62,089 bases of DNA from an uncultured Candidatus Saccharimonas sp. (lineage in GTDB: Bacteria > Patescibacteriota > Saccharimonadia > Saccharimonadales > Saccharimonadaceae). How positions within the stretch are numbered: the stretch's first letter is position 1; each line of letters opens with the position of its first letter. The notes beneath the pieces were generated by a model that was not told the origin of the DNA, did no database searches, and saw only the letters and a list, made by a program, of their open reading frames with translations. Below, piece after piece: positions 1 through 62,089 of the stretch. The position numbers and the translations under genes were made by a program. The stretch is from assembly GCA_964419165.1 (NCBI GenBank), contig CAYQOL010000001.1, positions 1 to 62,089 of the forward strand, written 5' to 3'.

Positions 1-51
1 CTGCAATGCGTCAATTTCCGCGAACGGATCAAATCTTACGAGTTTTGCCAT
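1..51 (-). CDS. small heat-shock protein (Hsp20/alpha-crystallin family), first 17 codons only; gene runs off the left edge
   Basis: Reverse-strand ATG at 51..49, 6 nt after AAGGAGG (64..58). Translation MAKLVRFDPFAEIDALQ fits the usual Hsp20 N-terminal LVRxDPFxE..LQ pattern. Confidence 0.45.
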   Translation of the reverse strand, partial: MAKLVRFDPFAEIDALQ

Positions 52-178
52 AAAAGACCTCCTTTTAGTATTTTATAAATAACTCGAAGCTATTTATAAA
101 CCTCCTTTCCAAAAGCTTCTACCTATTATTATAAAAAAACTAAAAGATGGGTGTCAACTCGTAACACCGTGGAATAGT

Positions 179-553
179 CTATTTGACGGCAACTAATTCG
201 ATATCAAAAACTAAGTCCGAATTCGGAGGTATGTTACCGATGCTTCGCGAACCGTATGCCATTCCCGAAGGAATAAGCAACCTCCGCTTGCCACCAACTC
301 GCATACCAGGGACGCCTTTTGTCCAGCCGTTTATAACCTGACTAAGCCCGAATGTTGCCGGTTGGCCGACGTCATGTGAGCTTTGAAAAATAACGCCGCT
401 ATTCGCCAACGCTCCGGTATAATGAGCAGTTATTGTTGAATCCTGCTGCGCAACTTCGCCGTATCCCTGAACCAAATCAATAATCTTTAGATCCACGATT
501 AACCCTATGGGGTCAAAAGCAAACAATTTCGTACCTTCAAGTTTTTCGTTCAT
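179..553 (-). CDS. FKBP-type peptidyl-prolyl cis-trans isomerase
   Basis: 124 aa with the FKBP core (HYTG..G..FQSS...P..F.LG..VI.GW..G..GM..GG.R.L.IP...YG; C-terminal L.FDIELV). Ends in TAG at 179..181. Confidence 0.85.
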   Translation of the reverse strand: MNEKLEGTKLFAFDPIGLIVDLKIIDLVQGYGEVAQQDSTITAHYTGALANSGVIFQSSHDVGQPATFGLSQVINGWTKGVPGMRVGGKRRLLIPSGMAYGSRSIGNIPPNSDLVFDIELVAVK

Positions 554-590
554 ATATGTATTTTGTCATACATTTGCTATACTGTCATAT

Positions 591-1184
591 ATGAAATCAT
601 TGACTCTTAGTAAGCCGCGTCTGATAGTGATGGTTGGAATTCCTGGTTCAGGTAAAAGTTATTTCGCAGAACATTTTGCTAGTACGTTCAAAGCACCTAT
701 TGTTAGTTTTCATCGTTATCGATACGAACTTTTTAACGAACCTAATTTCAGTGAAGACGAGTGTGAAATTATTAGCAGAGTTGCGAATTATATGTTAGAC
801 GAATTATTAAAGACTGGAAGAACTATAATATACGAAGGTAAGTCTGACACCCGAAATGAACGTTTGATTATCGCAAAAAAATCAAGGGCAGCCGGCTATG
901 AACCGCTATTCGTGTGGGTACAAACAGACCCAGCAACAGCAAAAAGACGCGCTATAAAACCAAGCGACGGCCGCCCAGCGATGGCTTCCGACCAATTTGA
1001 TGCGTCAGTAAAAAAGTTCAACATACCTCATCAGATTGAAAAACCCGTCGTAATAAGCGGCAAGCATACTTATGCAAGTCAGTTGAAGATTGTCTTAAAG
1101 CGTTTAGTGGAACCTAGAACACAAGTCGAAAATCAAACAATGCAACCAAGAACGACAATAAACCGGAATTTTATGATTCGTTAG
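591..1184 (+). CDS. P-loop NTPase/kinase (AAA_33 / polynucleotide-kinase-like)
   Basis: Walker A GIPGSGKSY near the N-terminus. I moved the start to ATG 591, because the track start at 507 overlaps the FKBP gene and adds a non-protein-like extension. Confidence 0.6.
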   Translation: MKSLTLSKPRLIVMVGIPGSGKSYFAEHFASTFKAPIVSFHRYRYELFNEPNFSEDECEIISRVANYMLDELLKTGRTIIYEGKSDTRNERLIIAKKSRAAGYEPLFVWVQTDPATAKRRAIKPSDGRPAMASDQFDASVKKFNIPHQIEKPVVISGKHTYASQLKIVLKRLVEPRTQVENQTMQPRTTINRNFMIR

Positions 1185-1195
1185 AAAGAACGATT

Positions 1196-1891
1196 ATGCC
1201 GATAATTCAAGATGAAGAATTTGGCAAAATAACAATCCGTCGCAGCGCACAAGCTACCCAAGTCAAAGTCAGAGTAGCGCCTGACGGAACGTTACGCGCT
1301 TCTTTGCCGATGAAAGCGCCGATTTTTCTAGTCAAGCATCTACTGCGTTCATCAAGAAACGAATTAAGACAAATGCTTTCCAAATCAAAGCCGGGTTATC
1401 ATTATGAAGACGGTATGCAAATAGGTAAGAGCCACACTTTGATTATTCGTCACCATACCGGTTCGAACATCGACGTATCGCGTCATAACAGACAAATTAT
1501 CGTTGAATTACCCATAAATAACGACTTAAACGAAGCTCGCACAGTACGAAAAATACGAGAGGTAGTTATTCCAGCCCTTAGATTAGAGGCGAAAAGTTAT
1601 TTACCAAGGCGTCTATTATTCCTTTCCCAAAAATATGACTTGAAATATGAAAAAGTCCGTTTTTCTCATGCTAGCGGCAGGTGGGGGAGTTGCAGTAGCT
1701 CGGGAACAATAAGTTTAAATATTGCTCTTATGAAATTACCGTTCGAGTTGATTGACTACGTAATAATCCATGAGTTATCCCACACTGTACATATGAACCA
1801 TGGTTTTGAATTTTGGTCGCTTGTCGCACAAGCCGACCCGAACTATAAATCACACAGACGTATGTTGAAATCACAAAATCCGTCTGTATAA
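1196..1891 (+). CDS. YgjP/DUF45-type (M48-like) metal-dependent hydrolase
   Basis: 231 aa with a C-terminal HELSHTVHMNH (HExxH) motif in the RWGSC...I.LN..L context typical of YgjP-like proteins. Confidence 0.7.
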   Translation: MPIIQDEEFGKITIRRSAQATQVKVRVAPDGTLRASLPMKAPIFLVKHLLRSSRNELRQMLSKSKPGYHYEDGMQIGKSHTLIIRHHTGSNIDVSRHNRQIIVELPINNDLNEARTVRKIREVVIPALRLEAKSYLPRRLLFLSQKYDLKYEKVRFSHASGRWGSCSSSGTISLNIALMKLPFELIDYVIIHELSHTVHMNHGFEFWSLVAQADPNYKSHRRMLKSQNPSV

Positions 1892-1914
1892 TTCTTTTCG
1901 TTCGATGTATAATA

Positions 1915-3582
1915 ATGCGCAAGATGCATAAGGGTGGACCTTTGATTACTCCAAAGATGGCGCGGATATTCCGAGCCATTGCTATGTTCATACCGATTAT
2001 TCTACTTTCTTACGGCTTACTGATACATCTGGGTTATATAGAATCATCGAACGAAATTAATCTGATTGGTCTTTTTGTTTTTACCTTCTGGTGGTCATGT
2101 GTTCTGATAATACAATTTCTGTTTCCCGTCGGTTCTAAGTTTGATATATTTCTAAGATTATTAGCTGTTCATCTTTTAGTAGGCTCTTATTTATTATTCT
2201 ATTCGGGAATAGTATCGCCTTTTATCGGAGGTTGTTTATTAATGATGCTCGCGTCATATCTTTGTTTTTCATATAAAGGGCTGCACTTAAGTACGCTTTC
2301 TTTTTTGGCAATAGTATTCTTTGATATATTGGCATGGAATCAAAACAATATTCTAATTGTCAAATATGATTTACTAGCCGCAATAGCGATATTGATTACT
2401 AACATTCTGATACTTAGCTACAGCTACACTAACAAATCAAAGGGCAATAACAAGGCTGAGTTGATACGAAGTAAGGCACGTGAATCTTTGCAACAGGATC
2501 GCATCTCTACGATTATAAACAATATGACCGATGCATTAATAAGTACCGACGCTAACGGCAATATCGTAATTTATAATGCCGCGAGCCTAAACATTCTAGA
2601 CACCAACATAAACCTAGAGGGTCATAGTATTGACGAAATACTGCCATTAACTGATCAAAGCGGTAAAAAGATTATCTTGTCGGAGGAATTCAAAAAAGCT
2701 AAGACGACCGTCAAACGTGATGATTTAGACTACAAAATCAGCGTTGACGAAAAAATGCGTCTGGAAGTTACATTTTCTCCGATTCGAAGCAGTTTCAATC
2801 ATATCAAGAACATTAGAAACGGTTACATCATATTGATGCGCGACATAACCAAAGCCAAAAGCCTAGAAGAAGAGCGTGACGAATTCATTAGTGTTGTCAG
2901 CCACGAATTAAGAACGCCTATAGCTATCGCCGAGGGAACAATATCGAACGTACTTATGATGTTTGACCACAAAGACGTTACAAAGAAAATGATGAAAGAC
3001 AGTGCCAAAACCGCTCACGAACAGATATTATTCTTGTCCAGTATGGTAAATGACCTCAGTACGCTATCACGAGCCGAACGGGGAGTGGCGGGTACCACCG
3101 AATTGATAGATGTCACCGAACTGGCGCATAAATTGTTCGGGAAATATCAACCAGAAGCTTTAGAGAAAAAACTGACTTTGAATTTAGATTTATCACCTAA
3201 ATTAGGAAAAGTAAACGTCAGCAGGCTATACCTTGAAGAATTATTACAAAACTTCATTACAAATGCGATTAAATACACAAAAAAAGGCAACGTAGACATT
3301 ATCATTAAACAAGAAAACGGTTCAATTAAGTTTTTAATCAAGGACAGTGGTATTGGTATTTCAAAAAGCGATCAGGTAAAAGTATTCGATAAATTTTTCC
3401 GTAGCGAAGATTATCGTACTCGCGAGACAGGCGGAACTGGGTTGGGGCTATATATCGCCGCAAAACTAGCTCACAAGATGGGCGTAAAAATTCAGTTGAC
3501 AAGCCGCTTGAATTTCGGCTCGACGTTCAGTTTTTCCGTTCCTGAGGTCAAAGACCCATCCGGCTTGACTGATAAGAAATGA
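1915..3582 (+). CDS. membrane sensor histidine kinase with PAS-like domain
   Basis: Hydrophobic N-terminal half. H-box SHELRTPIA, N-box ITNAIKYT, G-boxes DSGIGI and GGTGLGLYIA. The exact start is uncertain (ATGs at 1915, 1924, 1957). Confidence 0.8.
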   Translation: MRKMHKGGPLITPKMARIFRAIAMFIPIILLSYGLLIHLGYIESSNEINLIGLFVFTFWWSCVLIIQFLFPVGSKFDIFLRLLAVHLLVGSYLLFYSGIVSPFIGGCLLMMLASYLCFSYKGLHLSTLSFLAIVFFDILAWNQNNILIVKYDLLAAIAILITNILILSYSYTNKSKGNNKAELIRSKARESLQQDRISTIINNMTDALISTDANGNIVIYNAASLNILDTNINLEGHSIDEILPLTDQSGKKIILSEEFKKAKTTVKRDDLDYKISVDEKMRLEVTFSPIRSSFNHIKNIRNGYIILMRDITKAKSLEEERDEFISVVSHELRTPIAIAEGTISNVLMMFDHKDVTKKMMKDSAKTAHEQILFLSSMVNDLSTLSRAERGVAGTTELIDVTELAHKLFGKYQPEALEKKLTLNLDLSPKLGKVNVSRLYLEELLQNFITNAIKYTKKGNVDIIIKQENGSIKFLIKDSGIGISKSDQVKVFDKFFRSEDYRTRETGGTGLGLYIAAKLAHKMGVKIQLTSRLNFGSTFSFSVPEVKDPSGLTDKK

Positions 3583-3641
3583 TGATGTATATTTGTACTT
3601 GACAGTCTGCTTAGCAGACTTATTAATTTGGGAGCAAGATT

Positions 3642-3914
3642 GTGGCCAAAAAAGAAAAGACGAACAAAGATAAATTTATCAAATTAAAAAATATAAAAAT
3701 GCCGAAATTCGTCATATTTATATTCAAGCCTTTCGTGTCGGTAGGTTTGTATTTTAAAAATTCATGGCTGGAGTTACAGCAAGTCCGATGGCCTGATCGC
3801 AAAATGACTTGGAGTATGACTTTGGCGGTAATACTTTTCTCGGTGTTTTTCATTACGCTAATTTTGATTCTCGATGAATTATTTAATCTGTTATTCAAAT
3901 TTATTATCAAGTAA
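3642..3914 (+). CDS. secE: preprotein translocase subunit SecE
   Basis: 90 aa with one C-terminal TM and the WLELQQVRWPDRK motif. Sits immediately upstream of nusG, the conserved secE-nusG-rplK order. Confidence 0.7.
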   Translation: MAKKEKTNKDKFIKLKNIKMPKFVIFIFKPFVSVGLYFKNSWLELQQVRWPDRKMTWSMTLAVILFSVFFITLILILDELFNLLFKFIIK

Positions 3915-3923
3915 GGAATTATT

Positions 3924-4472
3924 ATGACAAAAAGTAGATACTCAGACACTTCAAGGAAATGGTACGCTATTCACACATATAGCGGATACGAAGAAAAAGT
4001 CGCAGAAAACATCAGACAGCGCATTAATGCCGTTGATATGGCCGACAAGATTTTCGATGTAATGGTACCGAAAGAAAAACAAATTGAAATTAAAAATGGC
4101 AAGCGCAAGGTAGTCGAGAAGAAAATATTCCAAGGCTATGCCCTTGTAGAGATGAAATTAACAGACGAGACTTGGTATATTATCCGTAATACCCCAGGCG
4201 TAACGGGATTCGTGGGTACCAGTACCGAGCCAACGCCAGTATCAGATAGCGAAATATCTAAAATCAAGAAGCGAATGGGAGTCGAAGAACCAAAACATCA
4301 TATCGACTTTACCGTTGGTGAGGTTGTAAGTATTACTGACGGTCCTTTCCGTGGATTCGACGGCTCGATATCAGAAATAGACAATCAAAAAGGCAAGGTC
4401 AAGGTAATGGTCAGTATGTTCGGACGGGATACATCCGTCGAACTTGACGCTTTACAGGTAAGTAAGGTATAA
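3924..4472 (+). CDS. nusG: transcription termination/antitermination factor NusG
   Basis: WYAIHTYSGYE NGN start and a C-terminal KOW (GEVVSITDGPFRGFDG.I). Confidence 0.9.
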   Translation: MTKSRYSDTSRKWYAIHTYSGYEEKVAENIRQRINAVDMADKIFDVMVPKEKQIEIKNGKRKVVEKKIFQGYALVEMKLTDETWYIIRNTPGVTGFVGTSTEPTPVSDSEISKIKKRMGVEEPKHHIDFTVGEVVSITDGPFRGFDGSISEIDNQKGKVKVMVSMFGRDTSVELDALQVSKV

Positions 4473-4520
4473 TACCCCAGTTACGCACTCGCTAATAACG
4501 AGTCAAAAGGATTAAATTAT

Positions 4521-4946
4521 ATGGCAAAAAAAATTATTGGAAATTTGAAACTACGCATTCCTGCCGGACGTGCTACCGCCGGACCTCCGGTCGGTTCGAC
4601 ACTGGGTCAATGGGGCCTGAATATGATGGATTTTATCAATCCTTTCAATGAAGCTACCAAGGATCTAATGGGCAAGGATGTTATCGTCCATCTGCAAGTA
4701 TTCGAAGACCGCACTTTCACATGGAAGTGCCTAGGTCAACCAGTAGATGAACTAATCAAAGAACGAATCAAAATTCAAAAAGGCAGCGGCAAACCGCACG
4801 TCGAAAAAGTCGGCAAGATTACCCGTGCCCAATTGGAAGAAATCGCCGAAATTAAAAAAGACCAATTGAACGCCATCGATATGGATGGACGAGTCAAAGT
4901 AATCGCCGGCACTGCCAGGTCAATGGGCGTCGAAGTCGTCGAATAA
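4521..4946 (+). CDS. rplK: 50S ribosomal protein L11
   Basis: The motifs LRIPAGRATAGPPVGSTLGQ.G and ARSMG.EV are diagnostic for L11. Confidence 0.95.
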   Translation: MAKKIIGNLKLRIPAGRATAGPPVGSTLGQWGLNMMDFINPFNEATKDLMGKDVIVHLQVFEDRTFTWKCLGQPVDELIKERIKIQKGSGKPHVEKVGKITRAQLEEIAEIKKDQLNAIDMDGRVKVIAGTARSMGVEVVE

Positions 4947-4965
4947 TATATCACGTGGTTTTATT

Positions 4966-4991
4966 ATCGCAGCAACGCTGCGATATTTTTA
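4966..4991 (+). terminator. intrinsic terminator after rplK
   Basis: Hairpin ATCGCAGC-AAC-GCTGCGAT followed by ATTTTTATT. Confidence 0.6.
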
Positions 4992-5023
4992 TTGAAAGAA
5001 AATTCATTTGACCGGATTAATTA

Positions 5024-5069
5024 TTATGATATCATAACATTCATTACATCATAATCATGATGTAATGAA
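5024..5069. promoter_or_regulatory. two adjacent palindromes (candidate operator sites) upstream of the orphan ORF
   Basis: Perfect 14-nt palindrome TTATGATATCATAA (5024..5037). Also 13-bp inverted arms TTCATTACATCAT-AATC-ATGATGTAATGAA (5040..5069). Both contain ATGAT/ATCAT half-sites. Confidence 0.3.
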
Positions 5070-5133
5070 CTTAGAAATCGGATCATTATAGTGCACGTAT
5101 ATTATATTATCAAATATTTTAGGGGGTATTGTG

Positions 5134-5553
5134 ATGGCAAAACAGAGTCGGCTAGAGCATTCGCAAAGTTATTCAGAAGAAAGGCAGAGAAAAATACTAC
5201 AGGAAATCAGAACATCCCTTCAGGAAACCGCTTCAAGCTTAGTCAACTACAACATGTATTACGGCGAACTAGTTAGCTATTTTGGGCCAATTGTCGTCAA
5301 TGTGACCAACGAAGGAAGAACACTAGTTGTCGTATGCCAAAATGAACATCCTAACATTCGGAAAATATTTTCGATCCTTCGAGTCGACGTAAACTTTTCC
5401 AAGATTGGTAAAGAGTTACAGCTTTACAGAAGCTCAAACAACGATGTGATTCGTATGACACTAGAAGAACGCAGAAAGTTCATCAGAAAATGTCGGGATG
5501 AAATTCGAATATACCATGTACCACTTAAATATTTGAGAGAAGCGAGCACATAA
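5134..5553 (+). CDS. hypothetical protein (139 aa) inserted between rplK and rplA
   Basis: SD AGGGGG (5121..5126) lies 7 nt before ATG 5134. No motif I recognise. Flanked by hairpin terminators on both sides. Confidence 0.5.
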   Translation: MAKQSRLEHSQSYSEERQRKILQEIRTSLQETASSLVNYNMYYGELVSYFGPIVVNVTNEGRTLVVVCQNEHPNIRKIFSILRVDVNFSKIGKELQLYRSSNNDVIRMTLEERRKFIRKCRDEIRIYHVPLKYLREAST

Positions 5554-5756
5554 ATATTTCCGCAGAGGCCGTTTCCACGGACTCTCCAAGCCCCCTTTCG
5601 CAAATTATGACTGGGGGCTCAATTAATTTATTTCAATGTCGCTATGGCCATATTTATATTATTATGCTAGAATATATAAATTAATATCAATGTTGGGACC
5701 GTTTGTTTATTTGCCGTCCGGCTAACAATACGGGTTTGTACCACAGAAAGGATAAA

Positions 5757-6743
5757 ATGACTAAAAAGTCAGATCTATTAGAACAAGCAAATAAGCTCGG
5801 TTTAGAAATTACCGAGAAGAATACGATTGCCGAAATCGAAGCAGCAATAGTAAAAGCAGGCGAAACCGTAGAAGTCGAGGAACCAAAAGTTGCCAAGGCT
5901 GGTAAGCGCAGCGAAAAGGCTATAGCCGAAATCGAAGCCAAGCTCGAAAAAGAAGCTCGCAAAGAAGCCCGTGACACAACCCCTCAATCCGAGGATGCAA
6001 AAGCCGCTCCAACCACCAAAAAATGCCCAAAACCAGTTACTCGTCCGAAAATCGAACGCCGCGGCAAAAATTACCGTAAAGTCGCCGAACTGATCGAAAA
6101 GAACAAAGTATATTCACTATCCGAAGCTATGGAACTAGCAACCAAAACAAGTCCTTCGAAATTCGATGCCAGCATTGAAGTCCATTGCCGTTTGGGCGTC
6201 GATCCGCGCCAAGCCGACCAGAATATCCGCGCTACAGTCGTTTTACCAAACGGAACCGGTAAAACCGTCCGAGTCGCCGTCTTTGCTCCTGAGACCGAAC
6301 ATACGGCAGCCAAGAAATCCGGAGCTGATATAGTTGGCGACGAAGACTTCCTGAAACAGCTCGACAAAGAAGAACTAAATTTTGACATTCTAGTCGCGAC
6401 ACCGCAATATATGCCGAAACTCGGCAAATACGCACGTTTATTAGGTCCGCGTGGCCTAATGCCTAATCCTAAAAGTGGCACTGTCGCAGCTAACGTCGCC
6501 AAAGCCGTAATTGAAGCTAAAGCCGGCAAAGTCGAATATCGCGTTGACAAGCAAGCTATCGTTCACCTTGCGGTTGGTAAAGTTTCTTTTGGAGCCTTAA
6601 AACTTGAAGAAAATGCCAAAGCATTCTTTGAAAGCCTAAAAAACCAGAAGCCCACCGGATTAAAGGGTATCTATGTCAAATCTATTGCAATCAGTACCAC
6701 ACAGGGCCCATCAGTCAAAGTTGAAAACACGTTAGTAAATTAA
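5757..6743 (+). CDS. rplA: 50S ribosomal protein L1 with a roughly 100-aa N-terminal extension
   Basis: From residue ~101 (RRGKNYRK...) the sequence is canonical L1 (LLGPRGLMPNPKSGTV, GKVEYRVDK). SD AAAGGA lies 5 nt before ATG 5757. There is no in-frame start nearer the L1 core. Confidence 0.9.
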   Translation: MTKKSDLLEQANKLGLEITEKNTIAEIEAAIVKAGETVEVEEPKVAKAGKRSEKAIAEIEAKLEKEARKEARDTTPQSEDAKAAPTTKKCPKPVTRPKIERRGKNYRKVAELIEKNKVYSLSEAMELATKTSPSKFDASIEVHCRLGVDPRQADQNIRATVVLPNGTGKTVRVAVFAPETEHTAAKKSGADIVGDEDFLKQLDKEELNFDILVATPQYMPKLGKYARLLGPRGLMPNPKSGTVAANVAKAVIEAKAGKVEYRVDKQAIVHLAVGKVSFGALKLEENAKAFFESLKNQKPTGLKGIYVKSIAISTTQGPSVKVENTLVN

Positions 6744-6800
6744 TATAGGTTGATTCTTTTTAACATAAGAGGTTTAATTAGATTTGGTATCAATATTATT

Positions 6801-7622
6801 ATGAAAATTACTAAAGCGATAATTCCTGTAGCGGGATGGGGAACCAGACGCCTACCAATCACGAAAACATTGGAAAAGTGTATGATGCCCGTTGGCAACC
6901 GACCTGTTATTGATTATGTAGTACAGGATTGCATAAAAGCCGGTATTACGGACATATATTTCATTATTAACGAACAAAGCACGCAGCTAAGGGATTATTA
7001 TCGTACGAACATAGATTTGAACGATTACTTGCGACGAAATGGCAAGGAAAATCTATTGGGGTTAATTAAACCGCCAATGAACATTAATTTGCATTACATC
7101 ACCCAATCCAGTTACGGAAAATACGGCACCGCAATACCCGTAAGCCTAGCTTATTCCCAAATTAACGAAGGCGAGTCCGTGGCCGTACTAATGGGCGATG
7201 ATTTTATATACAGAAGAGACGATAAATCCGAACTTGCCAGACTAATCGAAGCAGCCGGAGATGACTCAGCCATTTTGACCGTGCCAATACCAAAAGAAGA
7301 GGTGTATAAATACGGCGTTATCGAGTCAAATGAATACGGTGAATTCGTACAAATAGTTGAGAGGCCCGCCCCCGAAAATGCTCCCAGTAACAAGATTAAC
7401 GTCAGTAAATACGTCTTGAACTACAACGCTTTAAGCATAATAGAGCATTACTCCGAACAAGAGCTCAAATCAGGCGAATACCAAATAATTGATCCTATCA
7501 ATCAATACGTATCAAGCGGCGGTATATTGAGAGTAGTCGACGCAGAAGGCGAGTATTTGGACAGCGGGACAGTTCAAAGCTGGTTGAAAGCAAACGAGAC
7601 TGTAATAAAAGACATCTACTAA
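6801..7622 (+). CDS. galU: UTP--glucose-1-phosphate uridylyltransferase-like sugar nucleotidyltransferase
   Basis: The N-terminus KAIIPVAGWGTRRLPITK matches the GalU signature (A.IP.AG.GTR.LP.TK). Start taken at ATG 6801. Confidence 0.75.
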   Translation: MKITKAIIPVAGWGTRRLPITKTLEKCMMPVGNRPVIDYVVQDCIKAGITDIYFIINEQSTQLRDYYRTNIDLNDYLRRNGKENLLGLIKPPMNINLHYITQSSYGKYGTAIPVSLAYSQINEGESVAVLMGDDFIYRRDDKSELARLIEAAGDDSAILTVPIPKEEVYKYGVIESNEYGEFVQIVERPAPENAPSNKINVSKYVLNYNALSIIEHYSEQELKSGEYQIIDPINQYVSSGGILRVVDAEGEYLDSGTVQSWLKANETVIKDIY

Positions 7623-8125
7623 TTTAGATTGTTGCGTTCATATATCACGAAGTCGTAATCATACGAATTCAAATCATCAGCAAAATGTTTTTCACGGCTT
7701 ACTTCCTGCCAAGTATCTTTATCTATAGTGGGAAAGAATATTTCCGCATTCTCGAACAAAGTATTTACTTCGGTTGCATATATCCTATCGGCCGTAGGAA
7801 GCGCGGTCGAGTATACTTTTCCTCCGCCAATCACGAACACTTCTCGATCATCCGCGACTAACTCGTAGGCCGATCCCAAACTGTCAACGACTTCAAACCC
7901 GTCTATATTTTCCGGTCTATCACTAATGATTATGTTTCGACGATCCGGCAAAGGTCTGCCGATTGATTTATAGGTATTGTAGCCCATAATAACCGTATGA
8001 CCGAACGTAATATCCTTGAAATGTTTTAAATCTCCGGGCATAGACCGACCCCATAACAAATCGTTGCCTGCTCCAATACCATAATTTTTGTCGTATGCCA
8101 CGATGATTGACTTCATAAAATCCAT
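7619..8125 (-). CDS. folA: dihydrofolate reductase
   Basis: IVAYDKNYGIG..N.LLW....D.K.FK..T.GH.VIMG..TY.S....LP.R.NII.S and VIGG..VY motifs. TAG stop at 7619..7621. Confidence 0.85.
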   Translation of the reverse strand: MDFMKSIIVAYDKNYGIGAGNDLLWGRSMPGDLKHFKDITFGHTVIMGYNTYKSIGRPLPDRRNIIISDRPENIDGFEVVDSLGSAYELVADDREVFVIGGGKVYSTALPTADRIYATEVNTLFENAEIFFPTIDKDTWQEVSREKHFADDLNSYDYDFVIYERNNLN

Positions 8126-8306
8126 ATTAACATAATTCCTTAACAGACTATTATGTATTTACTTTTGCGCAAATGTTATTCATAATTATTCAAGTAATAA
8201 GAGAGGGTATTTATGGATAAAGACGAAACAAAGGCTGACGGATATTACGACGAAACTATCGATGAATCCGGAGAAGATTTCGATCTCAGCTTTTTAGACG
8301 AAAAAG

Positions 8307-9482
8307 ATGAGTCGTAACAAGACTGACAAAAAAGTAGCACTAGTCGTACCGCATATATTTCTACACCGCGACATCTTGCCGGACGTGATTTTTTCGCCCG
8401 GCATTCTTGCTATCAAATTAGCTGAAGGGCTTGAGCATTGCGACATCGACGTTACTTTATTCACGCCAGGACCAATTGATTCGACAGTAAAAAACATATC
8501 GGCCGATATGAGTTACTTTGAAGCCGAACTTAACGCCCGCGGCGACTCATATTTGGATTTACTCAAGAAACACCCGTCCGTTTTCGTCTCCCTTGCGCGC
8601 CAAGTCCAATCGGAAATCATAGCAAAAGCTTATGACATTGCGAACAAAGACGGCTTTGATTTGGTTCATATATACACCAACGAAGAAGATATTGCTTTAC
8701 CGTTTTCAAAATTATGCAGAAAACCAGTAATCTTCACGCATCACGACCCATTTAATTTTTTAATCCGTTATCGCAGTATTTTTCCGAAATATCCCGATTT
8801 GAATTACGTATCTTTTTCAATTTCTCAACGAAAGTCTATGCCCCAAAATACCAACTGGATCGCAAATATCTACCACGGACTTGATGAAAAAGGTTTTGAA
8901 TATTTCGATAAGGCCGACGGCGATTACGTCGCCTTTCTGGGCAGAATAATCGAACCGAAAGGCGTACATCTTGCAATCGAAGCCGTAAATAAACATAACC
9001 TAGTTAACAATACGAACTTGAAATTAAAGATTGCCGGTAAACATTACTCCGATACTAGCAAAGATGACTATTGGCAAAAAATAATCCAACCTAAACTAAG
9101 TCCGAATATCGAATACGTCGGTTTCATCAAAGAGACAAAAGATAAAAATGAATTCTTAGGACGGGCCAAAGCACTGATTGTTCCGTCGACGTTCGATGAG
9201 CCTTTCGGTATGGTTATGATAGAGGCTTTGGCTAGCGGTACGCCGCTAATCGGTCTGAATAGTGGTTCAATTCCTGAAATTATTAATCAAAATAACGGTA
9301 TATTGGTGGTTAAGGATGCTAACGAAGAAATCACAACAGAACGCTTGTCACTTGCAATTACTCAAGCTGGATCAATAAATCGTCAAGCTTGCAGAGAAGA
9401 TTTCGAAAAACGCTTCACTATAAGTCGGATGTGCCGTAACTACGCCGATACTTACGAAAGATTAATTAATGAATCGAGCTAA
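8307..9482 (+). CDS. glycosyltransferase, GT-B fold (GT4-like)
   Basis: C-terminal FLGRA.ALIVPS..DEPFG.V.IEALA.GTP.I is the GT4 E-x7-E region. Confidence 0.75.
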   Translation: MSRNKTDKKVALVVPHIFLHRDILPDVIFSPGILAIKLAEGLEHCDIDVTLFTPGPIDSTVKNISADMSYFEAELNARGDSYLDLLKKHPSVFVSLARQVQSEIIAKAYDIANKDGFDLVHIYTNEEDIALPFSKLCRKPVIFTHHDPFNFLIRYRSIFPKYPDLNYVSFSISQRKSMPQNTNWIANIYHGLDEKGFEYFDKADGDYVAFLGRIIEPKGVHLAIEAVNKHNLVNNTNLKLKIAGKHYSDTSKDDYWQKIIQPKLSPNIEYVGFIKETKDKNEFLGRAKALIVPSTFDEPFGMVMIEALASGTPLIGLNSGSIPEIINQNNGILVVKDANEEITTERLSLAITQAGSINRQACREDFEKRFTISRMCRNYADTYERLINESS

Positions 9483-9497
9483 CCCAAATAATCATTA

Positions 9498-10322
9498 CTA
9501 CACAATTACTATCGGTACTTTGATTGCAGGGTGCGATTCATAATCCACCAATTCGAAATCATCAAACTTAAAATCGTCGATGGTTTTTTGATTGCCGTGA
9601 ATCAATAATTTTGGAAACTTCATCGGTTTTCTGATAACCTGCTCGCGCGCCGCTTCAAGTTGATTACCATACAAATGCGCATCACCTATAGATACGACCA
9701 GCTCGCGTGCTTCCAGATTTGTGATTTTTGCAATCATCATCAGCAGTTCGGCGTATTGAGCAACATTGAACGGCAAACCCAGAAAGACATCACTTGACCT
9801 TTGATACAACATCATATATAGCTTGCCTTTAATTACATCTAGCTGAAATAAAGTGTGGCAAGGTGGTAGTCGCATCTCATCTAACTCGCCGGCGTTCCAG
9901 CCCGAAACTAGAATCGCTTTGGAATTCGGGTTGTTTTTGATTTCATCAATAACCCATTGCAGTTGGTCAAACTCCGTTCCGTCGGGTTTTCGCCAATGGC
10001 GCCATTGTACGCCATAAATACGCCCCAAGGTACCTTCTTTAACTGATTTTGCATCTTCGAAACTATCCCAAATATGAACGTCGTTGTCGTTCAGGTACTT
10101 CGGCGTCTGATTGTCTCCCGATATAAACCACAACATTTCATGAGTCAATGCGCGAAAACCGAACATTTTTTTGGTAGTCATCAGGGGAAAGCCATAACGC
10201 AAATCAAATCGTAGCTGAGCCCCAAAAACAGTCTTTAGCGATTCAATGCCGCGACTTTGCTTGGTTTTACCATCTTTTAAAATCCTTGCTAAAAGTTTCA
10301 AATATTGATATTCCGGGTGCAT
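9498..10322 (-). CDS. thyA: thymidylate synthase (ThyA type)
   Basis: Canonical motifs: RLPPCHTLFQ (catalytic Cys), YQRSSDVFLGLPFN and GDAHLY. TAG stop at 9498..9500. Confidence 0.95.
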   Translation of the reverse strand: MHPEYQYLKLLARILKDGKTKQSRGIESLKTVFGAQLRFDLRYGFPLMTTKKMFGFRALTHEMLWFISGDNQTPKYLNDNDVHIWDSFEDAKSVKEGTLGRIYGVQWRHWRKPDGTEFDQLQWVIDEIKNNPNSKAILVSGWNAGELDEMRLPPCHTLFQLDVIKGKLYMMLYQRSSDVFLGLPFNVAQYAELLMMIAKITNLEARELVVSIGDAHLYGNQLEAAREQVIRKPMKFPKLLIHGNQKTIDDFKFDDFELVDYESHPAIKVPIVIV

Positions 10323-10323
10323 T

Positions 10324-11310
10324 TTAGCCCTCCTTAGCTATAATATCGTTTTCAACTATCAAGCGGCGCACGGCCTTGCCAGCTTTTTCGAGCAGCGAAA
10401 CGGCATATCCGTCGGAATGATCTAGCGAATAGACAATTTCAGCAATATCGGTTTCGCATAACATTCTTGCACATGTCGGGCAGGGCAACAGATTGATAAA
10501 CAATGAAGTTCCGACCAAATCAATTTTTTCTTTTTGAGCTTTGATAAGTGCTGTCACTTCGGCATGATTAGTATCGTAGTTATTCAAATCGCCCATAGGT
10601 GACAGATGGCGTTCGCGTGACGCGCCGTTATGCCACGCAAAAGTTTCGAACGGTACGGTAGTATTGTGCGCATACATCATCGGCTGATATCTCGAACCAA
10701 TCCTATTTGCAATTACAACTCCAGTCTGATGTTCGTTGGCGAATGATTTTTTGGCGACTTCGTTTGTTAGTTTCATAATTTCAATCTCACTTAATGGCAC
10801 ACTACGAAGTGAAATTTTGGGCTGGAACTTTACGGCATAAGCCTTGGCCTCGGCTTCGTCTACAAAAGGCGATACTAACTTGAAGGATATGCTATTCGAT
10901 ACTAAAGCGTAATATTCAGGACGCATATGAAAGGAGTGCAACCAAGACCCATTAATAAACAGGGCAAAACGAAATTTAATTTTTTTCAATATCGGCACGA
11001 TATCGGATTGATTGCAGCGAAGGACGGTAATTTTGTGCGGACTGGCTGATGAGTTGACTTTGTCTACGACAGACTGGATATCATTCAACTGCAACGTTTT
11101 AAATTGTGGTTGGTTTTCGAAGCCTTTAATATATTCCTCGTTCGCAATGGCGACGACAAGATTACGTTGTGGTAAATATTCTTTGACAAGCTGCTTAAAG
11201 CGCGAAGCCGACATTTCACGGGATATTGAAAAGAAGGTTGCGTTCAAATCTTTCAGAGGTTTTTTGCTACCAAATGCCAAATCAGACCAATTATATTCGT
11301 ATTTACTCAT
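10324..11310 (-). CDS. deoxycytidylate (dCMP)/cytidine deaminase domain fused to an unrecognised ~190-aa N-terminal domain
   Basis: The C-terminal HAEVTAL...LPCPTCARML is the zinc-binding H(A)E...PCxxC deaminase signature. Start set at ATG 11310 (SD AGGAAA 7 nt upstream) rather than TTG 11340. It overlaps the HIT stop by 8 nt. Confidence 0.75.
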   Translation of the reverse strand: MSKYEYNWSDLAFGSKKPLKDLNATFFSISREMSASRFKQLVKEYLPQRNLVVAIANEEYIKGFENQPQFKTLQLNDIQSVVDKVNSSASPHKITVLRCNQSDIVPILKKIKFRFALFINGSWLHSFHMRPEYYALVSNSISFKLVSPFVDEAEAKAYAVKFQPKISLRSVPLSEIEIMKLTNEVAKKSFANEHQTGVVIANRIGSRYQPMMYAHNTTVPFETFAWHNGASRERHLSPMGDLNNYDTNHAEVTALIKAQKEKIDLVGTSLFINLLPCPTCARMLCETDIAEIVYSLDHSDGYAVSLLEKAGKAVRRLIVENDIIAKEG

Positions 11311-11824
11311 TCTGATATTTCCTAGAAAATCTTTTAGCAAGCTTTTTAATATCTTCTATTTGTTCTTTGTATAGAGTTGCGTTCTCAATCGGGGTATATT
11401 TTAATCTGCGATAGTTCCATACCGAAAAATCAGGAGAGTCAAACGGCATACAATGAAAGTGTAGATGTTCGACTGTACTTTGAGCCTCGACACCGTCTTT
11501 TTGAATAATCTGCATACCTTTTATACCATAAATATCACGGATCATTTTTTTGGCGATGTACATAAATTTTCGCATCGTTTCCCATTCGGCCGTAGTTAAT
11601 TCTTTGACCGAACGAATGTGGCGGCGGGGGATAATCATGCAGTGGCCATCAATATAGGCATAAAGTGCAACCGTCAATACAACCCCGTTTTCTTCGTAAA
11701 CCACATAGTTTTCATTTAAATCACAAAAGACACACTTGCCAACAGATTGCCATATACCATCATATTTGCCAGTAGCTCTGGCATCACGATACATTTCTTG
11801 CTTTTTTTGCTCGGCCTCGTCCAT
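11303..11824 (-). CDS. HIT-family nucleotide hydrolase/transferase
   Basis: Histidine triad HLHFHCMP, plus an N-terminal CVFC zinc-type motif as in GalT/Ap4A-phosphorylase-like HIT proteins. Confidence 0.75.
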   Translation of the reverse strand: MDEAEQKKQEMYRDARATGKYDGIWQSVGKCVFCDLNENYVVYEENGVVLTVALYAYIDGHCMIIPRRHIRSVKELTTAEWETMRKFMYIAKKMIRDIYGIKGMQIIQKDGVEAQSTVEHLHFHCMPFDSPDFSVWNYRRLKYTPIENATLYKEQIEDIKKLAKRFSRKYQNE

Positions 11825-12378
11825 TATTTTTCTTTTAGCGGCTCTTTGCGGTATTGCATAAAATCTTTTAGAATTTCGCTTAAATGTCCGCCGATAGCTC
11901 TTTGTAAGATTTGAGTTGTCGAAATCGATGTTGATTGTCGGTCCACAACGATAACTTCGCCACCGTATTTAGTAACGGTTTTATACTCGCGAGATTCTTT
12001 GTAGTTTTCCGTCCAATCTTCTTTGACGGTTATATAAACATCGGGTTTCAAGAGTCCAAGTGATGGTTGACAGCTCGGTTCAGGCAAAATAGTCACAAAA
12101 TCAACAGACTTTAGATAGGTAAGCATTTCGGCACGAATCTTTTCATCAAGTATCGGCTTGTTCGGGCCTTTTACTTGTTTGATTGAATTATTACTACTGA
12201 CACCCACCACTAATATATCACCGTATTCTTTGGCTCTTTCTAAATAGCGGCACTGGCCAGCATGAATCAGATCCCACGAACCAGCCGTAAAAACGATTTT
12301 TTTATTCTTTTCCCGTAATTGTTCACCAAGTGCCATCAAATCACTCTGCGAAATCAGCCGTTTTTTCCAATTAGACAT
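11824..12378 (-). CDS. cytidylyl/adenylyltransferase-like nucleotidyltransferase (RfaE domain II / TagD-like)
   Basis: FTAGSWDLIHAGQ..YLE.A...GD.L.VGV.S resembles G.FD.LH.GH..YL. The last His of HxGH is Gln here. The TAATG junction overlaps the downstream HIT gene. Confidence 0.7.
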   Translation of the reverse strand: MSNWKKRLISQSDLMALGEQLREKNKKIVFTAGSWDLIHAGQCRYLERAKEYGDILVVGVSSNNSIKQVKGPNKPILDEKIRAEMLTYLKSVDFVTILPEPSCQPSLGLLKPDVYITVKEDWTENYKESREYKTVTKYGGEVIVVDRQSTSISTTQILQRAIGGHLSEILKDFMQYRKEPLKEK

Positions 12379-12404
12379 AGTATATAAACCTCACTCCCAA
12401 TATA

Positions 12405-13364
12405 TTATAAATAGGATATCACACCGCGCTTGACAAGTATATCTCTGGTACGAACGAAGTGCTCGTTGAGATGGAGTGATTCATATGGGTTATGTAACAA
12501 AAACTTATAGAAATCATAAAACAAGAACATTTCAACAAACGTATTTCTATCGAAATCATTTCCAATATCTTTGTTTTTGCCGCGTTTTTGATATCCAGAA
12601 TAAACAAAATATTTATATACTTTGTCATTTGTTTTGTATTTACAGTCAACTAACAAAAAAGCAAGTGTGCGAGCCAAATCAACAACAGTGTCGCCTTTGG
12701 CCGTTTTTTCAAAATCAAGAATACCCGATATCACACCATTCTTGAACAGAATATTACCCCTTACAAAGTCCATATGCAATGGCTGTTGGTTAGGCTTCGA
12801 TGCATATTTGTCAAACAGTTGTTGATATTTTTCAAATGAGTTGGTTACGACTGATAATTTAAGTTTTTGCTTGACAGCCTTTTGAATAGATGGTTTTGAA
12901 AAATACACCTCCATTCGCTCAATTATATGCCCACATTCTTCATAAACGGATGGTAAATTAGTTGTTTGCATTTCAGATAAATGAGCGTGCATATCACTCA
13001 TTGTCTGGCCCAATAGTTTGATATGTGACATCGTGTAAGCTTCCCAGGGTATCGTATCTCCAGAAAGATAATTGTATATACAAATATTCGTTGTTGCAGC
13101 ACCGCTTTTTAAGGTTAGGGTCCTATTGTCAACACGTTTTCGAGTTAGCATCCCTCGGACCGATAGATATTCCGAAACCGCATCCGCCCGGCGAATTCGG
13201 TCGACAATGCCAACTTCCCGTTTGTAAAATGTCACGTTTATCATTCGGTTATCAGATGTCAGTACTGGCCAGATTTCGTTGCGGTAACCTTTTTGACATT
13301 CAAAAATTTTGAGATAGTTTATCTCAAATTTTTCCAAAACTCGCAACAACGCCGATTTGTACAT
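12405..13364 (-). CDS. APH/choline-kinase-family phosphotransferase
   Basis: Brenner-type motif LHMDFVRGNILF followed by GILDFE, the catalytic loop plus DFG-like motif of aminoglycoside/choline/homoserine-type kinases. Confidence 0.65.
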   Translation of the reverse strand: MYKSALLRVLEKFEINYLKIFECQKGYRNEIWPVLTSDNRMINVTFYKREVGIVDRIRRADAVSEYLSVRGMLTRKRVDNRTLTLKSGAATTNICIYNYLSGDTIPWEAYTMSHIKLLGQTMSDMHAHLSEMQTTNLPSVYEECGHIIERMEVYFSKPSIQKAVKQKLKLSVVTNSFEKYQQLFDKYASKPNQQPLHMDFVRGNILFKNGVISGILDFEKTAKGDTVVDLARTLAFLLVDCKYKTNDKVYKYFVYSGYQKRGKNKDIGNDFDRNTFVEMFLFYDFYKFLLHNPYESLHLNEHFVRTRDILVKRGVISYL

Positions 13365-13536
13365 TATTAGTTATAGTTTAGATGGTTGTTTGCCGACAGT
13401 AAAGTTCATAACAACTGTTATCATTGACTTTTGCATATATTTATGGTATCATAGTTGCAGAATAGTATTGTATTTTACAATCTAGGCTCATACGACGTAC
13501 GATTATTTCGTAGCGTTAGTACATAATTAAGGGGAG

Positions 13537-13806
13537 ATGGATGTGCCGATTTTTGACATTGATATCTTAAAGGATTTTTATCGTTACGCTATTGTTATTA
13601 CAACTCCATTTTTCTTAATCGGAGCATTCGGTCCGAAAAAGTGGAGATTTGTATCCTGGGTTATAGCAGGTGTGTTTACAACGGCGACCTTGGTCGACGT
13701 TACTATGACATACATGCTCGATGTAAGTAAAAATAACCTTATATCAATCGTAATTACGTTTGCCATAGCAATAATATGTTTCATTAATGCTACGCTTGAA
13801 GACTAA
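13537..13806 (+). CDS. small membrane protein (89 aa, 3 predicted TM)
   Basis: SD AAGGGGAG before the ATG. Strongly hydrophobic. Followed by the hairpin AGCTCC...GGGAGCT-TTTTT. Confidence 0.4.
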   Translation: MDVPIFDIDILKDFYRYAIVITTPFFLIGAFGPKKWRFVSWVIAGVFTTATLVDVTMTYMLDVSKNNLISIVITFAIAIICFINATLED

Positions 13807-13894
13807 AAGTAGAAATTACACAGAAACATAACAACCCCTTAGCTCCTGGTGAAATTTCACTGGGAGCTTTTTTCTTTCTATAATCGAGCTATGA

Positions 13895-13923
13895 TTGACA
13901 ACAGATGAGTACTTTGGTAGAAT
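13895..13923 (+). promoter_or_regulatory. sigma-70-type promoter for rplJ-rplL
   Basis: TTGACA (13895..13900), 17-nt spacer, then TAGAAT (13918..13923) preceded by TGG (extended -10). Confidence 0.55.
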
Positions 13924-14125
13924 ACTTCGAGACATCACCAAAGACAGTAGCCGTGCTTAGCACTTAATTAGCTACCGAGGATTATGTAAAATCTACATTT
14001 TTCGATAATTAGTCTTTGGCAGTGCGAGATTCAAAGACTTTTTTTGTTTCTTGTTCTGCCGCTTCGCCGTACGGCGAATGTCTGAGTATTAACAATCCGG
14101 TCGGACAATTAATAAACTAAAGGAG
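13924..14125 (+). promoter_or_regulatory. rplJ (L10) leader with attenuator-type hairpin
   Basis: A ~200-nt untranslated leader. AGTCTTTG...CAAAGACT (14011..14039) is followed by T7 (14040..14046), upstream of the SD AAAGGAG. Confidence 0.4.
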
Positions 14126-14132
14126 AATTTTT

Positions 14133-14660
14133 ATGGCAATTACACGCGATAAAAAGAATACTTTGGTTACGGAATTAACTGATTTATTCGCAAGTTCCAA
14201 AGGCTCGGTAGGTGCAGCCTATACAGGCCTCAGCGTCGCCGAGATGCAAGTACTTCGTGCTGAAGCCAGGAACGCAGGTGTTACTATCAAGGTCGTCAAA
14301 AACCGTTTAGTACGCGTTGCACTATCTGGCAACGACAAGTTCAAATCAGCTGACACCAGCCTACTGACAGGTCAGTTGGTCTATGCTTTTTCGTCAGAAG
14401 ACGAAGTCGCTCCAGCCCAAGTTTTGGCAAAATTTGCCAAAAAGCATCCTCAATTGAAACTGGTCGTCGGTTTTGACGATGCCGGCTCGTCACTTGACAC
14501 CGCCACCGTCACGGCTTTGGCCGAACTGCCAACCAAAGATCAATTGCGCGGGCAACTGGTCAGCGTCATCGCTGCACCACTTTCAGGTTTCCTGGGAGTT
14601 GCGAATGGTGCCCAACGCGGTTTTGCGCAAGTATTATCACAACGCGCCGAATCATTATAA
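14133..14660 (+). CDS. rplJ: 50S ribosomal protein L10
   Basis: The length, position upstream of rplL, and the V.EM..LR......G...KVVKN.L pattern all fit L10. Confidence 0.93.
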   Translation: MAITRDKKNTLVTELTDLFASSKGSVGAAYTGLSVAEMQVLRAEARNAGVTIKVVKNRLVRVALSGNDKFKSADTSLLTGQLVYAFSSEDEVAPAQVLAKFAKKHPQLKLVVGFDDAGSSLDTATVTALAELPTKDQLRGQLVSVIAAPLSGFLGVANGAQRGFAQVLSQRAESL

Positions 14661-14711
14661 TTTTGTAACTATTGTAATAACTACTAACTACCAATCACAA
14701 GGAGAACAATC

Positions 14712-15113
14712 ATGGCTGAAAATGAAATCAAGCTATCTGCTGCTCAAAGCAAAATCGTTGATGAACTCAACAAACTGTCGGCTCTCGAATTGAGCCAAAT
14801 CGTGAAACACCTCGAAAACGAGTGGGGAGTCAGCGCTGCTGCCCCTGCCGTAGCCGTTGCTGCTGCGCCAGCTGGCGAAGCTGCTCCTGCCGATGAAGCT
14901 AAGTCTGAATACACCGTCAACCTCAAGGATGCCGGCGCACAAAAAGTAGCCGTTATCAAGGCTGTCAAAGAAATCACCGGACTTGGCCTTGGTGAAGCCA
15001 AAGCAATCGTAGACAGCGTGCCTTCGACCGTCAAAGAAAAGGTCAACAAAGAGGACGCCGAATCTGCCAAAAAAATGCTCGAAGAAGCCGGCGCAACCGT
15101 CGAATTAGTCTAA
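14712..15113 (+). CDS. rplL: 50S ribosomal protein L7/L12
   Basis: Ala/Pro-rich hinge and the C-terminal [38 protein letters not shown]. Confidence 0.95.
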
Positions 15114-15144
15114 TTCAAAAAAACAGTCCGATCGGATACTTGAT

Positions 15145-15180
15145 AATGTAGCCCTATTTAAATAGGGCTACATTTTGTTT
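15145..15180 (+). terminator. intrinsic terminator after rplL
   Basis: ATGTAGCCCTA-TTTAAA-TAGGGCTACAT followed by TTTGTTTT. Confidence 0.7.
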
Positions 15181-15320
15181 TAACAAAATCTACAACGCTT
15201 TTCGGTTTATCTCATAAATCTATGTGGAAAAAACGTCTAATTGTTGACAATATTACGATTCGTTGATATATATAGGTTAATATCACCACCAAAAATAGAC
15301 AAAGGAAACTGCGAGTAACT

Positions 15321-15839
15321 ATGTCTGAATTACCAGAAAAACAAGTAAAGCGCCTCCATAGCCTAATTCAAGAGGCTGAAACTAATTTGGCCGCGGCCAA
15401 AGAATTATTAATCAGTATCGTAGGCGAGGGTGGCGCAGCCATAACACCGAAGTCCAGCAATATCGAAGATGTAAAAGGTAAAATCATAGAGGGTGTTTTT
15501 GACGGCCAAAAAATGATAGGGCCTGACGGCAAGGAGTACCCTGTACCGACAAATTACGCTAGCAAGTCAAAACTTATAGAGGGCGACATCCTGAAATTAA
15601 CGATCACTGACGACGGTAGCTTTATATATAAACAAATCGGCCCAGTCGAAAGAAAACAGATTATAGGTACACTGGTTCAACACGACGGAGCCTATTACGT
15701 CGAAGCAAGCGGTCACGAATACCGTATATTACTTGCCAGTGTTACATACTTCAAAATTAACGAAGGCGATCAAGTCACGATTATCGTACCCGTTGACAAT
15801 CCGAACGCCACATGGGCAGCCGTCGAAGCTGCATTATAA
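15321..15839 (+). CDS. hypothetical protein (172 aa)
   Basis: Clean ORF with its own promoter-like TTGACA...TATATA upstream. No recognisable motif. Confidence 0.5.
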   Translation: MSELPEKQVKRLHSLIQEAETNLAAAKELLISIVGEGGAAITPKSSNIEDVKGKIIEGVFDGQKMIGPDGKEYPVPTNYASKSKLIEGDILKLTITDDGSFIYKQIGPVERKQIIGTLVQHDGAYYVEASGHEYRILLASVTYFKINEGDQVTIIVPVDNPNATWAAVEAAL

Positions 15840-16020
15840 ATCTCAATATATTACAATACGTATAACTGCGGATAATGCTGCAGTTATTTAGCATAAGATA
15901 TTTACTTATTTAATAATTTATGTTATTATGCATAAAGGCTGGTGACGATAGTTATCCGTATTTTAAAAACCAGGATTTGTCATTTATCATATCTAAAATT
16001 TATAGAAAGTATGGTGATTA

Positions 16021-16263
16021 GTGGTGTCAGATGCAGAGTTAGATCCTCAAAAACTGAAAAATGAACTGGAAAAAACAATCTTGCTTCTCGGACACGGCAG
16101 TGATGAGGCTGTAAGAATACTTAGAGAGCTTTCAGAAAAAGCTCTCAAAATTAACACAAAGGATTTTGAACTTCATTTGTACATATTAAAGACTATTATT
16201 GCGTGCGCCGTTTCATATAATCGCACACTGCATATTGAAGCCCTGAAAGGTTGCCGATCATAA
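16021..16263 (+). CDS. hypothetical protein (80 aa, GTG start)
   Basis: Helical, charged composition. A terminator follows at 16327..16360. Confidence 0.3.
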   Translation: MVSDAELDPQKLKNELEKTILLLGHGSDEAVRILRELSEKALKINTKDFELHLYILKTIIACAVSYNRTLHIEALKGCRS

Positions 16264-16326
16264 CTAAATAGTACATAGATAATACGATTGTAAAAATTTG
16301 ATTTGATATTTGATCCCTCTGTTTAT

Positions 16327-16360
16327 ACCGTAGCTTCATTAATTGAGCTACGGTTTTTTA
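16327..16360 (+). terminator. intrinsic terminator
   Basis: ACCGTAGCT-N10-AGCTACGGT followed by TTTTTTATTTT. Confidence 0.6.
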
Positions 16361-16512
16361 TTTTCTTTAGAAATTACATTGTCATAATCAAACAAAAGCA
16401 CTATACTAGCTACATCACGAGAGGTGAAAACAAAAATAGGTAAAAAATACGGCAATAAACGCGAACGTTTTTGCGTATAATCGTATTTAGAAATAGGGGA
16501 AGGTGTCAAACA

Positions 16513-17901
16513 ATGTCAAAAGCATTGTATCGTAAGTATCGCAGTAAAAAATTAGAAGAAGTAATCGGACAAAAGCACATAACCGATATTTTGGCGAATG
16601 CGCTTGAAACTGGCAGGATTTCTCATGCATATTTATTTACCGGACCGCGCGGGGTAGGAAAAACGTCGGTAGCACGTATTCTTGCTTATGAAATAAATAA
16701 AATTAAGTATGACGATAAAAGTACTTGCCTTGACATAATTGAAATAGACGCCGCCAGCAACAATAGCGTTGAAGACATAAGGGACCTGAGAGAAAAAGTC
16801 CAAATTGCCCCAGTCGCATCAGTCAAGAAAATATATATTATCGACGAAGTACATATGTTATCCAAATCAGCATTCAACGCGTTGCTAAAAACGCTCGAGG
16901 AACCGCCTGAGCATATCGTATTCATCTTGGCGACGACTAACGTTGAAAAATTACCAGCTACTATCATCAGCCGGACCCAAAGATTCAGTTTCAGGCCGAT
17001 CTGCCCAGACGACACCGTAAAACATTTGGCTCATATTGCAAAAGAAGAAAATATCAAAATATCAGATGATGCACTTAAACTTATAGCCAGACGCAGTGAA
17101 GGTAGTTTTCGTGACAGCATCAGCTTGCTTGATCAATTATCAGGTTTGTTTGATGAAAATGACGGCAATGAGATTACCTCAGAGCTTATTAAGAATATAT
17201 TAGGACTTGCTCCTGATGAAATAATCAACAATATCATCTCTGCCGTCGAAGATAAGAATTTAAGTGTAATCGTAGAGTTATTAAATAAGACTTATAATGA
17301 AGGTGTCGACAGTCAAATTCTTGCCAGACAACTTACAGAAAAAATCAGCGATTTAATTACATCCAAACCTCATTTATTACCACTTATCGATTCACTGATT
17401 GAAGTCGAAAAATGCCATCAACCGCAACTGAAACTATTAAGCGTGCTTGGAATGAGCGCGATTTCAAAACAACCTGTCAAATCAATCGCATTATCCGCGC
17501 CCGTACACGAAATCAGCGCGTCGGTAGCAGAACTAAAAGAAGAGATTTCAAAACAAGATACTAACAACGTAGCTGATATCGATAATGACCGCCAATTTGA
17601 CTGGAACAAATTAATCGACGCGATTAAAAACGAAAATGTTGCGCTATATAGCGTGCTTACGAAGTGTAATTATGATATCGACGGCAAAGATTTGACGATT
17701 TATGCCGGTAACAAATTCTATAAAAAGAAACTGGACGACACTAAGTATCGTTCAGCCCTGAATAGCTGTTTAGAGAAAGTCGGTATTTATGAACTGGATA
17801 TTCACACCGTTCCCACTACTCCTCCTTTAAGGGATAGCCAAGCAGCCGCAATTGCTGTTATTATGGGTGGAGGAGAAGAAGTGTCCGTCGAGACAATGTG
17901 A
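16513..17901 (+). CDS. dnaX: DNA polymerase III subunit gamma/tau
   Basis: LYRKYRS..L.EV.GQ.H, Walker A GPRGVGKTS, DEVHMLS and SRTQRF. Start at ATG 16513, after SD GGGGAAGG. Confidence 0.9.
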   Translation: MSKALYRKYRSKKLEEVIGQKHITDILANALETGRISHAYLFTGPRGVGKTSVARILAYEINKIKYDDKSTCLDIIEIDAASNNSVEDIRDLREKVQIAPVASVKKIYIIDEVHMLSKSAFNALLKTLEEPPEHIVFILATTNVEKLPATIISRTQRFSFRPICPDDTVKHLAHIAKEENIKISDDALKLIARRSEGSFRDSISLLDQLSGLFDENDGNEITSELIKNILGLAPDEIINNIISAVEDKNLSVIVELLNKTYNEGVDSQILARQLTEKISDLITSKPHLLPLIDSLIEVEKCHQPQLKLLSVLGMSAISKQPVKSIALSAPVHEISASVAELKEEISKQDTNNVADIDNDRQFDWNKLIDAIKNENVALYSVLTKCNYDIDGKDLTIYAGNKFYKKKLDDTKYRSALNSCLEKVGIYELDIHTVPTTPPLRDSQAAAIAVIMGGGEEVSVETM

Positions 17902-17908
17902 GGATAAG

Positions 17909-19258
17909 ATGGCAGACAAAGAATTAGTTGCCGGCAAAATACCGCCGCAAAATATTGACGCCGAGAAAAGTTTACTGGGCGCCGTTTTGATTGACGAGGA
18001 AACGTTGGCGGATATTTCCGAACATATTAGCGAAAAAGATTTTTATGAAAAACGCCATTCGATAATTTATGGCGCTATGATGCGCTTATATGAAAAGCAC
18101 AAACCGGTCGATTTACTGACATTAACCGATGAGTTAAAACGAAAAAAAGAACTTGATACCATCGGCGGATCAGTATATCTATCCAACCTAACCAATTTTG
18201 TACCTACGGCTGCTAATGCTGAAGCATACGCCGAAATTATCGCCCAAAAAGCCGTTCGCAGACGCTTGATCAAAGCCAGCGGTGAAATATCCGAGATGAG
18301 TTATGACGAGGGCTCATCTACCGACGAACTAATCGGAAAAGCCGAGGCCGAACTATTTTCCGTCAGCGACCAGTCATTAAAACAAGACCTGGTCAGTATC
18401 GAAAGTATTTTAGACGAGAGTTTCGAACGCATCGAAGAACTTCACCGGAACAAAGGCGACATACGCGGAATAAAAACAGGTTATCGCGATCTGGATAATA
18501 TGACAGCCGGTTTACAGCGCAGCGACCTGATAGTACTGGCGGCACGGCCAGCGATGGGCAAGACCACGCTTGTGACAAATCTGGCGTATAACGTTGCGAC
18601 CATTGCCAAACAATCAGTACTTTTCTTTAGCCTCGAAATGAGCAAAGAACAGTTGGTTGACCGTATGCTGGCTGACGCCTCTGGGGTTGATGCATGGAAT
18701 ATTCGAACTGGCAATCTAACTGATGATGATTTCTCCAAATTATCCGAAGCGATGGGGGAATTATCCGAAGCTCCGATATTTATTGACGATACGCCGGGAA
18801 TGTCAGTGCTTGAAATGAGGACCAAAGCCAGACGAGCTATGCACGAGCATCCGTTAGGACTTATAGTCATTGACTATCTTCAACTAATGCAAGGCACCAA
18901 CCGTGACGGCGGAAACCGCGTACAAGAAGTCAGTGAGATATCGCGAGGACTGAAATTAATAGCCCGTGAGTTGAACGTTCCCGTAGTTGCCCTAAGCCAA
19001 TTATCCCGCTCTGTCGAATCACGTAGTCCGCAAATACCACAACTTGCCGACCTTCGTGAATCAGGATCTATCGAACAAGATGCTGATATAGTAATGTTCA
19101 TTTACCGCGAAGCATACTACAACCCCGAAACCGAACGTGAAAATATCACGGATTTGCTTATCGCCAAACATCGTAACGGACCAACCGGCAAAATTGAGCT
19201 ATATTTCCATCCGGAACGCCTGCGCTTTATGTCGCTTGACCGCAAGCATGATAACTGA
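17909..19258 (+). CDS. dnaB: replicative DNA helicase DnaB
   Basis: PPQNIDAEKSLLGA, Walker A ARPAMGKTT, IDYLQLM, SQLSR and ESG.IEQDAD. Start at ATG 17909. No intein. Confidence 0.95.
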   Translation: MADKELVAGKIPPQNIDAEKSLLGAVLIDEETLADISEHISEKDFYEKRHSIIYGAMMRLYEKHKPVDLLTLTDELKRKKELDTIGGSVYLSNLTNFVPTAANAEAYAEIIAQKAVRRRLIKASGEISEMSYDEGSSTDELIGKAEAELFSVSDQSLKQDLVSIESILDESFERIEELHRNKGDIRGIKTGYRDLDNMTAGLQRSDLIVLAARPAMGKTTLVTNLAYNVATIAKQSVLFFSLEMSKEQLVDRMLADASGVDAWNIRTGNLTDDDFSKLSEAMGELSEAPIFIDDTPGMSVLEMRTKARRAMHEHPLGLIVIDYLQLMQGTNRDGGNRVQEVSEISRGLKLIARELNVPVVALSQLSRSVESRSPQIPQLADLRESGSIEQDADIVMFIYREAYYNPETERENITDLLIAKHRNGPTGKIELYFHPERLRFMSLDRKHDN

Positions 19259-19286
19259 GACTCCCGTGCTATAATCGTTAGTAAAT

Positions 19287-20714
19287 ATGTTTAAATTTGA
19301 CATAAGTGAATTTTATTCCTACCGTTTCAGATATTTCATCGGTTACTTTCTATTCGTTATCGGCCTGATTTCCGTATTGATATTCGTCGGATTATATCTT
19401 CCCGGTGGCTTATCAGATCAGGAAATGCAGTCAGTCATAAGAAGCGATTCAATAAACCATAACAGCATATGGTCAACGAACGTTATCAACTTGCCATATC
19501 ATTTACTGCAAAAAGTAAGCTTAGCACTGTTCGGTGTTTCGATATTGAGCATAAAATTACCGTCTATCATCCTGGCTTTTTTGTCGGCCATCGGTATGTT
19601 AATAATATTAAGAAAGTGGTTCAAACCCAGAATCGGCGTACTGGCATCACTTATTGCTATAACGACCGGGCAATTCCTGTTTATCGCTCAAAACGGGACG
19701 CCTGAGGTTCTTTACCTGTTTTGGCCGATATGCTTGATATTTATCGCCAGCCATCTACCTTGTCCTCCGAAATACAAATACATATGTTCCGTGTTGTTGT
19801 TCTCGACTATCGCATTAAGTCTTTACACACCACTTAGTGTGTATATATTGCTTGCTATTATTGGTGCGACATTATTTCACCCACATCTTAGATATCTATT
19901 TAAACAACTGTCACGACCCAAATTGATTTTTGGCTCGGTGTTTTTTCTGATAATAATTACCCCCTTGATAATTTCGGTAATTATGAAGTCATCACTACTA
20001 TTAACGCTTCTTGGAATACCAGATCACTGGCCAAATTTGTCAGCCAATATAAAATCTCTCGGCATTCAATATCTAGGATTTACTAATCCGAATAATACGA
20101 CGTTGATGACACCGTTTTTTGAACTTGGTTCTATGCTTATAATTGCCATCGGAATATTTAACACGATTAGAACTATCGAAACGGCAAAAAGCTATATCCT
20201 AGCATTTTGGACGGTTTGTTTATTGCCCGTAATACTTTTTAATCCTGACTTTACCAGTATCACTTTTTTGCCTCTAGTGATTTTGTTGGCATCCGGTCTA
20301 AGCTATTTGCTCAGCTATTGGTACGACTTATTCCCAAGGAATCCTTATGCAAGAGTTGGTGGTCTTATCCCTTTGGTAATTTTAGTCTCAGTACTTATTT
20401 TTTCTGGTATCGACAGGTATATACACGGCTACAGGTATGACCCCAATCTATCTTCAAGTTTTTCAAATGATCTTAAACTTATACCCAAGGACACTAAGGA
20501 ATTGGTCGTTTCAAGCGATGAATCGTCTTTTTACAGTGTTTACACCAGGCACAGGACCGGAATAATACTATCAGAGTCACCAACAGGGGATGAATTCTTA
20601 GCGTCCCGCAAAGCAAAGAAAAACTATGCAGGTTATTCAATCAAAAGGATAATCACGACTTCCAGTATTAACGACGCCGACCGTTTTTATCTGTATAAAA
20701 AGATAGCGAATTAA
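19287..20714 (+). CDS. polytopic membrane protein, GT39/ArnT-like glycosyltransferase fold (tentative)
   Basis: About 11 hydrophobic segments. The layout resembles lipid-carrier-dependent glycosyltransferases. No strict motif verified. Confidence 0.45.
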   Translation: MFKFDISEFYSYRFRYFIGYFLFVIGLISVLIFVGLYLPGGLSDQEMQSVIRSDSINHNSIWSTNVINLPYHLLQKVSLALFGVSILSIKLPSIILAFLSAIGMLIILRKWFKPRIGVLASLIAITTGQFLFIAQNGTPEVLYLFWPICLIFIASHLPCPPKYKYICSVLLFSTIALSLYTPLSVYILLAIIGATLFHPHLRYLFKQLSRPKLIFGSVFFLIIITPLIISVIMKSSLLLTLLGIPDHWPNLSANIKSLGIQYLGFTNPNNTTLMTPFFELGSMLIIAIGIFNTIRTIETAKSYILAFWTVCLLPVILFNPDFTSITFLPLVILLASGLSYLLSYWYDLFPRNPYARVGGLIPLVILVSVLIFSGIDRYIHGYRYDPNLSSSFSNDLKLIPKDTKELVVSSDESSFYSVYTRHRTGIILSESPTGDEFLASRKAKKNYAGYSIKRIITTSSINDADRFYLYKKIAN

Positions 20715-20757
20715 AGTATACTGAATAATATAGAAATCAGATCAAGGAGTATTTTTT

Positions 20758-21048
20758 ATGGCATTTGACCAAGTAAAAATGTTAAACAATCTACGCAAAG
20801 CACAAAACGAGCTCAAGAAAGAAATCATTGAGGTCGAAGCCGGCGACGGTGCTGTTGTCGTTCAAATTACAGGCGAGCTGAAAGTCAAAAAAATCAAAAT
20901 CGACCCTGAACAAGTCGATCTTGATGATATCGAACAATTAGAACATTGGTTGGAAATTGCTATTCGCGACGGTTTCAGCAAAGCTCAAGAGATTGCCGCT
21001 GAAAAGATGAAACCATTAATGGGTGGTCTAGGTAATCTAGGCCTCTAG
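20758..21048 (+). CDS. ybaB: YbaB/EbfC nucleoid-associated protein
   Basis: 96 aa with the pattern MLNNLRKAQ..LKKE...E...G.GAV.V...G...V..I.I. Ends in TAG at 21046..21048. Confidence 0.85.
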   Translation: MAFDQVKMLNNLRKAQNELKKEIIEVEAGDGAVVVQITGELKVKKIKIDPEQVDLDDIEQLEHWLEIAIRDGFSKAQEIAAEKMKPLMGGLGNLGL

Positions 21049-21060
21049 GGAGTTTAGGTT

Positions 21061-21675
21061 TTGGCTCAATTGCTTCCATCGGCGTTAGTTGACGTCATAA
21101 ACGAACTCGGACGTTTGCCGGGCGTAGGTGAACGTACGGCTGAACGTTACGCGTATTTCTTACTGCGAACCGATAAGCATACCAGCAAAAAGTTGGCCGA
21201 AACCATCAGTATGCTTCACGACAACGTCAAGACATGCCCCGTAACGTTCGCCCTGATTGATGCAAACGAAGACATTTCACCGTTATATGGAGATCCAAAA
21301 CGAGACAAATCCACGGTCGCAGTAGTAGAGGAGCCTCTGGATATTATCGCCCTTGAGCGCACAGGTCAATATAACGGCACATACCATGTACTTGGCGGTG
21401 CTATCAGCCCGATTGATGGCATCGGTCCGGAGCAGTTACATATACCTGAACTTGTCGAGAGATTGACTAAAGATAACGTTCAGGAAGTAATTATCGCGAC
21501 AAATGCCAGCGTAGAAGGCGAATCGACCGCGCTATTCTTGCAGCGCTACATCAATGAATCCGGCATCGATATTAAAATAACAAGATTGGCACGCGGCATA
21601 CCGGTCGGAGTAGATCTGGAATATGCCGGACAAATCACATTATCTCACGCACTGGAAGGTAGAAGGGTATTTTAA
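21061..21675 (+). CDS. recR: recombination protein RecR
   Basis: LP.VG.RTAER.A helix-hairpin-helix and a Toprim region (VIIATN...EGE.TA.F). TTG start. Confidence 0.9.
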   Translation: MAQLLPSALVDVINELGRLPGVGERTAERYAYFLLRTDKHTSKKLAETISMLHDNVKTCPVTFALIDANEDISPLYGDPKRDKSTVAVVEEPLDIIALERTGQYNGTYHVLGGAISPIDGIGPEQLHIPELVERLTKDNVQEVIIATNASVEGESTALFLQRYINESGIDIKITRLARGIPVGVDLEYAGQITLSHALEGRRVF

Positions 21676-22659
21676 ATGTACGAACAGGTTAAACAATTGG
21701 TCGCATGCTCCGATAAAATCATTGTCGTTCAGGCTGAGAACCCGGACGGAGACTCGATGGGAAGCGCACTGGCACTGGAAGAAATTTTAGGAGATTTAGG
21801 AAAAAAAGCAGTACTTTATTGCCCAATTGAGATTCCAAAATATATCAGGTACATAAAAGGTTGGGACAGGGTAACTAGTCAATTCGATACGTCCGCAGAT
21901 ATGGCAATTATCGTCGACACGATGGCAGACGTATTAATGACAAAAACTCTAAACTCTCCGGGAGTACGCCACTTTATGGAAACCCATCCGGTACTTGCTA
22001 TCGACCATCATATAAGCGATTCTGATCTTAGTTTTGAACATACCCAGATTTTGGAAAACGCCGTCGCGACCGGTGAAATTATTTACAGAATAGCAAAAGG
22101 CCTGAATTGGAAAATCAACCCTCAAGCTGCCGAAAATCTATTGTCCGCTATTATGAGCGACAGCCTTGGCTTTGTTACTCAAAATGTAACTGCTGAATCT
22201 TTTCGTATTGCTGGCGATCTGACTGATCTAGGCGCAAATAGCAACACCATCGAGACGCGGCGCCACGAATATATGAAGAAGTCGCCAGAAATTTTGAAGT
22301 ACAAGGGCGAACTGATCGAGCGTATCGAATATTTTCTGGATGGAAAAATCGCTTTGATACACATTCCATGGGAAGATATTCAAAAATACAGCGACAAATA
22401 TAACCCGAGCGCCTTAGTGCTGGAAGAAATGAGATTTGTAGAAGGAGTCGAGATAGGCGTTGCCATCAAAACCTATCCTGACGGCAAATTGACCGGAAAA
22501 CTTCGCAGTAATTCACCGATAGCCGGTTCAGTCGCTGGTTATTTCGGAGGCGGTGGGCATGAATATGCGGCCGGCTTTCGCGTTTACGAATCAATTGATA
22601 CAATTATCCCAGAATTATTGAACGCGGTCAAAAAAGCTTTGAAGGAAATATCAAAATGA
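21676..22659 (+). CDS. DHH/DHHA1 phosphoesterase (NrnA-like nanoRNase/pAp phosphatase)
   Basis: DGDSMGSALAL, IDHH and GGGHEYAAG motifs. Confidence 0.8.
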   Translation: MYEQVKQLVACSDKIIVVQAENPDGDSMGSALALEEILGDLGKKAVLYCPIEIPKYIRYIKGWDRVTSQFDTSADMAIIVDTMADVLMTKTLNSPGVRHFMETHPVLAIDHHISDSDLSFEHTQILENAVATGEIIYRIAKGLNWKINPQAAENLLSAIMSDSLGFVTQNVTAESFRIAGDLTDLGANSNTIETRRHEYMKKSPEILKYKGELIERIEYFLDGKIALIHIPWEDIQKYSDKYNPSALVLEEMRFVEGVEIGVAIKTYPDGKLTGKLRSNSPIAGSVAGYFGGGGHEYAAGFRVYESIDTIIPELLNAVKKALKEISK

Positions 22660-24122
22660 CACTGAAGTTTCATAATACCCCAACTGGATTAGTCGAAGAA
22701 TTCGTTGCCATTAATGACAAAAAGGTTTCCCTATATACTTGCGGACCGACCGTATACGATTATCAACATATCGGCAATATGTCAGCATATATTCACTGGG
22801 ATGTTCTAGTTAGAATATTATTGGCAAACGATTACGAAGTTGACAGAGTCTTGAATATTACCGACGTGGGTCATTTGACTAGTGATGCCGATGAAGGTGA
22901 GGACAAACTTTCAAAAGGCGCTCGTCGCGAAGGCAAGACCGCATGGGAAATAGCTGAGTTTTACACCGCTGATTTTCTTGAATGTATGAAAAATCTAAAT
23001 ATGATTGAGCCGACAAATATCGCCAAAGCCACCGATTACATTCCTGAACAGCTGAATCTTGTCCGAAAATTGAAAGAAAAAGGTTACACATACCAGATAT
23101 CCGACGGAATCTATTATGATACCTCAAAATTTTCGAAATATGCGGATTTTGCTCATCTGAACTTGAAATCGCTTAAAGCCGGTGCCAGGGTCGAAATAAA
23201 CCCGGAAAAGAAAAATCCGGCTGATTTTGCCCTATGGAAATTCTCAACCAAAGATGAGAAAAGGGATATGGAATGGGAAACGCCCGTAGATTTGCTCGCA
23301 AAAGGTACTGACACTCCAAAGATGGGATTTCCGGGCTGGCACTTGGAATGCTCGGCAATCGCTATGTCACTTCTTGGCAACACTATCGATATTCATACCG
23401 GCGGCATCGATCATATTCCCGTGCATCACACCAATGAAATAGCTCAGTCAGAGGCCGTAACTGGAGTTCGCTTCAGTAATTATTGGCTTCATTGCAATCA
23501 CCTGAAATCAAACGGCACAAAAATCAGCAAATCACTTGGTAACGGTTACAGGGTCAAAGATTTAGAGATACAAGGTTTTTCACCTCTCGACTTTAGAATG
23601 TTCGTACTTCAAGGCCATTACCGTAACGAAGGAAATTTCACCTTCAAGGCACTGTCAGCAGCCAAGAACAGACTGCACAAATGGCGAAATGTAGCCGCAA
23701 TTAGACATCAGATTAACAACACCATAAAAAGTGATGCGGAAAAATTGGTCGAACAAAAAACCGTTTTGGTGTACGCCGTATCCCAAGCGGTCATCGATAC
23801 CGTCAGCAACGATCTTAATACACCGGAAGCTTTGAAACTAATCGACGACACGTTTTCAGAAATACTGGGATCAACACTTGACAATATCCATAGACCGGCA
23901 TTTCTGCAATTATTGGAAATTATCGACTCAGTATTAGGGCTCAACCTGATTGATAGCACTCCCGATATATCTGACGACTTAAAAGAGATTATTTTTGAAC
24001 GTAATCAAGCGCGCAATGAACAAGATTGGCTAAAGTCAGATGCTTTGCGCGAGCGTCTGATTAAATACGGAATATCCGTTCGTGACACCCAAAAAGAAAC
24101 TATTTGGGAATACGCCGAGTAA
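22656..24122 (+). CDS. cysS: cysteine--tRNA ligase
   Basis: CGPTVYDYQHIGN (HIGH), GWHLECS and KISKSLGN (KMSKS). ATGA overlap with the upstream gene. Confidence 0.95.
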   Translation: MTLKFHNTPTGLVEEFVAINDKKVSLYTCGPTVYDYQHIGNMSAYIHWDVLVRILLANDYEVDRVLNITDVGHLTSDADEGEDKLSKGARREGKTAWEIAEFYTADFLECMKNLNMIEPTNIAKATDYIPEQLNLVRKLKEKGYTYQISDGIYYDTSKFSKYADFAHLNLKSLKAGARVEINPEKKNPADFALWKFSTKDEKRDMEWETPVDLLAKGTDTPKMGFPGWHLECSAIAMSLLGNTIDIHTGGIDHIPVHHTNEIAQSEAVTGVRFSNYWLHCNHLKSNGTKISKSLGNGYRVKDLEIQGFSPLDFRMFVLQGHYRNEGNFTFKALSAAKNRLHKWRNVAAIRHQINNTIKSDAEKLVEQKTVLVYAVSQAVIDTVSNDLNTPEALKLIDDTFSEILGSTLDNIHRPAFLQLLEIIDSVLGLNLIDSTPDISDDLKEIIFERNQARNEQDWLKSDALRERLIKYGISVRDTQKETIWEYAE

Positions 24123-24131
24123 GACATCGAA

Positions 24132-25274
24132 CTATTCGTCTTTACTGAGGCCCACCGACAACTTACCGAGCATATTACCCAAACCTTTGGTTTCTTTTTT
24201 ATACTTCTTTTTTAACCTGATAAAGTAATCCTCGATTAGGACTCCGATACAACCGGCGACAGGAATAGAAATCAAGCCACCGATGAAACCAAACATATAA
24301 ACACCGGTAGTCACCGCGATCAAAATCATCAGCGCTGATAAATCTAATCTCTTGGACTGTATTTTCGGCGAAATGTAATTCGCCTCCAATTGCTGATACA
24401 AGATATAAAATATCAAGAAAATCACGGCCGCAGTAACATCATTAAGTGCCAGTACTACGCCGACGATAACCGCTCCTATCATCGCTCCAAAAAGAGGTAT
24501 CAGCGATAACACAAAAACGATTGCCGCCGCAGGAATGGATAAGTTTGCAGGTATATCAAACATAAAACTCATAATAAAGACGAATACGCCTGCAACCGTG
24601 CCTGCTATTGCCGATACCGACAGTTGACCGACGACGAAGTTAGTTACGACTCTGTACATTCGCTTCGTTAAGGAACGGTGATATTCCATAAGATCCTTGT
24701 CGATATAAAATGACCAAAGCCTATTCATCCACATCGGACCTTCAACGAGCATCAAAAACGTCAAAACCAACACTAATATCATTGTAACTACAGTAAATAA
24801 CAGTGAACTTATACCAGTAATCAGTAATGATCCAGCAGTGGTTGCGAAATGCGCGGCACCGTTTTTGACCGACTCGACTATCCTGTCAACCTCAGGTTGC
24901 AAATTATAATGTTTAATAAATTGACTAGCACCGACATATTGCTCGCTAGCCTCATCTATCATATCCGGCAATTTTTGGGTAAATCTGACCGTTTGCTCGA
25001 CAATAGGCGGAACGACAAGAAATATTATCATCGCTAAAACAGCCAATACTGCTACATAAGAAATTGCCGTACTAAGAACCCGACTCTTACCCGGTAATAT
25101 TTTTACCAAACGATTCACAGGCAAACTGAGTGCGATAGCAAAGAAAAAAGATATCCCAACTATCAATAACGCAGTCCTTGCGCTATATATTAAAAATGCT
25201 ACCAGGGCAAATCCGATTACTACAAGCCAGAATCGGACGAATGTTCTCGTGTCAATTTCAATACGTACGTTCAT
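24132..25274 (-). CDS. AI-2E family (PerM-like) transporter
   Basis: 380 aa, about 8 TM, with the typical spacing and the QQLE.N.I.PK motif. Confidence 0.8.
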   Translation of the reverse strand: MNVRIEIDTRTFVRFWLVVIGFALVAFLIYSARTALLIVGISFFFAIALSLPVNRLVKILPGKSRVLSTAISYVAVLAVLAMIIFLVVPPIVEQTVRFTQKLPDMIDEASEQYVGASQFIKHYNLQPEVDRIVESVKNGAAHFATTAGSLLITGISSLLFTVVTMILVLVLTFLMLVEGPMWMNRLWSFYIDKDLMEYHRSLTKRMYRVVTNFVVGQLSVSAIAGTVAGVFVFIMSFMFDIPANLSIPAAAIVFVLSLIPLFGAMIGAVIVGVVLALNDVTAAVIFLIFYILYQQLEANYISPKIQSKRLDLSALMILIAVTTGVYMFGFIGGLISIPVAGCIGVLIEDYFIRLKKKYKKETKGLGNMLGKLSVGLSKDE

Positions 25275-25428
25275 AAGCTGTATTATACACTAATTATTAT
25301 CCCAAAATTCCTCATTTTATGTTATTAACATATTTTACATATTATAAACTAGATAAAAATCAAATAAAAAGTCTTTTTACTTAATATCTAAGCGTTTATT
25401 AAGCACATTTGAGTGTATAATTATATAT

Positions 25429-26103
25429 ATGAGAATTTTAATCATAGAAGACGAGCACAAAATAGCACAAGCCCTAAAAAAGGCTTTACAACAAGAAAAT
25501 TACGCCGTAGACGTTTCTTACGACGGTGACGACGGTTTCGCTATGGCGACGACAGAACCATACGATTTGGCAATCATCGACAGGATGATACCGGGTGAGT
25601 ATGACGGTCTGGGCGTAGTCAAAGCAATGAGAGAAGCAAAGATTCATACTCCCGTCCTACTACTAACAGCTAAAGGAACTGTGGCGGACAGAGCAACCGG
25701 TCTTGATGCTGGCGCCGATGACTATCTAGTTAAACCTTTTGCCTTAGAGGAACTCCTTGCGCGCATACGAGCATTACTGCGCCGACCGACCGAAGTACAA
25801 CAAACCGTTCTTACGGCAGGCGATTTGTCACTTAATACGGTAACTTGTGAAGTCAAGCGAGGCGACAAGATTATCAATCTGACCGGAAAAGAATTTGCCC
25901 TACTTGAATATCTATTACGTAATCAAGGTCGTCCTCATAGTAAGGAAACGATCATCAGCCATGTCTGGGACTATAACGCTGATGTCCTGCCGAACACGGT
26001 CGAGGTTTATATGAAATATCTCAGGCAAAAAATCGATGACCCATTTGATAAGTCTTTGCTTCATACGGTGCGCAGTTTCGGTTATAAAATCGATGCGAAA
26101 TAA
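25429..26103 (+). CDS. OmpR-family response regulator
   Basis: Receiver domain (DL.I.D...P..DG; T.K) plus a winged-helix C-terminus (LT.KEF.LLEYL..N.G...S...I...VW). Confidence 0.9.
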   Translation: MRILIIEDEHKIAQALKKALQQENYAVDVSYDGDDGFAMATTEPYDLAIIDRMIPGEYDGLGVVKAMREAKIHTPVLLLTAKGTVADRATGLDAGADDYLVKPFALEELLARIRALLRRPTEVQQTVLTAGDLSLNTVTCEVKRGDKIINLTGKEFALLEYLLRNQGRPHSKETIISHVWDYNADVLPNTVEVYMKYLRQKIDDPFDKSLLHTVRSFGYKIDAK

Positions 26104-26116
26104 AGGTATATAAATC

Positions 26117-27130
26117 GTGTTCAAATCAGCAACTCTTAGATTGACTGGCTGGTATTTATTGATACTAATGACCATTAGTATTTTGTTCAGTATCACTATT
26201 TACCAAATAACTTCTAATGAAATGCCAAACCGACTGGAAAGGTTTCAAGACCGTTTAGAAGAGTCTCAGATATTTTTCCAACCACCGCTTGGCATCGAGA
26301 ATCTTCGCGAAAGAGAAGTTAATGACTCACTAGCAAGCCTTTCTGTTGAGTTGCTGTATGTAAATTTAGGAGTGTTTATAATCGGTGGACTCGGCAGCTA
26401 TTTTTTAGCCAAGCGAAGTCTAAGGCCGATTCAAAAGGCCCATGAAGCACAATCACAGTTCACTAGTGATGCCAGCCACGAACTACGTACGCCACTTGCC
26501 GCTATGAAAACTGAGCTGGAAGTAGCCTTAAGAGACAAGAACGCCACAGTACCCGAACTTAAAGAAATACTATCTAGCAATCTTGAAGAGGTCGACAAAC
26601 TTACGAAACTATCCGAGATGTTACTCAACATATCACACCTTGACCAAAATAATTTGAAATTTACGTCTGTTAATATCAATAAGGTTCTAGACTACATTGT
26701 CAAAGATTTCAAAGAATCCCTGAAAAGATTGTCGGTAACGGGTTCGAAGCGGCTCATAATACACGGCAATGAAATGGCAATAACCGATTTAATGAAGGTC
26801 CTGCTAGAAAACGCCGTTCAATACAGTCCGCCTGATTCAAAGATATATATCCATTTATCTAAATCTGAGGATTATGCAAAATTTGAGATTACAAATTCGG
26901 GACCGGGTATCGAAAATGATAAATTACCACATATATTTGAAAGATTTTACCGCGCCGATTCATCAAGGACGAACGGAAAAAATAAGGGTTATGGTCTTGG
27001 ATTGGCACTGGCAAAAAATATCGTCGAGCTACACAAAGGCAGGTTGTTTGTAAGTAGTACGCCAGGCGAAGAAACGACCTTTTCATTCCTTTTACCTCTC
27101 GTAAAACATTCTAAGCAGAAAATCAGTTAA
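26117..27130 (+). CDS. sensor histidine kinase (2 TM)
   Basis: SHELRTPLA H-box, NAVQYS N-box, NSGPGI and GYGLGLA G-boxes. GTG start. Confidence 0.85.
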   Translation: MFKSATLRLTGWYLLILMTISILFSITIYQITSNEMPNRLERFQDRLEESQIFFQPPLGIENLREREVNDSLASLSVELLYVNLGVFIIGGLGSYFLAKRSLRPIQKAHEAQSQFTSDASHELRTPLAAMKTELEVALRDKNATVPELKEILSSNLEEVDKLTKLSEMLLNISHLDQNNLKFTSVNINKVLDYIVKDFKESLKRLSVTGSKRLIIHGNEMAITDLMKVLLENAVQYSPPDSKIYIHLSKSEDYAKFEITNSGPGIENDKLPHIFERFYRADSSRTNGKNKGYGLGLALAKNIVELHKGRLFVSSTPGEETTFSFLLPLVKHSKQKIS

Positions 27131-27207
27131 TATTAATAAACTATATCCATAACATCTAATAATATTCATCCGTCGACGACATCAAGTAGCGGACGAAAGG
27201 AGATATA

Positions 27208-28596
27208 ATGAATGTAGTTACGCGAGGCATAAAAAATGCCGTTCGCAGCCCTCTAAGATCAGGAGCAATAATCCTGATGCTCGCCATCAGTATAGGCTTG
27301 GTACTATGTATGCTGGTAGCTAGGGGTAGTGTTAATGCTAAGATCGAAGAAGTCAAGTCATCGTCTGGCAATAACATTACGATTAATCCTGCAGGAGTTA
27401 GAGGTTTTGCGGGTGGAGGTAATTACCTAACATCAGAAATATTATCTAAGGTTCAAGATGCCGATCATATTTCAGGTATCGTATCGACATTGAGCGATCA
27501 AATGAGTACGGACGATACGAATTTATCTTCATCACTTGAACTTGGAGATTTTGGACAGAGGCAACAAAGACCCGATAGTAGTTCTAGTTCAACAGACGAC
27601 TCGAACTCAAACAATACGGATGATACCGACGAGACCGATTTAAATATCTCAAGCGAAAATATGCCTACGCCCACGCCTAGAATCACCGTGACCGGAACGA
27701 CCAACCCTGATTCCGTTTCGTCCGATGGCAGCGATCTGAATATAACCGAAGGAAAAACCTTCGACGATTCAAATACGGAATTGGTCGCATTGATAGGCGC
27801 GGATTTAGCCGAAGAAAACAACTTGTCTGTTGGTGATAGTTTTACTGCATACGATAACACAATAATCGTAATTGGTATTTATGAAACAGGAAATACTTTC
27901 GAAGACAGTAATATAATTATGCCCCTAGCGACCCTACAAGGTCTAATAGATGAGGACGGATCCGTCAGTAGTATTACCGCGACGGTTGATAGCAACGACA
28001 ACGTAAAGTCAGTCGTAACGGCACTAAATTCTTCGCTCGGAGACGATGTCGATATCACGAGCGATATCGAGAGGGCAGAAAATACGGTTTCTTCGCTAAA
28101 AAGTATCGCGTCTCTGGCTTTGGCTGGTGTATTTGGCGCAACTATTGCAGGCGCGGTAATTGTCTTGCTCGCGATGGTTATGATCGTACGTGAAAGAAGG
28201 CGTGAAATTGGGGTCATTAAGGCTATTGGCGGCACGAACCGCAAAGTAATCGGACAATTCGTGACCGAATCATTAACTTTGACGATAATTGGCGCTATTA
28301 TCGGCTTGTCGCTCGGCGTAATCGTCAGCGGTCCGATGACAACATCGCTCGTAAGTAGCAGTTCAAATAGCTCGTCCCAAAAAAGCCAGGACGGTCCCGT
28401 CGGAGGACCAGGCGGAATGATGCGAGAAAGTATGCAGCAAATCGGTAATAATTTCACGCAGGTCACCGCCAGTCTGACTCCCCAGATATTCGCCTCGGCC
28501 GTCGGGATGACATTATTAATAGCAATCATTGGTAGCGCTTTACCGGCTTGGTTTATTGCGCGAATCCGTCCAGCGGAAGTATTAAGAACTGAATAG
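27208..28596 (+). CDS. FtsX-like ABC transporter permease with a long extracytoplasmic domain
   Basis: N-terminal TM, a ~280-aa extracellular region with S/D/T/N-rich low-complexity stretches, and a C-terminal FtsX 3-TM bundle (RRREIGV.KA.G). Confidence 0.75.
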   Translation: MNVVTRGIKNAVRSPLRSGAIILMLAISIGLVLCMLVARGSVNAKIEEVKSSSGNNITINPAGVRGFAGGGNYLTSEILSKVQDADHISGIVSTLSDQMSTDDTNLSSSLELGDFGQRQQRPDSSSSSTDDSNSNNTDDTDETDLNISSENMPTPTPRITVTGTTNPDSVSSDGSDLNITEGKTFDDSNTELVALIGADLAEENNLSVGDSFTAYDNTIIVIGIYETGNTFEDSNIIMPLATLQGLIDEDGSVSSITATVDSNDNVKSVVTALNSSLGDDVDITSDIERAENTVSSLKSIASLALAGVFGATIAGAVIVLLAMVMIVRERRREIGVIKAIGGTNRKVIGQFVTESLTLTIIGAIIGLSLGVIVSGPMTTSLVSSSSNSSSQKSQDGPVGGPGGMMRESMQQIGNNFTQVTASLTPQIFASAVGMTLLIAIIGSALPAWFIARIRPAEVLRTE

Positions 28597-28604
28597 GAGG
28601 AAAT

Positions 28605-29276
28605 ATGCTGGTAGTAAAAAATCTTACGAAAACTTATTCAAGCCCCAGTGGCGATGTCACGGCTCTCAATAATATCAGTCTGAGTGTCAATACGGGCGAA
28701 TTCGCAAGCATAATCGGTAAATCCGGTAGCGGTAAAAGTACTTTGTTAAGTATGTTGGGCGCCTTGGACATTCCATCAAGTGGCAGTGTCGAAGTCGACG
28801 GAGTGGATATTTCCAAAATGTCCGCAAGTAAACAGACTACTTATCGTGCTAAAAAAATCGGTTTTATTTTTCAATATTACAATCTTATTCCAAACTTGTC
28901 GGCATTAGAAAACGTTATGCTAGCACTAGAATTCGGCGGCATACCAAACAAGAAACGTAAAGAAAAAGCCGTAGAATTACTTAAAGACGTCGGCATAAAA
29001 CCCGACGAACAACTCAGGAAACCATCACGACTTAGTGGTGGTCAACAACAGCGCGTCGCGATTGCCAGAGCCCTTGCTAACGAACCCGCCATCATACTTG
29101 CTGACGAACCGACCGGCAATCTGGACAGCGAAACCGGAAAGAAAATCTTTGATCTACTTCACAGCTTGTCCCGCAGTAAAAATACGACAATCCTAGCCGT
29201 AACTCATGATATGGACATAGCAGGCAGGACCGACGTAACTTTCAAGCTCAAAGACGGCAAATTAACTAGCGATTGA
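28605..29276 (+). CDS. ABC transporter ATP-binding protein (MacB/LolD type)
   Basis: Walker [10 protein letters not shown], signature [15 protein letters not shown] and Walker [12 protein letters not shown]. Confidence 0.9.
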
Positions 29277-31584
29277 TCTTTTCGCGCTTTTTCAGGCGCT
29301 TTCCGGCCAAACTAGCTAATTGCCATTGCAAGAAAGCCGTCGTGATTATCACGATAATCAAGGGTAATGTATCTCGCCAAGCAGGAGCCGTAAAATCAAA
29401 GAAATCCCTGATAAAACCGACTCCGAAACTTGTAACAAGTACTATACCGACCAACAAAACGTAGATAACATTAGCTATAACAGATTTTTTCGTCTTCTTA
29501 ACATCAAACATACGAGGCACCAAAAACACCAGATAAATGCCAAAGAATATCGCGATAATTACAGTAGTGGTCGAAACGCCTTCAGGATTATTCGGATACA
29601 ATACGTCCAACATTTTGTACGTTACCGCCGCGACCATACCGGAAAGCGCAGCTATCGGGGTAACCGCCATCAGCGTATCGCGCCAAAAGTATTTTGGTGA
29701 CAGACGATGATTTGAGTGGGGCGTATAAAATGTCCACATAAGCGTTGGTAAGGTAACTAGGAAAAAATTCATAAAAGTAATGTGACGAGGCTGAAAAGGG
29801 TACGTAAGACCAAGCACTAACGCAGAAAATAACAACATAACCCCGTATATTATCTTGTGAAAGAATAAGGTAGCAATCAGTTCGATAGCTTGAATTATCC
29901 GATTGCCTAGTTTCATACCCAAAGGCAATGAGTCGAAAGAATTGTTCAATATCACGATATCGGCCACACGTCTAGTGGCAGGTGCACCCGAATACATTGC
30001 TACTCCTAGGTCGGACTTTTTCAAGGCCAAAGCGTCATTAACGCCATCGCCGACCATACCTGTAAACTTACCTAGTCTTCGAAACGTAGAAATTAGTTTC
30101 TCTTTCTGTTCCGGCAAGACCCTCGCGAAAATCGCCGTGTGATTTATTATCTTAGCCCAATCATTCTCGTCTATTTTTTTCAGATCATCTCCGGTTAAAA
30201 TTTTGTCATAATTAGCAATTTTTGCTTGTTTGGCTATATATTTTACCGTATTAGGACTGTCTCCACTGATTACCCTGATACTAACACCATTATTCTGCAT
30301 AAACTCAACCGTATCTTCAACGCTCTCCCTGAATTCGTTTGACAAAACGATAAAGCCGGCGGCTTTGCCCGAGCCTTCGGGAATATCTTTAATTGAAATT
30401 TTGCTATCAAACACCGCGACTAATATTACCCTCTTACCAACGGATGCCAAAGAGTCGATTCTTTTTTGTTCTTCAGTAGATATGTTGGTTAATTTACTGA
30501 CGAATTCCGACGCACCCATAACCAAGGACTGGACCTTGCCACCGTAAGAAACCTTTACGCCGCTCATTTTACGTTCGGATGAAAAAGCCAGAGTCTGTTT
30601 GACTTCGTATTCTTTGGGTGTCTTAAAAGCTTCCGATATCGCCTTTGCAGTGGAACTGCCACTATCGGTTTCTTTGTTGGTGATGGCAATCAATTCTTGA
30701 AAATTATCGATTGGTTCACCCAGTAATTCCAATCTTTCAAAGGTTATCTTGTCGCTAGTTAACGTACCTGTCTTGTCTACGCATAATACATTCAACAAGG
30801 CCATTGCTTCGATAGCCGATAATTTTTGAGGTAATACCTTCGCAGCCGCAAGCCTAATGGACCCGTACGCCAACAGTAATGAACTAGCAAGCAAAAGTCC
30901 TTCGGGTATAACCGAAACGGCAGCCGAAGTTATCGTCTTGACGATAGATACCGCATCTCTCCCTTGCAGGGAATAAATTACGAAAATCAATAATGCCAAC
31001 AGCATAGCCCCGTAAGTCAGCCAATTTATTGAACGCAATATATCGCGCTGCAATGGAGTCAGATTAGGTTTATAGCGCTTCAGGGTCGATGTCATACTGC
31101 CAGCTCTGGTATCTTGTCCTATTGCCTTGACGATCATCGTGGCTTCGCCGGCAACAACCAGACTAGCCGCATAAACAGTGTCGTTTTCCTTCTTATCAAT
31201 CGAAGCCGATTCACCGGTTAATATACTTTCATTAACCTCCAGACCTTCACTTTCAGTTACCTCGCCGTCCGCAGGTATTTCGTCACCAAATTTAATCCTT
31301 ATGACGTCACCGGGTTTTAAAACATCGAACATAACTTCTTCGATACGACCATTATCCATAATACGTCGAGCTTTCGGCGCACTTAGCAGTTCTAATTTTC
31401 GCAGAGCTCTTTTTGCTCTGATTTCCTGAACAACGGCTATCATCGTGTTTAATAAGATAACCGAAGAAATAAACAGGGCGTCACGCATCTCACTCAGAAA
31501 AGCGAGCACCAAAGCCAAAGATAAAATCGCAATAACAGTTGGCGAAATGAAATTTCGTCGCAAAATATCCAATATATCTTTCAT
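29266..31584 (-). CDS. cation-translocating P-type ATPase (772 aa)
   Basis: TGES, CVDKTGTLT (phospho-Asp) and GDGVNDALAL motifs, with a C-terminal TM bundle. Confidence 0.85.
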   Translation of the reverse strand: MKDILDILRRNFISPTVIAILSLALVLAFLSEMRDALFISSVILLNTMIAVVQEIRAKRALRKLELLSAPKARRIMDNGRIEEVMFDVLKPGDVIRIKFGDEIPADGEVTESEGLEVNESILTGESASIDKKENDTVYAASLVVAGEATMIVKAIGQDTRAGSMTSTLKRYKPNLTPLQRDILRSINWLTYGAMLLALLIFVIYSLQGRDAVSIVKTITSAAVSVIPEGLLLASSLLLAYGSIRLAAAKVLPQKLSAIEAMALLNVLCVDKTGTLTSDKITFERLELLGEPIDNFQELIAITNKETDSGSSTAKAISEAFKTPKEYEVKQTLAFSSERKMSGVKVSYGGKVQSLVMGASEFVSKLTNISTEEQKRIDSLASVGKRVILVAVFDSKISIKDIPEGSGKAAGFIVLSNEFRESVEDTVEFMQNNGVSIRVISGDSPNTVKYIAKQAKIANYDKILTGDDLKKIDENDWAKIINHTAIFARVLPEQKEKLISTFRRLGKFTGMVGDGVNDALALKKSDLGVAMYSGAPATRRVADIVILNNSFDSLPLGMKLGNRIIQAIELIATLFFHKIIYGVMLLFSALVLGLTYPFQPRHITFMNFFLVTLPTLMWTFYTPHSNHRLSPKYFWRDTLMAVTPIAALSGMVAAVTYKMLDVLYPNNPEGVSTTTVIIAIFFGIYLVFLVPRMFDVKKTKKSVIANVIYVLLVGIVLVTSFGVGFIRDFFDFTAPAWRDTLPLIIVIITTAFLQWQLASLAGKRLKKREKINR

Positions 31585-31736
31585 TTGTCATAATTATATA
31601 GCTTATAGCGGGCAAAAACTACACGTTCGCGACAAAGAAATAATCACAACGTTTTTATAATTATATTAAGCTTTGATTCAGCTAATCCTGACATAATATA
31701 GGTGCAATATTAAAGTCAAAGAGGAGGATTCATAAA

Positions 31737-32213
31737 ATGAAAACTACCATCACCGACCGAAAAATTTTGCTAAGTAAAAAAGGTATCAAAGAGCTTAAAA
31801 AAGCGATTATCCAACTAGAGCAAGATAGGCGAAAGGCCCTTGCCGAACTGCGCGATCTGGAAAAAACATTCGGGCACGACGAGCGGTTAGAGCGTATCGA
31901 AAAACTAGCTACACTTGATAACATTGAGACCGAATTGAATGAAAAAAAGTTCATACTTGCAAACGCAAAATTAATACCATCAAAACGCGAAAGGTTGAAG
32001 GTTGCTATCGGATCTGTCGTCGATCTCATCGATATGCGCGGACATATATTACGCTTTACGATAGTTGACAGTATCGAGGCTAATCCGAGCGACGGACGGA
32101 TATCGATTTTAAGCCCGCTTGGGAAAAGCCTATTAGGACGAACTGTAAAGGATATAATCAAGTGGGGGACCGGTAAAAGAACTAATCAGTTTCAGCTGGT
32201 ACGCATTACGTAA
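31737..32213 (+). CDS. greA: GreA/GreB-family transcript cleavage factor
   Basis: N-terminal coiled coil and a C-terminal domain with IS..SPLGKSLLGR.V.D. Strong SD AGAGGAGG. Confidence 0.75.
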   Translation: MKTTITDRKILLSKKGIKELKKAIIQLEQDRRKALAELRDLEKTFGHDERLERIEKLATLDNIETELNEKKFILANAKLIPSKRERLKVAIGSVVDLIDMRGHILRFTIVDSIEANPSDGRISILSPLGKSLLGRTVKDIIKWGTGKRTNQFQLVRIT

Positions 32214-32229
32214 AAATTAAAAATACAAA

Positions 32230-32253
32230 AACGCTCGGCTTTACCCGAGCGTT
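32230..32253. terminator. bidirectional hairpin terminator
   Basis: AACGCTCGG-N6-CCGAGCGTT, flanked by an A-run upstream and a T-run downstream. Confidence 0.65.
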
Positions 32254-32277
32254 TTATATTTGATTAACATTAAGTCT

Positions 32278-32457
32278 AAAAAAAGTCACAAGTATGTTCC
32301 ATTCAGCAGCACACTCTATCGGGGACACTTTCGCCCGTTACAATCTAACGGGGAGAATGTCGCCTATGGCGTTCGGCTGACCCCAGGGTCCGTCGAATGA
32401 CGGCCTTTGGGTCACAGTCTGCTAAATAGAACATACTTGCGGCCCTTTCCACTCACC
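32278..32457 (-). ncRNA. unclassified structured RNA element (3' UTR element or independent sRNA)
   Basis: GC-rich island. A 21-bp closing helix pairs 32419..32439 with 32289..32309, including 2 G-U pairs that are valid only on the minus strand. Irregular hairpin at 32378..32414 and nested hairpins at 32324..32371. U7 follows directly on the minus strand (A-run 32278..32284). Confidence 0.45.
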
Positions 32458-32459
32458 AA

Positions 32460-32708
32460 TTATGACGCGATGCTTAACAATATCCAGTTACTGCCATCAT
32501 CACTCCTTAAACGATACTCCGATACGCCGTCAGACATCGTAAATATTTCGGCAATCCGTTCGCCTTGACGAATTAAACAACGTAAACCAGCATCAATGAA
32601 ATGATGAGTTACGCCATTAAATTCAATCCGGCGCGGATAAGCGGCAAGATTTTTCCGAAACCCCATTGACGTTACATATACTTTTTCGTTGATTTCCACT
32701 TTACTCAT
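32460..32708 (-). CDS. hypothetical protein (82 aa)
   Basis: SD GGGGGA 8 nt before the ATG. Globular-looking sequence (..YPRRIEFNGVTHHFID..YRLRSDDGSNWILL). No family recognised. Confidence 0.55.
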   Translation of the reverse strand: MSKVEINEKVYVTSMGFRKNLAAYPRRIEFNGVTHHFIDAGLRCLIRQGERIAEIFTMSDGVSEYRLRSDDGSNWILLSIAS

Positions 32709-32987
32709 AACAATTCCCCCAAAAATTAGATTAATTAAAACTGCCGGCTTGATTAAATCAGTCAGCGAACGGTTTGGTGGGTTAGTTAGCAGGGGATAGG
32801 AAAGCGATACCGTTCAAATTCGCGTTCTTTTTACCCGTAACTATTTATTATGTGCGTCTGTCAGTGGCTAGTTACATTCAGCTTGACGACGTAAATGGTG
32901 GCTTGTATATAAGCCTGTAAGTGGAAAGGTTACCCAGTACTTACATAGCTGTCCCAATTATATATTGTCGATTACTTGAGCAGTCAA
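32709..32987 (-). promoter_or_regulatory. promoter plus ~250-nt structured 5' leader of the 82-aa ORF
   Basis: Minus strand has TTGACT (32987..32982), 17 nt, then TATATA/TATAAT (32964..32957). The leader contains several hairpins (GUAAGU..ACUUAC, GGCUU..AAGCC, GUAACUA..UAGUUAC, GAACGG..CCGUUC) and a UCCCC tract that could mask the SD. Confidence 0.35.
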
Positions 32988-33075
32988 TCACAAAATCTAT
33001 GTGAAAATTACTTCAATAACATAGTTTATAAGTAGCTTAATATTAACGATCTATCTTAATGATAAAGTAGTTTTG

Positions 33076-34218
33076 TTATTCCCTTTTGGCTTCGACACCA
33101 ATAGCTTGACTAATGTGAGTAAAGCCGTCTTGTTCAAGCAAACGGGGTAGGTCATTATTAATCTGCGCGGCTAATTGCGGACCGTTAAATATCATACCTG
33201 TAATTATTTCAATCAAACTGGCGCCTAGTTTAATTTTCACATAAGCATCTTCGGCCGAAAATATGCCGCCGACACCAATTATCGTCAGTTTTTTGCCATA
33301 ACTCAAATACGTTTGACGGATAAGTTCATTACTCAGATCGAACGTCGGTCCGCCGCTTAGATTGCCTTTTATATTTTCAGGCAGACTTTCTTTTAGATTT
33401 GCTTTCGAGCGATCTTTTGCCAGATTAGCTATCGTCACGCCAGCAATTTTATGATTCACGATACAATCCAATAATTCTTTGAATTTATCCCACGACAAAT
33501 CAATCGGCATTTTTATAAACACCGGTTTTTTCAAACCGATTTTATCGACGGCGGATAATAATCTATCTAACCTTTCAGGCGTTGTAAAAGGTTCGCCACC
33601 ATAAGCATTAGGGCAAGAAATGTTTATCTCAATCATACTTATCGAAAGCTCATCCTTAGTGCGTTCCAAACTGGTCACATAATCATTAATACCTTCTCGT
33701 TCACTAACAACCTTACTACCGTTGGTTTTAGCGACCGATAACACGACAGGCATACCGCCGATAGATTCCGAATCATAGCTTCTAAGGCGTTTTATAACAA
33801 TTTCAGAACCGTCATTAGCCAATCCAGCATTAACAACCAGAGATTTCGTTTTTGGCAAGCGATGAAACCAAGGGCGGGGATTCCCTGTACACTTTTGTGC
33901 CGTAACTGAACCGACCGTAGCAAATCCGAAACCCAGCGCTGAAATTGTCGGTACGATTTCACCGTTTTTGTCCAAACCGGCTGCCAATCCGACGGGATTA
34001 GTAAATTTAATATCTTTTAAATTTTGGAACAAGCTTTCATTTGGTTTTTCTAAGAAAGTATATTCCGTAAGCGACCTCAAAAACGATATACGACCCATAA
34101 CCGATGCGAAACGTATCATAGAACCGTGCACCGAATCAGCCGACATCATAAATATTAATGGCTTTGCTAAATAAACATAGCAAAAATTTATGATTTCCCA
34201 TACTATCCGCCTAATCAT
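33076..34218 (-). CDS. pyrD: dihydroorotate dehydrogenase, class 2 (quinone-type) architecture
   Basis: N-terminal hydrophobic extension, with GLAAGLDKNGE, N.SCPN and GVGGI motifs. Confidence 0.85.
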   Translation of the reverse strand: MIRRIVWEIINFCYVYLAKPLIFMMSADSVHGSMIRFASVMGRISFLRSLTEYTFLEKPNESLFQNLKDIKFTNPVGLAAGLDKNGEIVPTISALGFGFATVGSVTAQKCTGNPRPWFHRLPKTKSLVVNAGLANDGSEIVIKRLRSYDSESIGGMPVVLSVAKTNGSKVVSEREGINDYVTSLERTKDELSISMIEINISCPNAYGGEPFTTPERLDRLLSAVDKIGLKKPVFIKMPIDLSWDKFKELLDCIVNHKIAGVTIANLAKDRSKANLKESLPENIKGNLSGGPTFDLSNELIRQTYLSYGKKLTIIGVGGIFSAEDAYVKIKLGASLIEIITGMIFNGPQLAAQINNDLPRLLEQDGFTHISQAIGVEAKRE

Positions 34219-34422
34219 ACCTATTAATTATCTCAGATTTAATCGAAAAACCATATTAAAATTTACATAGTTAATAGTAAGCGTCAAATGTAAGTGACTA
34301 TGCGTTGCTCAACCTTGATTCGAAATGTATTATTTATTTCGTGAGAACCAAATGATTCCTTTTCTTAACAAGATAAAATATGATATACTGGCATAGTATA
34401 TTAGCATTAGCAATAAACAAAA

Positions 34423-35508
34423 ATGAATTTGAAACACTGGTTTCTACCTAACAGAATGAATAAATTTCACCCGGTTGCACTCAGACCGGTCGGTTTGCTG
34501 ATATTTTTGGCTATTTTTGTCGCGATAGCACCCGTTTATAACATTATTACCGCTGGCAAACCTCAAGTATTAGGCTACGCTACGAACATAAACGTCGGTG
34601 ATTTGTTTAATATTAGTAATCAAGAGAGGATAAATAACGGACTGCCGGCTCTGAGCTTAAACACGCAACTTTCTAGCGCGGCACTTGCAAAAGCCAATGA
34701 TATGTTTGCCGACAACTACTGGGCCCATGTCGCACCGGACGGTACCACGCCTTGGTCTTTTATTCTAGCTAGTGGATACGATTACACTTCAGCGGGTGAA
34801 AACTTAGCTAAAGATTTCAGCACCTCAGCAGGAGTCGTCAATGGTTGGATGGGTAGCCCCAGCCATAGGGCAAACGTGTTAAATTCGAGTTACGCTGACG
34901 TAGGCTATGCCGTCGTAAACGGAGTACTGCTCGGATCAGAAACGACGTTAGTGGTAGCAGAGTACGGTCAACCAGTACAACAGACGGTCGCATCGACCAC
35001 GCCAGCTTCGGAGGAACAACCACTGGCTCCACAAGAGCAGCAAGAATCGGCACCGACTTATTCCCAACCGCAAGAACCTAGCCCTTCGTCGGTCCAAGAC
35101 GAATCATCACAAACCGAGTCACAAACTCAAACTGAAACCGTAGCCTTAACAGAAATCAATACGAACACCGAATCATCCGATACGACAATCACCGAAACCC
35201 CGAAGAACGAACCGATATCCACAAAAACCAAAGATAAAAATATCGCCACGGACACGGCTGCCGTATTAGGAGCGGTAATATCAGTACCGCTGACTAAATA
35301 TATTTCTCTTAACTGGGGTCAAAAAGCATCGTTACTATTGGCAAGTACGATAATACTGCTATTCATTATGAAACATACTTTGGTATGGCGTGAACAAAAA
35401 AGGGGAATCAAAAATGTCTGGTTACGGGCTCATCCGCTAGGTCAGGTAGCTGTACTAGTCGTTGCAATTATCATTACTTTAGCTAACGGGATAGGAGTAG
35501 TGCTATGA
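34423..35508 (+). CDS. CAP/SCP (YkwD-like) domain protein with a low-complexity linker and C-terminal TM segments
   Basis: N-terminal TM. CAP motifs (L..AA.AKA.DM....YW.H....G..PW; GEN.A; W..S..HR.N.L). Q/E/S/T/P-rich spacer. Confidence 0.8.
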   Translation: MNLKHWFLPNRMNKFHPVALRPVGLLIFLAIFVAIAPVYNIITAGKPQVLGYATNINVGDLFNISNQERINNGLPALSLNTQLSSAALAKANDMFADNYWAHVAPDGTTPWSFILASGYDYTSAGENLAKDFSTSAGVVNGWMGSPSHRANVLNSSYADVGYAVVNGVLLGSETTLVVAEYGQPVQQTVASTTPASEEQPLAPQEQQESAPTYSQPQEPSPSSVQDESSQTESQTQTETVALTEINTNTESSDTTITETPKNEPISTKTKDKNIATDTAAVLGAVISVPLTKYISLNWGQKASLLLASTIILLFIMKHTLVWREQKRGIKNVWLRAHPLGQVAVLVVAIIITLANGIGVVL

Positions 35509-35759
35509 AAAGAAAACATTACAGATCACTCAAGATACACACTATCTATAATGTCATTATCTCTATCACTTTCGTCGTAGTAATCTTATTGGAACGCGAC
35601 GCCTCACTACTAGCAGCGACGGTATTTTTATTGTTTTATCTAGCAGGCAACGGGATAATTCACACCAACAAAAACAAACTGGATCACGATACGCTGATAG
35701 AATATATACTCTTATCAGGAATTGCTCTACTGTTACTTTTCAATGCACTAGTTAGATAG
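35505..35759 (+). CDS. small membrane protein (84 aa)
   Basis: ATGA overlap with the CAP gene. Three hydrophobic segments. Confidence 0.4.
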   Translation: MKRKHYRSLKIHTIYNVIISITFVVVILLERDASLLAATVFLLFYLAGNGIIHTNKNKLDHDTLIEYILLSGIALLLLFNALVR

Positions 35760-36818
35760 GTCAGTTTCGTATTTTGGTCCAAACGGCGAAAATAACAATT
35801 TCACGAATCCTAAAATATATACCATAACTTCAAACATCAGACCTATCGGCGCAATAAGCACCAGATTGATATTATCAATCAATGAGTACCCTTTTATCCG
35901 TACCTGTATGAATACACCGATTAAAATATAGATAAAAACAATAAACAACACCGCCACTAATAAATCGTAAGGTTTAAGAAATATCGTCGAAGCGACCACT
36001 ATACCTATCATAACGACGAACATAACGATACCAACCCTATTCTTCATACTATTCATAGCTTTATCGATTTTGTAGTTCAAATAGTCAAGCATTTTATTAA
36101 CGACGATTTTTTTGTAAATATAAATCTGAGTACAAACATTCAATCTGACTGGTTTTTCATTAAAAGCGTCACTTAGGATTGCTTCCCTAGAATATATTAC
36201 TCCCGAACGTAGCGGCGCAAGCACCGTCTTTACACCGAACAGTCGAGCTTTTAATTGGCGTAAAATAACGAAATGCGCCTGGAATAGACTAGAGAGCGTA
36301 TTGTTCAATTTAATCTGATGATTAGGTAAAATAACACCAATTCCGTCTGCCTTTAGTGCCTCGACTGAAACCGCCTCGAAAAAGTCTTTCGACAGTCTGT
36401 CGCTATCGTTCAAGACAATAATCAATTGGCTCGATAAATATCGACGTAACATACTTTTGATGGTCGTGTTTTTCGATCGGTTCAAAATCCTAATATTACC
36501 CAGACGATTTTCACCTATATATTCGGCGACCTGCATACGGGATGCTTTGTCAGTAGCTTTATCGGCGACGATTACGATTTTCAATTTATCATAATCGAAT
36601 CCGCGCAGATGTCCAATAAACTCAACCATCGATTCAGCAGAGCCATCCAATTCAACGATAACGCCGATGGATTTTTCGCACTGCTTTTTTGCAATTACTA
36701 TCAACCGGCGCTGCAAATCTTTCATATGACCAATTTCTTTATTATCAACAAACACTTCCATAACGACGAATAAAACTAATGATATCGCAGCAATTATTGA
36801 GATTAAGGTTAACGTCAT
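35748..36818 (-). CDS. membrane protein with GT2-like glycosyltransferase domain (tentative)
   Basis: N-terminal TM, a cytoplasmic domain with LNDSD (DxD-like), and C-terminal TMs. Overlaps the sortase stop by 4 nt. Confidence 0.45.
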   Translation of the reverse strand: MTLTLISIIAAISLVLFVVMEVFVDNKEIGHMKDLQRRLIVIAKKQCEKSIGVIVELDGSAESMVEFIGHLRGFDYDKLKIVIVADKATDKASRMQVAEYIGENRLGNIRILNRSKNTTIKSMLRRYLSSQLIIVLNDSDRLSKDFFEAVSVEALKADGIGVILPNHQIKLNNTLSSLFQAHFVILRQLKARLFGVKTVLAPLRSGVIYSREAILSDAFNEKPVRLNVCTQIYIYKKIVVNKMLDYLNYKIDKAMNSMKNRVGIVMFVVMIGIVVASTIFLKPYDLLVAVLFIVFIYILIGVFIQVRIKGYSLIDNINLVLIAPIGLMFEVMVYILGFVKLLFSPFGPKYETDLSN

Positions 36819-37435
36819 TTTGCCTCCTTTAAATCAAAGAACATTAAGCGACGAGTCAAACTCCAAACGCCTTCACACGTCATTATTGTCAGTCGTGGCG
36901 TGTCTGGGTCTTCGCGCAGAATACTTGTATAATTCGGCTTGACCGACAAATCACCAGTGTATAAATAAGTGAAAGTATGCCCGTTTTTGGTTGTAATCGT
37001 AACCTCATCACCAACGACCAAATATGTCAATTTTCCTATCACCGAATCGCGATTATGACCATAGATAAATGTGTTGCCACGTTGATTGTTCGGCAAAGCC
37101 GTACCGTAACCGAAATATATTGCATCGTCTGAGGTTGTCCAATCGTCGGTATTAGTGTCATAGTAACCATATTTTATTGGCAAATTAATACCCAACCTTT
37201 GCATCGTGAATGTCTGCGGTTCACCGTCTATGATTACTTTTGTAACGATATTTCCGTAATTGATATTTTTCTTGACGTAAACAATCCCAGACGGAACCAT
37301 AATGATTTCATCTTGGCGATTAATCGTAGCTGCGGCATAACAACCTAGTAACACCAACCAGCCAACAATCACGTACAAAGATACCACCCTTAGAAAGAGT
37401 GGCATCCTTGCCGTAATGTTACGATTTATTTGCAT
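36815..37435 (-). CDS. sortase-family transpeptidase
   Basis: N-terminal TM, IYGHNR (catalytic His), LTIMTCEG (TLxTC Cys motif) and a downstream Arg. Confidence 0.8.
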   Translation of the reverse strand: MQINRNITARMPLFLRVVSLYVIVGWLVLLGCYAAATINRQDEIIMVPSGIVYVKKNINYGNIVTKVIIDGEPQTFTMQRLGINLPIKYGYYDTNTDDWTTSDDAIYFGYGTALPNNQRGNTFIYGHNRDSVIGKLTYLVVGDEVTITTKNGHTFTYLYTGDLSVKPNYTSILREDPDTPRLTIMTCEGVWSLTRRLMFFDLKEAK

Positions 37436-37449
37436 ATTTTAGTTATTTA

Positions 37450-38532
37450 TTAAAGCTGTCTAACCAGTGCACCCCTAATGATCGCACCAATGATAGTTAT
37501 TGACACAGCAACTAACGATATAACCGCAACACCCGCAGCCGTAGAATCACCGCTGGTGTTCGCAAGGGTTGTAGCGCCCAATACACTGCCTTTTCCCGGC
37601 TCACAGTTCGTAGGAGCCTCGAATTCATAAACCCATTGATTAGGAGTATTTTCTTTGAGCGTATAGTCCTCATTTGCCGGAACCGCGTCTATCGTAATCG
37701 TGGTGCCGTTCGGAATCGAGGAGTATGTACCGGCAGCTACGACTTTACTACCGATTTTGTATTTAACACCAGTCGTCGTAGGTATGATGTATGAACCAAG
37801 CACATCACAAGTCGACGCTATTAAGGTCGGGGGTGTCGCGGTAACACTTGTAGCACCTTGCGTCTGACCACATTCTTCCTCGGTAGGGAATGTAAAGACG
37901 TGAGACCACGAAATCGTGCCTTTGAGTATATATCCGCCCAAAGCTTTTGCAGTAACAGTTATTTCCTTATCTTCAGTTATCGGATAGGTCCCAGCTGCCG
38001 TGGGGTTCTTTTCATCATTCACATAATATTCCACGCCATCTTTAGCTGGTATCGTGTACGAACCGTCTGTTTCACATGTCGGGTCGACGAACGATATAGC
38101 CGTCGGAGTTACCTCTGTATCGTTTACATATTGGCAATCATTTGCAAACATTGCTTGGCCTTTCGTATCCCAGTTCAAGCCGTTAAAATGTTCATCATCG
38201 CCATAGTCAAAAGGAGGGATAATATCACCCCACTTTTCATCATTATCCTTCATATCTTGAGCAATCACTTCATTATAGGCAATATCTCCGGTATGCTCCG
38301 AATGACCCTTGGCTTCATCGCCAACCTTTTTGTCATCACCCTTAAATATTGAATCGACACTTACTTCTATTGCACTTGGTCCGTAAGGTTTTTTTACGTT
38401 ATTATCGCGATGACAGATTGTTACCTATTCAACTTTTACTTTTTTTGCGCCAGTTGGCTGTGATTGGATAAACGCAGCGAAGCTCGCGAATACTAGCACC
38501 ATTGATGCAAGAATTGATAATTTTTTATTCAT
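37450..38532 (-). CDS. sortase-substrate-like surface protein interrupted by one in-frame TAG (codon 36): readthrough candidate or pseudogene
   Basis: ATG 38532 with SD GGAAGGAG and a TTGACA-17-CATAAT promoter. Signal peptide MNKKLSILASMVLVFASFAAFIQSQPTGA. TAG at 38427..38425. The same frame stays open for 52 more codons into the track ORF 37450..38268. C-terminal LANTSG, hydrophobic helix and R-rich tail. Confidence 0.6.
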
Positions 38533-38814
38533 TATAGTTACTCCTTCCATACTATTATCCGGATTATGTAAATATTATGGTAGTTATTAGCTTTATTGTC
38601 AATAGTATAATATAGTTCGTACTTAACCCAAGAGATTCAGTCGAGCTTTACAAAATAGATTTACCGTTTTGTCTTTTTGGATGGTTTTCATGTTTTACAT
38701 TCAATCCTCCTTCTCGACTATTAAATTGTAAGTATATTATAGCACATTTTTCAGAATTCAACTACCAATCCATCTTAATTAAAATTTAAGAAACGACATT
38801 TCATATTTTTTTGA

Positions 38815-39579
38815 TTACGGTCTAAGCGTACCTGCAAAGACTTGCCAAGCGAGAAGTGATTTGGCAACCAAACTTAGTACAATATAGGTAAGTTCGCCAT
38901 ACAGGTAATCTTTCCATTTGCCGATTTTTTTATACTGCAAAACCATATTGATAGCGAAACAGTTGAAGAATACGAATATCGAGACAAATATCCAATAAAC
39001 AAAGTCTGGTGCTTTACTGCCGTTAGCCGCGCCTAACCACATATATATTGCTATAACCACCCAAGGAATTGCGCCAGCAAAACAGCCTACCCAAAAACTT
39101 AGCCAATTAGTCTTTTTCGTTGTTTGATTGTGAATCTCCATCACTAGACCCATCAAATTCATAACGACGGTCAGTGAAAATATCATCACCAAGCTCGCTA
39201 GATCATAAATACCGACAAGCAATGATATAGCAACCATCATAACGCTTGCCGAAACAGAATACTCTATCCAGCGCGCTTTGTTCAAACCCTTCTTTAAATC
39301 GCTTTCATACTCCTTGTTATATACCGTCGCGATTAGCAGGTGAGCTACAGCCGATAGAAAAAAGAATGCCGCAATCAGTATCGGCAAGGACAAATTTAAA
39401 AGATTAGTCGTTGTAGGCTCTAGGTTCTGTGTAATCGGATTATACTTCAAATAACTGCCGCTAATTGGCAAATCATAAATCCTGCTTAAAAAAACAATGG
39501 CGCAACCTTGCGCCAGATGAAAGAATGCCATTACTAGATTGAACTTTCGCAAACCGCTGAACGTAATTTGCTTGCTCAT
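38815..39579 (-). CDS. heliorhodopsin
   Basis: 254 aa, 7 TM. FHLAQG (His21), AHLL (His80), RWIEYSVSASVM (Glu106), FWVGCFAGAIPW and GELTYIVLSLVAKSLLAWQVF (Lys240). From memory, these align almost residue-for-residue with HeR 48C12 H23/H80/E107/K241. Confidence 0.9.
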   Translation of the reverse strand: MSKQITFSGLRKFNLVMAFFHLAQGCAIVFLSRIYDLPISGSYLKYNPITQNLEPTTTNLLNLSLPILIAAFFFLSAVAHLLIATVYNKEYESDLKKGLNKARWIEYSVSASVMMVAISLLVGIYDLASLVMIFSLTVVMNLMGLVMEIHNQTTKKTNWLSFWVGCFAGAIPWVVIAIYMWLGAANGSKAPDFVYWIFVSIFVFFNCFAINMVLQYKKIGKWKDYLYGELTYIVLSLVAKSLLAWQVFAGTLRP

Positions 39580-39585
39580 ACTTCG

Positions 39586-39594
39586 ATTATAGCA
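39586..39594 (-). promoter_or_regulatory. extended -10 promoter giving a leaderless heliorhodopsin mRNA
   Basis: Minus strand reads TGCTATAAT, then 6 nt (CGAAGT), then ATG 39579. There is no SD. Confidence 0.5.
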
Positions 39595-39674
39595 CTTAAA
39601 CTATTAAACCCAAAGTTCCTCGGACGCTGTCCCGTCGGACGTCACCCGCGGCAAATGGATTCTAGATATTAACA

Positions 39675-40415
39675 TTACTGCCTATCTTGTCTATGAATCG
39701 TGATTGAACCCAATATCAGCGCCAATACGACGAATCCGGCGATAATCAGAAAATCGTTGGTCATTTCCGATGTCCTTTCCGCGTATTTCGTAACTTGCTG
39801 CATCGCATCGACGCTGTAAGTGAGGGGCATAATATTCGCAAACCATTGCAGTGGTTCGGCCATATTCTCACGAGGCAAAAACAGTCCGCAAGTAAGTAGT
39901 TGTGGAAATATAAATGCCGGCATAAATTGAACAGCCTGAAACTCGCTGCCTGCAAAAGCACTCAAAAACAACCCGAGCGCCGTCCCCAACGAAGCGGCCA
40001 AAACAGCACCGATAAGTGTCGGCACAATGCCGCCGGCGACATCAACGCCAAGAACACTAAACATTACAACACCGGTAATAATCGCTTGCAGAAAACCGAT
40101 AATACAAAAAACTATCGCGTATCCGAAAACAAAATCCAGTTTAGATATAGGCATCGTCATTAATCTGTCGAGCGTACCGCTAGTACGTTCTCGCAAGGTA
40201 ACAATTGAAGTTATCAAAAACATCATTATCATCGGAAAGACACCTAGTAGCATCGGCGCGATATTATCGAATACCATGGGTTGATCATCAAAAACGTATT
40301 TTAAAACCGTCAAAAGGATAGGCGGCACCACGAACAGCAGCACTAAAGTGCGCGGATCGTGAAGCAATTGGTTCATTACTCGTTTCGAGGTTGCAATAGT
40401 TTTTCGCGGGCTCAT
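39675..40415 (-). CDS. ABC-2 type transporter permease
   Basis: 246 aa, 6 TM, with the typical ABC-2 layout. ATGA-type overlap with the ATPase gene. Confidence 0.85.
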   Translation of the reverse strand: MSPRKTIATSKRVMNQLLHDPRTLVLLFVVPPILLTVLKYVFDDQPMVFDNIAPMLLGVFPMIMMFLITSIVTLRERTSGTLDRLMTMPISKLDFVFGYAIVFCIIGFLQAIITGVVMFSVLGVDVAGGIVPTLIGAVLAASLGTALGLFLSAFAGSEFQAVQFMPAFIFPQLLTCGLFLPRENMAEPLQWFANIMPLTYSVDAMQQVTKYAERTSEMTNDFLIIAGFVVLALILGSITIHRQDRQ

Positions 40416-41143
40416 TCTTTGCCTCCTACGAGTTTCAAGAAACTTTCTTCGATGGTTTTGGATTTTGTTACTTTCAATATCTCAGCAGGGGAATCGTGAG
40501 CGATAATTTCGCCGTCTCTTATAAGAATCAGGTCATCGCACCTTTCGGCTTCGTCCATAGAGTGACTGGTTACTATTATAGTAACCCCTTGTTTTGATAA
40601 ATGATTAAAAAGTTTCCAAAGTCGGTCGCGCAACACCGGGTCCAAACCGACCGTCGGTTCATCCAGAACTAGCAGCTCGGGCGAACCAAGTAAAGCGACT
40701 GCCAGCGAAACCCGCTGTTTTTGTCCAGTTGACAGATTACTGACTAGATTCTTGGATTTATTGGTGAGCTCGACAGCTCTTAGTACGTCATCGACAATCC
40801 TAGAAATCTCATTTTTCGGGCAACCCGTCATAACCGCGAAATATCCAAGGTTCTCTATTACGGTCAAGTCCGAATATATCGATAGTTCTTGGGTCATATA
40901 ACCGATTCTATCCCTAAGGTTTGCCGAGCCGGCTAGTTCGCCAAAAACGATAATTTCACCTTCAGAAAAATGCAGCCTACCGACGATACTGCGAATCAGA
41001 GTAGTCTTGCCCGCACCTGACGGCCCAATAACACCAGTTATTTTACCAGACGGTAATTTGACACTGACGCTCTTTAGGGCCCTAAAACCTTTACCCAAGG
41101 TAACTGATAATTTTGAAACGCTTATCGCGGCTGGCATATACAA
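40412..41143 (-). CDS. ABC transporter ATP-binding protein (DrrA/CcmA-like)
   Basis: Walker A GPSGAGKTT, signature LSTGQKQRVSLA and Walker B LVLDEPTVGLD. Confidence 0.9.
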   Translation of the reverse strand: MYMPAAISVSKLSVTLGKGFRALKSVSVKLPSGKITGVIGPSGAGKTTLIRSIVGRLHFSEGEIIVFGELAGSANLRDRIGYMTQELSIYSDLTVIENLGYFAVMTGCPKNEISRIVDDVLRAVELTNKSKNLVSNLSTGQKQRVSLAVALLGSPELLVLDEPTVGLDPVLRDRLWKLFNHLSKQGVTIIVTSHSMDEAERCDDLILIRDGEIIAHDSPAEILKVTKSKTIEESFLKLVGGKE

Positions 41144-41207
41144 TTATCATACCAGAGATTATGGACAAAATATCCAGAAGAGTTATAATTATTTCATTAA
41201 CAAACAA

Positions 41208-41338
41208 ATACTGGAATCCGGTGTAAATCCGGAACTGTGCCGCAACGGTAAGGCTATTCAGCCAAGTCCGAGACAGTGTAAATCTCCCGAGCAGGAGTAG
41301 TTATATTTCGCGATATTTCCTCTGCTTGGGCGCAGGGG
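41208..41338 (+). promoter_or_regulatory. cobalamin (B12) riboswitch-like aptamer plus SD-sequestering expression platform
   Basis: Core GGAAUCCGGUGUAAAUCCGGAACUGUGCCGCAACGGUAAGG and B12-box-like GCCAAGUCCGAGACAGUG. Closing helix AUACUG (41208..41213) / CAGUGU (41274..41279). Alternative pairings of CCUCUGCUUGGG (41319..41330) follow. Promoter TGGACA-16-TATAAT at 41162..41189. Confidence 0.7.
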
Positions 41339-41350
41339 TATTTTAAATTA

Positions 41351-42781
41351 ATGTTACAAACGTCGAGATTGGAAACGATCCATAATCATCCGGAAATTCC
41401 AAGCGGGGAGCGCACCGTTTATCTGGGCAGATTAGCTATCAAATCGGAGTATCTAGGTATTAACGATCCGTTGACGCATCTGCATCAGTACATAGAAAGA
41501 GGCGATTCAGCGTTGGTAGGTATAAAAATGGACATTGAAACCGACATCGCCGAAAGGTTACCAAGAACTCCTTTCGTCAATTACGTCGGTTTTAATTATG
41601 ACGGTAACGATTTTCTTTCCGAGAGAGACAAGGTGTCGATGGCAAAGATGGCTTCAACGAATTTGAAAATATTCAAAGAAGAAAAAGATCAAAACCCCAT
41701 CCTAATAGACGAATATAGGCGCGCTAAATTGGAATCACTTGAGGTTCATAAATTAACCAGCTGGTTCCCAAAAGCTCCGATCGGTTCGTGCCTGATTTTT
41801 GAATCACTTCCGATAGGCGATCAAAAATTTGCGATTTCAAGAATATACCGCAAGTTAGGAAACAACAAAATTGAGGGTTGTTTCGTGTCACTTTACGGCT
41901 CTAGTGTCGAAAGATTTAACGAATTTCGCAAAGCACTTTGTGTCGAAACACCGGTATGCGAGAACGAATACGATATATTAAGCAATCATTATGAATTTTA
42001 TGCGCCGGAAATAAAATCCAAGGAAGATTTCGTAAATTTTTACTTAGGCCTTTACGACCATCTAATGAATGAGTCTGATGGAAGAGATTATTGTTTTGGT
42101 ATTGAGACTAATAAGTATCAACAAAAAATAAACGGCCTCGAAAAAGTCCGCAAGCAACCGAAACTATCAGCTATATATTTGGATACTGTCAGAGCGCTAG
42201 CCGAAAGCAACGGGATAATCACGCCCAAACTTATCGAAATAAACAATAAATTAAAGCTAGGTTATCAAATCAGTGAAAAATCCGAATTCGACAAGGATTT
42301 TGCAAAAAACATTTTAAGCGACGTCATAGCCGGAATCACCAGTGTAATTGACAGAGCCAACAGCGACTTGCTTGACGGTCTCGAAAGTTACGACATCACC
42401 CAGGACGCCAGCTACGAAGCGGTTTCATTTTACAATGGGCAGGCGAGGGCCACCGGCGAACGATACGAAAGTAACGGCTGTCCTGAATACGACAGACAAT
42501 CACAGACAGTATCTATTGACGATTCCACAAACGAAGAATCAATTATAAAGAAAGCTTTTGATATTAATGGAAATGAATTGAAAAATTTTGGCAAACCAAA
42601 AATTGGGCTGTGCCGGATAATGAATTGTCCTTCGCGCGGCGAAATTAATTGGCTTCCACAAAAAACACTCGTAGGCGGCTGTGATATTTGCGTCTGCTGC
42701 CATAGGCTTTTTGAACAGGGTAGGTCGCCTAAATCCGTATATAACAAAGCAAAATCGCCAAAACCCCGCAAAGCAGCTTGA
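41351..42781 (+). CDS. hypothetical cytoplasmic protein (476 aa) with C-terminal Cys cluster
   Basis: Long clean ORF with no TM or signal peptide. C-terminal CRIMNCPSRG...GGCDICVCCH looks like a zinc-ribbon. No family recognised. Confidence 0.6.
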   Translation: MLQTSRLETIHNHPEIPSGERTVYLGRLAIKSEYLGINDPLTHLHQYIERGDSALVGIKMDIETDIAERLPRTPFVNYVGFNYDGNDFLSERDKVSMAKMASTNLKIFKEEKDQNPILIDEYRRAKLESLEVHKLTSWFPKAPIGSCLIFESLPIGDQKFAISRIYRKLGNNKIEGCFVSLYGSSVERFNEFRKALCVETPVCENEYDILSNHYEFYAPEIKSKEDFVNFYLGLYDHLMNESDGRDYCFGIETNKYQQKINGLEKVRKQPKLSAIYLDTVRALAESNGIITPKLIEINNKLKLGYQISEKSEFDKDFAKNILSDVIAGITSVIDRANSDLLDGLESYDITQDASYEAVSFYNGQARATGERYESNGCPEYDRQSQTVSIDDSTNEESIIKKAFDINGNELKNFGKPKIGLCRIMNCPSRGEINWLPQKTLVGGCDICVCCHRLFEQGRSPKSVYNKAKSPKPRKAA

Positions 42782-42817
42782 TTCGTCATCACGCGCCAAA
42801 CATTATATAATAGAATT

Positions 42818-43381
42818 ATGGACGCGATAGAAAAAGCTTTTCAGACTATCCATCGTGAGGACTTTATACCAAAAAATTTGCGATACGGAGCATATATAGA
42901 CACACCGCTGCCGATAGGCTACGGACAGACTATCAGTCAACCTTCAACCGTAAAGAATATGCTTCGTTGGCTGAATGTAAAACCCGGTCAAAAAATAATG
43001 GACGTCGGGTCGGGGTCGGGTTGGACAACAGCCTTGTTATCAAGGCTAGTAGGTTTAAATGGCAAGGTATTCGCCGTAGAAATAATACCCGAATTGGTAA
43101 AGTTCGGTCGTTCCAATTGCAAAAAATCAGGAATCAGAAATGCTGAATTTCATCAGGCAGGCAAAGATTACGGCCTGCCAGAGCTGGCGCCGTTTGACAG
43201 AATTCTAGTTAGTGCCTCGGCCCGGCAGTTACCTACAAAATTGATCGATCAATTAAAAAAGGGTGGTAAATTAGTCATACCAGTACTGGAGAGTATTCTT
43301 GAAATTATTAAAACCTCGGAAAAAAACTTCGAAACCGTCACGCATCCGGGATACGTTTTCGTGCCACTAATACAAGGTTAA
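42818..43381 (+). CDS. pcm: protein-L-isoaspartate O-methyltransferase
   Basis: GYGQTISQPSTV and the SAM motif I MDVGSGSGWTTALL. TATAAT (42806..42811) lies 6 nt before the ATG, so the mRNA looks leaderless. Confidence 0.85.
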   Translation: MDAIEKAFQTIHREDFIPKNLRYGAYIDTPLPIGYGQTISQPSTVKNMLRWLNVKPGQKIMDVGSGSGWTTALLSRLVGLNGKVFAVEIIPELVKFGRSNCKKSGIRNAEFHQAGKDYGLPELAPFDRILVSASARQLPTKLIDQLKKGGKLVIPVLESILEIIKTSEKNFETVTHPGYVFVPLIQG

Positions 43382-43537
43382 AAAAATGCGTCCCGAAGGT
43401 CCTCATACCAAAAAGACGGGTTGTCATTAAAATACTATTGGTCTAAAATTACCCGAAGGATCCTTAACAACACGGCAAGCAAACTCTGAAATATCGATTG
43501 GTACATACAAAAATCAATAAATAAGGAGGGGAATATT

Positions 43538-44248
43538 TTGCTATTATCGAACTGTCAACGACCTAACCGACAACCCGTCCATACATTCCAAGGTTTTCAA
43601 AAAGAAATCCAACGTCAGTTATTCACTACCATCGAGTTAGCACGTGAACGTTGGTATGATTTCAGTGAATCAGACTTGACTATAATCGACGAAACCCCGC
43701 AATTCATTCCAGTAACACCTACTGAAGTTCCATTAGTCGTACTTTACCTGCCTGACAGAGGAAAAAAATCAGGCATACTAAGGACGGCTGATATGTACTG
43801 GGATGCATTAAGACTACCAAGCGGATGTAAAAAAGTATGCTCGAATCAACTTCTTAGCAAACTTGACCAACTGGTGCTTGCAAATGGCATCGAACACAAA
43901 CCCGGTTTGAATATCCTAGGATTTGATCCATATTATCACGATATCGGTGCCGACTATTTCAGCAATAATGACACGGATTGGCTGGCGCATTGCGAAATAA
44001 TAGCCTCGAACGTTATGTTGGACAATTGGGTTTTAGAATGCGATGGCATCAAAAGGCGGTTCATCGAGTTTGGTGGTTACAGATTACCGTCCAAGGACGA
44101 AAATTACCCCGAGATAATCAGAATCCAATGCTTTGAAAACGACGACGGTTACCAATTGTCAATGTATTCTGCTCCGCGCGATCCTTTCGATTGTTGGTCA
44201 ACACCGAAAGTCAGGAAAGTTTTTCCCGTCAACAAGCTTGCCGCATAG
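43538..44248 (+). CDS. hypothetical protein (236 aa, TTG start)
   Basis: SD AAGGAGGGG lies 8 nt upstream. A hairpin terminator follows at ~44303..44335. No motif recognised. Confidence 0.5.
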   Translation: MLLSNCQRPNRQPVHTFQGFQKEIQRQLFTTIELARERWYDFSESDLTIIDETPQFIPVTPTEVPLVVLYLPDRGKKSGILRTADMYWDALRLPSGCKKVCSNQLLSKLDQLVLANGIEHKPGLNILGFDPYYHDIGADYFSNNDTDWLAHCEIIASNVMLDNWVLECDGIKRRFIEFGGYRLPSKDENYPEIIRIQCFENDDGYQLSMYSAPRDPFDCWSTPKVRKVFPVNKLAA

Positions 44249-44335
44249 TATAGGCTCCTTTGGAGAATTAAAAAGGATTAACGTCCCTACCTCCACTTTT
44301 ACCCGGTTATAAGTCATAGCCGGGTCTTTTCTTTT

Positions 44336-44740
44336 CTATTCAGACTGACTAACAGTCACTTTGCCACCTAATGCTTTCCAATTATCCAAACTGGTCAGAT
44401 TAATAACGTGTTTAAAGCCGGCTTTTTCTAATATCGTCTTTGCCTGACCGGCGCGAACGCCGCTTTTACAATAGACGTACACTATACCTTCCTTTGGGAC
44501 ATCCGGCTCCGAACCTTTTTGGATATCCGAAAGCGGAATATTTATCGCGTCAACCGCGTGACTGGCGTCGTATTCTTCGACAGTCCTTACGTCTACCATA
44601 ACAGCATTCTTACCGATATTTTCTTTAATAATAGGCATAGCGATGGCATACATATCGTCTTTATCGTAATGGTTAAAATACATAAACGCACCGACGCCAA
44701 TAACTGCCAATATTATTACAAGATGAATAAGTTTTTTCAT
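44336..44740 (-). CDS. membrane-anchored rhodanese-domain sulfurtransferase
   Basis: N-terminal TM. Rhodanese pattern DVRT.EEY...H...A.N.P with active-site loop CKSGVRAG. Confidence 0.8.
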   Translation of the reverse strand: MKKLIHLVIILAVIGVGAFMYFNHYDKDDMYAIAMPIIKENIGKNAVMVDVRTVEEYDASHAVDAINIPLSDIQKGSEPDVPKEGIVYVYCKSGVRAGQAKTILEKAGFKHVINLTSLDNWKALGGKVTVSQSE

Positions 44741-44833
44741 TTTATACTCCTTTTAATATAGTATCTTAGCAAATAATTGATTATTTTTACATCGAGATGT
44801 CCTGATATATATAAAAATGTTATTATTTAATAT

Positions 44834-45499
44834 ATGGAAGAAATCGCAAAACTTCTACCTAACTCCTCAACAAAACGTGCTATTAAAAAAGGCTCTATCA
44901 TATTATGCCAAGGAGAGGCTCCTAGACAGGCATATATCGTTTTAAGCGGCCATTTCAAAATGTACCGATTGAATGACAATTTCGAAGAGCAGATTGCCAA
45001 TTTCAAGGTAGCGGGCGATATCTTTCCGGAATGTTGGATATTCGGAGTTACGTCGAATACGATGTATTATTACGAAGCTCTTGAAAATTCCGAAATACTA
45101 ACGATAGAGAAGCCTGTCTTTCTCGATTTGATAGAAAAACGTCCCGATTTAAAAAACAAACTGTTCGATTATATGATAAAAAATTATACGGGTTTGATGG
45201 TGCAGATTTCAGCACTGAAACAGTCCTGCGCCGCTGAAAAAATATTACTAACAATATACTATCTAATGTTAAGGTACGGCGAAAATACCAAAACAGGCGA
45301 GTATTCGATTAACATCGAACGAACTCACACTATACTAGCCAGTCTAATTGGTTTGACCCGTGAAACCACCACGATGGAACTGGGTAAATTGAAACGTAAA
45401 GGCATAATTCATTATGACACACAGGATTTTATCATTTATGAAAAAGCTCTCAAAAAGAAGCTTGGCGAAAATCATTTCTACGATATTAAATTGAACTGA
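44834..45499 (+). CDS. Crp/Fnr-family transcriptional regulator
   Basis: cNMP-binding beta-roll at the N-terminus and a C-terminal HTH (H..LA.LIG.TRETTT.EL.KL...G.I). Confidence 0.85.
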   Translation: MEEIAKLLPNSSTKRAIKKGSIILCQGEAPRQAYIVLSGHFKMYRLNDNFEEQIANFKVAGDIFPECWIFGVTSNTMYYYEALENSEILTIEKPVFLDLIEKRPDLKNKLFDYMIKNYTGLMVQISALKQSCAAEKILLTIYYLMLRYGENTKTGEYSINIERTHTILASLIGLTRETTTMELGKLKRKGIIHYDTQDFIIYEKALKKKLGENHFYDIKLN

Positions 45500-45717
45500 T
45501 CATTAGAAAAATAAAAAAACGCTTATGTTTATACAAGCGCAATACCAAATATTATACGGCATTTCGCAAAATTTTGCAGTAATCCAACCTGCTGATTCTT
45601 TGTGGGATTTTTTACTGAACAAAAACTTAAATACGTCTAAAGTAATAGGTGGAGGCGCATCCATCCAATTATTTAAAGCCTAGTTCGATGAAATGGCTAG
45701 GAGTTATGGGAGATGTT

Positions 45718-46605
45718 ATGTCAAAATCTTATGCAAGAACAAAAAAGAAATTTTATTCAACCGCCATCGGTTCATTCATAGGAATCATGGCAGCCATTCC
45801 GGTAGCGATGGGATTATATAATCCTGGCGCACTAGTAGGCGCGACCCAAGATCAAAAGGCAACATCAACAGCGGAAGTATCCGGCGTACCGGCGGACTTT
45901 ATGCAATACGCATACGCCTATAGTCAAGGCTACGCAGCAAAAGCCTCGAGTTCTGCGACTAACAGCAGCGCAACGGCTGGGTCAGCTTGTGCAGAATCAA
46001 CAATCTCGACCGGCGAAGGACAAGTACTTGGTGATAGCACGTCTAAACCTACGCCCGTAAAACAACAAGCGGACTTCGGAGAAGTCATCCATTCATACAA
46101 CGAGTTCAAATCATTCGTTTATAATAGTTCGACTTCAACAATTAATAATACCAATAGCAACAACACCGTAGGTTCAAACAATACTACCAAGACCGATATA
46201 GAAATAGAAGATTCTAAAGGTGTATTACTAGGGGTCACGAATACAACGACGGGGACTAACATTTCCAGTGACGACAGCTTTAATAAGGATTCATATAATA
46301 CCGAAACCGAGAACGTAGCAATCAACGAATCATTTAATATAGATAAAACATTAGCTATCAATGGTAGTGGCGAACAACAGTTGGGTGATAACACTACATC
46401 CACTGCGGTAGCCGTCGATGTCGATAAAACTATATCCGTCGAAAAAACCGTGGATATCGACGCAAGCAAGACGATAGACATAGACGACAGCGAGACCACG
46501 AACAATAACTCTTACAACGAAGCGGACGACGTTACTGTTACAAAGGGAGGTGAAATTGAAGGCGGTGATATCGAAACCGATTCAGGTAGCCCCTGCAATA
46601 GATAA
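45718..46605 (+). CDS. membrane-anchored S/T/N/D-rich low-complexity protein
   Basis: SD GGAG before ATG 45718. One N-terminal TM, then a compositionally biased ectodomain. Confidence 0.5.
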   Translation: MSKSYARTKKKFYSTAIGSFIGIMAAIPVAMGLYNPGALVGATQDQKATSTAEVSGVPADFMQYAYAYSQGYAAKASSSATNSSATAGSACAESTISTGEGQVLGDSTSKPTPVKQQADFGEVIHSYNEFKSFVYNSSTSTINNTNSNNTVGSNNTTKTDIEIEDSKGVLLGVTNTTTGTNISSDDSFNKDSYNTETENVAINESFNIDKTLAINGSGEQQLGDNTTSTAVAVDVDKTISVEKTVDIDASKTIDIDDSETTNNNSYNEADDVTVTKGGEIEGGDIETDSGSPCNR

Positions 46606-46639
46606 TCTATTAACATCAGCTTAATCTAAGCGCTAACGT

Positions 46640-46666
46640 AAAGACCCCGGGACCAGCGGGGTCTTT
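46640..46666. terminator. bidirectional hairpin terminator
   Basis: AAAGACCCCG-N7-CGGGGTCTTT between convergent genes. Confidence 0.7.
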
Positions 46667-46678
46667 AAATTTAATAAT

Positions 46679-47233
46679 TTATTTTCTCAGTGTGATTATT
46701 TCGTTACCCTTGATTTCGATAAGCGACGATGGTTTCCGATCCGACAAATCACCGCCGTCAATGTAAAAGTCAATCTTTTTACCAAAATATTTTTTAGCTT
46801 CACAGATATTATTTGCGACTGGTTCGCCGGGTAGATTGGCACTGGAAGTAAGCAGGGGGCCGGTTTCAAGCAACAGTTTGTAAACATCCGAATCGGAAAC
46901 TAGTCGGCACGCTAAGCCGCCTACACCTTGATGCAGGTATCGCAGCAACGGTCCGGTGGGCATAATTATACTAATCGGACCGGGCCAGAACCTAGCAGCT
47001 AAATCCAAATACTGACGTTCGATTCCTAATTCGGCCAACTGATTAATATTAGCAGCAATAATCGTGCCTGGTTTTCTCTCCCGGCTTTTCAGTTCATATA
47101 ATCTTTTGACGGACTGCCTGTTCTTTGCCTGCGTCACGATTCCATACACCGTATCTGTCGGCATCACACCGACTCCACCAGACTTAATTAGCTGCATTTG
47201 TTTAACGGTTATCTTCAACGGTTTAGTAATCAT
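46679..47233 (-). CDS. tsaC: L-threonylcarbamoyladenylate synthase (TsaC/YrdC)
   Basis: GGVGVMPTDTVYGI, KPGT, WPGP and SSAN motifs. Confidence 0.85.
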   Translation of the reverse strand: MITKPLKITVKQMQLIKSGGVGVMPTDTVYGIVTQAKNRQSVKRLYELKSRERKPGTIIAANINQLAELGIERQYLDLAARFWPGPISIIMPTGPLLRYLHQGVGGLACRLVSDSDVYKLLLETGPLLTSSANLPGEPVANNICEAKKYFGKKIDFYIDGGDLSDRKPSSLIEIKGNEIITLRK

Positions 47234-47248
47234 ATCTGATATTGTACA

Positions 47249-48538
47249 TCAGCCAAACATCAACAGTTCAGGCTTGAAAACTAACATTAATCCGATAATC
47301 AACATCAGTAAACCTCCAATAATACTTGAGTATCGTGAGTATTTGGTCGAGATACCGGTCATACGAAGAGTAATCATCGCGACGGCGAAAACGATTATAT
47401 CATCTAGCATAAAAAAGAAAATGTAAAGCAAGATATAACCGTGGTATTGCCATACTTCCAAATTACTCATAGTCAAAACCTGAGTAAAGACCGCTGGTAA
47501 GCCGGCAGAGCAAACTAATTCAACCAAATTGACGGCAAACGCCAACAGTATCATACCTCCGATTGCTATAAACAGATTGTTCTTGCTGGCTATTTGACGT
47601 AATTTTTCAAATACGATTCGGCGTTCTTTCGCGCTTGTAACTTCGCAACCGCCGTCTTTGTTTTTCAGTCCTTTTCTGACACTATATGCGCCGCCAGCTA
47701 GTGCCACAATACCGATAATCACGCGCACCACAGCTATGAAGCCTATAAATAATATAAGGTTCAGCCAAGCGGCCATAAACAAGAAATAGCATAGAGCTGA
47801 AGCAAATATGAACACTAGACCCAAAATCCACATTTTTTTGCGATCTTTAAAACCTAGCAGCAGACTTATCAAGAATAATAACACCCACATAGCACAGGGG
47901 TTAAAACCATCCAAAACCCCCATAATAATCGTTATTACAGGCAATGAAAAATCCAAAGCATCGATACTACCCAGAAACGGCAAGTTTACAGTTTTTCTCT
48001 CTTTATTTTCGTCATTTTGCTCATTATCATACTTGTTATCTTCGTCTTTAATAGTATGTTCATCATAAATCTGATCTTGTTCTGTATCAATACCGACAGC
48101 ACTCGAAGCGCTTATTATAGAAGCTACTGAGTCCGGACAGCTCCCTGAAAGACACTCTTCGATTTTATCTTCGATTTCCAAATCCGTTATGCCTTCGGAA
48201 AATCCAACAAACTCCTTGTCGCCGATGATCAAATAGGGGATGCCGTTTATATTCGAGCCAAGCATACTTGACACTTTTCGCATCAGCTCGGAGTTGGCCT
48301 GATTGTAATATACCTCGTAATCGTTGTAATTAACTTGAGGATATTTTGGTAAGATTTCGTTTAGAAATTCTTTTTCTTTGGCACAATGAGGACAACCATT
48401 GCCCCAAAATAAATAGATATTAAGTTTTGTATCAGCCTTCGCAACATTAACTAGCGATACACCAATAAAGACTATGCAAAACAGTAATGAAATAAAAAAC
48501 TTCAATCTATTTATTTTTGTTTTCATTGATAATTTCAA
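47249..48538 (-). CDS. thiol:disulfide oxidoreductase fusion: extracytoplasmic thioredoxin-fold (CPHC) domain plus CcdA/DsbD-like membrane domain (tentative)
   Basis: Signal/TM, WGNGCPHCAKEK redox motif, acidic linker, then a polytopic domain with membrane-embedded Cys in FNPCAMW and VCSAGLP. Confidence 0.6.
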   Translation of the reverse strand: MKLSMKTKINRLKFFISLLFCIVFIGVSLVNVAKADTKLNIYLFWGNGCPHCAKEKEFLNEILPKYPQVNYNDYEVYYNQANSELMRKVSSMLGSNINGIPYLIIGDKEFVGFSEGITDLEIEDKIEECLSGSCPDSVASIISASSAVGIDTEQDQIYDEHTIKDEDNKYDNEQNDENKERKTVNLPFLGSIDALDFSLPVITIIMGVLDGFNPCAMWVLLFLISLLLGFKDRKKMWILGLVFIFASALCYFLFMAAWLNLILFIGFIAVVRVIIGIVALAGGAYSVRKGLKNKDGGCEVTSAKERRIVFEKLRQIASKNNLFIAIGGMILLAFAVNLVELVCSAGLPAVFTQVLTMSNLEVWQYHGYILLYIFFFMLDDIIVFAVAMITLRMTGISTKYSRYSSIIGGLLMLIIGLMLVFKPELLMFG

Positions 48539-48779
48539 TCAGTTTTTCCTTTTTAATTTCACCGTCAAGCCTTAATAGCTCCTTGCCATCTTTGTCCAAA
48601 AACACGAAAGTTGGCAGTATTTCAACTTTGTATTTATCAACCATTTCTTTTGACGAATCAAAATCAAAATATTCGGTTTCAAGCCAAGGATTCTCTTTTT
48701 CGATTTCCGCCCATCTTGGCTTCATAACCAAACAGCCCGAACACCATACCGCACCGAATTTCAATACTTTCATTCGCAC
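48507..48779 (-). CDS. small thioredoxin-family protein
   Basis: 90 aa with GAVWCSGC (WCxxC) and the usual downstream P-T-F pattern. Confidence 0.75.
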   Translation of the reverse strand: MRMKVLKFGAVWCSGCLVMKPRWAEIEKENPWLETEYFDFDSSKEMVDKYKVEILPTFVFLDKDGKELLRLDGEIKKEKLIEIINENKNK

Positions 48780-49060
48780 TCCTTTGCGCTATTAATCATA
48801 ATTGCTTTGCCATTTATTATAGCATCACTTATTTTGCCATAAGCACTGGTCAGAATCCTTTGAAAAGTACTTTGACTAGTACTCATTCTAGCTGCGCATT
48901 CTGTTTGATCAAGTTTTTCAACATTTTTTAATCTGATAGCTTCAGCTTCTTCTAGCGACAAAGTTACAACTTCAAGTAATCTCATCGGAACACCGCGAGG
49001 TTTAAAAAAAGTAACATCAGGTTCAAAACATATATTTCTACTGAGCCGTGGTCTAGGCAT
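48770..49060 (-). CDS. DUF134 (UPF0251) predicted DNA-binding protein
   Basis: MPRPRLSR.I...P....FKP.G.P plus an HTH-like L..EE.EA.RL......Q.E.A..M..SQST..R.L. Confidence 0.8.
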   Translation of the reverse strand: MPRPRLSRNICFEPDVTFFKPRGVPMRLLEVVTLSLEEAEAIRLKNVEKLDQTECAARMSTSQSTFQRILTSAYGKISDAIINGKAIMINSAKECE

Positions 49061-49152
49061 AATTGAATAATCTCTTTATTTATATATAATAATTTCAGTA
49101 AAAGAAGGCAACCCAGCTCGCCAAATAGGCGAGCCAGGCTCCGGGTCTTCTT

Positions 49153-49419
49153 TTATTTATTTTCTTCGATTTGTTTTTTTAGCTCGCTTATTTCTTCGCG
49201 CAGCATCGCTAATTCTTGTTGCAAATCAGTTTCTTCTTGTTCAAGATCAACTAGGTAATTCTTTGGTGATGCCCAAAAACGCCTACGGCCTACACCATAA
49301 CCGTAACCCATACCCATAGGCGAGCAACATCCACCCGTTCCCATACCTGTACAAAAGCCCCGACCTCTACCCGTCATCGATCCTTGGCCAGTTGGGCCAG
49401 TTTTATCTAATCTTGGCAT
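49153..49419 (-). CDS. DUF5320-type small protein
   Basis: MPR.D.TGP.GQG.MTGRG.G.C start and a C-terminal coiled coil (L..E...L...L..L..EI..L). Confidence 0.7.
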   Translation of the reverse strand: MPRLDKTGPTGQGSMTGRGRGFCTGMGTGGCCSPMGMGYGYGVGRRRFWASPKNYLVDLEQEETDLQQELAMLREEISELKKQIEENK

Positions 49420-49521
49420 AATATCCTCCTATATTAATTTTCAAAAGATAGCTCGACCACACCATCTATTATGATTATATACCCATTATTATTAATAATC
49501 AAGAATAGTCTCGACGAACAA

Positions 49522-49555
49522 AAAACAACCCGGAGATAATTTTCCGGGTTGTTTT
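49522..49555 (-). terminator. hairpin terminator after the pilin-like operon
   Basis: AAAACAACCCGG-N10-CCGGGTTGTTTT. The minus-strand RNA is followed by UUUUUUG. Confidence 0.65.
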
Positions 49556-49567
49556 ATTTGGTTTATA

Positions 49568-49867
49568 TCAAAACTTATCCATTTCGGTCTGTAAATCGGA
49601 TAGCGTATCTTCATCCGAATCCATATCGACCGAGTCCATCGTTTCGATTGCCTCATCTAGATCTGATGATTTTTCTATCTCAGGAGCGTCAGGCAGGTCC
49701 TCGGCGCTTGCACTACTATCAGAAGCATCAGATTTGTTCGTACTATTGTTCGTAATCGATGTTTCGCCGTAAAACTTGTTATAAACGACGTAACCTACAG
49801 CTCCTATGACCGCGACGACAACGATAACGATTATTATTTCTACTGCTGAAAAACCGTTCTTTTTCAT
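49568..49867 (-). CDS. prepilin-type N-terminal domain protein (type IV pilin-like) with acidic tail
   Basis: MKKNGFSAVEIIIVIVVVAVIG is a G/FxxxE prepilin cleavage-methylation motif plus hydrophobic helix. Confidence 0.65.
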   Translation of the reverse strand: MKKNGFSAVEIIIVIVVVAVIGAVGYVVYNKFYGETSITNNSTNKSDASDSSASAEDLPDAPEIEKSSDLDEAIETMDSVDMDSDEDTLSDLQTEMDKF

Positions 49868-50442
49868 TATTCTTGTCCTTCCTCACTACTGGATTGAGCA
49901 GCCAGCTGAACAGCTGAAATCAAATCTTTGACTGCCGTACGATAATCTTTCAAGGCCTGTACTTGAGTCTTTACCTGAACTTTATACTGATTCACAGTAC
50001 CCTTGGGATCGTCCGTGTCACAACCAAACTGACTGGATGTACTTACAGCGGCTTGGATAGCCAACTGAGCAGCCTCTTTGGTACTATTAATCTCCTGAAC
50101 TAATTGATCATAATTTTCCACGTTCAATTTATTGTCGGAATAAAACTTTTGAACCTTCTGTGCGATATTGTCAAACAAATTCAGACGTCCTTCACCCAAG
50201 CTGTTCATATTTGTGAACATATTGCGTATGCGGTTCGAGTTACGTTCGCATATCTGTTTTTTCTTGTCATCAAGTTTACCACTACTATTTGATTGTGAAC
50301 TATCAGACTGATTTGAATTATCAGACTGGTTATCCGTTCCTCCAGCGTTATCACTGATTGCAAATGCAGGCATAGTAATAGCCACGGACATAAACCCTGC
50401 AAGCAAAAGAACCTTTAATGTTTGTGTGTGTTTCTTGCTCAT
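49867..50442 (-). CDS. secreted hypothetical protein (191 aa)
   Basis: Signal peptide ending AFA, an S/N/Q/D-rich spacer, then a helical domain. 1-nt overlap with the pilin-like gene. Confidence 0.5.
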   Translation of the reverse strand: MSKKHTQTLKVLLLAGFMSVAITMPAFAISDNAGGTDNQSDNSNQSDSSQSNSSGKLDDKKKQICERNSNRIRNMFTNMNSLGEGRLNLFDNIAQKVQKFYSDNKLNVENYDQLVQEINSTKEAAQLAIQAAVSTSSQFGCDTDDPKGTVNQYKVQVKTQVQALKDYRTAVKDLISAVQLAAQSSSEEGQE

Positions 50443-50638
50443 ATTTAATAATTCCTTCCTTCGACTAGCATAAGCGATATCTCAGAATGGGTCAACCTAT
50501 AGATAGCGGTTCTGAAAAATACCCTCAGAGCACAAATTTACCTTTTTTGAAATAATACCGCCTCTTTAACAGTATTAAATATAAGGATGTAGAATATATA
50601 AAATAATCTACAGATTGATGAGATAATGGATGTAGACA

Positions 50639-51199
50639 ATGACAAATAAACTGCTGACCGACGAAGATATCGTTGCCAAGATAACAGGCGGGGATATCGA
50701 TGCATACGGAGAGCTGATGTCACGATACGAGCAAAAGCTGCTCAGATACGTAATTTATCTGACGCGTGAGCAAATACCTGCCGATGACGTAGTTCAAGAC
50801 ACTTTCATCAAGGCTTATCAAAACCTACGAGGTTTCAACCCGAAATATAAATTTTCGTCATGGATATATCGTATTGCTCATAATGAGGCTATGAACGCTA
50901 TTAAAAAAGAGCGCCACATAAACCGCAATATAGACATCGACGAGATTGGCGAAACAAGCCACGAGTCGGATATTATCAATGAAATTGACAAAAAAATTCT
51001 TAATACGAATCTGATGGTATGCCTGGACGGTCTGGATAATAAATATCGAGAAATCCTAATGCTCCAATATTTTGAGAATATGAAATATTACGAAATCTCC
51101 GACATACTCAAGATACCTATCGCAACCGTAGGTGTCAGATCCGCCCGAGCCAAATCAAAACTTAAAAAAATCTGCGAAGAGAAAGGGATCAAGCTATGA
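50639..51199 (+). CDS. ECF-subfamily sigma-70 factor
   Basis: Region 2 (Y..L.RY...L......A.DVVQDTFIKAY; W.YRIA.N) and region 4 (YRE.L.L.Y.E...Y.EI...L..P..TV..R..RA...L). Confidence 0.9.
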   Translation: MTNKLLTDEDIVAKITGGDIDAYGELMSRYEQKLLRYVIYLTREQIPADDVVQDTFIKAYQNLRGFNPKYKFSSWIYRIAHNEAMNAIKKERHINRNIDIDEIGETSHESDIINEIDKKILNTNLMVCLDGLDNKYREILMLQYFENMKYYEISDILKIPIATVGVRSARAKSKLKKICEEKGIKL

Positions 51200-51669
51200 G
51201 CCAAGAGAAATCAACCATCTCGAATGACGTTATGAAGCGAATTAAAAAAGGCGAAGTGCGTATGCGCCCCGCTACATATTTCAGCTTGCTTTCAATATCA
51301 GCAATAATTGCAGGTCTGTCCGCCGGAATCGCAATGGCATATTTCTCCAGTATAATGTTTTTCTGGATAAGAACTGTCGGACTAAATTCAAAGGCTTATG
51401 GGTTACGTCGCAATCTAGCCGAAACAATTGCTTCCTTTCCGTGGTGGACGGTTGCAATATTTTCAGTTTTGACAATACTAACAGTTTCTCTTATTCGTCG
51501 ATATGGCCATCTATACAAACATAAAACGCGAAATGTCGTAATCTTAATCGTTTCTTTATCATTAATAGCAGGCATTACGATGTCAAGTTTTGGAATAGGG
51601 GATATAAATCGTTCCAGACAAAACGGCCAAGATATACGACAAAACAGCCACCGATGGCAAGATAAATGA
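51196..51669 (+). CDS. putative anti-sigma factor / membrane protein (4 TM)
   Basis: ATGA overlap with the ECF sigma gene. Assigned by position and topology only. Confidence 0.45.
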   Translation: MSQEKSTISNDVMKRIKKGEVRMRPATYFSLLSISAIIAGLSAGIAMAYFSSIMFFWIRTVGLNSKAYGLRRNLAETIASFPWWTVAIFSVLTILTVSLIRRYGHLYKHKTRNVVILIVSLSLIAGITMSSFGIGDINRSRQNGQDIRQNSHRWQDK

Positions 51670-51737
51670 AATAAATATCAAGGTTGAATTGTAATACATA
51701 TGCAAACCAAAGTAAAAATCATAAAGGAGATTTGCAT

Positions 51738-52154
51738 ATGAACAAGAGAGCAATATTAGTCACAACTTTAGGGCTGGCAACAGTAGGAACACTTGCCCTT
51801 ACCCCCCTGATAGCCAACGCACAAACGACACAAAAACGTTACGGCGACAACGGCAAAAACTATGGAAACGGTCTGGAGATCAAAGCCCAAGCTATGGAAA
51901 TGTCTACAGAACAGCTCAAAGAGCAGCTTCAAACCAAAACTATGTCACAGGTTATATCAGATAAAGGTATGACAACCGAACAGTTCCAAGAACAGATCAG
52001 AGAATCAGCAAAGGAACGATGGCAAGAAATGGGTCTGAGCGACGAGGAAATCCAAGAAAGAACCGAGCAACAGCAAGAACGACAGGCTAATTGCGATGGA
52101 AGCGGTCTTAATCAAAACCAATACGGCAATCGAAATAGAAGTAACAGCCAATAA
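51738..52154 (+). CDS. secreted Q/E-rich helical protein
   Basis: SD AAAGGAG before ATG 51738. Signal peptide ending ANA-Q. Confidence 0.5.
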   Translation: MNKRAILVTTLGLATVGTLALTPLIANAQTTQKRYGDNGKNYGNGLEIKAQAMEMSTEQLKEQLQTKTMSQVISDKGMTTEQFQEQIRESAKERWQEMGLSDEEIQERTEQQQERQANCDGSGLNQNQYGNRNRSNSQ

Positions 52155-52174
52155 TAGAATAGCGACTGGGACCA

Positions 52175-52203
52175 ATTGAGGCGGGAAATATACCCGCCTC
52201 AAT
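52175..52203. terminator. bidirectional hairpin terminator
   Basis: ATTGAGGCGGG-N7-CCCGCCTCAAT between convergent genes. Confidence 0.7.
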
Positions 52204-52226
52204 ATTAATAAATGCGAAAATAAGTA

Positions 52227-52850
52227 TTACAAATTAAAAATAGAAACCGCCGCGTTGCATAGATTCACAACGCCGTACAGGATGATAATCAAGCCCATAA
52301 CCTTGGAGGCAATATGCAATATATTAGTAGGTAATTTTTTGCCGAAGACAAATGAAGCCCTGCCTAAAAAGGAATAAAAAATGACCGACCCTATAGCAAA
52401 GCACGCAGCACACAAATTCAATTCGGCGCCATTACTACCGACGTCTTTGAGCGAACCGATGAAACTTATCCAAATCGCCCAACGCGAAGGGCTCGTCATG
52501 GTTATCAAAAAACCCGACACGAACGCGGCCGGCATTTTCATTCTTTTCGATTTCTTGATATGACGCAAAAAGCCTTCTTTGATGTCGCATTTAACAGCCA
52601 GATAACCGATATATATCAACAGTATCCCGTTTACCGTCAGGAATAGATTGTTGATGAATTGGTTGCCATCAATCAGATTGAAAGCTAGTATCGCAACACA
52701 AGCAATAATGATCATACTGACATACGTACCAACCAGAAACGTCGGTAATTTTCTATCCCTGATAATGCCTCTCCTAATAACTTCAAACAACACGACACCG
52801 GGGGTCGCGCTCAATATGATGCCCAGAAACAGATACTGGATAAAATGCAT
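52227..52850 (-). CDS. LysE/RhtB-family amino-acid exporter
   Basis: 207 aa, 6 TM, with the N-terminal motif F..G......PG.V. Confidence 0.75.
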   Translation of the reverse strand: MHFIQYLFLGIILSATPGVVLFEVIRRGIIRDRKLPTFLVGTYVSMIIIACVAILAFNLIDGNQFINNLFLTVNGILLIYIGYLAVKCDIKEGFLRHIKKSKRMKMPAAFVSGFLITMTSPSRWAIWISFIGSLKDVGSNGAELNLCAACFAIGSVIFYSFLGRASFVFGKKLPTNILHIASKVMGLIIILYGVVNLCNAAVSIFNL

Positions 52851-52963
52851 AATCGTCCAATCATTATATCAGCTTAAGCGGAAACAAACAGCTTGCACAC
52901 AACCAATCAAAGTAGTATTTTTTATTGGTTATGTACGTTGACGCGATAAATGGTGATCATTTA

Positions 52964-55504
52964 TCACCTTAGAGGTCTACTACCCTTACTAAAGAAATAT
53001 CTTCCGATTAGTTTATGACTCTCGATTATAATTATCGGTATGACGAAGGCGATAATTCCGGAATAAACGATGTCCCATAATTTTATATCGGGGGATATGT
53101 GCATAAATTCCCCGAAGATACTCATAGCCAATACCTGCAAGATTATTGCCACGACAAGGCCAAATATAAATGGACCGTTAAAGCGCCAGAAACGGCGCAT
53201 TAACGGTTCGTAATCGCTACGTGCACATAATGCACTAGCCCACTGCATTACCACCAAAGAACTAAAAGCAATGCTTCTGGCGTATTCGGTACCATAGAGA
53301 TTATAAAAGTAGATATACAGAGACAGTGTTACGACAGCCATAGTCAGTGATATGATCGCGATACGACTTATTATGAATTTACTAAAAAGCGGGGCATCAG
53401 GCGCTTGTGGCGCTTTTTTCATATTACGCCATTCGCCGGGTTCAAGCCCTAACGGTATAGCTAAACAAGTATCCGTTACCAGATTTACCCATAATATTTG
53501 TATTGGCACCAAAGGAACCGGTACGCCGATAATTAATGCGCCTAATGAAACCATAACTTCGCCCAGATTGGTAGATAGCAAATACATCAACATTCGTTTG
53601 ATGTTCGCGTAGATAGTCCTGCCTTCGTGGATAGCGTCCACAATCCGCTTGAAATTATCATCAATCAAGATAATATCACCTGCCTCTTTTGCTATCTGTG
53701 AACCGCTTCCCATAGCTACTCCAATATGAGCATTGGTCAAAGCCGGGACGTCATTTACTCCGTCACCAGTCATAGCGGTAACGTGATTCTTTTTTAACAA
53801 ACTAAGTATGCGATGTTTTTGCTCGGGTACGACTCTTGAAAATACTCTTATTTTATCTATATTCTCTTCCAAATCTTCGTCACTCATCAAACCCAATTTT
53901 CTGCAATCAAAAACTTGGTTCCGTTCTTCAACCATCCCAAGCTCACGACCTATATGAAAGGCGGTTTCGAAATGATCTCCAGTCACCATACGAACCACGA
54001 CACCAGCTTCGGTCGCCCTGTGTATCGCAGCTTTAGCTTCGGGACGCAATACGTCAGCAACACCTATGAAACCGTCAAAAATGAATTTCGCAGATTTAGA
54101 AATACTGTCAAATGATATTATTTTTTTATCTAACTGATAATGTGCCAAAGCTATTACTCTTAGCCCATTACTAGCCATAGTATGCAAGGCTGATTCGGCC
54201 TCTTTATGTTCTTTGTGCGGCATACCGCATTTAGACAGAATATGCTCCGGAGCCCCTTTGACATACATTACATAATCATCTTTAAGCTTCCAAACGTTTC
54301 CGCTCATTGAAACAGCCTGATCAAAGCGCAATACGACTTCCGGTAATCTTTTTTTAGAATCAATTTTTTCTTTAATGGTATATTCGTGCATAGCAATATC
54401 AAGCGGATCGTGTATTTTTTCACCGGAATCGTTGATTGAGAACAATAAAGTAGTTTCAAATTCATTCTTTTTTCCAGAGGGGTAAAATGTTTCCAATACG
54501 GTAAGTTTGTTTTTTGTCAAAGTTCCTGTTTTATCGGTTGCTATCGTCGTCAAAGAACCGATGGTTTCAATAGCTCCCATTGAACGTACCAAAGCCTTGC
54601 GGGCAGCCATACGACGCATTCCAAGTGCCAATACCACCGTTATAGCCACAGGTAGACCTTCGGGGACCGCGCTTACAATAAGTGCCATAACAAAACGCAA
54701 ACTTTCCATATAGTCCATTCCTCGCCATATCGACATCATAAACGTTACTACCGAAATCGCTGCTATGACAATAATTATCTGAGATACTAATTTATCAATC
54801 TTTTTTTGGACGGGACTGATATCGATGCCTTTATTTTCGCTGCTCAAGGCGGCTATTCGTCCGAATTCGGTACTATCGCCGGTAGCTACTATTACTGCTT
54901 TTGCCTCTCCGCCAACCACGAAAGAACCACTATAGACCATATTGCTGCGTTCATATATCTCACTTTCCAATTTGACGCATTCGATTTGTTTTTCGATAGG
55001 TAATGATTCGCCAGTCAATTGTGATTCATCCACCCTTAATGAGTTTACTTGAACCAACCTTGCATCAGCAGGTATTTTATCGCCTTCATTAAGAATAATA
55101 ATGTCACCCGGAACCAAATTCTCCATTTGGATTGAATTGGTTTTATTTTCACGTATGACAGTTACTTTGTATGGATCTTTCTTTTGTAAAGCTCTTAGAA
55201 TTCTTTCCGTAGAAAATCTTTGGATGTAATAAATTACCGCACTAACCAACATAATCGTAATAATAATGACTGCGTCTATATAAGCGTCTTGCCACAAGCT
55301 AATCAACGCCGCAACAAACAAGACAGCCATAAAAACGTCCACGAAGGGCTCAATAATTTTTTTCCAAAGAGGCTCGGTCTTGACGGTTATGGCATTTCGA
55401 CCATATTCTTCTAGACGTTCTTTCGCCTCTATATCAGACAGTCCTGTGTCATTGACATCCAATTCAGCCAACGTTTCATTAATCGTTTTTGTGTAATAAG
55501 GCAT
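52964..55504 (-). CDS. P-type ATPase, P2-type (Ca2+/Mg2+-like) cation pump (846 aa)
   Basis: LTGES, PEGLP, DKTGTLT, TGDH and TGDGVNDVPAL motifs, with 10-TM architecture. Confidence 0.9.
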   Translation of the reverse strand: MPYYTKTINETLAELDVNDTGLSDIEAKERLEEYGRNAITVKTEPLWKKIIEPFVDVFMAVLFVAALISLWQDAYIDAVIIITIMLVSAVIYYIQRFSTERILRALQKKDPYKVTVIRENKTNSIQMENLVPGDIIILNEGDKIPADARLVQVNSLRVDESQLTGESLPIEKQIECVKLESEIYERSNMVYSGSFVVGGEAKAVIVATGDSTEFGRIAALSSENKGIDISPVQKKIDKLVSQIIIVIAAISVVTFMMSIWRGMDYMESLRFVMALIVSAVPEGLPVAITVVLALGMRRMAARKALVRSMGAIETIGSLTTIATDKTGTLTKNKLTVLETFYPSGKKNEFETTLLFSINDSGEKIHDPLDIAMHEYTIKEKIDSKKRLPEVVLRFDQAVSMSGNVWKLKDDYVMYVKGAPEHILSKCGMPHKEHKEAESALHTMASNGLRVIALAHYQLDKKIISFDSISKSAKFIFDGFIGVADVLRPEAKAAIHRATEAGVVVRMVTGDHFETAFHIGRELGMVEERNQVFDCRKLGLMSDEDLEENIDKIRVFSRVVPEQKHRILSLLKKNHVTAMTGDGVNDVPALTNAHIGVAMGSGSQIAKEAGDIILIDDNFKRIVDAIHEGRTIYANIKRMLMYLLSTNLGEVMVSLGALIIGVPVPLVPIQILWVNLVTDTCLAIPLGLEPGEWRNMKKAPQAPDAPLFSKFIISRIAIISLTMAVVTLSLYIYFYNLYGTEYARSIAFSSLVVMQWASALCARSDYEPLMRRFWRFNGPFIFGLVVAIILQVLAMSIFGEFMHISPDIKLWDIVYSGIIAFVIPIIIIESHKLIGRYFFSKGSRPLR

Positions 55505-55539
55505 TGTAAATATTTTATCACGATAATTATGCTTACTAT

Positions 55540-56307
55540 TTATTCTTGGGAATGTGTTATACGTTTTCGCAAAAAAACCTGCACTATTAGTGCAGCCTGA
55601 TGGATTTCGGGCCTTACGGCGGTATTCGAGCCATTCGTCACGTTAAAACTTACCGACGAATAGCCTTCGGCATTACACCAATATCCCGGCACTGAGTAAG
55701 CGTAGACCTCCCATGTGTATGCGCCGTTTTGCACGTTGTCTTTCGAAAAAGACCACTTTCCAGCATTATTGGTCATCTCACCGATGACTTCGCCTTGTCG
55801 GCTAACGATTGTGGCATGATTTACTGTTCCCCACGAAATATTCGAAATAGCAACTGTAACTTTCGCACCGTTGACGGATGCGTTCACGTCAAAATATGGC
55901 GTGGGAACGGCGGTATAGTCCACATTACCGTTAATAACTGCCAGACAATATGATTTACTGACAGTTTTGGCAATCAACTCGTCCGCGGACGAAAAAGCAA
56001 CTAACTGGATATTGTGCGCTCCACTGGATGGCAGCGGTACTCCGTATATTAATCCAACAGGCGTCGGATTCATTTTTCCGACAAGTACGCCATCCTCGAT
56101 TACATTGATATGGTCAACATTCGCCGTATACAATGTACGACATTCGGCAACACCATCCTTCGCAAATACAAAGGCGGAGAACTCCGGTACACAGTTAATC
56201 TAGAACAGTATATCATCACCGCCCGCATATGCGGGATTCACCAATACGACGGGGGAACAAAACACTAGGATAAACGACAGAACGACAAGAAACAACCTCT
56301 TCTTCAC
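55540..56307 (-). CDS. secreted beta-rich protein interrupted by one in-frame TAG (codon 36): readthrough candidate or pseudogene
   Basis: GTG 56307 with SD AGGAAAG. Signal peptide MKKRLFLVVLSFILVFCSPVVLVNPAYA. TAG at 56202..56200. The same frame continues for 22 codons into the track ORF 55540..56133, which starts at TTG and has no signal peptide of its own. Confidence 0.55.
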
Positions 56308-56421
56308 AAGACCACTTCTTTCCTAATCCAAATTTTTAATTTATAGCTTTGCAGCTATTCTTTTTGCCAAAGTAGAAAAAATATTTTATTATTATACAAT
56401 AAATAATATCATTTTTCAATA

Positions 56422-57021
56422 TTAACATATATCGTCTCTCTTAACAGATAGCATAAGCGATAATATATATTGTATTCCAAAAGTCACGGCGGAAAATGCA
56501 CTCAAGGAACATCCGACTATTTTGACGATTTCATAGTCGATTTGCTGGTTGCCAGAAAACTGATGGGCATACGTCAGAGCTATAGGTATTATTATCAGTA
56601 CCGTTTTGATTGCAATAATTAATTCGTACGTGATTTTTAATCGCAGTTTTTTCGTTTGTTTTTTATGCATAGCTTTTATCGCCAGCGGGGCAGCCTTTTC
56701 AGCGGTATCGCGGATGGCTTTTTTGCTGGTATTTACGATCGTCGACGGAATTTTTATAATTACATAAACTGTCAAACACAAAACTAGCACGACAATTATT
56801 GAACCAACAACAAGTGTTACTACCTCAGGTAACTGAATCGTAAAGTTCGGTAAATAACCCTCTGTGTTTTCGGTCTTTGAAAACGACATTAACGTTTCTT
56901 TGTACTTATCGAAATACAGCACCAATATCCATACCCATTGCAAGCAACACGACAAGTAGCCCAAAACACCGAAACTGTTTGAAACGATTCTTTTGATGTT
57001 GTATTTAGTTTTTGTCTTCAT
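56422..57021 (-). CDS. membrane protein (199 aa, 4 TM)
   Basis: Hydrophobicity pattern only. Confidence 0.45.
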   Translation of the reverse strand: MKTKTKYNIKRIVSNSFGVLGYLSCCLQWVWILVLYFDKYKETLMSFSKTENTEGYLPNFTIQLPEVVTLVVGSIIVVLVLCLTVYVIIKIPSTIVNTSKKAIRDTAEKAAPLAIKAMHKKQTKKLRLKITYELIIAIKTVLIIIPIALTYAHQFSGNQQIDYEIVKIVGCSLSAFSAVTFGIQYILSLMLSVKRDDIC

Positions 57022-57108
57022 CAGTTTGTTTACTTATAATAATTTTAACATAACGATGTAACTTATAGTCCGGTGGATATGCCGTTTATTTTTATAGTAA
57101 ATTGAAAA

Positions 57109-58878
57109 TTAGCTTATATTAGCGACGTTTAATCGTTTTAAAAATTTAATTTTATTTTTTGCGATTATAAAATCAGCAACAAGAATTAACAAAATAATCA
57201 AATTGAACCTTATAGCTTTATCTAGCAGGAAAGGCCCTGCAAAAATTCTTATCATATGAATTTTATTATTTAATTCGTTTTTGGCAACTTGCTCTAATGT
57301 TTTGACTTCAATTTTTTCTATATCAATATTTTCGTTTGCAGTTACTTTCAGGTAATTAACGTCGTCACCGTCAGACACCGTACCGCCAAGGGCACCCGTG
57401 TTAACGAATTTAGTACCGTCGATTTCGTAACTTCCGGAAATGTGGGTATGAGCTCCAAAAAAGACGTCGACATCATTTTCGGTCAATATTTTTACTAATC
57501 TCTCGCTATTAATTTTGTCAAAAAGACTTAGACGCAACTCTTCGTTTGGATAAGCATTATCATCATAAATACCATTTACGGGATTTAATGGCGGAATGTG
57601 ACTGAAAACGAATTTATACCTTGCATCGGCAGAATCAAGGATATCACCTAACCATTCGAATTGCTGATTACTAATCAAGCCTCTACTAGAATCCAGCATC
57701 ACAAACAAACAATCCTTATAAGTAAAGCTGTTATTTAGCGGTCCGAAATAATCACGGTAATATTTTTCTCCAGACTGCCACAGCTCGTGGTTACCAATAG
57801 TTGTATATATTGGCACTGTGCTCATCTCTGTCATTCCGCCAGTAACCACATATTCAGGTTTAACACCGTAGTTAACGATATCGCCATTCAAAATTATAAA
57901 ATCGGGGTTTTCCTTTATCATTTTGACTAATTCCGGAAAATAAACACTGGAACCGGAATGTAGATCGGAAGCTACAAAAAATTTTAGTGGCCCTTCTGTT
58001 TCAACTGATGATATTTTTATTTGGTTTTTACCTTTACTTAATGAAGTGTCGGCCCAAATTCCTTTTCTAGAGCCTGTGTAGTCTTTGGAATAGACAGCCT
58101 CGTCTTCGATAAGAGTGTCGTTTTCAATGTTAAGTCGTAGTGATTCTCCGGAAAGATACGGGTGAACAACTACCGGTTTATTGTTGATACCAATATCGTA
58201 GTGAATCGGCGTATTTAAAATATTTAATCGCAGTTTCGTTTCAATTTTGGAATCAAAAGTAATTGACGCATCTGGAGCAATCTGTTTAATTATTAACTCC
58301 TCAGGTTGATCAAAAGAAGCGCCACTAACTCTGTAAACGAAGCCCCCTTTGATATTTAAGGAATATTGATCATTTTCATAGCTGGTATTACCTGATTGAT
58401 CAGGGGATATCACCATATCCAAATTGCTTTCAATCGGTATAAAACATATTATTACGGCCAAGATACTAATAATAAAAAGGGTTGGAGAATCTTGTTTTAA
58501 TGCGGTTTTTATTGAACGTCTTTCGATTCTTGGTTGCTCGCGTTTTATTAATATCAATGCAGCTATCCAAAACAGACCAAAAAATACTATGGCAGGATTA
58601 ATCAATATTTTTGGTTCGACCAGCCAATAACTGAATAACATAAACAAACCAACCGAGCAAAACCACTTAACAAACAGGGTGAAATATTTTTCGTAAAAGA
58701 ACCCGACAATTCCTACAGCAAGCCCAATCAGGCCAGTTAAAGTACCTGCAATGGCAACAAAAAGATATGAATTACCGTGTTCAAAGTTATCGTAATTAAC
58801 TAATATCAGCAATAAACCGATGATTATCGAAATAATTGTGATGACTTTTAATGGTTTGATCTTGTTTATTTGTATCAT
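57109..58878 (-). CDS. membrane-bound calcineurin-like metallophosphoesterase
   Basis: N-terminal multi-TM region. Ectodomain with DLHSG, GDIVNYG, GNHE and GAHTH motifs. C-terminal TM. Confidence 0.75.
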   Translation of the reverse strand: MIQINKIKPLKVITIISIIIGLLLILVNYDNFEHGNSYLFVAIAGTLTGLIGLAVGIVGFFYEKYFTLFVKWFCSVGLFMLFSYWLVEPKILINPAIVFFGLFWIAALILIKREQPRIERRSIKTALKQDSPTLFIISILAVIICFIPIESNLDMVISPDQSGNTSYENDQYSLNIKGGFVYRVSGASFDQPEELIIKQIAPDASITFDSKIETKLRLNILNTPIHYDIGINNKPVVVHPYLSGESLRLNIENDTLIEDEAVYSKDYTGSRKGIWADTSLSKGKNQIKISSVETEGPLKFFVASDLHSGSSVYFPELVKMIKENPDFIILNGDIVNYGVKPEYVVTGGMTEMSTVPIYTTIGNHELWQSGEKYYRDYFGPLNNSFTYKDCLFVMLDSSRGLISNQQFEWLGDILDSADARYKFVFSHIPPLNPVNGIYDDNAYPNEELRLSLFDKINSERLVKILTENDVDVFFGAHTHISGSYEIDGTKFVNTGALGGTVSDGDDVNYLKVTANENIDIEKIEVKTLEQVAKNELNNKIHMIRIFAGPFLLDKAIRFNLIILLILVADFIIAKNKIKFLKRLNVANIS

Positions 58879-59067
58879 TGTTTTATTTAAATAACACTTT
58901 AGCTTATGGTTATTTATACGACGGAATCATAAACAAGGCAAGTGTAACAAATCATAATATCTTGGGCCATTACACTTCACCTCAGTAAATGTGCTATAAT
59001 GGGTGGATAACGCGTCAAATAGACTAGTTCTCGTTTGTGTCGTTTTCCTAAAGAGAAACGAGGTGAT

Positions 59068-59562
59068 ATGGTTGAAATTGGTAATAAAATCGTATACAGA
59101 AACAGTGTATGCACGGTCATTGACGTCGCCAAGAAATACAAAGACGATGAAGATTATTACGTTCTTTCGCCCACAAGAGACCCTTCATTATTCATTCGTA
59201 TTTCTATCAATAAGGCAGAAAAAAATATACGATCCTTGATGACCAAATCTCAAATAGAAAACCTTATTCGGAAAATTCCCGAAATCCCCATTGTTCCAAT
59301 CGACACTTGCAACCATGGGACGGAATATAAAGAGCTGTTAAGTAAGGGGACACACGAAGACCTTATTGTCATCATCAAAACGGCACGCGTCAGACAACAG
59401 ATCAAAACCGAAAAGCGTCAAAAAATCAATGAAAGTGACAAGACTTATTTTCGTCAAGCCGAACAACTTTTATATAACGAAATCGCAGCGACTCTCGACA
59501 TAAGTTACAATGATGCAAAGAATTATGTTATAGAAAAAGTATTTGCACTAACGGCGAAATAA
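59068..59562 (+). CDS. carD: CarD/CdnL-family RNA-polymerase-binding regulator
   Basis: N-terminal Tudor-like G.KIVY...V..V.D........YYVL and a helical C-terminus. SD GAGG before ATG 59068. Confidence 0.7.
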   Translation: MVEIGNKIVYRNSVCTVIDVAKKYKDDEDYYVLSPTRDPSLFIRISINKAEKNIRSLMTKSQIENLIRKIPEIPIVPIDTCNHGTEYKELLSKGTHEDLIVIIKTARVRQQIKTEKRQKINESDKTYFRQAEQLLYNEIAATLDISYNDAKNYVIEKVFALTAK

Positions 59563-59569
59563 TTCCAGA

Positions 59570-59712
59570 TGGTTCGGTCACCTTCAGCGACCCCGAAACT
59601 TCGCGATTGACAACATAGCTGTCATCGGAAGGTTTCCTTGCGGACCGCCAATATGGCGATCCTCACCCCGGTCACTCAATAACTGAGGCTTCGAACCCAA
59701 TCGCAGGTTATA
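59570..59712. other. GC-rich structured intergenic element (copy A of the GGUGAGG-hairpin-CCGCAAGG motif)
   Basis: Several hairpins. Contains CCTTGCGG-ACCGCCAATATGGCGAT-CCTCACCCC (59636..59669) and a T-arm-like TGAGGCTTCGAACCCA (59684..59699). Strand is uncertain; one C-A mismatch becomes a G-U pair on the minus strand. Confidence 0.3.
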
Positions 59713-59713
59713 G

Positions 59714-59745
59714 AAAAATCCTAGGTATTAAAACCTAGGATTTTT
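59714..59745. terminator. bidirectional terminator (carD side / tRNA-Gln side)
   Basis: AAAAATCCTAGGT-N6-ACCTAGGATTTTT. Confidence 0.75.
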
Positions 59746-59749
59746 TCTA

Positions 59750-59823
59750 TGGCTGGGGATGAGGGATTCGAACCCCCGGTCACGGGACCAGAACCCGTTG
59801 CCTTACCACTTGGCCAATCCCCA
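59750..59823 (-). tRNA. tRNA-Gln (anticodon CUG), CCA encoded
   Basis: Minus strand reads UGGGGAU-UG-GCCAAGUGGUAAGGC-A-ACGGG-UUCUGGU-CCCGU-GACC-GGGGGUUCGAAUCCCUC-AUCCCCA-G-CCA. It folds as a cloverleaf with 7-bp acceptor, U33, CUG at 34-36 and G37. Very similar to E. coli tRNA-Gln2. Confidence 0.92.
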
Positions 59824-60030
59824 GTATTGATATATTAATTATAGCTCGAAATGTACTGTTTTTTTTCGTTCTGGTCGCCCAGGACCAGAACAAATATTTA
59901 ACTTGGCCAACCCACCCGTAAAATTCTTTCAGAATTTTCGGTCGGGCCTGTCTCGGTCGGTTCCGCAAAGCGGAATCCGGCCTCCGACCTTGCGGATTGC
60001 CACTGGCAATCCTCACCCAATACGTAGGCA
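59824..60030 (-). ncRNA. structured ~200-nt leader upstream of tRNA-Gln (motif copy B plus a decayed tRNA-Gln 5'-half)
   Basis: Minus-strand extended -10 TGTTATAAT (60039..60031). Then GGGUGAGG-AUUGCCAGUGGCAAU-CCGCAAGG, the nested helices GGUCGG..CCGACC and UUCCGC-UUU-GCGGAA, and a tRNA-like fragment at 59868..59918. Confidence 0.35.
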
Positions 60031-60061
60031 ATTATAACACTTAATCGGGTATAATGAACAG

Positions 60062-61363
60062 ATGAGTAAGAAAACTTATCCGGTCGTTAACGTAAAGTTA
60101 GAAAAAATTGTCGGCGGGGGGCAGGCGATAGGGACGCTTGATGACGGGCGTAAGATTTTCGTTTGGGGCGGATTACCGAACGAGACCGTCAAGGTTCAAG
60201 TTACCAAAAAGAAGTCGAAGTTAGCTGAGGGTATGGTAACGGAAGTAATAAAACCGTCAAAAGAGCGGGTAGAGCCGCATGATCTGGACAGTTATCTATC
60301 TACTAGCCCATGGCAAATCACAAGATTTGAAATCGAGCAAAAATACAAAGCGGAACTCATCAAAGAAGCTTTTGATCTACATAACGTAGAATTACCAAAC
60401 CCTATTGAGGTTTATACCGACGATAAACAATACGAATACCGAAACAAGATTGAATTTAGCTGGTATTGGAACAAAAATACCGACCAGTTGGATTTGGCAT
60501 TTTTCAAACGTGGCTCTCATAACAAAATCCCAGTCAACGAGACAAGCTTAGCCCGACCCGAAATCAACCGCGCAGCAAATGCAATCCGCGATTTATTGCG
60601 TCGCAAGAATATCGGTTCTTACAGTCTAAAAACTCTCTTGATAAGATGTAATGATATAGGTAATATTTCAGCACAAATATACGTAAAGAATAAAAACGTC
60701 GAATTTTCGATTGACGATTTCAAATTTCTGAATATTCAAGGTTTGGAATTGATTTACTCCAATCCCCAAAGCCCAGCGAGCATTATTACCGAACGCTTAA
60801 AATCATTCGGACAAATAAAGCTGAACGATATGATTCTGGGCGTTCCTTTCAGTTATCCGCCGGAAAGTTTCTTTCAGATCAATATTCCAGTATACGAACA
60901 AGCTCTGCGCGATATTAAAAAATATGTAGACACTAAAAAACCTACCCTCGATCTCTATAGTGGTGTCGGCACGATAGGGTTGACAATCGGTGGCAAAGAT
61001 ACGACTTTGGTTGAAATCGATGAAAACGCCTATCTGGAAATGGTAGCGAACATTAAAAATTTAAACCGCAAAGATGAAGTAAAGGCAATTTTGTCACCAA
61101 GTGAAAAAGTCCTCGAATATATCGACAGTGAATCATTAATAATCGTCGATCCACCTCGCGCCGGTATGCATAAGGATTTAGTGGGCAGATTGCTCGAAAC
61201 GACACCGGAACGGATAATATATCTGTCGTGCAATCCAGTAACACAGGCTCGAGACATATCATTATTATCCGAAAAATACAAAGTAGCGTTTCATCGAGGC
61301 TATAATTTCTTTCCTAGAACACCCCATATCGAAAATCTAGTCATATTAGATAAACACCTTTGA
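60062..61363 (+). CDS. rlmD: 23S rRNA (uracil-5-)-methyltransferase RlmD/TrmA-family enzyme
   Basis: N-terminal TRAM-like domain, SAM motif LDLYSGVGT, and DPPRAGM and YLSCNP (catalytic Cys). TATAAT (60050..60055) lies 6 nt before the ATG. Confidence 0.85.
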   Translation: MSKKTYPVVNVKLEKIVGGGQAIGTLDDGRKIFVWGGLPNETVKVQVTKKKSKLAEGMVTEVIKPSKERVEPHDLDSYLSTSPWQITRFEIEQKYKAELIKEAFDLHNVELPNPIEVYTDDKQYEYRNKIEFSWYWNKNTDQLDLAFFKRGSHNKIPVNETSLARPEINRAANAIRDLLRRKNIGSYSLKTLLIRCNDIGNISAQIYVKNKNVEFSIDDFKFLNIQGLELIYSNPQSPASIITERLKSFGQIKLNDMILGVPFSYPPESFFQINIPVYEQALRDIKKYVDTKKPTLDLYSGVGTIGLTIGGKDTTLVEIDENAYLEMVANIKNLNRKDEVKAILSPSEKVLEYIDSESLIIVDPPRAGMHKDLVGRLLETTPERIIYLSCNPVTQARDISLLSEKYKVAFHRGYNFFPRTPHIENLVILDKHL

Positions 61364-61452
61364 TTGCATTTTCGCTAGCGCTTATAATATAATGTCTTTG
61401 ATAACAAAGTAACCTATCTGCCACAACCAATCGTCAATCCAAGGGGGACATA

Positions 61453-61809
61453 ATGGCAAAAAGTATACCGAAAACCGCAACGAAGATAAACAAAAAAATG
61501 ATAATCGTTACAATCGCCGTAATAGTCGTAGTAATAATTGCGACCATCGTCTTTTTATTGATTAACAATAACAAAACGACAACCACGACAAACAATTCAA
61601 GAACGACAAAAAGCAGGTCAGAAATGGGCGACAGAATGGCAGAAAGAGCCAAAGAAGCCGAATCAATGAATAAAATAAGAAGAGCTATAAGTTCGTACGA
61701 GGATGCCAGAAGGCAATACGAAATCGATAGTAACACCGAAAAAGTTGCCGAGATGGACGCCAAACTTTGTTCGCTCGGTGAAACCGAATACTGCGTTGTT
61801 GAACAGTAA
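61453..61809 (+). CDS. membrane-anchored hypothetical protein (118 aa)
   Basis: SD AAGGGGGA, one TM, T/N-rich spacer and a charged helical tail. Confidence 0.45.
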   Translation: MAKSIPKTATKINKKMIIVTIAVIVVVIIATIVFLLINNNKTTTTTNNSRTTKSRSEMGDRMAERAKEAESMNKIRRAISSYEDARRQYEIDSNTEKVAEMDAKLCSLGETEYCVVEQ

Positions 61810-61878
61810 TCCGTCCTTAGATGAAAATGAACTGTTTTTGGGTTTTGAAATATACAACCAAGTTGTTACAATTGTCTT

Positions 61879-62089
61879 ATGAAGAAAAGCTTTAGCGGTT
61901 TTACTATCATTGAAATAATAGTCGTCATTACCATAGTCGGCATATTAGCGACCATCGGTATTACTTCATTTTCGAAACTACAGACTGACGCACAAAACAA
62001 GGATAGGGAATCAAAAACTGCTATTATTGCTGACGCTCTGGAAAAATACTTTGAGAATAACGGCGTATATCCGACCTGTGAATCGATTT
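61879..62089 (+). CDS. type IV pilin-like protein (prepilin N-terminal methylation domain), 3'-truncated by the window edge
   Basis: MKKSFSGFTIIEIIVVITIVGILATIG is a canonical G-F-T-x-x-E prepilin motif. Confidence 0.7.
   Translation, partial: MKKSFSGFTIIEIIVVITIVGILATIGITSFSKLQTDAQNKDRESKTAIIADALEKYFENNGVYPTCESI

Follow-up and report, generated by a model that had tools for sequence, protein, structure and literature searches.

We have analyzed two interrupted genes for predicted secreted proteins in a stretch of 62,089 nucleotides (about 40% G+C; hereafter the window) from an uncultured Candidatus Saccharimonas sp. Both genes lie on the minus strand, and the reading frame of each is broken by a TAG triplet at codon 36, shortly after a signal peptide. 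The two loci comprise the following features.

38574..38602, minus strand: sigma-70-like promoter of gene 1, TTGACA-17-CATAAT, matching at 11 of 12 positions; nearly identical in the relative L001
38425..38532, minus strand: 5′ fragment of gene 1, comprising a predicted 35-codon signal peptide of n-h-c layout (likely cleavage after the residues TGA, near residue 29) and the premature TAG
38425..38427, minus strand: premature TAG of gene 1, codon 36; AAG (Lys) in relatives, an A-to-T substitution
37450..38424, minus strand: remainder of gene 1, with an N-terminal domain (VTICHR..NPY..WGDIIPP), two predicted Ig/FN3-like beta-sandwich domains and a LANTSG sorting signal with transmembrane helix and basic tail
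36815..37435, minus strand: sortase gene, intact, 14 nt downstream of gene 1
35748..36818, minus strand: gene for a 356-aa multi-pass membrane protein, a conserved operon partner that overlaps the sortase stop and ends in TAG
56391..56419, minus strand: promoter-like site of gene 2, TTGAAA-17-TATAAT, matching at 11 of 12 positions
56200..56307, minus strand: 5′ fragment of gene 2, comprising a signal peptide (AYA|GG, as read from the sequence), seven further residues and the premature TAG
56200..56202, minus strand: premature TAG of gene 2, codon 36; TCG (Ser) in relatives, a C-to-A substitution
55540..56199, minus strand: remainder of gene 2, a putative secreted Ig-like repeat protein, also shortened by a 578-bp deletion
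55579..55595, minus strand: hairpin CTGCACTAATAGTGCAG with a T run behind it, the terminator of gene 2, which the deletion has brought into the reading frame

Gene 1 begins with the ATG at 38532..38530, for which a good Shine-Dalgarno sequence and a promoter had been proposed; we find AGGAG 8 nt upstream, together with the promoter listed above. The 5′ end encodes MNKKLSILASMVLVFASFAAFIQSQPTGAKKVKVE, followed by the TAG (native context GAATAGGTA, flanking residues KVKVE-X-VTICHR). Some gene callers choose an alternative ATG 18 nt (six codons) further upstream, by which count the TAG becomes codon 42. Past the TAG the same frame continues for 324 codons without a stop, up to the TAA at 37450. 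The first 52 of these codons, between the TAG and a GTG at 38268, had been suspected to be coding on account of their lack of stops; this is borne out, since it is here that the protein family is most conserved, with the invariant C40, H41, P49, Y50 and WGDIIP. In the allele of the window the whole of the remainder is cut off from its signal peptide by the TAG. The gene is flanked by a heliorhodopsin gene (38815..39579) on one side and by the sortase gene on the other, and the gene order around it is the same in relatives.

The sortase matches PF04203 with 60 bits against a cutoff of 26.6. Its scores against all of the sortase class models are far below their respective cutoffs. The 356-aa membrane protein that follows gave no family match in Pfam or among the sortase and NCBIfam models; the same gene is present in the relatives L001, L003, L004, L005 and L013.

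The signal peptide of gene 1 consists of MNKK, an 18-residue hydrophobic core and then QSQPTGA, and it is conserved in all intact homologues (the signal peptides and cleavage sites of both genes were judged by eye from the sequence). At the C terminus there is, in agreement with the original prediction, a sorting signal, composed of LANTSG, DSTAAGVAVISLVAVSITIIGAII and RGALVRQL, which is the only one in the 62-kb window. Thus a Sec-type signal peptide, an LPXTG-like sorting signal and an adjacent sortase are all present for the ancestral form of the gene. The related sequence LAXTG is accepted by class E sortases (PMC8225981).

Homologues of the gene 1 protein, 240–630 aa in length, occur in Saccharibacteria, other Patescibacteria, Actinomycetota, Chloroflexota and Dormibacterota. 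They share a layout in which the signal peptide is followed by the conserved K-V-T-I-C-H-R domain, one to several repeats of the form TC(D/E)xxGSYTIP, and finally LPxT(S/G)G, a hydrophobic helix and a basic tail. The invariant residues of the N-terminal domain are those named above together with H80; every one of them falls after codon 36, and hence the TAG removes them all. The protein has no match in Pfam or NCBIfam, neither of which holds a model for the KVTICHR/WGDIIPP domain. An AlphaFold model of an intact allele (mean pLDDT 82) shows a pair of beta-sandwich domains, with residues 331–359 forming a helix at the end of the chain. Using this model, Foldseek returned tandem FN3/Ig modules of adhesion molecules and the grappling-hook protein GhpA, with the low TM-scores that are expected for flexible multi-domain chains. 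From these features we predict that the ancestral form of gene 1 encodes a sortase-dependent, cell-wall-anchored surface protein with Ig repeats, attached to peptidoglycan. Literature searches on sortase substrates or nonsense polymorphisms in Saccharibacteria returned nothing specific. A Candidatus Saccharimonadaceae MAG contains an annotated, near-identical homologue of gene 1 (MDD3035897.1). A scan of the GTDB species representatives with a four-sequence alignment gave no close relative, the best match having 45% identity, so that the species of the window appears to be absent from that collection.

What occupies codon 36 of gene 1 in other strains and species? Three intact proteins of 360–366 aa (P0001, P0093 and P0095) are 97% identical to the readthrough translation, and all have K36. 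At the DNA level four intact alleles share 97–98% identity with the window, and at codon 36, which is AAG, they differ from it by one base. The codon is AAG in five relatives (L001, L013, L014, L015 and L005) and TAG in the window, L003 and L004. The proposal that the two halves are a single gene for a secreted sortase substrate, split by the TAG, is upheld. In an alignment of 21 diverse homologues the column is mostly Lys. We also examined 80 homologous loci from other species. In these the frame before [KV]TICH is open, with either a signal peptide or a more extended N-terminal region ahead of it, and the column again holds mostly Lys; none of the 80 has a stop there, one repeat-internal case being ambiguous. 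With a sense codon both in close relatives and in other species, the stop in gene 1 is not a conserved feature.

The strains that carry the TAG are very closely related to the window. The Logan assembly L004 (SRR8925824) is identical to it over 3298 of 3298 nt, including the TAG, and L003 (SRR29243425) differs from it by one synonymous site in gene 1 and by 28 clustered differences at 34889..35633. In both assemblies independent gene calls give separate ORFs of 41 aa, corresponding to the 5′ fragment, and 267 aa. This near-identity, together with the shared TAG, indicates that the gene 1 TAG allele belongs to a single clone that has been sampled repeatedly. There are only two further non-synonymous and three or four synonymous changes in gene 1 on the TAG lineage, which are too few to judge constraint; such a small number marks the mutation as recent. 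The gene of the window has no further lesion. A different fate is seen in L005 (SRR27460158), which retains the AAG codon but in which 7 bp (CTAAAGA) have been duplicated in tandem, throwing the gene out of frame near codon 163. This constitutes a second, independent disabling allele of gene 1.

The second gene had been noted as a secreted gene with the same pattern at the same codon number, and this is confirmed. Gene 2 starts at GTG 56307 and encodes MKKRLFLVVLSFILVFCSPVVLVNPAYAGGDDILF before the TAG at 56202..56200; the frame is then open to 55540. The predicted signal peptide can be written MKKRLFLVVLSFILVFCSPVVLVNPAYA|GGDDILF, where the bar marks the cleavage site. The native context of the TAG is TTCTAGATT, with flanking residues DDILF-X-INCVPEF. 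The only Pfam match is a weak one to Big_13, below threshold, and there is none in NCBIfam. An exact look-up of the product that would start at an internal ATG in the window gave no record.

Intact gene 2 encodes a protein of 426 aa (P0098), found in seven contigs, L007–L012 among them. Codon 36 is TCG in L002 and L007–L012, and TAG in the window, L016 (SRR24057994) and L006 (SRR27460159). A 433-aa relative with 56% identity (P0092) also has Ser at the equivalent position. The TAG sits among three clustered derived changes (P34L, S36* and G39C). Mutagenesis of the type driven by diversity-generating retroelements was considered for this cluster and dropped, since the changes are C to T, C to A and G to T and are not adenine-specific.

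Gene 2 has suffered a further lesion. The window, L002, L006 and L016 have in common a 578-bp 3′ deletion with its junction at ~55603..55606, which took away the native stop together with the ~195 codons before it; the last ~20 codons of the present frame are former intergenic sequence. In L007 the equivalent hairpin stands after the native TAA. As a result of the deletion the frame of gene 2 now runs through its own terminator into what was intergenic DNA.

Substitutions in gene 2 were polarized using L007 as outgroup, and the counts are small. The TAG lineage has acquired eight non-synonymous and four synonymous changes, which fits neutrality (p = 0.50), compared with five and eleven on the branches of the intact gene, for which neutrality is rejected (p = 0.0002). 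On the stem shared by the window and L016 there are six non-synonymous changes and one synonymous, which differs from the five to eleven of the intact branches (Fisher p = 0.027). Gene 2 is decaying under relaxed constraint. Decay of the locus had been named in the original prediction as evidence against programmed readthrough, and it is found in the deletion and relaxed constraint of gene 2 and in the frameshift of gene 1 in L005, though gene 1 of the window shows none beyond its TAG.

Three sequence backgrounds that can be told apart, those of the window, L016 and L006, carry the TAG haplotype of gene 2. In L006 it is joined to a downstream part resembling that of L002, and this is either a recombinant or a chimeric metagenome contig. 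A null allele of gene 2 could persist or spread by recombination; its persistence would also fit a retained low-level function. The alleles of the two genes are found in different combinations. SRR27460159 has gene 1 with AAG and gene 2 with TAG, and SRR27460158 has the frameshifted gene 1 and gene 2 with TCG. As far as these contigs represent the strains, the TAG alleles of the two genes can be taken to segregate independently. The same strains also differ by insertion or deletion of whole genes.

Alignment of orthologues at the position of the TAG, a course suggested earlier, thus gives Lys (AAG) for gene 1 and Ser (TCG) for gene 2, with TAG recurring in L003 and L004 for the former and in L016 and L006 for the latter. 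Such different ancestral residues do not imply a single recoded amino acid. Moreover, for both AAG and TCG a single substitution can generate a stop only as TAG. Among all possible single-base nonsense mutations in the two genes 36–45% give TAG, and the probability of two TAGs by chance is ~0.16. An exact match in position at codon 36 has an a priori chance of about 1 in 100–300, for a coincidence that was noticed post hoc. The shared codon number looks coincidental, and it depends upon the choice of start codon.

We then asked how TAG is used in the window as a whole. The 61 long ORFs end in TAA (36), TGA (15) and TAG (10, i.e., 16%), in accord with the earlier statement that TAG is a real stop elsewhere in this DNA. 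In the TAG-terminated FKBP, DHFR, ThyA and FtsX ORFs the last position of the Pfam profile lies within a few residues of the stop. An alternative genetic code in which TAG is a sense codon is ruled out by these natural termini. A six-frame scan of the 62 kb for pairs of ORFs that could be joined through one stop (frameshifted genes being outside its systematic scope) revealed no convincing interrupted gene besides genes 1 and 2. These are the only interrupted genes seen among the 61 ORFs, and both are secreted, both interrupted by TAG and both at codon 36.

The reading that best survives as a rival to simple loss of function is leaky or programmed readthrough of the amber codon. The TAG would then act as a throttle, such that a small and perhaps condition-dependent fraction of ribosomes makes the full-length protein, i.e., a pseudo-pseudogene. 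Gene 1 lends itself to this, being otherwise intact with its promoter, Shine-Dalgarno sequence and sorting signal, and free of other decay on its TAG lineage; moreover the TAG alleles are found in several samples. There are published precedents, both for low-level UAG readthrough of Salmonella pseudogenes (PMC9122581) and for bacterial in-frame stops that are conserved and show a dN/dS below 1 (PMC7918605). However, a regulatory stop sits poorly with its absence from the close intact relatives and from the loci of other species, with the difference between the ancestral residues, and with the neutral evolution and large deletion of gene 2; the termination of 16% of the window ORFs at TAG, at their natural ends, likewise weighs against it. 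Nor is there any sign of a decoding aid within the window. It contains no tRNA-CUA, its sole tRNA being tRNA-Gln(CUG), and stretches of 100 nt beginning 10 nt before each TAG are predicted to fold no better than shuffled sequences (z = 0.01 for gene 1 and −1.29 for gene 2). The TAG is followed by a G in gene 1 and by an A in gene 2, and in neither by the C that has been reported as the commonest base in this position at readthrough sites (PMC9122581). The programmed readthrough offered as one option in the original prediction is accordingly disfavored, and we regard it as unlikely. More doubtful still is the specific proposal that ribosomes pass the gene 1 TAG seldom, yet often enough to matter, through near-cognate decoding or with a suppressor tRNA that a phage or another part of the genome encodes, and that the codon so serves as an expression throttle; a milder form of this speculation is that the repeated knockouts have been positively selected.

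Could the TAG codons be artefacts of sequencing, assembly or consensus, present in no real cell? The window is a MAG contig, and the Logan contigs are automatic metagenome assemblies that may mix strains, L006 having the appearance of a mosaic. Yet the identical gene 1 TAG was recovered in two other runs of unrelated accession ranges (SRR8925824 and SRR29243425), the gene 2 TAG is present in two further runs (SRR24057994 and SRR27460159) on distinguishable haplotypes, and both changes are clean substitutions rather than homopolymer errors. The occurrence of the alleles in independent assemblies shows that they are not sequencing errors, and an artefactual origin is very improbable.

The same low standing must be given to classical phase variation, which had also been entertained and in which the TAG sites would switch rapidly back and forth between on and off. 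In its favor, genes for surface proteins are a typical class of contingency locus, the sister samples SRR27460158 and SRR27460159 contain on and off alleles side by side, and the 7-bp duplication of L005 is an event of the slippage type. But both TAGs arise from single-base substitutions in unique, non-repetitive sequence; the surroundings of the two substitutions, as read, contain neither a simple repeat nor an invertible segment, and the alleles lie on distinguishable haplotypes with no flipping within one background.

The conclusion that emerges is that the TAG codons of genes 1 and 2 are most probably ordinary strain-specific nonsense alleles that cause loss of function, and not a programmed recoding signal; we put the probability of this at about 85%. 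Two of the options put forward originally, a recent nonsense pseudogene and a strain-variable site, are both sustained: the relatives have AAG or TCG where the window has TAG, further damage is present in gene 2 and in gene 1 of L005, and TAG and sense alleles segregate among strains. We propose that one A-to-T substitution converted the conserved Lys36 codon AAG of gene 1, encoding the sortase-anchored Ig-repeat surface protein, into TAG, and that one C-to-A substitution did the same to the Ser36 codon TCG of gene 2, encoding a secreted Ig-like protein. Gene 2 would by then already have lost its C-terminal ~195 codons through the 578-bp deletion. The gene 1 TAG is recent, and that of gene 2 older, on a gene that was already truncated. 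Translation would most likely end at the TAG, giving a product of signal peptide plus 6–8 residues only. The downstream domains would be unmade or, were translation to restart internally, they would lack a signal peptide and be unable to reach the sortase. We infer that the TAG alleles do not yield full-length protein in any useful quantity. Both alleles segregate in a natural population of one Saccharimonadaceae (Saccharibacteria/TM7) species.

Within this one species (95–99% DNA identity) each of the two genes has acquired independent disabling mutations more than once: gene 1 the TAG and the 7-bp duplication, gene 2 the TAG as well as the 578-bp deletion. The recurrence of independent lesions in both genes hints that loss of these exposed proteins may be tolerated or even favored in a host-dependent bacterium, for example in relation to recognition by phage, host or partner. 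The repeated lesions are in keeping with a surface that is still being remodelled and a genome that is still being reduced, in ultrasmall bacteria that depend on a host, and they single out both gene products as candidate interaction partners or receptors. In annotation, the label of pseudogene fragment suits 37450..38268 and 55540..56133 better than that of hypothetical protein. More generally, a stop that interrupts a frame behind a signal peptide need not mean recoding, even if two such stops share their codon number, and it was the comparison of near-identical strains that resolved this question for genes 1 and 2.

The intact form of gene 1 resembles the sortase-dependent LPXTG/LAXTG cell-wall proteins of Gram-positive bacteria (PMC8225981) in its signal peptide, its L-[PA]-x-T motif with hydrophobic helix and basic tail, its adjacent sortase gene and its Ig/FN3-like stalk. 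It differs from them in that its own motif reads LANTSG (with LPxTSG or LPxTGG among the more distant homologues), that its sortase fits no defined class, and that its N-terminal KVTICHR/WGDIIPP domain is without a Pfam or NCBIfam model; the window allele has in addition been severed from its signal peptide. The pseudo-pseudogenes of Salmonella (PMC9122581) and the in-frame stops described in prokaryotes (PMC7918605) likewise combine an in-frame UAG with intact mRNA signals, and a trace of full-length product is conceivable here too. In the present case, however, the stop is not conserved, dN/dS has not been kept below 1 on the gene 2 TAG lineage, and the base after the stop is G or A and not C. 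A close parallel is provided by the nonsense pseudogenes and strain-specific loss alleles of bacterial surface genes, where again a single-base premature stop is accompanied by intact alleles in close relatives. Gene 2 shares with them its additional lesions and relaxed constraint, and both of our proteins are exposed and secreted. Genes 1 and 2 depart from the known examples in that their host is an uncultivated member of the Saccharimonadaceae, and in that the gene 1 allele is very young, with no further decay.

The product of gene 1, the sortase-substrate surface protein, is marked by a domain at its N terminus and by a sorting motif near its end, and the gene lies beside that of a heliorhodopsin:

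38020-38424, minus strand: N-terminal 'KVTICHR..NPY..H.G..WGDIIPP' domain of gene 1
37540-37557, minus strand: LANTSG sorting motif of gene 1
38815-39579, minus strand: full-length heliorhodopsin gene (PF18761, E = 5e-100)

Saccharibacteria, Actinomycetota, Chloroflexota and Dormibacterota widely carry the N-terminal domain in their secreted proteins (loci L017-L096, homologous gene 1 loci in other species), yet a search of Pfam and NCBIfam gave no model for it. Since it is widespread and has no model in either collection, it constitutes an undescribed domain family. The sorting motif is LANTSG within the clade of the window, compared with LPxTSG or LPxTGG in remoter homologues (proteins P0002-P0012). 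No NCBIfam sortase class fits the adjoining sortase, all scoring ~16-30 bits against cutoffs of 140-166.

In the window the heliorhodopsin gene is immediately upstream of the surface-protein/sortase operon, and this order is kept in the related strain contigs L001, L013, L014 and L015. Strains at 95-98% DNA identity differ in gene content at ~27241-29004, ~39592-40840 and ~57043-58877 in window coordinates. An ABC-2 permease is missing in L001, L013, L014 and L015 together with the greater part of its ATPase, and a 100-aa remnant stays there; the MacB/FtsX permease region is missing in L001, leaving a 92-aa remnant; and a 589-aa metallophosphoesterase membrane protein is missing in L002, L006 and L007.

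Gene 1 is also broken in a strain other than that of the window, L005 (SRR27460158), by a 7-bp tandem duplication (CTAAAGA CTAAAGA, contig positions 860-880) that divides it into ORFs of 171 and 210 aa. Substitutions are clustered around the TAG of gene 2, the secreted Ig-like repeat protein:

56190-56208, minus strand: substitution cluster CCG to CTG, TCG to TAG and GGT to TGT

These three derived substitutions fall within six codons and are all common to the window, L016 and L006; they may have arisen at once, as a multi-base mutation, or have come in with an imported patch. Differences are also clustered between the window and the otherwise near-identical contig L003, 28 of the 29 lying inside 34889-35633. 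Most are at 35407-35633, a part that takes in the C-terminal membrane portion of a CAP-domain protein as well as the small ORF 35505-35759. The cluster may mark a hypervariable segment or a patch produced by recombination.

Two RNA leaders were found in the window:

41166-41297, plus strand: cobalamin riboswitch (RF00174, 41 bits; gathering score 31.5)
13920-14054, plus strand: ribosomal protein L10 leader (RF00557, 68 bits)

The L10 leader is upstream of ORFs 14133-14660 and 14712-15113, presumably rplJ and rplL, which is an ordinary arrangement. The cobalamin riboswitch is followed by a 476-aa ORF (41351-42781); in a reduced genome, such a candidate cargo of a B12 riboswitch is unusual.

What the first reader, a model, noticed from the sequence alone, without database searches (positions are those of the whole stretch)
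41162..42781. Cobalamin-riboswitch-like leader controlling an unrecognisable 476-aa Cys-rich cytoplasmic protein
Seen in sequence: a TGGACA-N16-TATAAT promoter (41162..41189) is followed by AUACUG-GAAUCCGGUGUAAAUCCGGAACUGUGCCGCAACGGUAAGG-GCUAUUCAGCC-AAGUCCGAGA-CAGUGU (41208..41279). This tracks the conserved cobalamin riboswitch core. As I recall the E. coli btuB leader, it reads GGGAAUCCAGUGCGAAUCUGGAGCUGACGCGCAGCGGUAAGG ... CCAAGCCCGAAGACCUGCC. The match includes a B12-box-like AGUCCGAGAC and a closing helix AUACUG/CAGUGU. There is no long peripheral extension, so it looks like a minimal variant. Downstream, CCUCUGCUUGGG (41319..41330) can pair with CCCGAGCAGGAG (41286..41297). Alternatively its CCUCUGC part can pair with GCAGGGG (41332..41338), which contains the only SD before ATG 41351. 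That is a classic translational on/off platform. The controlled ORF has no TM, no signal peptide and no motif I can place, only a C-terminal CxxxxC...CxxCxCC cluster. Established knowledge: B12 riboswitches almost always control B12 uptake or salvage genes, or B12-independent isozymes such as metE and nrd. Inference: this ORF is a candidate new B12-related function (handling, tailoring or a B12-independent substitute) in a reduced genome that probably cannot make corrinoids.
Basis: partly seen in the sequence, partly recalled or inferred. Interest (0 to 1): 0.8.

Follow-up and report, generated by a model that had tools for sequence, protein, structure and literature searches.

The report
B12 riboswitch guarding an orphan protein
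A genuine vitamin-B12-sensing RNA switch sits in front of a 476-residue protein of unknown fold and function in a Saccharibacteria genome, and every detectable relative of that protein has the same switch, so the family is a strong candidate for an undescribed B12-related function in these tiny symbiotic bacteria.

Summary
Window 41166..41297 matches Rfam RF00174 (Cobalamin) at 41.3 bits (gathering score 31.5, E 5e-7). The aptamer is a compact class-II-like form: a P3-P6 four-way junction, a short hairpin in place of the large P6 extension, and no P2 module. In 19 homologous leaders 96% of cells in the proposed helices are paired, and 12 of 21 pairs show changes on both sides. Downstream lies a P13-like hairpin (41284..41297) whose invariant loop CG(A)GCA complements the invariant L5 UGCCG. 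An SD-sequestering, terminator-like hairpin (41319..41338) follows, and its 5' arm can pair with P13 instead. This is the logic of the experimentally dissected P. megaterium metE switch, so B12 should repress the gene. The ORF (41351..42781) has no match in Pfam, NCBIfam, PHROGs, PADLOC, PDB sequences or Foldseek (PDB, BFVD), although the AlphaFold models are confident. Its family (about 166 clusters; every named record is Saccharimonadales) has six invariant Cys within the core family. All 27 evaluable loci carry the riboswitch, including relatives at about 20% identity, and no partner gene is conserved. The protein's function is unknown. It most likely handles or salvages B12, or bypasses a B12-dependent step. 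The RNA is ordinary; the gene it controls is new.

The parts
41162..41189 (+). Sigma-70-type promoter: -35 TGGACA (41162..41167), 16-nt spacer, -10 TATAAT (41184..41189)
   Evidence: Matches 11 of 12 consensus positions. A -10 box lies exactly 6 nt upstream of the conserved ATTAACAA in related loci. Function is inferred.
41196..41203 (+). Conserved AUUAACAA, the probable 5' end of the transcript; unpaired
   Evidence: Nearly invariant in 19 leaders. It is unpaired in the RNAalifold consensus. Its role is unknown.
41208..41279 (+). Cobalamin aptamer core: P3 41210..41213/41274..41277; P4-L4 41217..41233; P5-L5 41236..41244 (L5 UGCCG 41238..41242); P6 41246..41248/41268..41270 with tip hairpin 41252..41263; J6/3 B12 box AAGUCCGAGAC 41264..41274
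   Evidence: RF00174 hit at 41.3 bits against a gathering score of 31.5. 96.4% of cells are paired and 12 of 21 pairs change on both sides; slid controls give 20-48% paired.
41284..41297 (+). P13-like hairpin CUCC-CGAGCA-GGAG; loop CG(A)GCA is complementary to L5 UGCCG (putative kissing loop, A41290 bulged)
   Evidence: The stem covaries (C-G to U-A and U-G) and the loop is invariant in all leaders. Complementarity was read from the sequence. The kissing loop itself is inferred.
41286..41330 (+). Alternative (ON-state) anti-sequestor pairing: 41286..41297 with 41319..41330
   Evidence: Duplex energy -17.4 kcal/mol in the window, and the best duplex maps to the 5' arm or loop of the terminal hairpin in 18 of 20 leaders. 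ON (-14.1 as drawn; MFE -16.9) and OFF (-15.3 kcal/mol) states are close in energy.
41319..41345 (+). SD-sequestering, terminator-like hairpin CCUCUGC-UUGGGC-GCAGGGG (41319..41338); SD AGGGG 41334..41338; U-rich tail 41339..41345
   Evidence: Found by the terminator scan. An equivalent hairpin with covarying arms ends 8-15 nt before the start codon in relatives.
41351..42781 (+). ORF for a 476-aa soluble protein of an uncharacterised Saccharimonadales family: N-terminal alpha/beta domain (about residues 20-250), helical domain (about 260-370), C-terminal Cys module (C377, C421, C426, C444, C447, C450, H451)
   Evidence: ORF. No family match. 95 close homologues and 166 profile hits. Conservation. 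AF2 model pLDDT 83.3, pTM 0.71. No Foldseek hit at E<=1e-3.

Best explanation
The leader is a compact, class-II-like cobalamin riboswitch that turns the downstream gene off when a corrinoid is bound. Transcription probably starts near 41196. The aptamer (41208..41279) folds into the P3-P6 four-way junction. When a corrinoid is bound, loop L5 (UGCCG) kisses the loop of the next hairpin, P13 (CG(A)GCA), and holds that hairpin closed. The segment 41319..41330 is then free to fold with 41332..41338 into a hairpin that buries the Shine-Dalgarno AGGGG. That hairpin is followed by a U-rich tract, so it may also terminate transcription. Without ligand, the loop and 3' half of P13 pair with 41319..41330, the SD is exposed and the ORF is translated. 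The only gene that consistently travels with this switch is the 476-aa ORF. It encodes a soluble protein with a Cys-rich module that probably binds metal (a Zn ribbon and/or an Fe-S site), and it belongs to a family known only from Saccharimonadales. Its function is unknown. Because B12 represses it, and because these reduced genomes are not expected to make corrinoids, the cell most likely needs it when corrinoid is scarce. It would then either capture, process or activate scavenged corrinoid in the cytoplasm, or replace a B12-dependent reaction. Shown here: riboswitch identity, helices, conserved platform geometry, the gene association and the protein's orphan status. Inferred: ligand binding, the kissing loop, the sign of regulation and the protein's role.
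For: RF00174 scores above its gathering threshold in the window and in 12 related loci; RF01689 scores above threshold in L030. Covariation supports P3, P4, P6, the P6 tip and P13: 96.4% of cells are paired, 12 of 21 pairs change on both sides, 0 of 500 shuffles reach the observed values, and slid controls give 20-48%. RNAalifold independently recovers P4, the P6 tip, P13 and the sequestor hairpin. L5 and the P13 loop are invariant and complementary in every leader. Relative to the published L5 consensus UCCCG (PMC10327014), the C-to-G change in L5 is matched by a G-to-C change in the P13 loop. The P13 / anti-sequestor / sequestor arrangement recurs in the relatives and is nearly isoenergetic in the window. 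[quoted passage not shown] All 27 evaluable family loci carry the leader, including relatives at about 18-25% identity. No neighbouring gene is constant. No other cobalamin riboswitch was found in about 350 kb of held DNA. The protein has no hit in any library despite confident models.
Against: No ligand-binding or expression data exist. The kissing loop cannot be tested by covariation within this set because both loops are invariant. No P1 helix or J1/3 element was identified in the window, and the transcription start is only predicted. SD-to-ATG spacing is rather long (12 nt). In two leaders (L006 and L028) the anti-sequestor complementarity is weak. No B12-dependent enzyme or B12 transporter was found in the 62-kb window (38 ORFs scanned), so I could not show that this organism uses B12 at all. 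Gene neighbours give no B12 link.
Confidence: 0.8

Rival explanations
1. The protein is a cytoplasmic corrinoid-handling factor: a binder or chaperone, a cob(II)alamin reductase, an adenosyltransferase, or a dealkylase or remodelling enzyme of a new type. It is made when B12 is scarce so that scavenged corrinoid is used efficiently.
For: B12 riboswitches commonly control salvage genes, for example the yvqK adenosyltransferase in the B. subtilis yvrC operon (PMC7367189). The protein is soluble. It has a conserved Cys cluster that could hold a redox-active metal site or ligate cobalt. It forms a single-gene unit with no transporter attached.
Against: It has no similarity to any known B12-binding domain, adenosyltransferase or CblC-like protein in sequence or fold. 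No DxHxxG-type motif is present. His451 is replaced by Gln in distant relatives.
Confidence: 0.35
2. The protein is a B12-independent substitute or bypass for a B12-dependent reaction, analogous to metE versus metH or nrdAB/nrdDG versus nrdJ. It is switched off when B12 allows the dependent enzyme to work.
For: This is the other classic class of B12-repressed genes (established knowledge; metE example). Invariant acidic and polar residues in the N-terminal domain (E68, D87, S90, S96, R124, E128, E131, R164, K168, Y231, D236) suggest an enzyme. In one clade the gene lies among DNA and nucleotide metabolism genes (RNase H, PIF1-type helicase, RecO). The window encodes ThyA and dCMP deaminase, so deoxynucleotide supply matters to this organism.
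Against: The fold is unlike any ribonucleotide reductase, methionine synthase or other known isozyme. The synteny is clade-specific and absent from the window. I could not show that a B12-dependent counterpart exists in these genomes.
Confidence: 0.3
3. The riboswitch is real, but the protein has nothing directly to do with B12. The cell uses corrinoid level as a proxy signal (for example for host contact or nutritional state) to control an unrelated nucleic-acid-binding or regulatory protein.
For: The protein has a zinc-ribbon-like module, and many homologues carry Lys/Glu-rich tails. Single members weakly touch PF07282 (Cas12f TNB zinc ribbon) and PF17034. The N-terminal domain shows faint PAS/GAF-like resemblance. 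The M. tuberculosis ppe2 riboswitch is a precedent for a B12 switch in front of a gene of uncertain function (PMC11260477 abstract).
Against: A 100% association over very deep divergence argues for a tight functional link rather than an opportunistic one. All the weak domain hits are below threshold.
Confidence: 0.15
4. The leader is a degenerate or chance cobalamin-like sequence with no regulatory function.
For: The score is only about 10 bits above the gathering threshold. The model's P1/P2 part aligns poorly and overlaps the promoter. The MFE z-score of the whole leader is modest at -1.67.
Against: E is 5e-7. The leader is conserved at 27 of 27 loci, with compensatory changes in five helices, invariant ligand-pocket junctions and a conserved expression platform.
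Confidence: 0.02

Closest known systems
Class-II cobalamin riboswitches (Cbl-IIa/IIb; Rfam RF01689 AdoCbl-II, RF01482 AdoCbl; for example env8HyCbl, PDB 4FRN)
   Same: Both have a P3-P6 four-way junction, a T-loop-like L4 (GGUGUAAAUCC), a B12 box in J6/3, only a loop or short hairpin on P6, no P2 module, and an L5-L13 kissing loop with a bulge, as described for env8.
   Different: No P1 helix or J1/3 internal loop is identifiable in the window; the 5' segment is a conserved unpaired AUUAACAA.... L5 is UGCCG rather than the consensus UCCCG. The window itself scores best against the general RF00174 model. Ligand selectivity (AdoCbl versus MeCbl/HyCbl) cannot be called from sequence.
Priestia megaterium metE repressing corrinoid riboswitch (PMC10327014)
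   Same: The expression-platform logic is the same. The kissing loop stabilises P13. [quoted passage not shown] With ligand, the terminator forms (compared).
   Different: That RNA is a Cbl-I-type transcriptional switch controlling a known B12-independent enzyme. Here the terminal hairpin also buries the SD, ends only 12 nt before the start codon, and controls an unknown gene.
Mycobacterium tuberculosis ppe2 B12 riboswitch (PMC11260477)
   Same: It is a B12 riboswitch in front of a gene whose link to B12 is not understood (abstract).
   Different: The lineage, aptamer type and cargo are all different. I know that case only from its abstract.
Zinc-ribbon and ferredoxin-like Cys modules (for example PF07282 Cas12f1-like TNB, PF17034; CxxCxxC...CP Fe-S motifs)
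   Same: The C-terminal module has C-x4-C-P ... C-x2-C-x2-C plus a further C-P (C377), patterns typical of zinc ribbons and of [4Fe-4S] sites.
   Different: Only isolated sub-threshold hits were found. There is no Fer4 or rubredoxin family match. Which metal binds, if any, is unknown.

Membership tests
Cobalamin riboswitch (Rfam clan CL00101, RF00174) | Covariance-model score at or above the curated gathering score | tested here: met
   41.3 bits against 31.5, E 5e-7, at 41166..41297. Twelve related loci also score above threshold.
Cobalamin riboswitch (Rfam clan CL00101, RF00174) | Four-way junction of helices P3, P4, P5 and P6 supported by base-pair covariation | tested here: met
   96.4% of cells are paired and 12 of 21 pairs change on both sides. 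P4 shows this in 4 of 5 pairs, and P3, P6 and the P6 tip also show it. P5 covaries in L032 (A-U instead of U-A).
Cobalamin riboswitch (Rfam clan CL00101, RF00174) | Conserved B12 box / J6/3 and J3/4 pocket nucleotides | tested here: met
   GGAA after P3, AAGUCCGAnAC, and CUGUGCCGCAAC.GU are invariant or nearly so in 19 leaders and align to the model consensus.
Cobalamin riboswitch (Rfam clan CL00101, RF00174) | Kissing loop between L5 and a loop (L13) of the expression platform | tested here: inconclusive
   L5 UGCCG and the P13 loop CG(A)GCA are complementary (5 bp with one bulge) and both invariant. There is no internal covariation to test. The change relative to the published consensus UCCCG is compensatory. 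No structural or mutational data exist.
Cobalamin riboswitch (Rfam clan CL00101, RF00174) | Binds a corrinoid and changes gene expression | not testable with these tools
   Requires in-line probing or ITC, and reporter assays.
Class II (Cbl-II) cobalamin riboswitch | Only a loop or short hairpin on P6 instead of the P7-P11 extension | tested here: met
   64 model positions are replaced by 6 nt. The P6 tip hairpin is 41252..41263. L030 has a plain loop and hits RF01689 at 41.8 bits against 36.5. The definition comes from PMC7367189.
Class II (Cbl-II) cobalamin riboswitch | No loop-stem-loop P2 module between P1 and P3 | tested here: met
   Only about 14 nt lie between the predicted start and P3, and they are unpaired in the consensus fold. 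The Rfam P2 columns align with non-standard pairs and overlap the promoter. Caveat: the transcription start is predicted, not measured.
Class II (Cbl-II) cobalamin riboswitch | P1 helix with a J1/3 T-loop-like internal loop contacting J6/3 | tested here: inconclusive
   No conserved P1 or J1/3 was found in the window or its close relatives. L035 has a possible P1, read from the sequence. Some accepted Cbl-II members also lack J1/3 (PMC6158498).
Class I (Cbl-I) cobalamin riboswitch | Large P6 extension (P7-P11) and a P2 module | tested here: not met
   Both are absent from the window. Longer P6 insertions occur in a few relatives (L029, L032, L037), but nothing resembles P7-P11.
Any curated protein family (Pfam-A, NCBIfam, PHROGs, PADLOC) or solved structure | Significant sequence or fold match | tested here: not met
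   The window protein has no Pfam family at E<=0.01, and no NCBIfam or per-member Pfam match comes near a curated cut-off. The PDB sequence search gave nothing below E 0.3. PADLOC and PHROGs gave 0 families. Foldseek against PDB and BFVD gave no hit at E<=1e-3 for the whole chain or the N-terminal domain.
Cytochrome c (CXXCH haem attachment) | CXXCH motif in an exported protein, with a family-level match | tested here: not met
   C447-x-x-C450-H451 is present, but PF00034 is hit weakly by only 6 of 56 members (best E 0.0039). There is no signal peptide or TM segment. His is replaced by Gln in distant relatives.
Ferredoxin-type [4Fe-4S] or zinc-ribbon metal site | Conserved Cys ligand set (CxxCxxC...CP, or two CxxC-type knuckles) | tested here: inconclusive
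   C377(P), C421, C426(P), C444, C447 and C450 are invariant in the core family. C377, C447 and C450 remain invariant in the wide alignment. The full six-Cys pattern is visible in the distant sequences. There is no family-level match, and the metal is unknown.

The most novel reading that the evidence does not exclude
The 476-aa family is a previously undescribed kind of B12-related protein with a new fold and a Cys-ligated metal centre. It would be either a new cytoplasmic corrinoid-processing or activating enzyme, or a new B12-independent route around a B12-dependent reaction (ribonucleotide reduction is the obvious candidate in a nucleotide-scavenging epibiont). It would have been co-inherited with its riboswitch throughout Saccharimonadales.
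Probability: 0.5. Interest if true: 0.8.

Novelty: new member of a known kind. Interest (0 to 1): 0.6.

Why it matters
The RNA adds a compact class-II-like cobalamin riboswitch from the Candidate Phyla Radiation, but it teaches little that is new about riboswitches. The value lies in the cargo. A riboswitch is a rare, ligand-specific functional label on a gene. Here it labels a protein family that no sequence or structure library recognises, in a lineage (Saccharibacteria) whose cofactor economy is largely unknown and which depends on host bacteria. I found no paper in the held library that links Saccharibacteria to cobalamin riboswitches. If the family handles corrinoids or bypasses a B12-dependent step, it would reveal how ultra-small epibionts cope with B12 scarcity, and it might add a new enzyme or binding fold to B12 biology. 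The hypothesis is directly testable with one RNA and one soluble protein.

Tried and rejected
1. Searching viral contigs for relatives found none.
2. Foldseek of the whole-chain model against PDB and BFVD, and of the N-terminal domain against PDB, gave only sub-threshold hits (flavin monooxygenases, class A beta-lactamases, PAS/GAF/longin, PilB N-domains), with TM below 0.3. I rejected these as fold assignments.
3. The profile search against PDB sequences and per-member Pfam scans at E<=1 gave only noise, apart from the CXXCH-driven Cytochrom_C touches. I rejected those because the protein has no export signal and the His is not conserved.
4. The defence-system and phage libraries were empty. 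I considered them because KwaB sits next to the gene in one clade; that slot is simply variable.
5. Gene-neighbourhood inference failed. Two recurring arrangements exist (RecO-aaRS-RNaseH-[x]-family-PIF1-CofD-MraZ, and family...PCMT) alongside many unique ones, and no B12 gene is adjacent.
6. I looked for B12-dependent enzymes or transporters in the window. None appeared among 38 ORFs scanned. This is uninformative for the whole genome.
7. I looked for a P1 helix involving the conserved AUUAACAA and found no consistent partner.
8. RNAalifold's alternative pairing of the junction (columns 60-64 with 71-75, and 38-40 with 109-111) was rejected. It shows only one-sided changes and breaks where the canonical P6 pair covaries.
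9. Literature searches for any prior report found nothing relevant.
Full report
**1. The observation**

A whole-window Rfam scan at curated thresholds finds three RNAs. One is RF00174 (Cobalamin riboswitch aptamer) at 41166..41297 on the + strand, at 41.3 bits against a gathering score of 31.5, E 5e-7. In that alignment the conserved core is matched with high posterior probability. This covers GGAA, the P4 hairpin with its GGUGUAAAUCC loop, CUGUGCCGCAAC, GGUAAG and AAGUCCGAGAC. The 64 model positions of the P6 extension are replaced by 6 nt. The model's P1/P2 segment aligns poorly and falls on the promoter.

The promoter TGGACA-16-TATAAT (41162..41189) matches 11 of 12 consensus positions. A terminator-like hairpin, CCTCTGC-TTGGGC-GCAGGGG followed by TATTTT, lies at 41319..41338. 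The ORF 41351..42781 encodes 476 aa. It has no hydrophobic segment (maximum 19-residue Kyte-Doolittle mean 0.9) and carries Cys at 377, 421, 426, 444, 447, 449 and 450.

**2. The RNA across relatives**

The protein has 95 close homologues (E<=1e-78) in the large protein collection. A profile search over 1.84 billion cluster representatives found 166 hits. I fetched loci for close, intermediate and very distant members. Every locus with upstream sequence carries the same leader: 25 distinct full leaders plus two contigs that begin inside it. This includes relatives at only about 18-25% identity, where the profile recognised little beyond the C-terminal module (L034, L035, L037).

Rfam scores above threshold in 12 of these loci, and L030 hits the class-II model RF01689 (41.8 bits against 36.5). 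Several others score just below threshold. No other cobalamin riboswitch occurs in the roughly 350 kb of DNA held.

On a 19-leader alignment I tested helices P3, P4, P5, P6, the P6 tip and a downstream hairpin:
- 96.4% of cells form standard pairs.
- 12 of 21 pairs show changes on both sides.
- None of 500 shuffles reaches the observed values.
- Sliding the 3' partners by 1-3 columns drops pairing to 20-48%.

RNAalifold independently recovers P4, the P6 tip, the downstream hairpin and the terminal hairpin. For the junction it prefers a different pairing, but that pairing shows only one-sided changes and breaks where canonical P6 covaries.

By the published definitions (PMC7367189) the RNA is class-II-like. 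It has a four-way junction, no P2 module and only a short hairpin on P6. I found no P1 or J1/3. Some accepted class-II members also lack J1/3, and ligand selectivity in this class cannot be read from sequence (PMC6158498).

**3. The expression platform**

Directly after the aptamer lies a hairpin, CUCC-CGAGCA-GGAG (41284..41297). Its stem covaries and its loop is invariant. The loop CG(A)GCA is complementary to the invariant L5 UGCCG, giving 5 bp with one bulged A. Compared with the published L5 consensus UCCCG, the C-to-G change in L5 is matched by a G-to-C change in this loop. A bulged kissing loop is also described for env8. I therefore call this hairpin P13/L13. The kissing loop itself is an inference.

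The loop and 3' half of P13 are complementary to 41319..41330 (-17.4 kcal/mol in the window). In 18 of 20 leaders the best duplex maps to the 5' arm or loop of the terminal hairpin. The 3' arm of that hairpin carries the SD (AGGGG, 41334..41338), followed by a U-rich tract and the start codon.

In the window the two states are nearly isoenergetic: -15.3 kcal/mol for P13 plus sequestor, against -14.1 for the anti-sequestor as drawn, with an MFE of -16.9. [quoted passage not shown] The most likely behaviour is therefore that a bound corrinoid stabilises the kissing loop and P13, the sequestor/terminator forms, and the gene is switched off. SD burial follows from the geometry. Termination is plausible but untested.

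**4. The protein**

No library recognises the protein:
- Pfam, NCBIfam, PHROGs and PADLOC give no significant match.
- PDB sequence searches with the single sequence and with the profile give nothing.
- The distant relatives have no significant Pfam domain either.

AlphaFold models are confident: whole chain pLDDT 83.3, pTM 0.71; N-terminal domain pLDDT 82.9, pTM 0.74. Foldseek nevertheless finds nothing at E<=1e-3 in PDB or BFVD. There are only faint PAS/GAF/longin-like and other resemblances, with TM below 0.3.

The model shows an N-terminal alpha/beta domain, a helical domain and a C-terminal Cys module. In the core family the invariant residues include:
- E68, D87, S90, S96, R124, E128, E131, R164, K168, Y231 and D236
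- C377, C421, C426, C444, C447 and C450

Across the widest alignment E68, D236, G250, C377, C447 and C450 remain invariant.

The Cys pattern (C-P, C-x4-C-P, C-x2-C-x2-C) fits a zinc ribbon and/or an Fe-S site. The apparent CXXCH is not a haem site: the protein has no export signal, and His is replaced by Gln in distant relatives. All named records are "hypothetical protein" from Saccharimonadaceae or Saccharimonadales.

**5. Context**

No partner gene is constant. One clade has RecO, a class II aaRS, RNase H, a variable slot, the family member, a PIF1-type helicase, CofD and MraZ. The window and L008 have PCMT downstream. Other loci differ again. The riboswitch plus this single gene is therefore the conserved unit.

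The window encodes ThyA, dCMP deaminase and DHODH. No B12-dependent enzyme or B12 transporter appeared among the 38 ORFs scanned. That says nothing about the rest of the genome.

**6. Interpretation**

The RNA is an ordinary cobalamin riboswitch, a new class-II-like member. I estimate about 0.95 confidence for its identity and about 0.8 for the repressing mechanism.

The protein's function is unknown. The association holds at every evaluable locus and is very deep, so I consider a B12-linked role likely (about 0.65-0.7). That splits roughly evenly between cytoplasmic corrinoid handling or activation and a B12-independent bypass. A proxy-signal role is less likely.

I found no prior report in the held literature.

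Noticed in passing
window 38815..39579 (-): A full-length heliorhodopsin gene (PF18761, E 4.7e-100) lies about 1.8 kb upstream on the opposite strand, in what is evidently a Saccharimonadaceae contig.
   Followed up: no
window 41196..41203, and the equivalent position in L001-L035: An almost invariant AUUAACAA begins exactly 6 nt after the -10 box in nearly all leaders, so it is probably the 5' end of the mRNA. It is unpaired in the consensus fold and has no assigned role. It could be a J1/3-like contact, an initiation signal or a protein-binding site.
   Followed up: partly
window 41007..41300 (+); N-termini of P0054, P0133 and P0022: Gene callers translate through the riboswitch. The core reads 'NPELCRNG' or 'NPGLCRNG' in frame, which gives spurious ORFs or false N-terminal extensions in public protein records. 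These peptide strings are a handy marker for this leader.
   Followed up: partly
window 43538..44248 (+): A 236-aa ORF two genes downstream of the riboswitch-controlled gene has no match in Pfam, NCBIfam, PADLOC or PHROGs.
   Followed up: partly
L009 110..1081; L010 3812..4783; L024 6852..7826; L026 6185..7288: In one clade the slot between RNase H and the riboswitch is variable. It holds a KwaB (Kiwa defence) homologue in some genomes, and a GT2 glycosyltransferase or a pilin-like gene in others. It looks like a small integration hotspot just upstream of the riboswitch promoter.
   Followed up: partly
window 13920..14054 (+): A ribosomal protein L10 leader (RF00557, 68.4 bits) lies upstream of the L10 gene. 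It is an ordinary feature.
   Followed up: no
window 9498..11340 (-) and 33076..34218 (-): The contig encodes thymidylate synthase ThyA, a dCMP-deaminase-domain protein and a dihydroorotate dehydrogenase. This organism therefore keeps some pyrimidine and deoxynucleotide metabolism, which bears on the question of which ribonucleotide reductase it uses.
   Followed up: no
L029 260..430; L032 about 2960..3000; L037 1545..1590: Some distant leaders carry long insertions in P6, and L029 seems to lack a recognisable 5' strand of P4. Rfam does not detect L029 at E<=1, although L5, the B12 box and the P13 element are intact. It may be an aptamer variant or a decaying copy.
   Followed up: partly
L022 3273..3354 (-): A weak fluoride-riboswitch-like match (20.8 bits, gathering score 34, E 0.25) lies inside a histidine-kinase-like gene. 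It is probably chance.
   Followed up: no
L001 4965..5687 (-) and 8477..8887 (+): In this locus a VIT1-family iron transporter and a Fur-family regulator flank the family member. This is a single observation, of possible interest if the Cys module binds iron.
   Followed up: no
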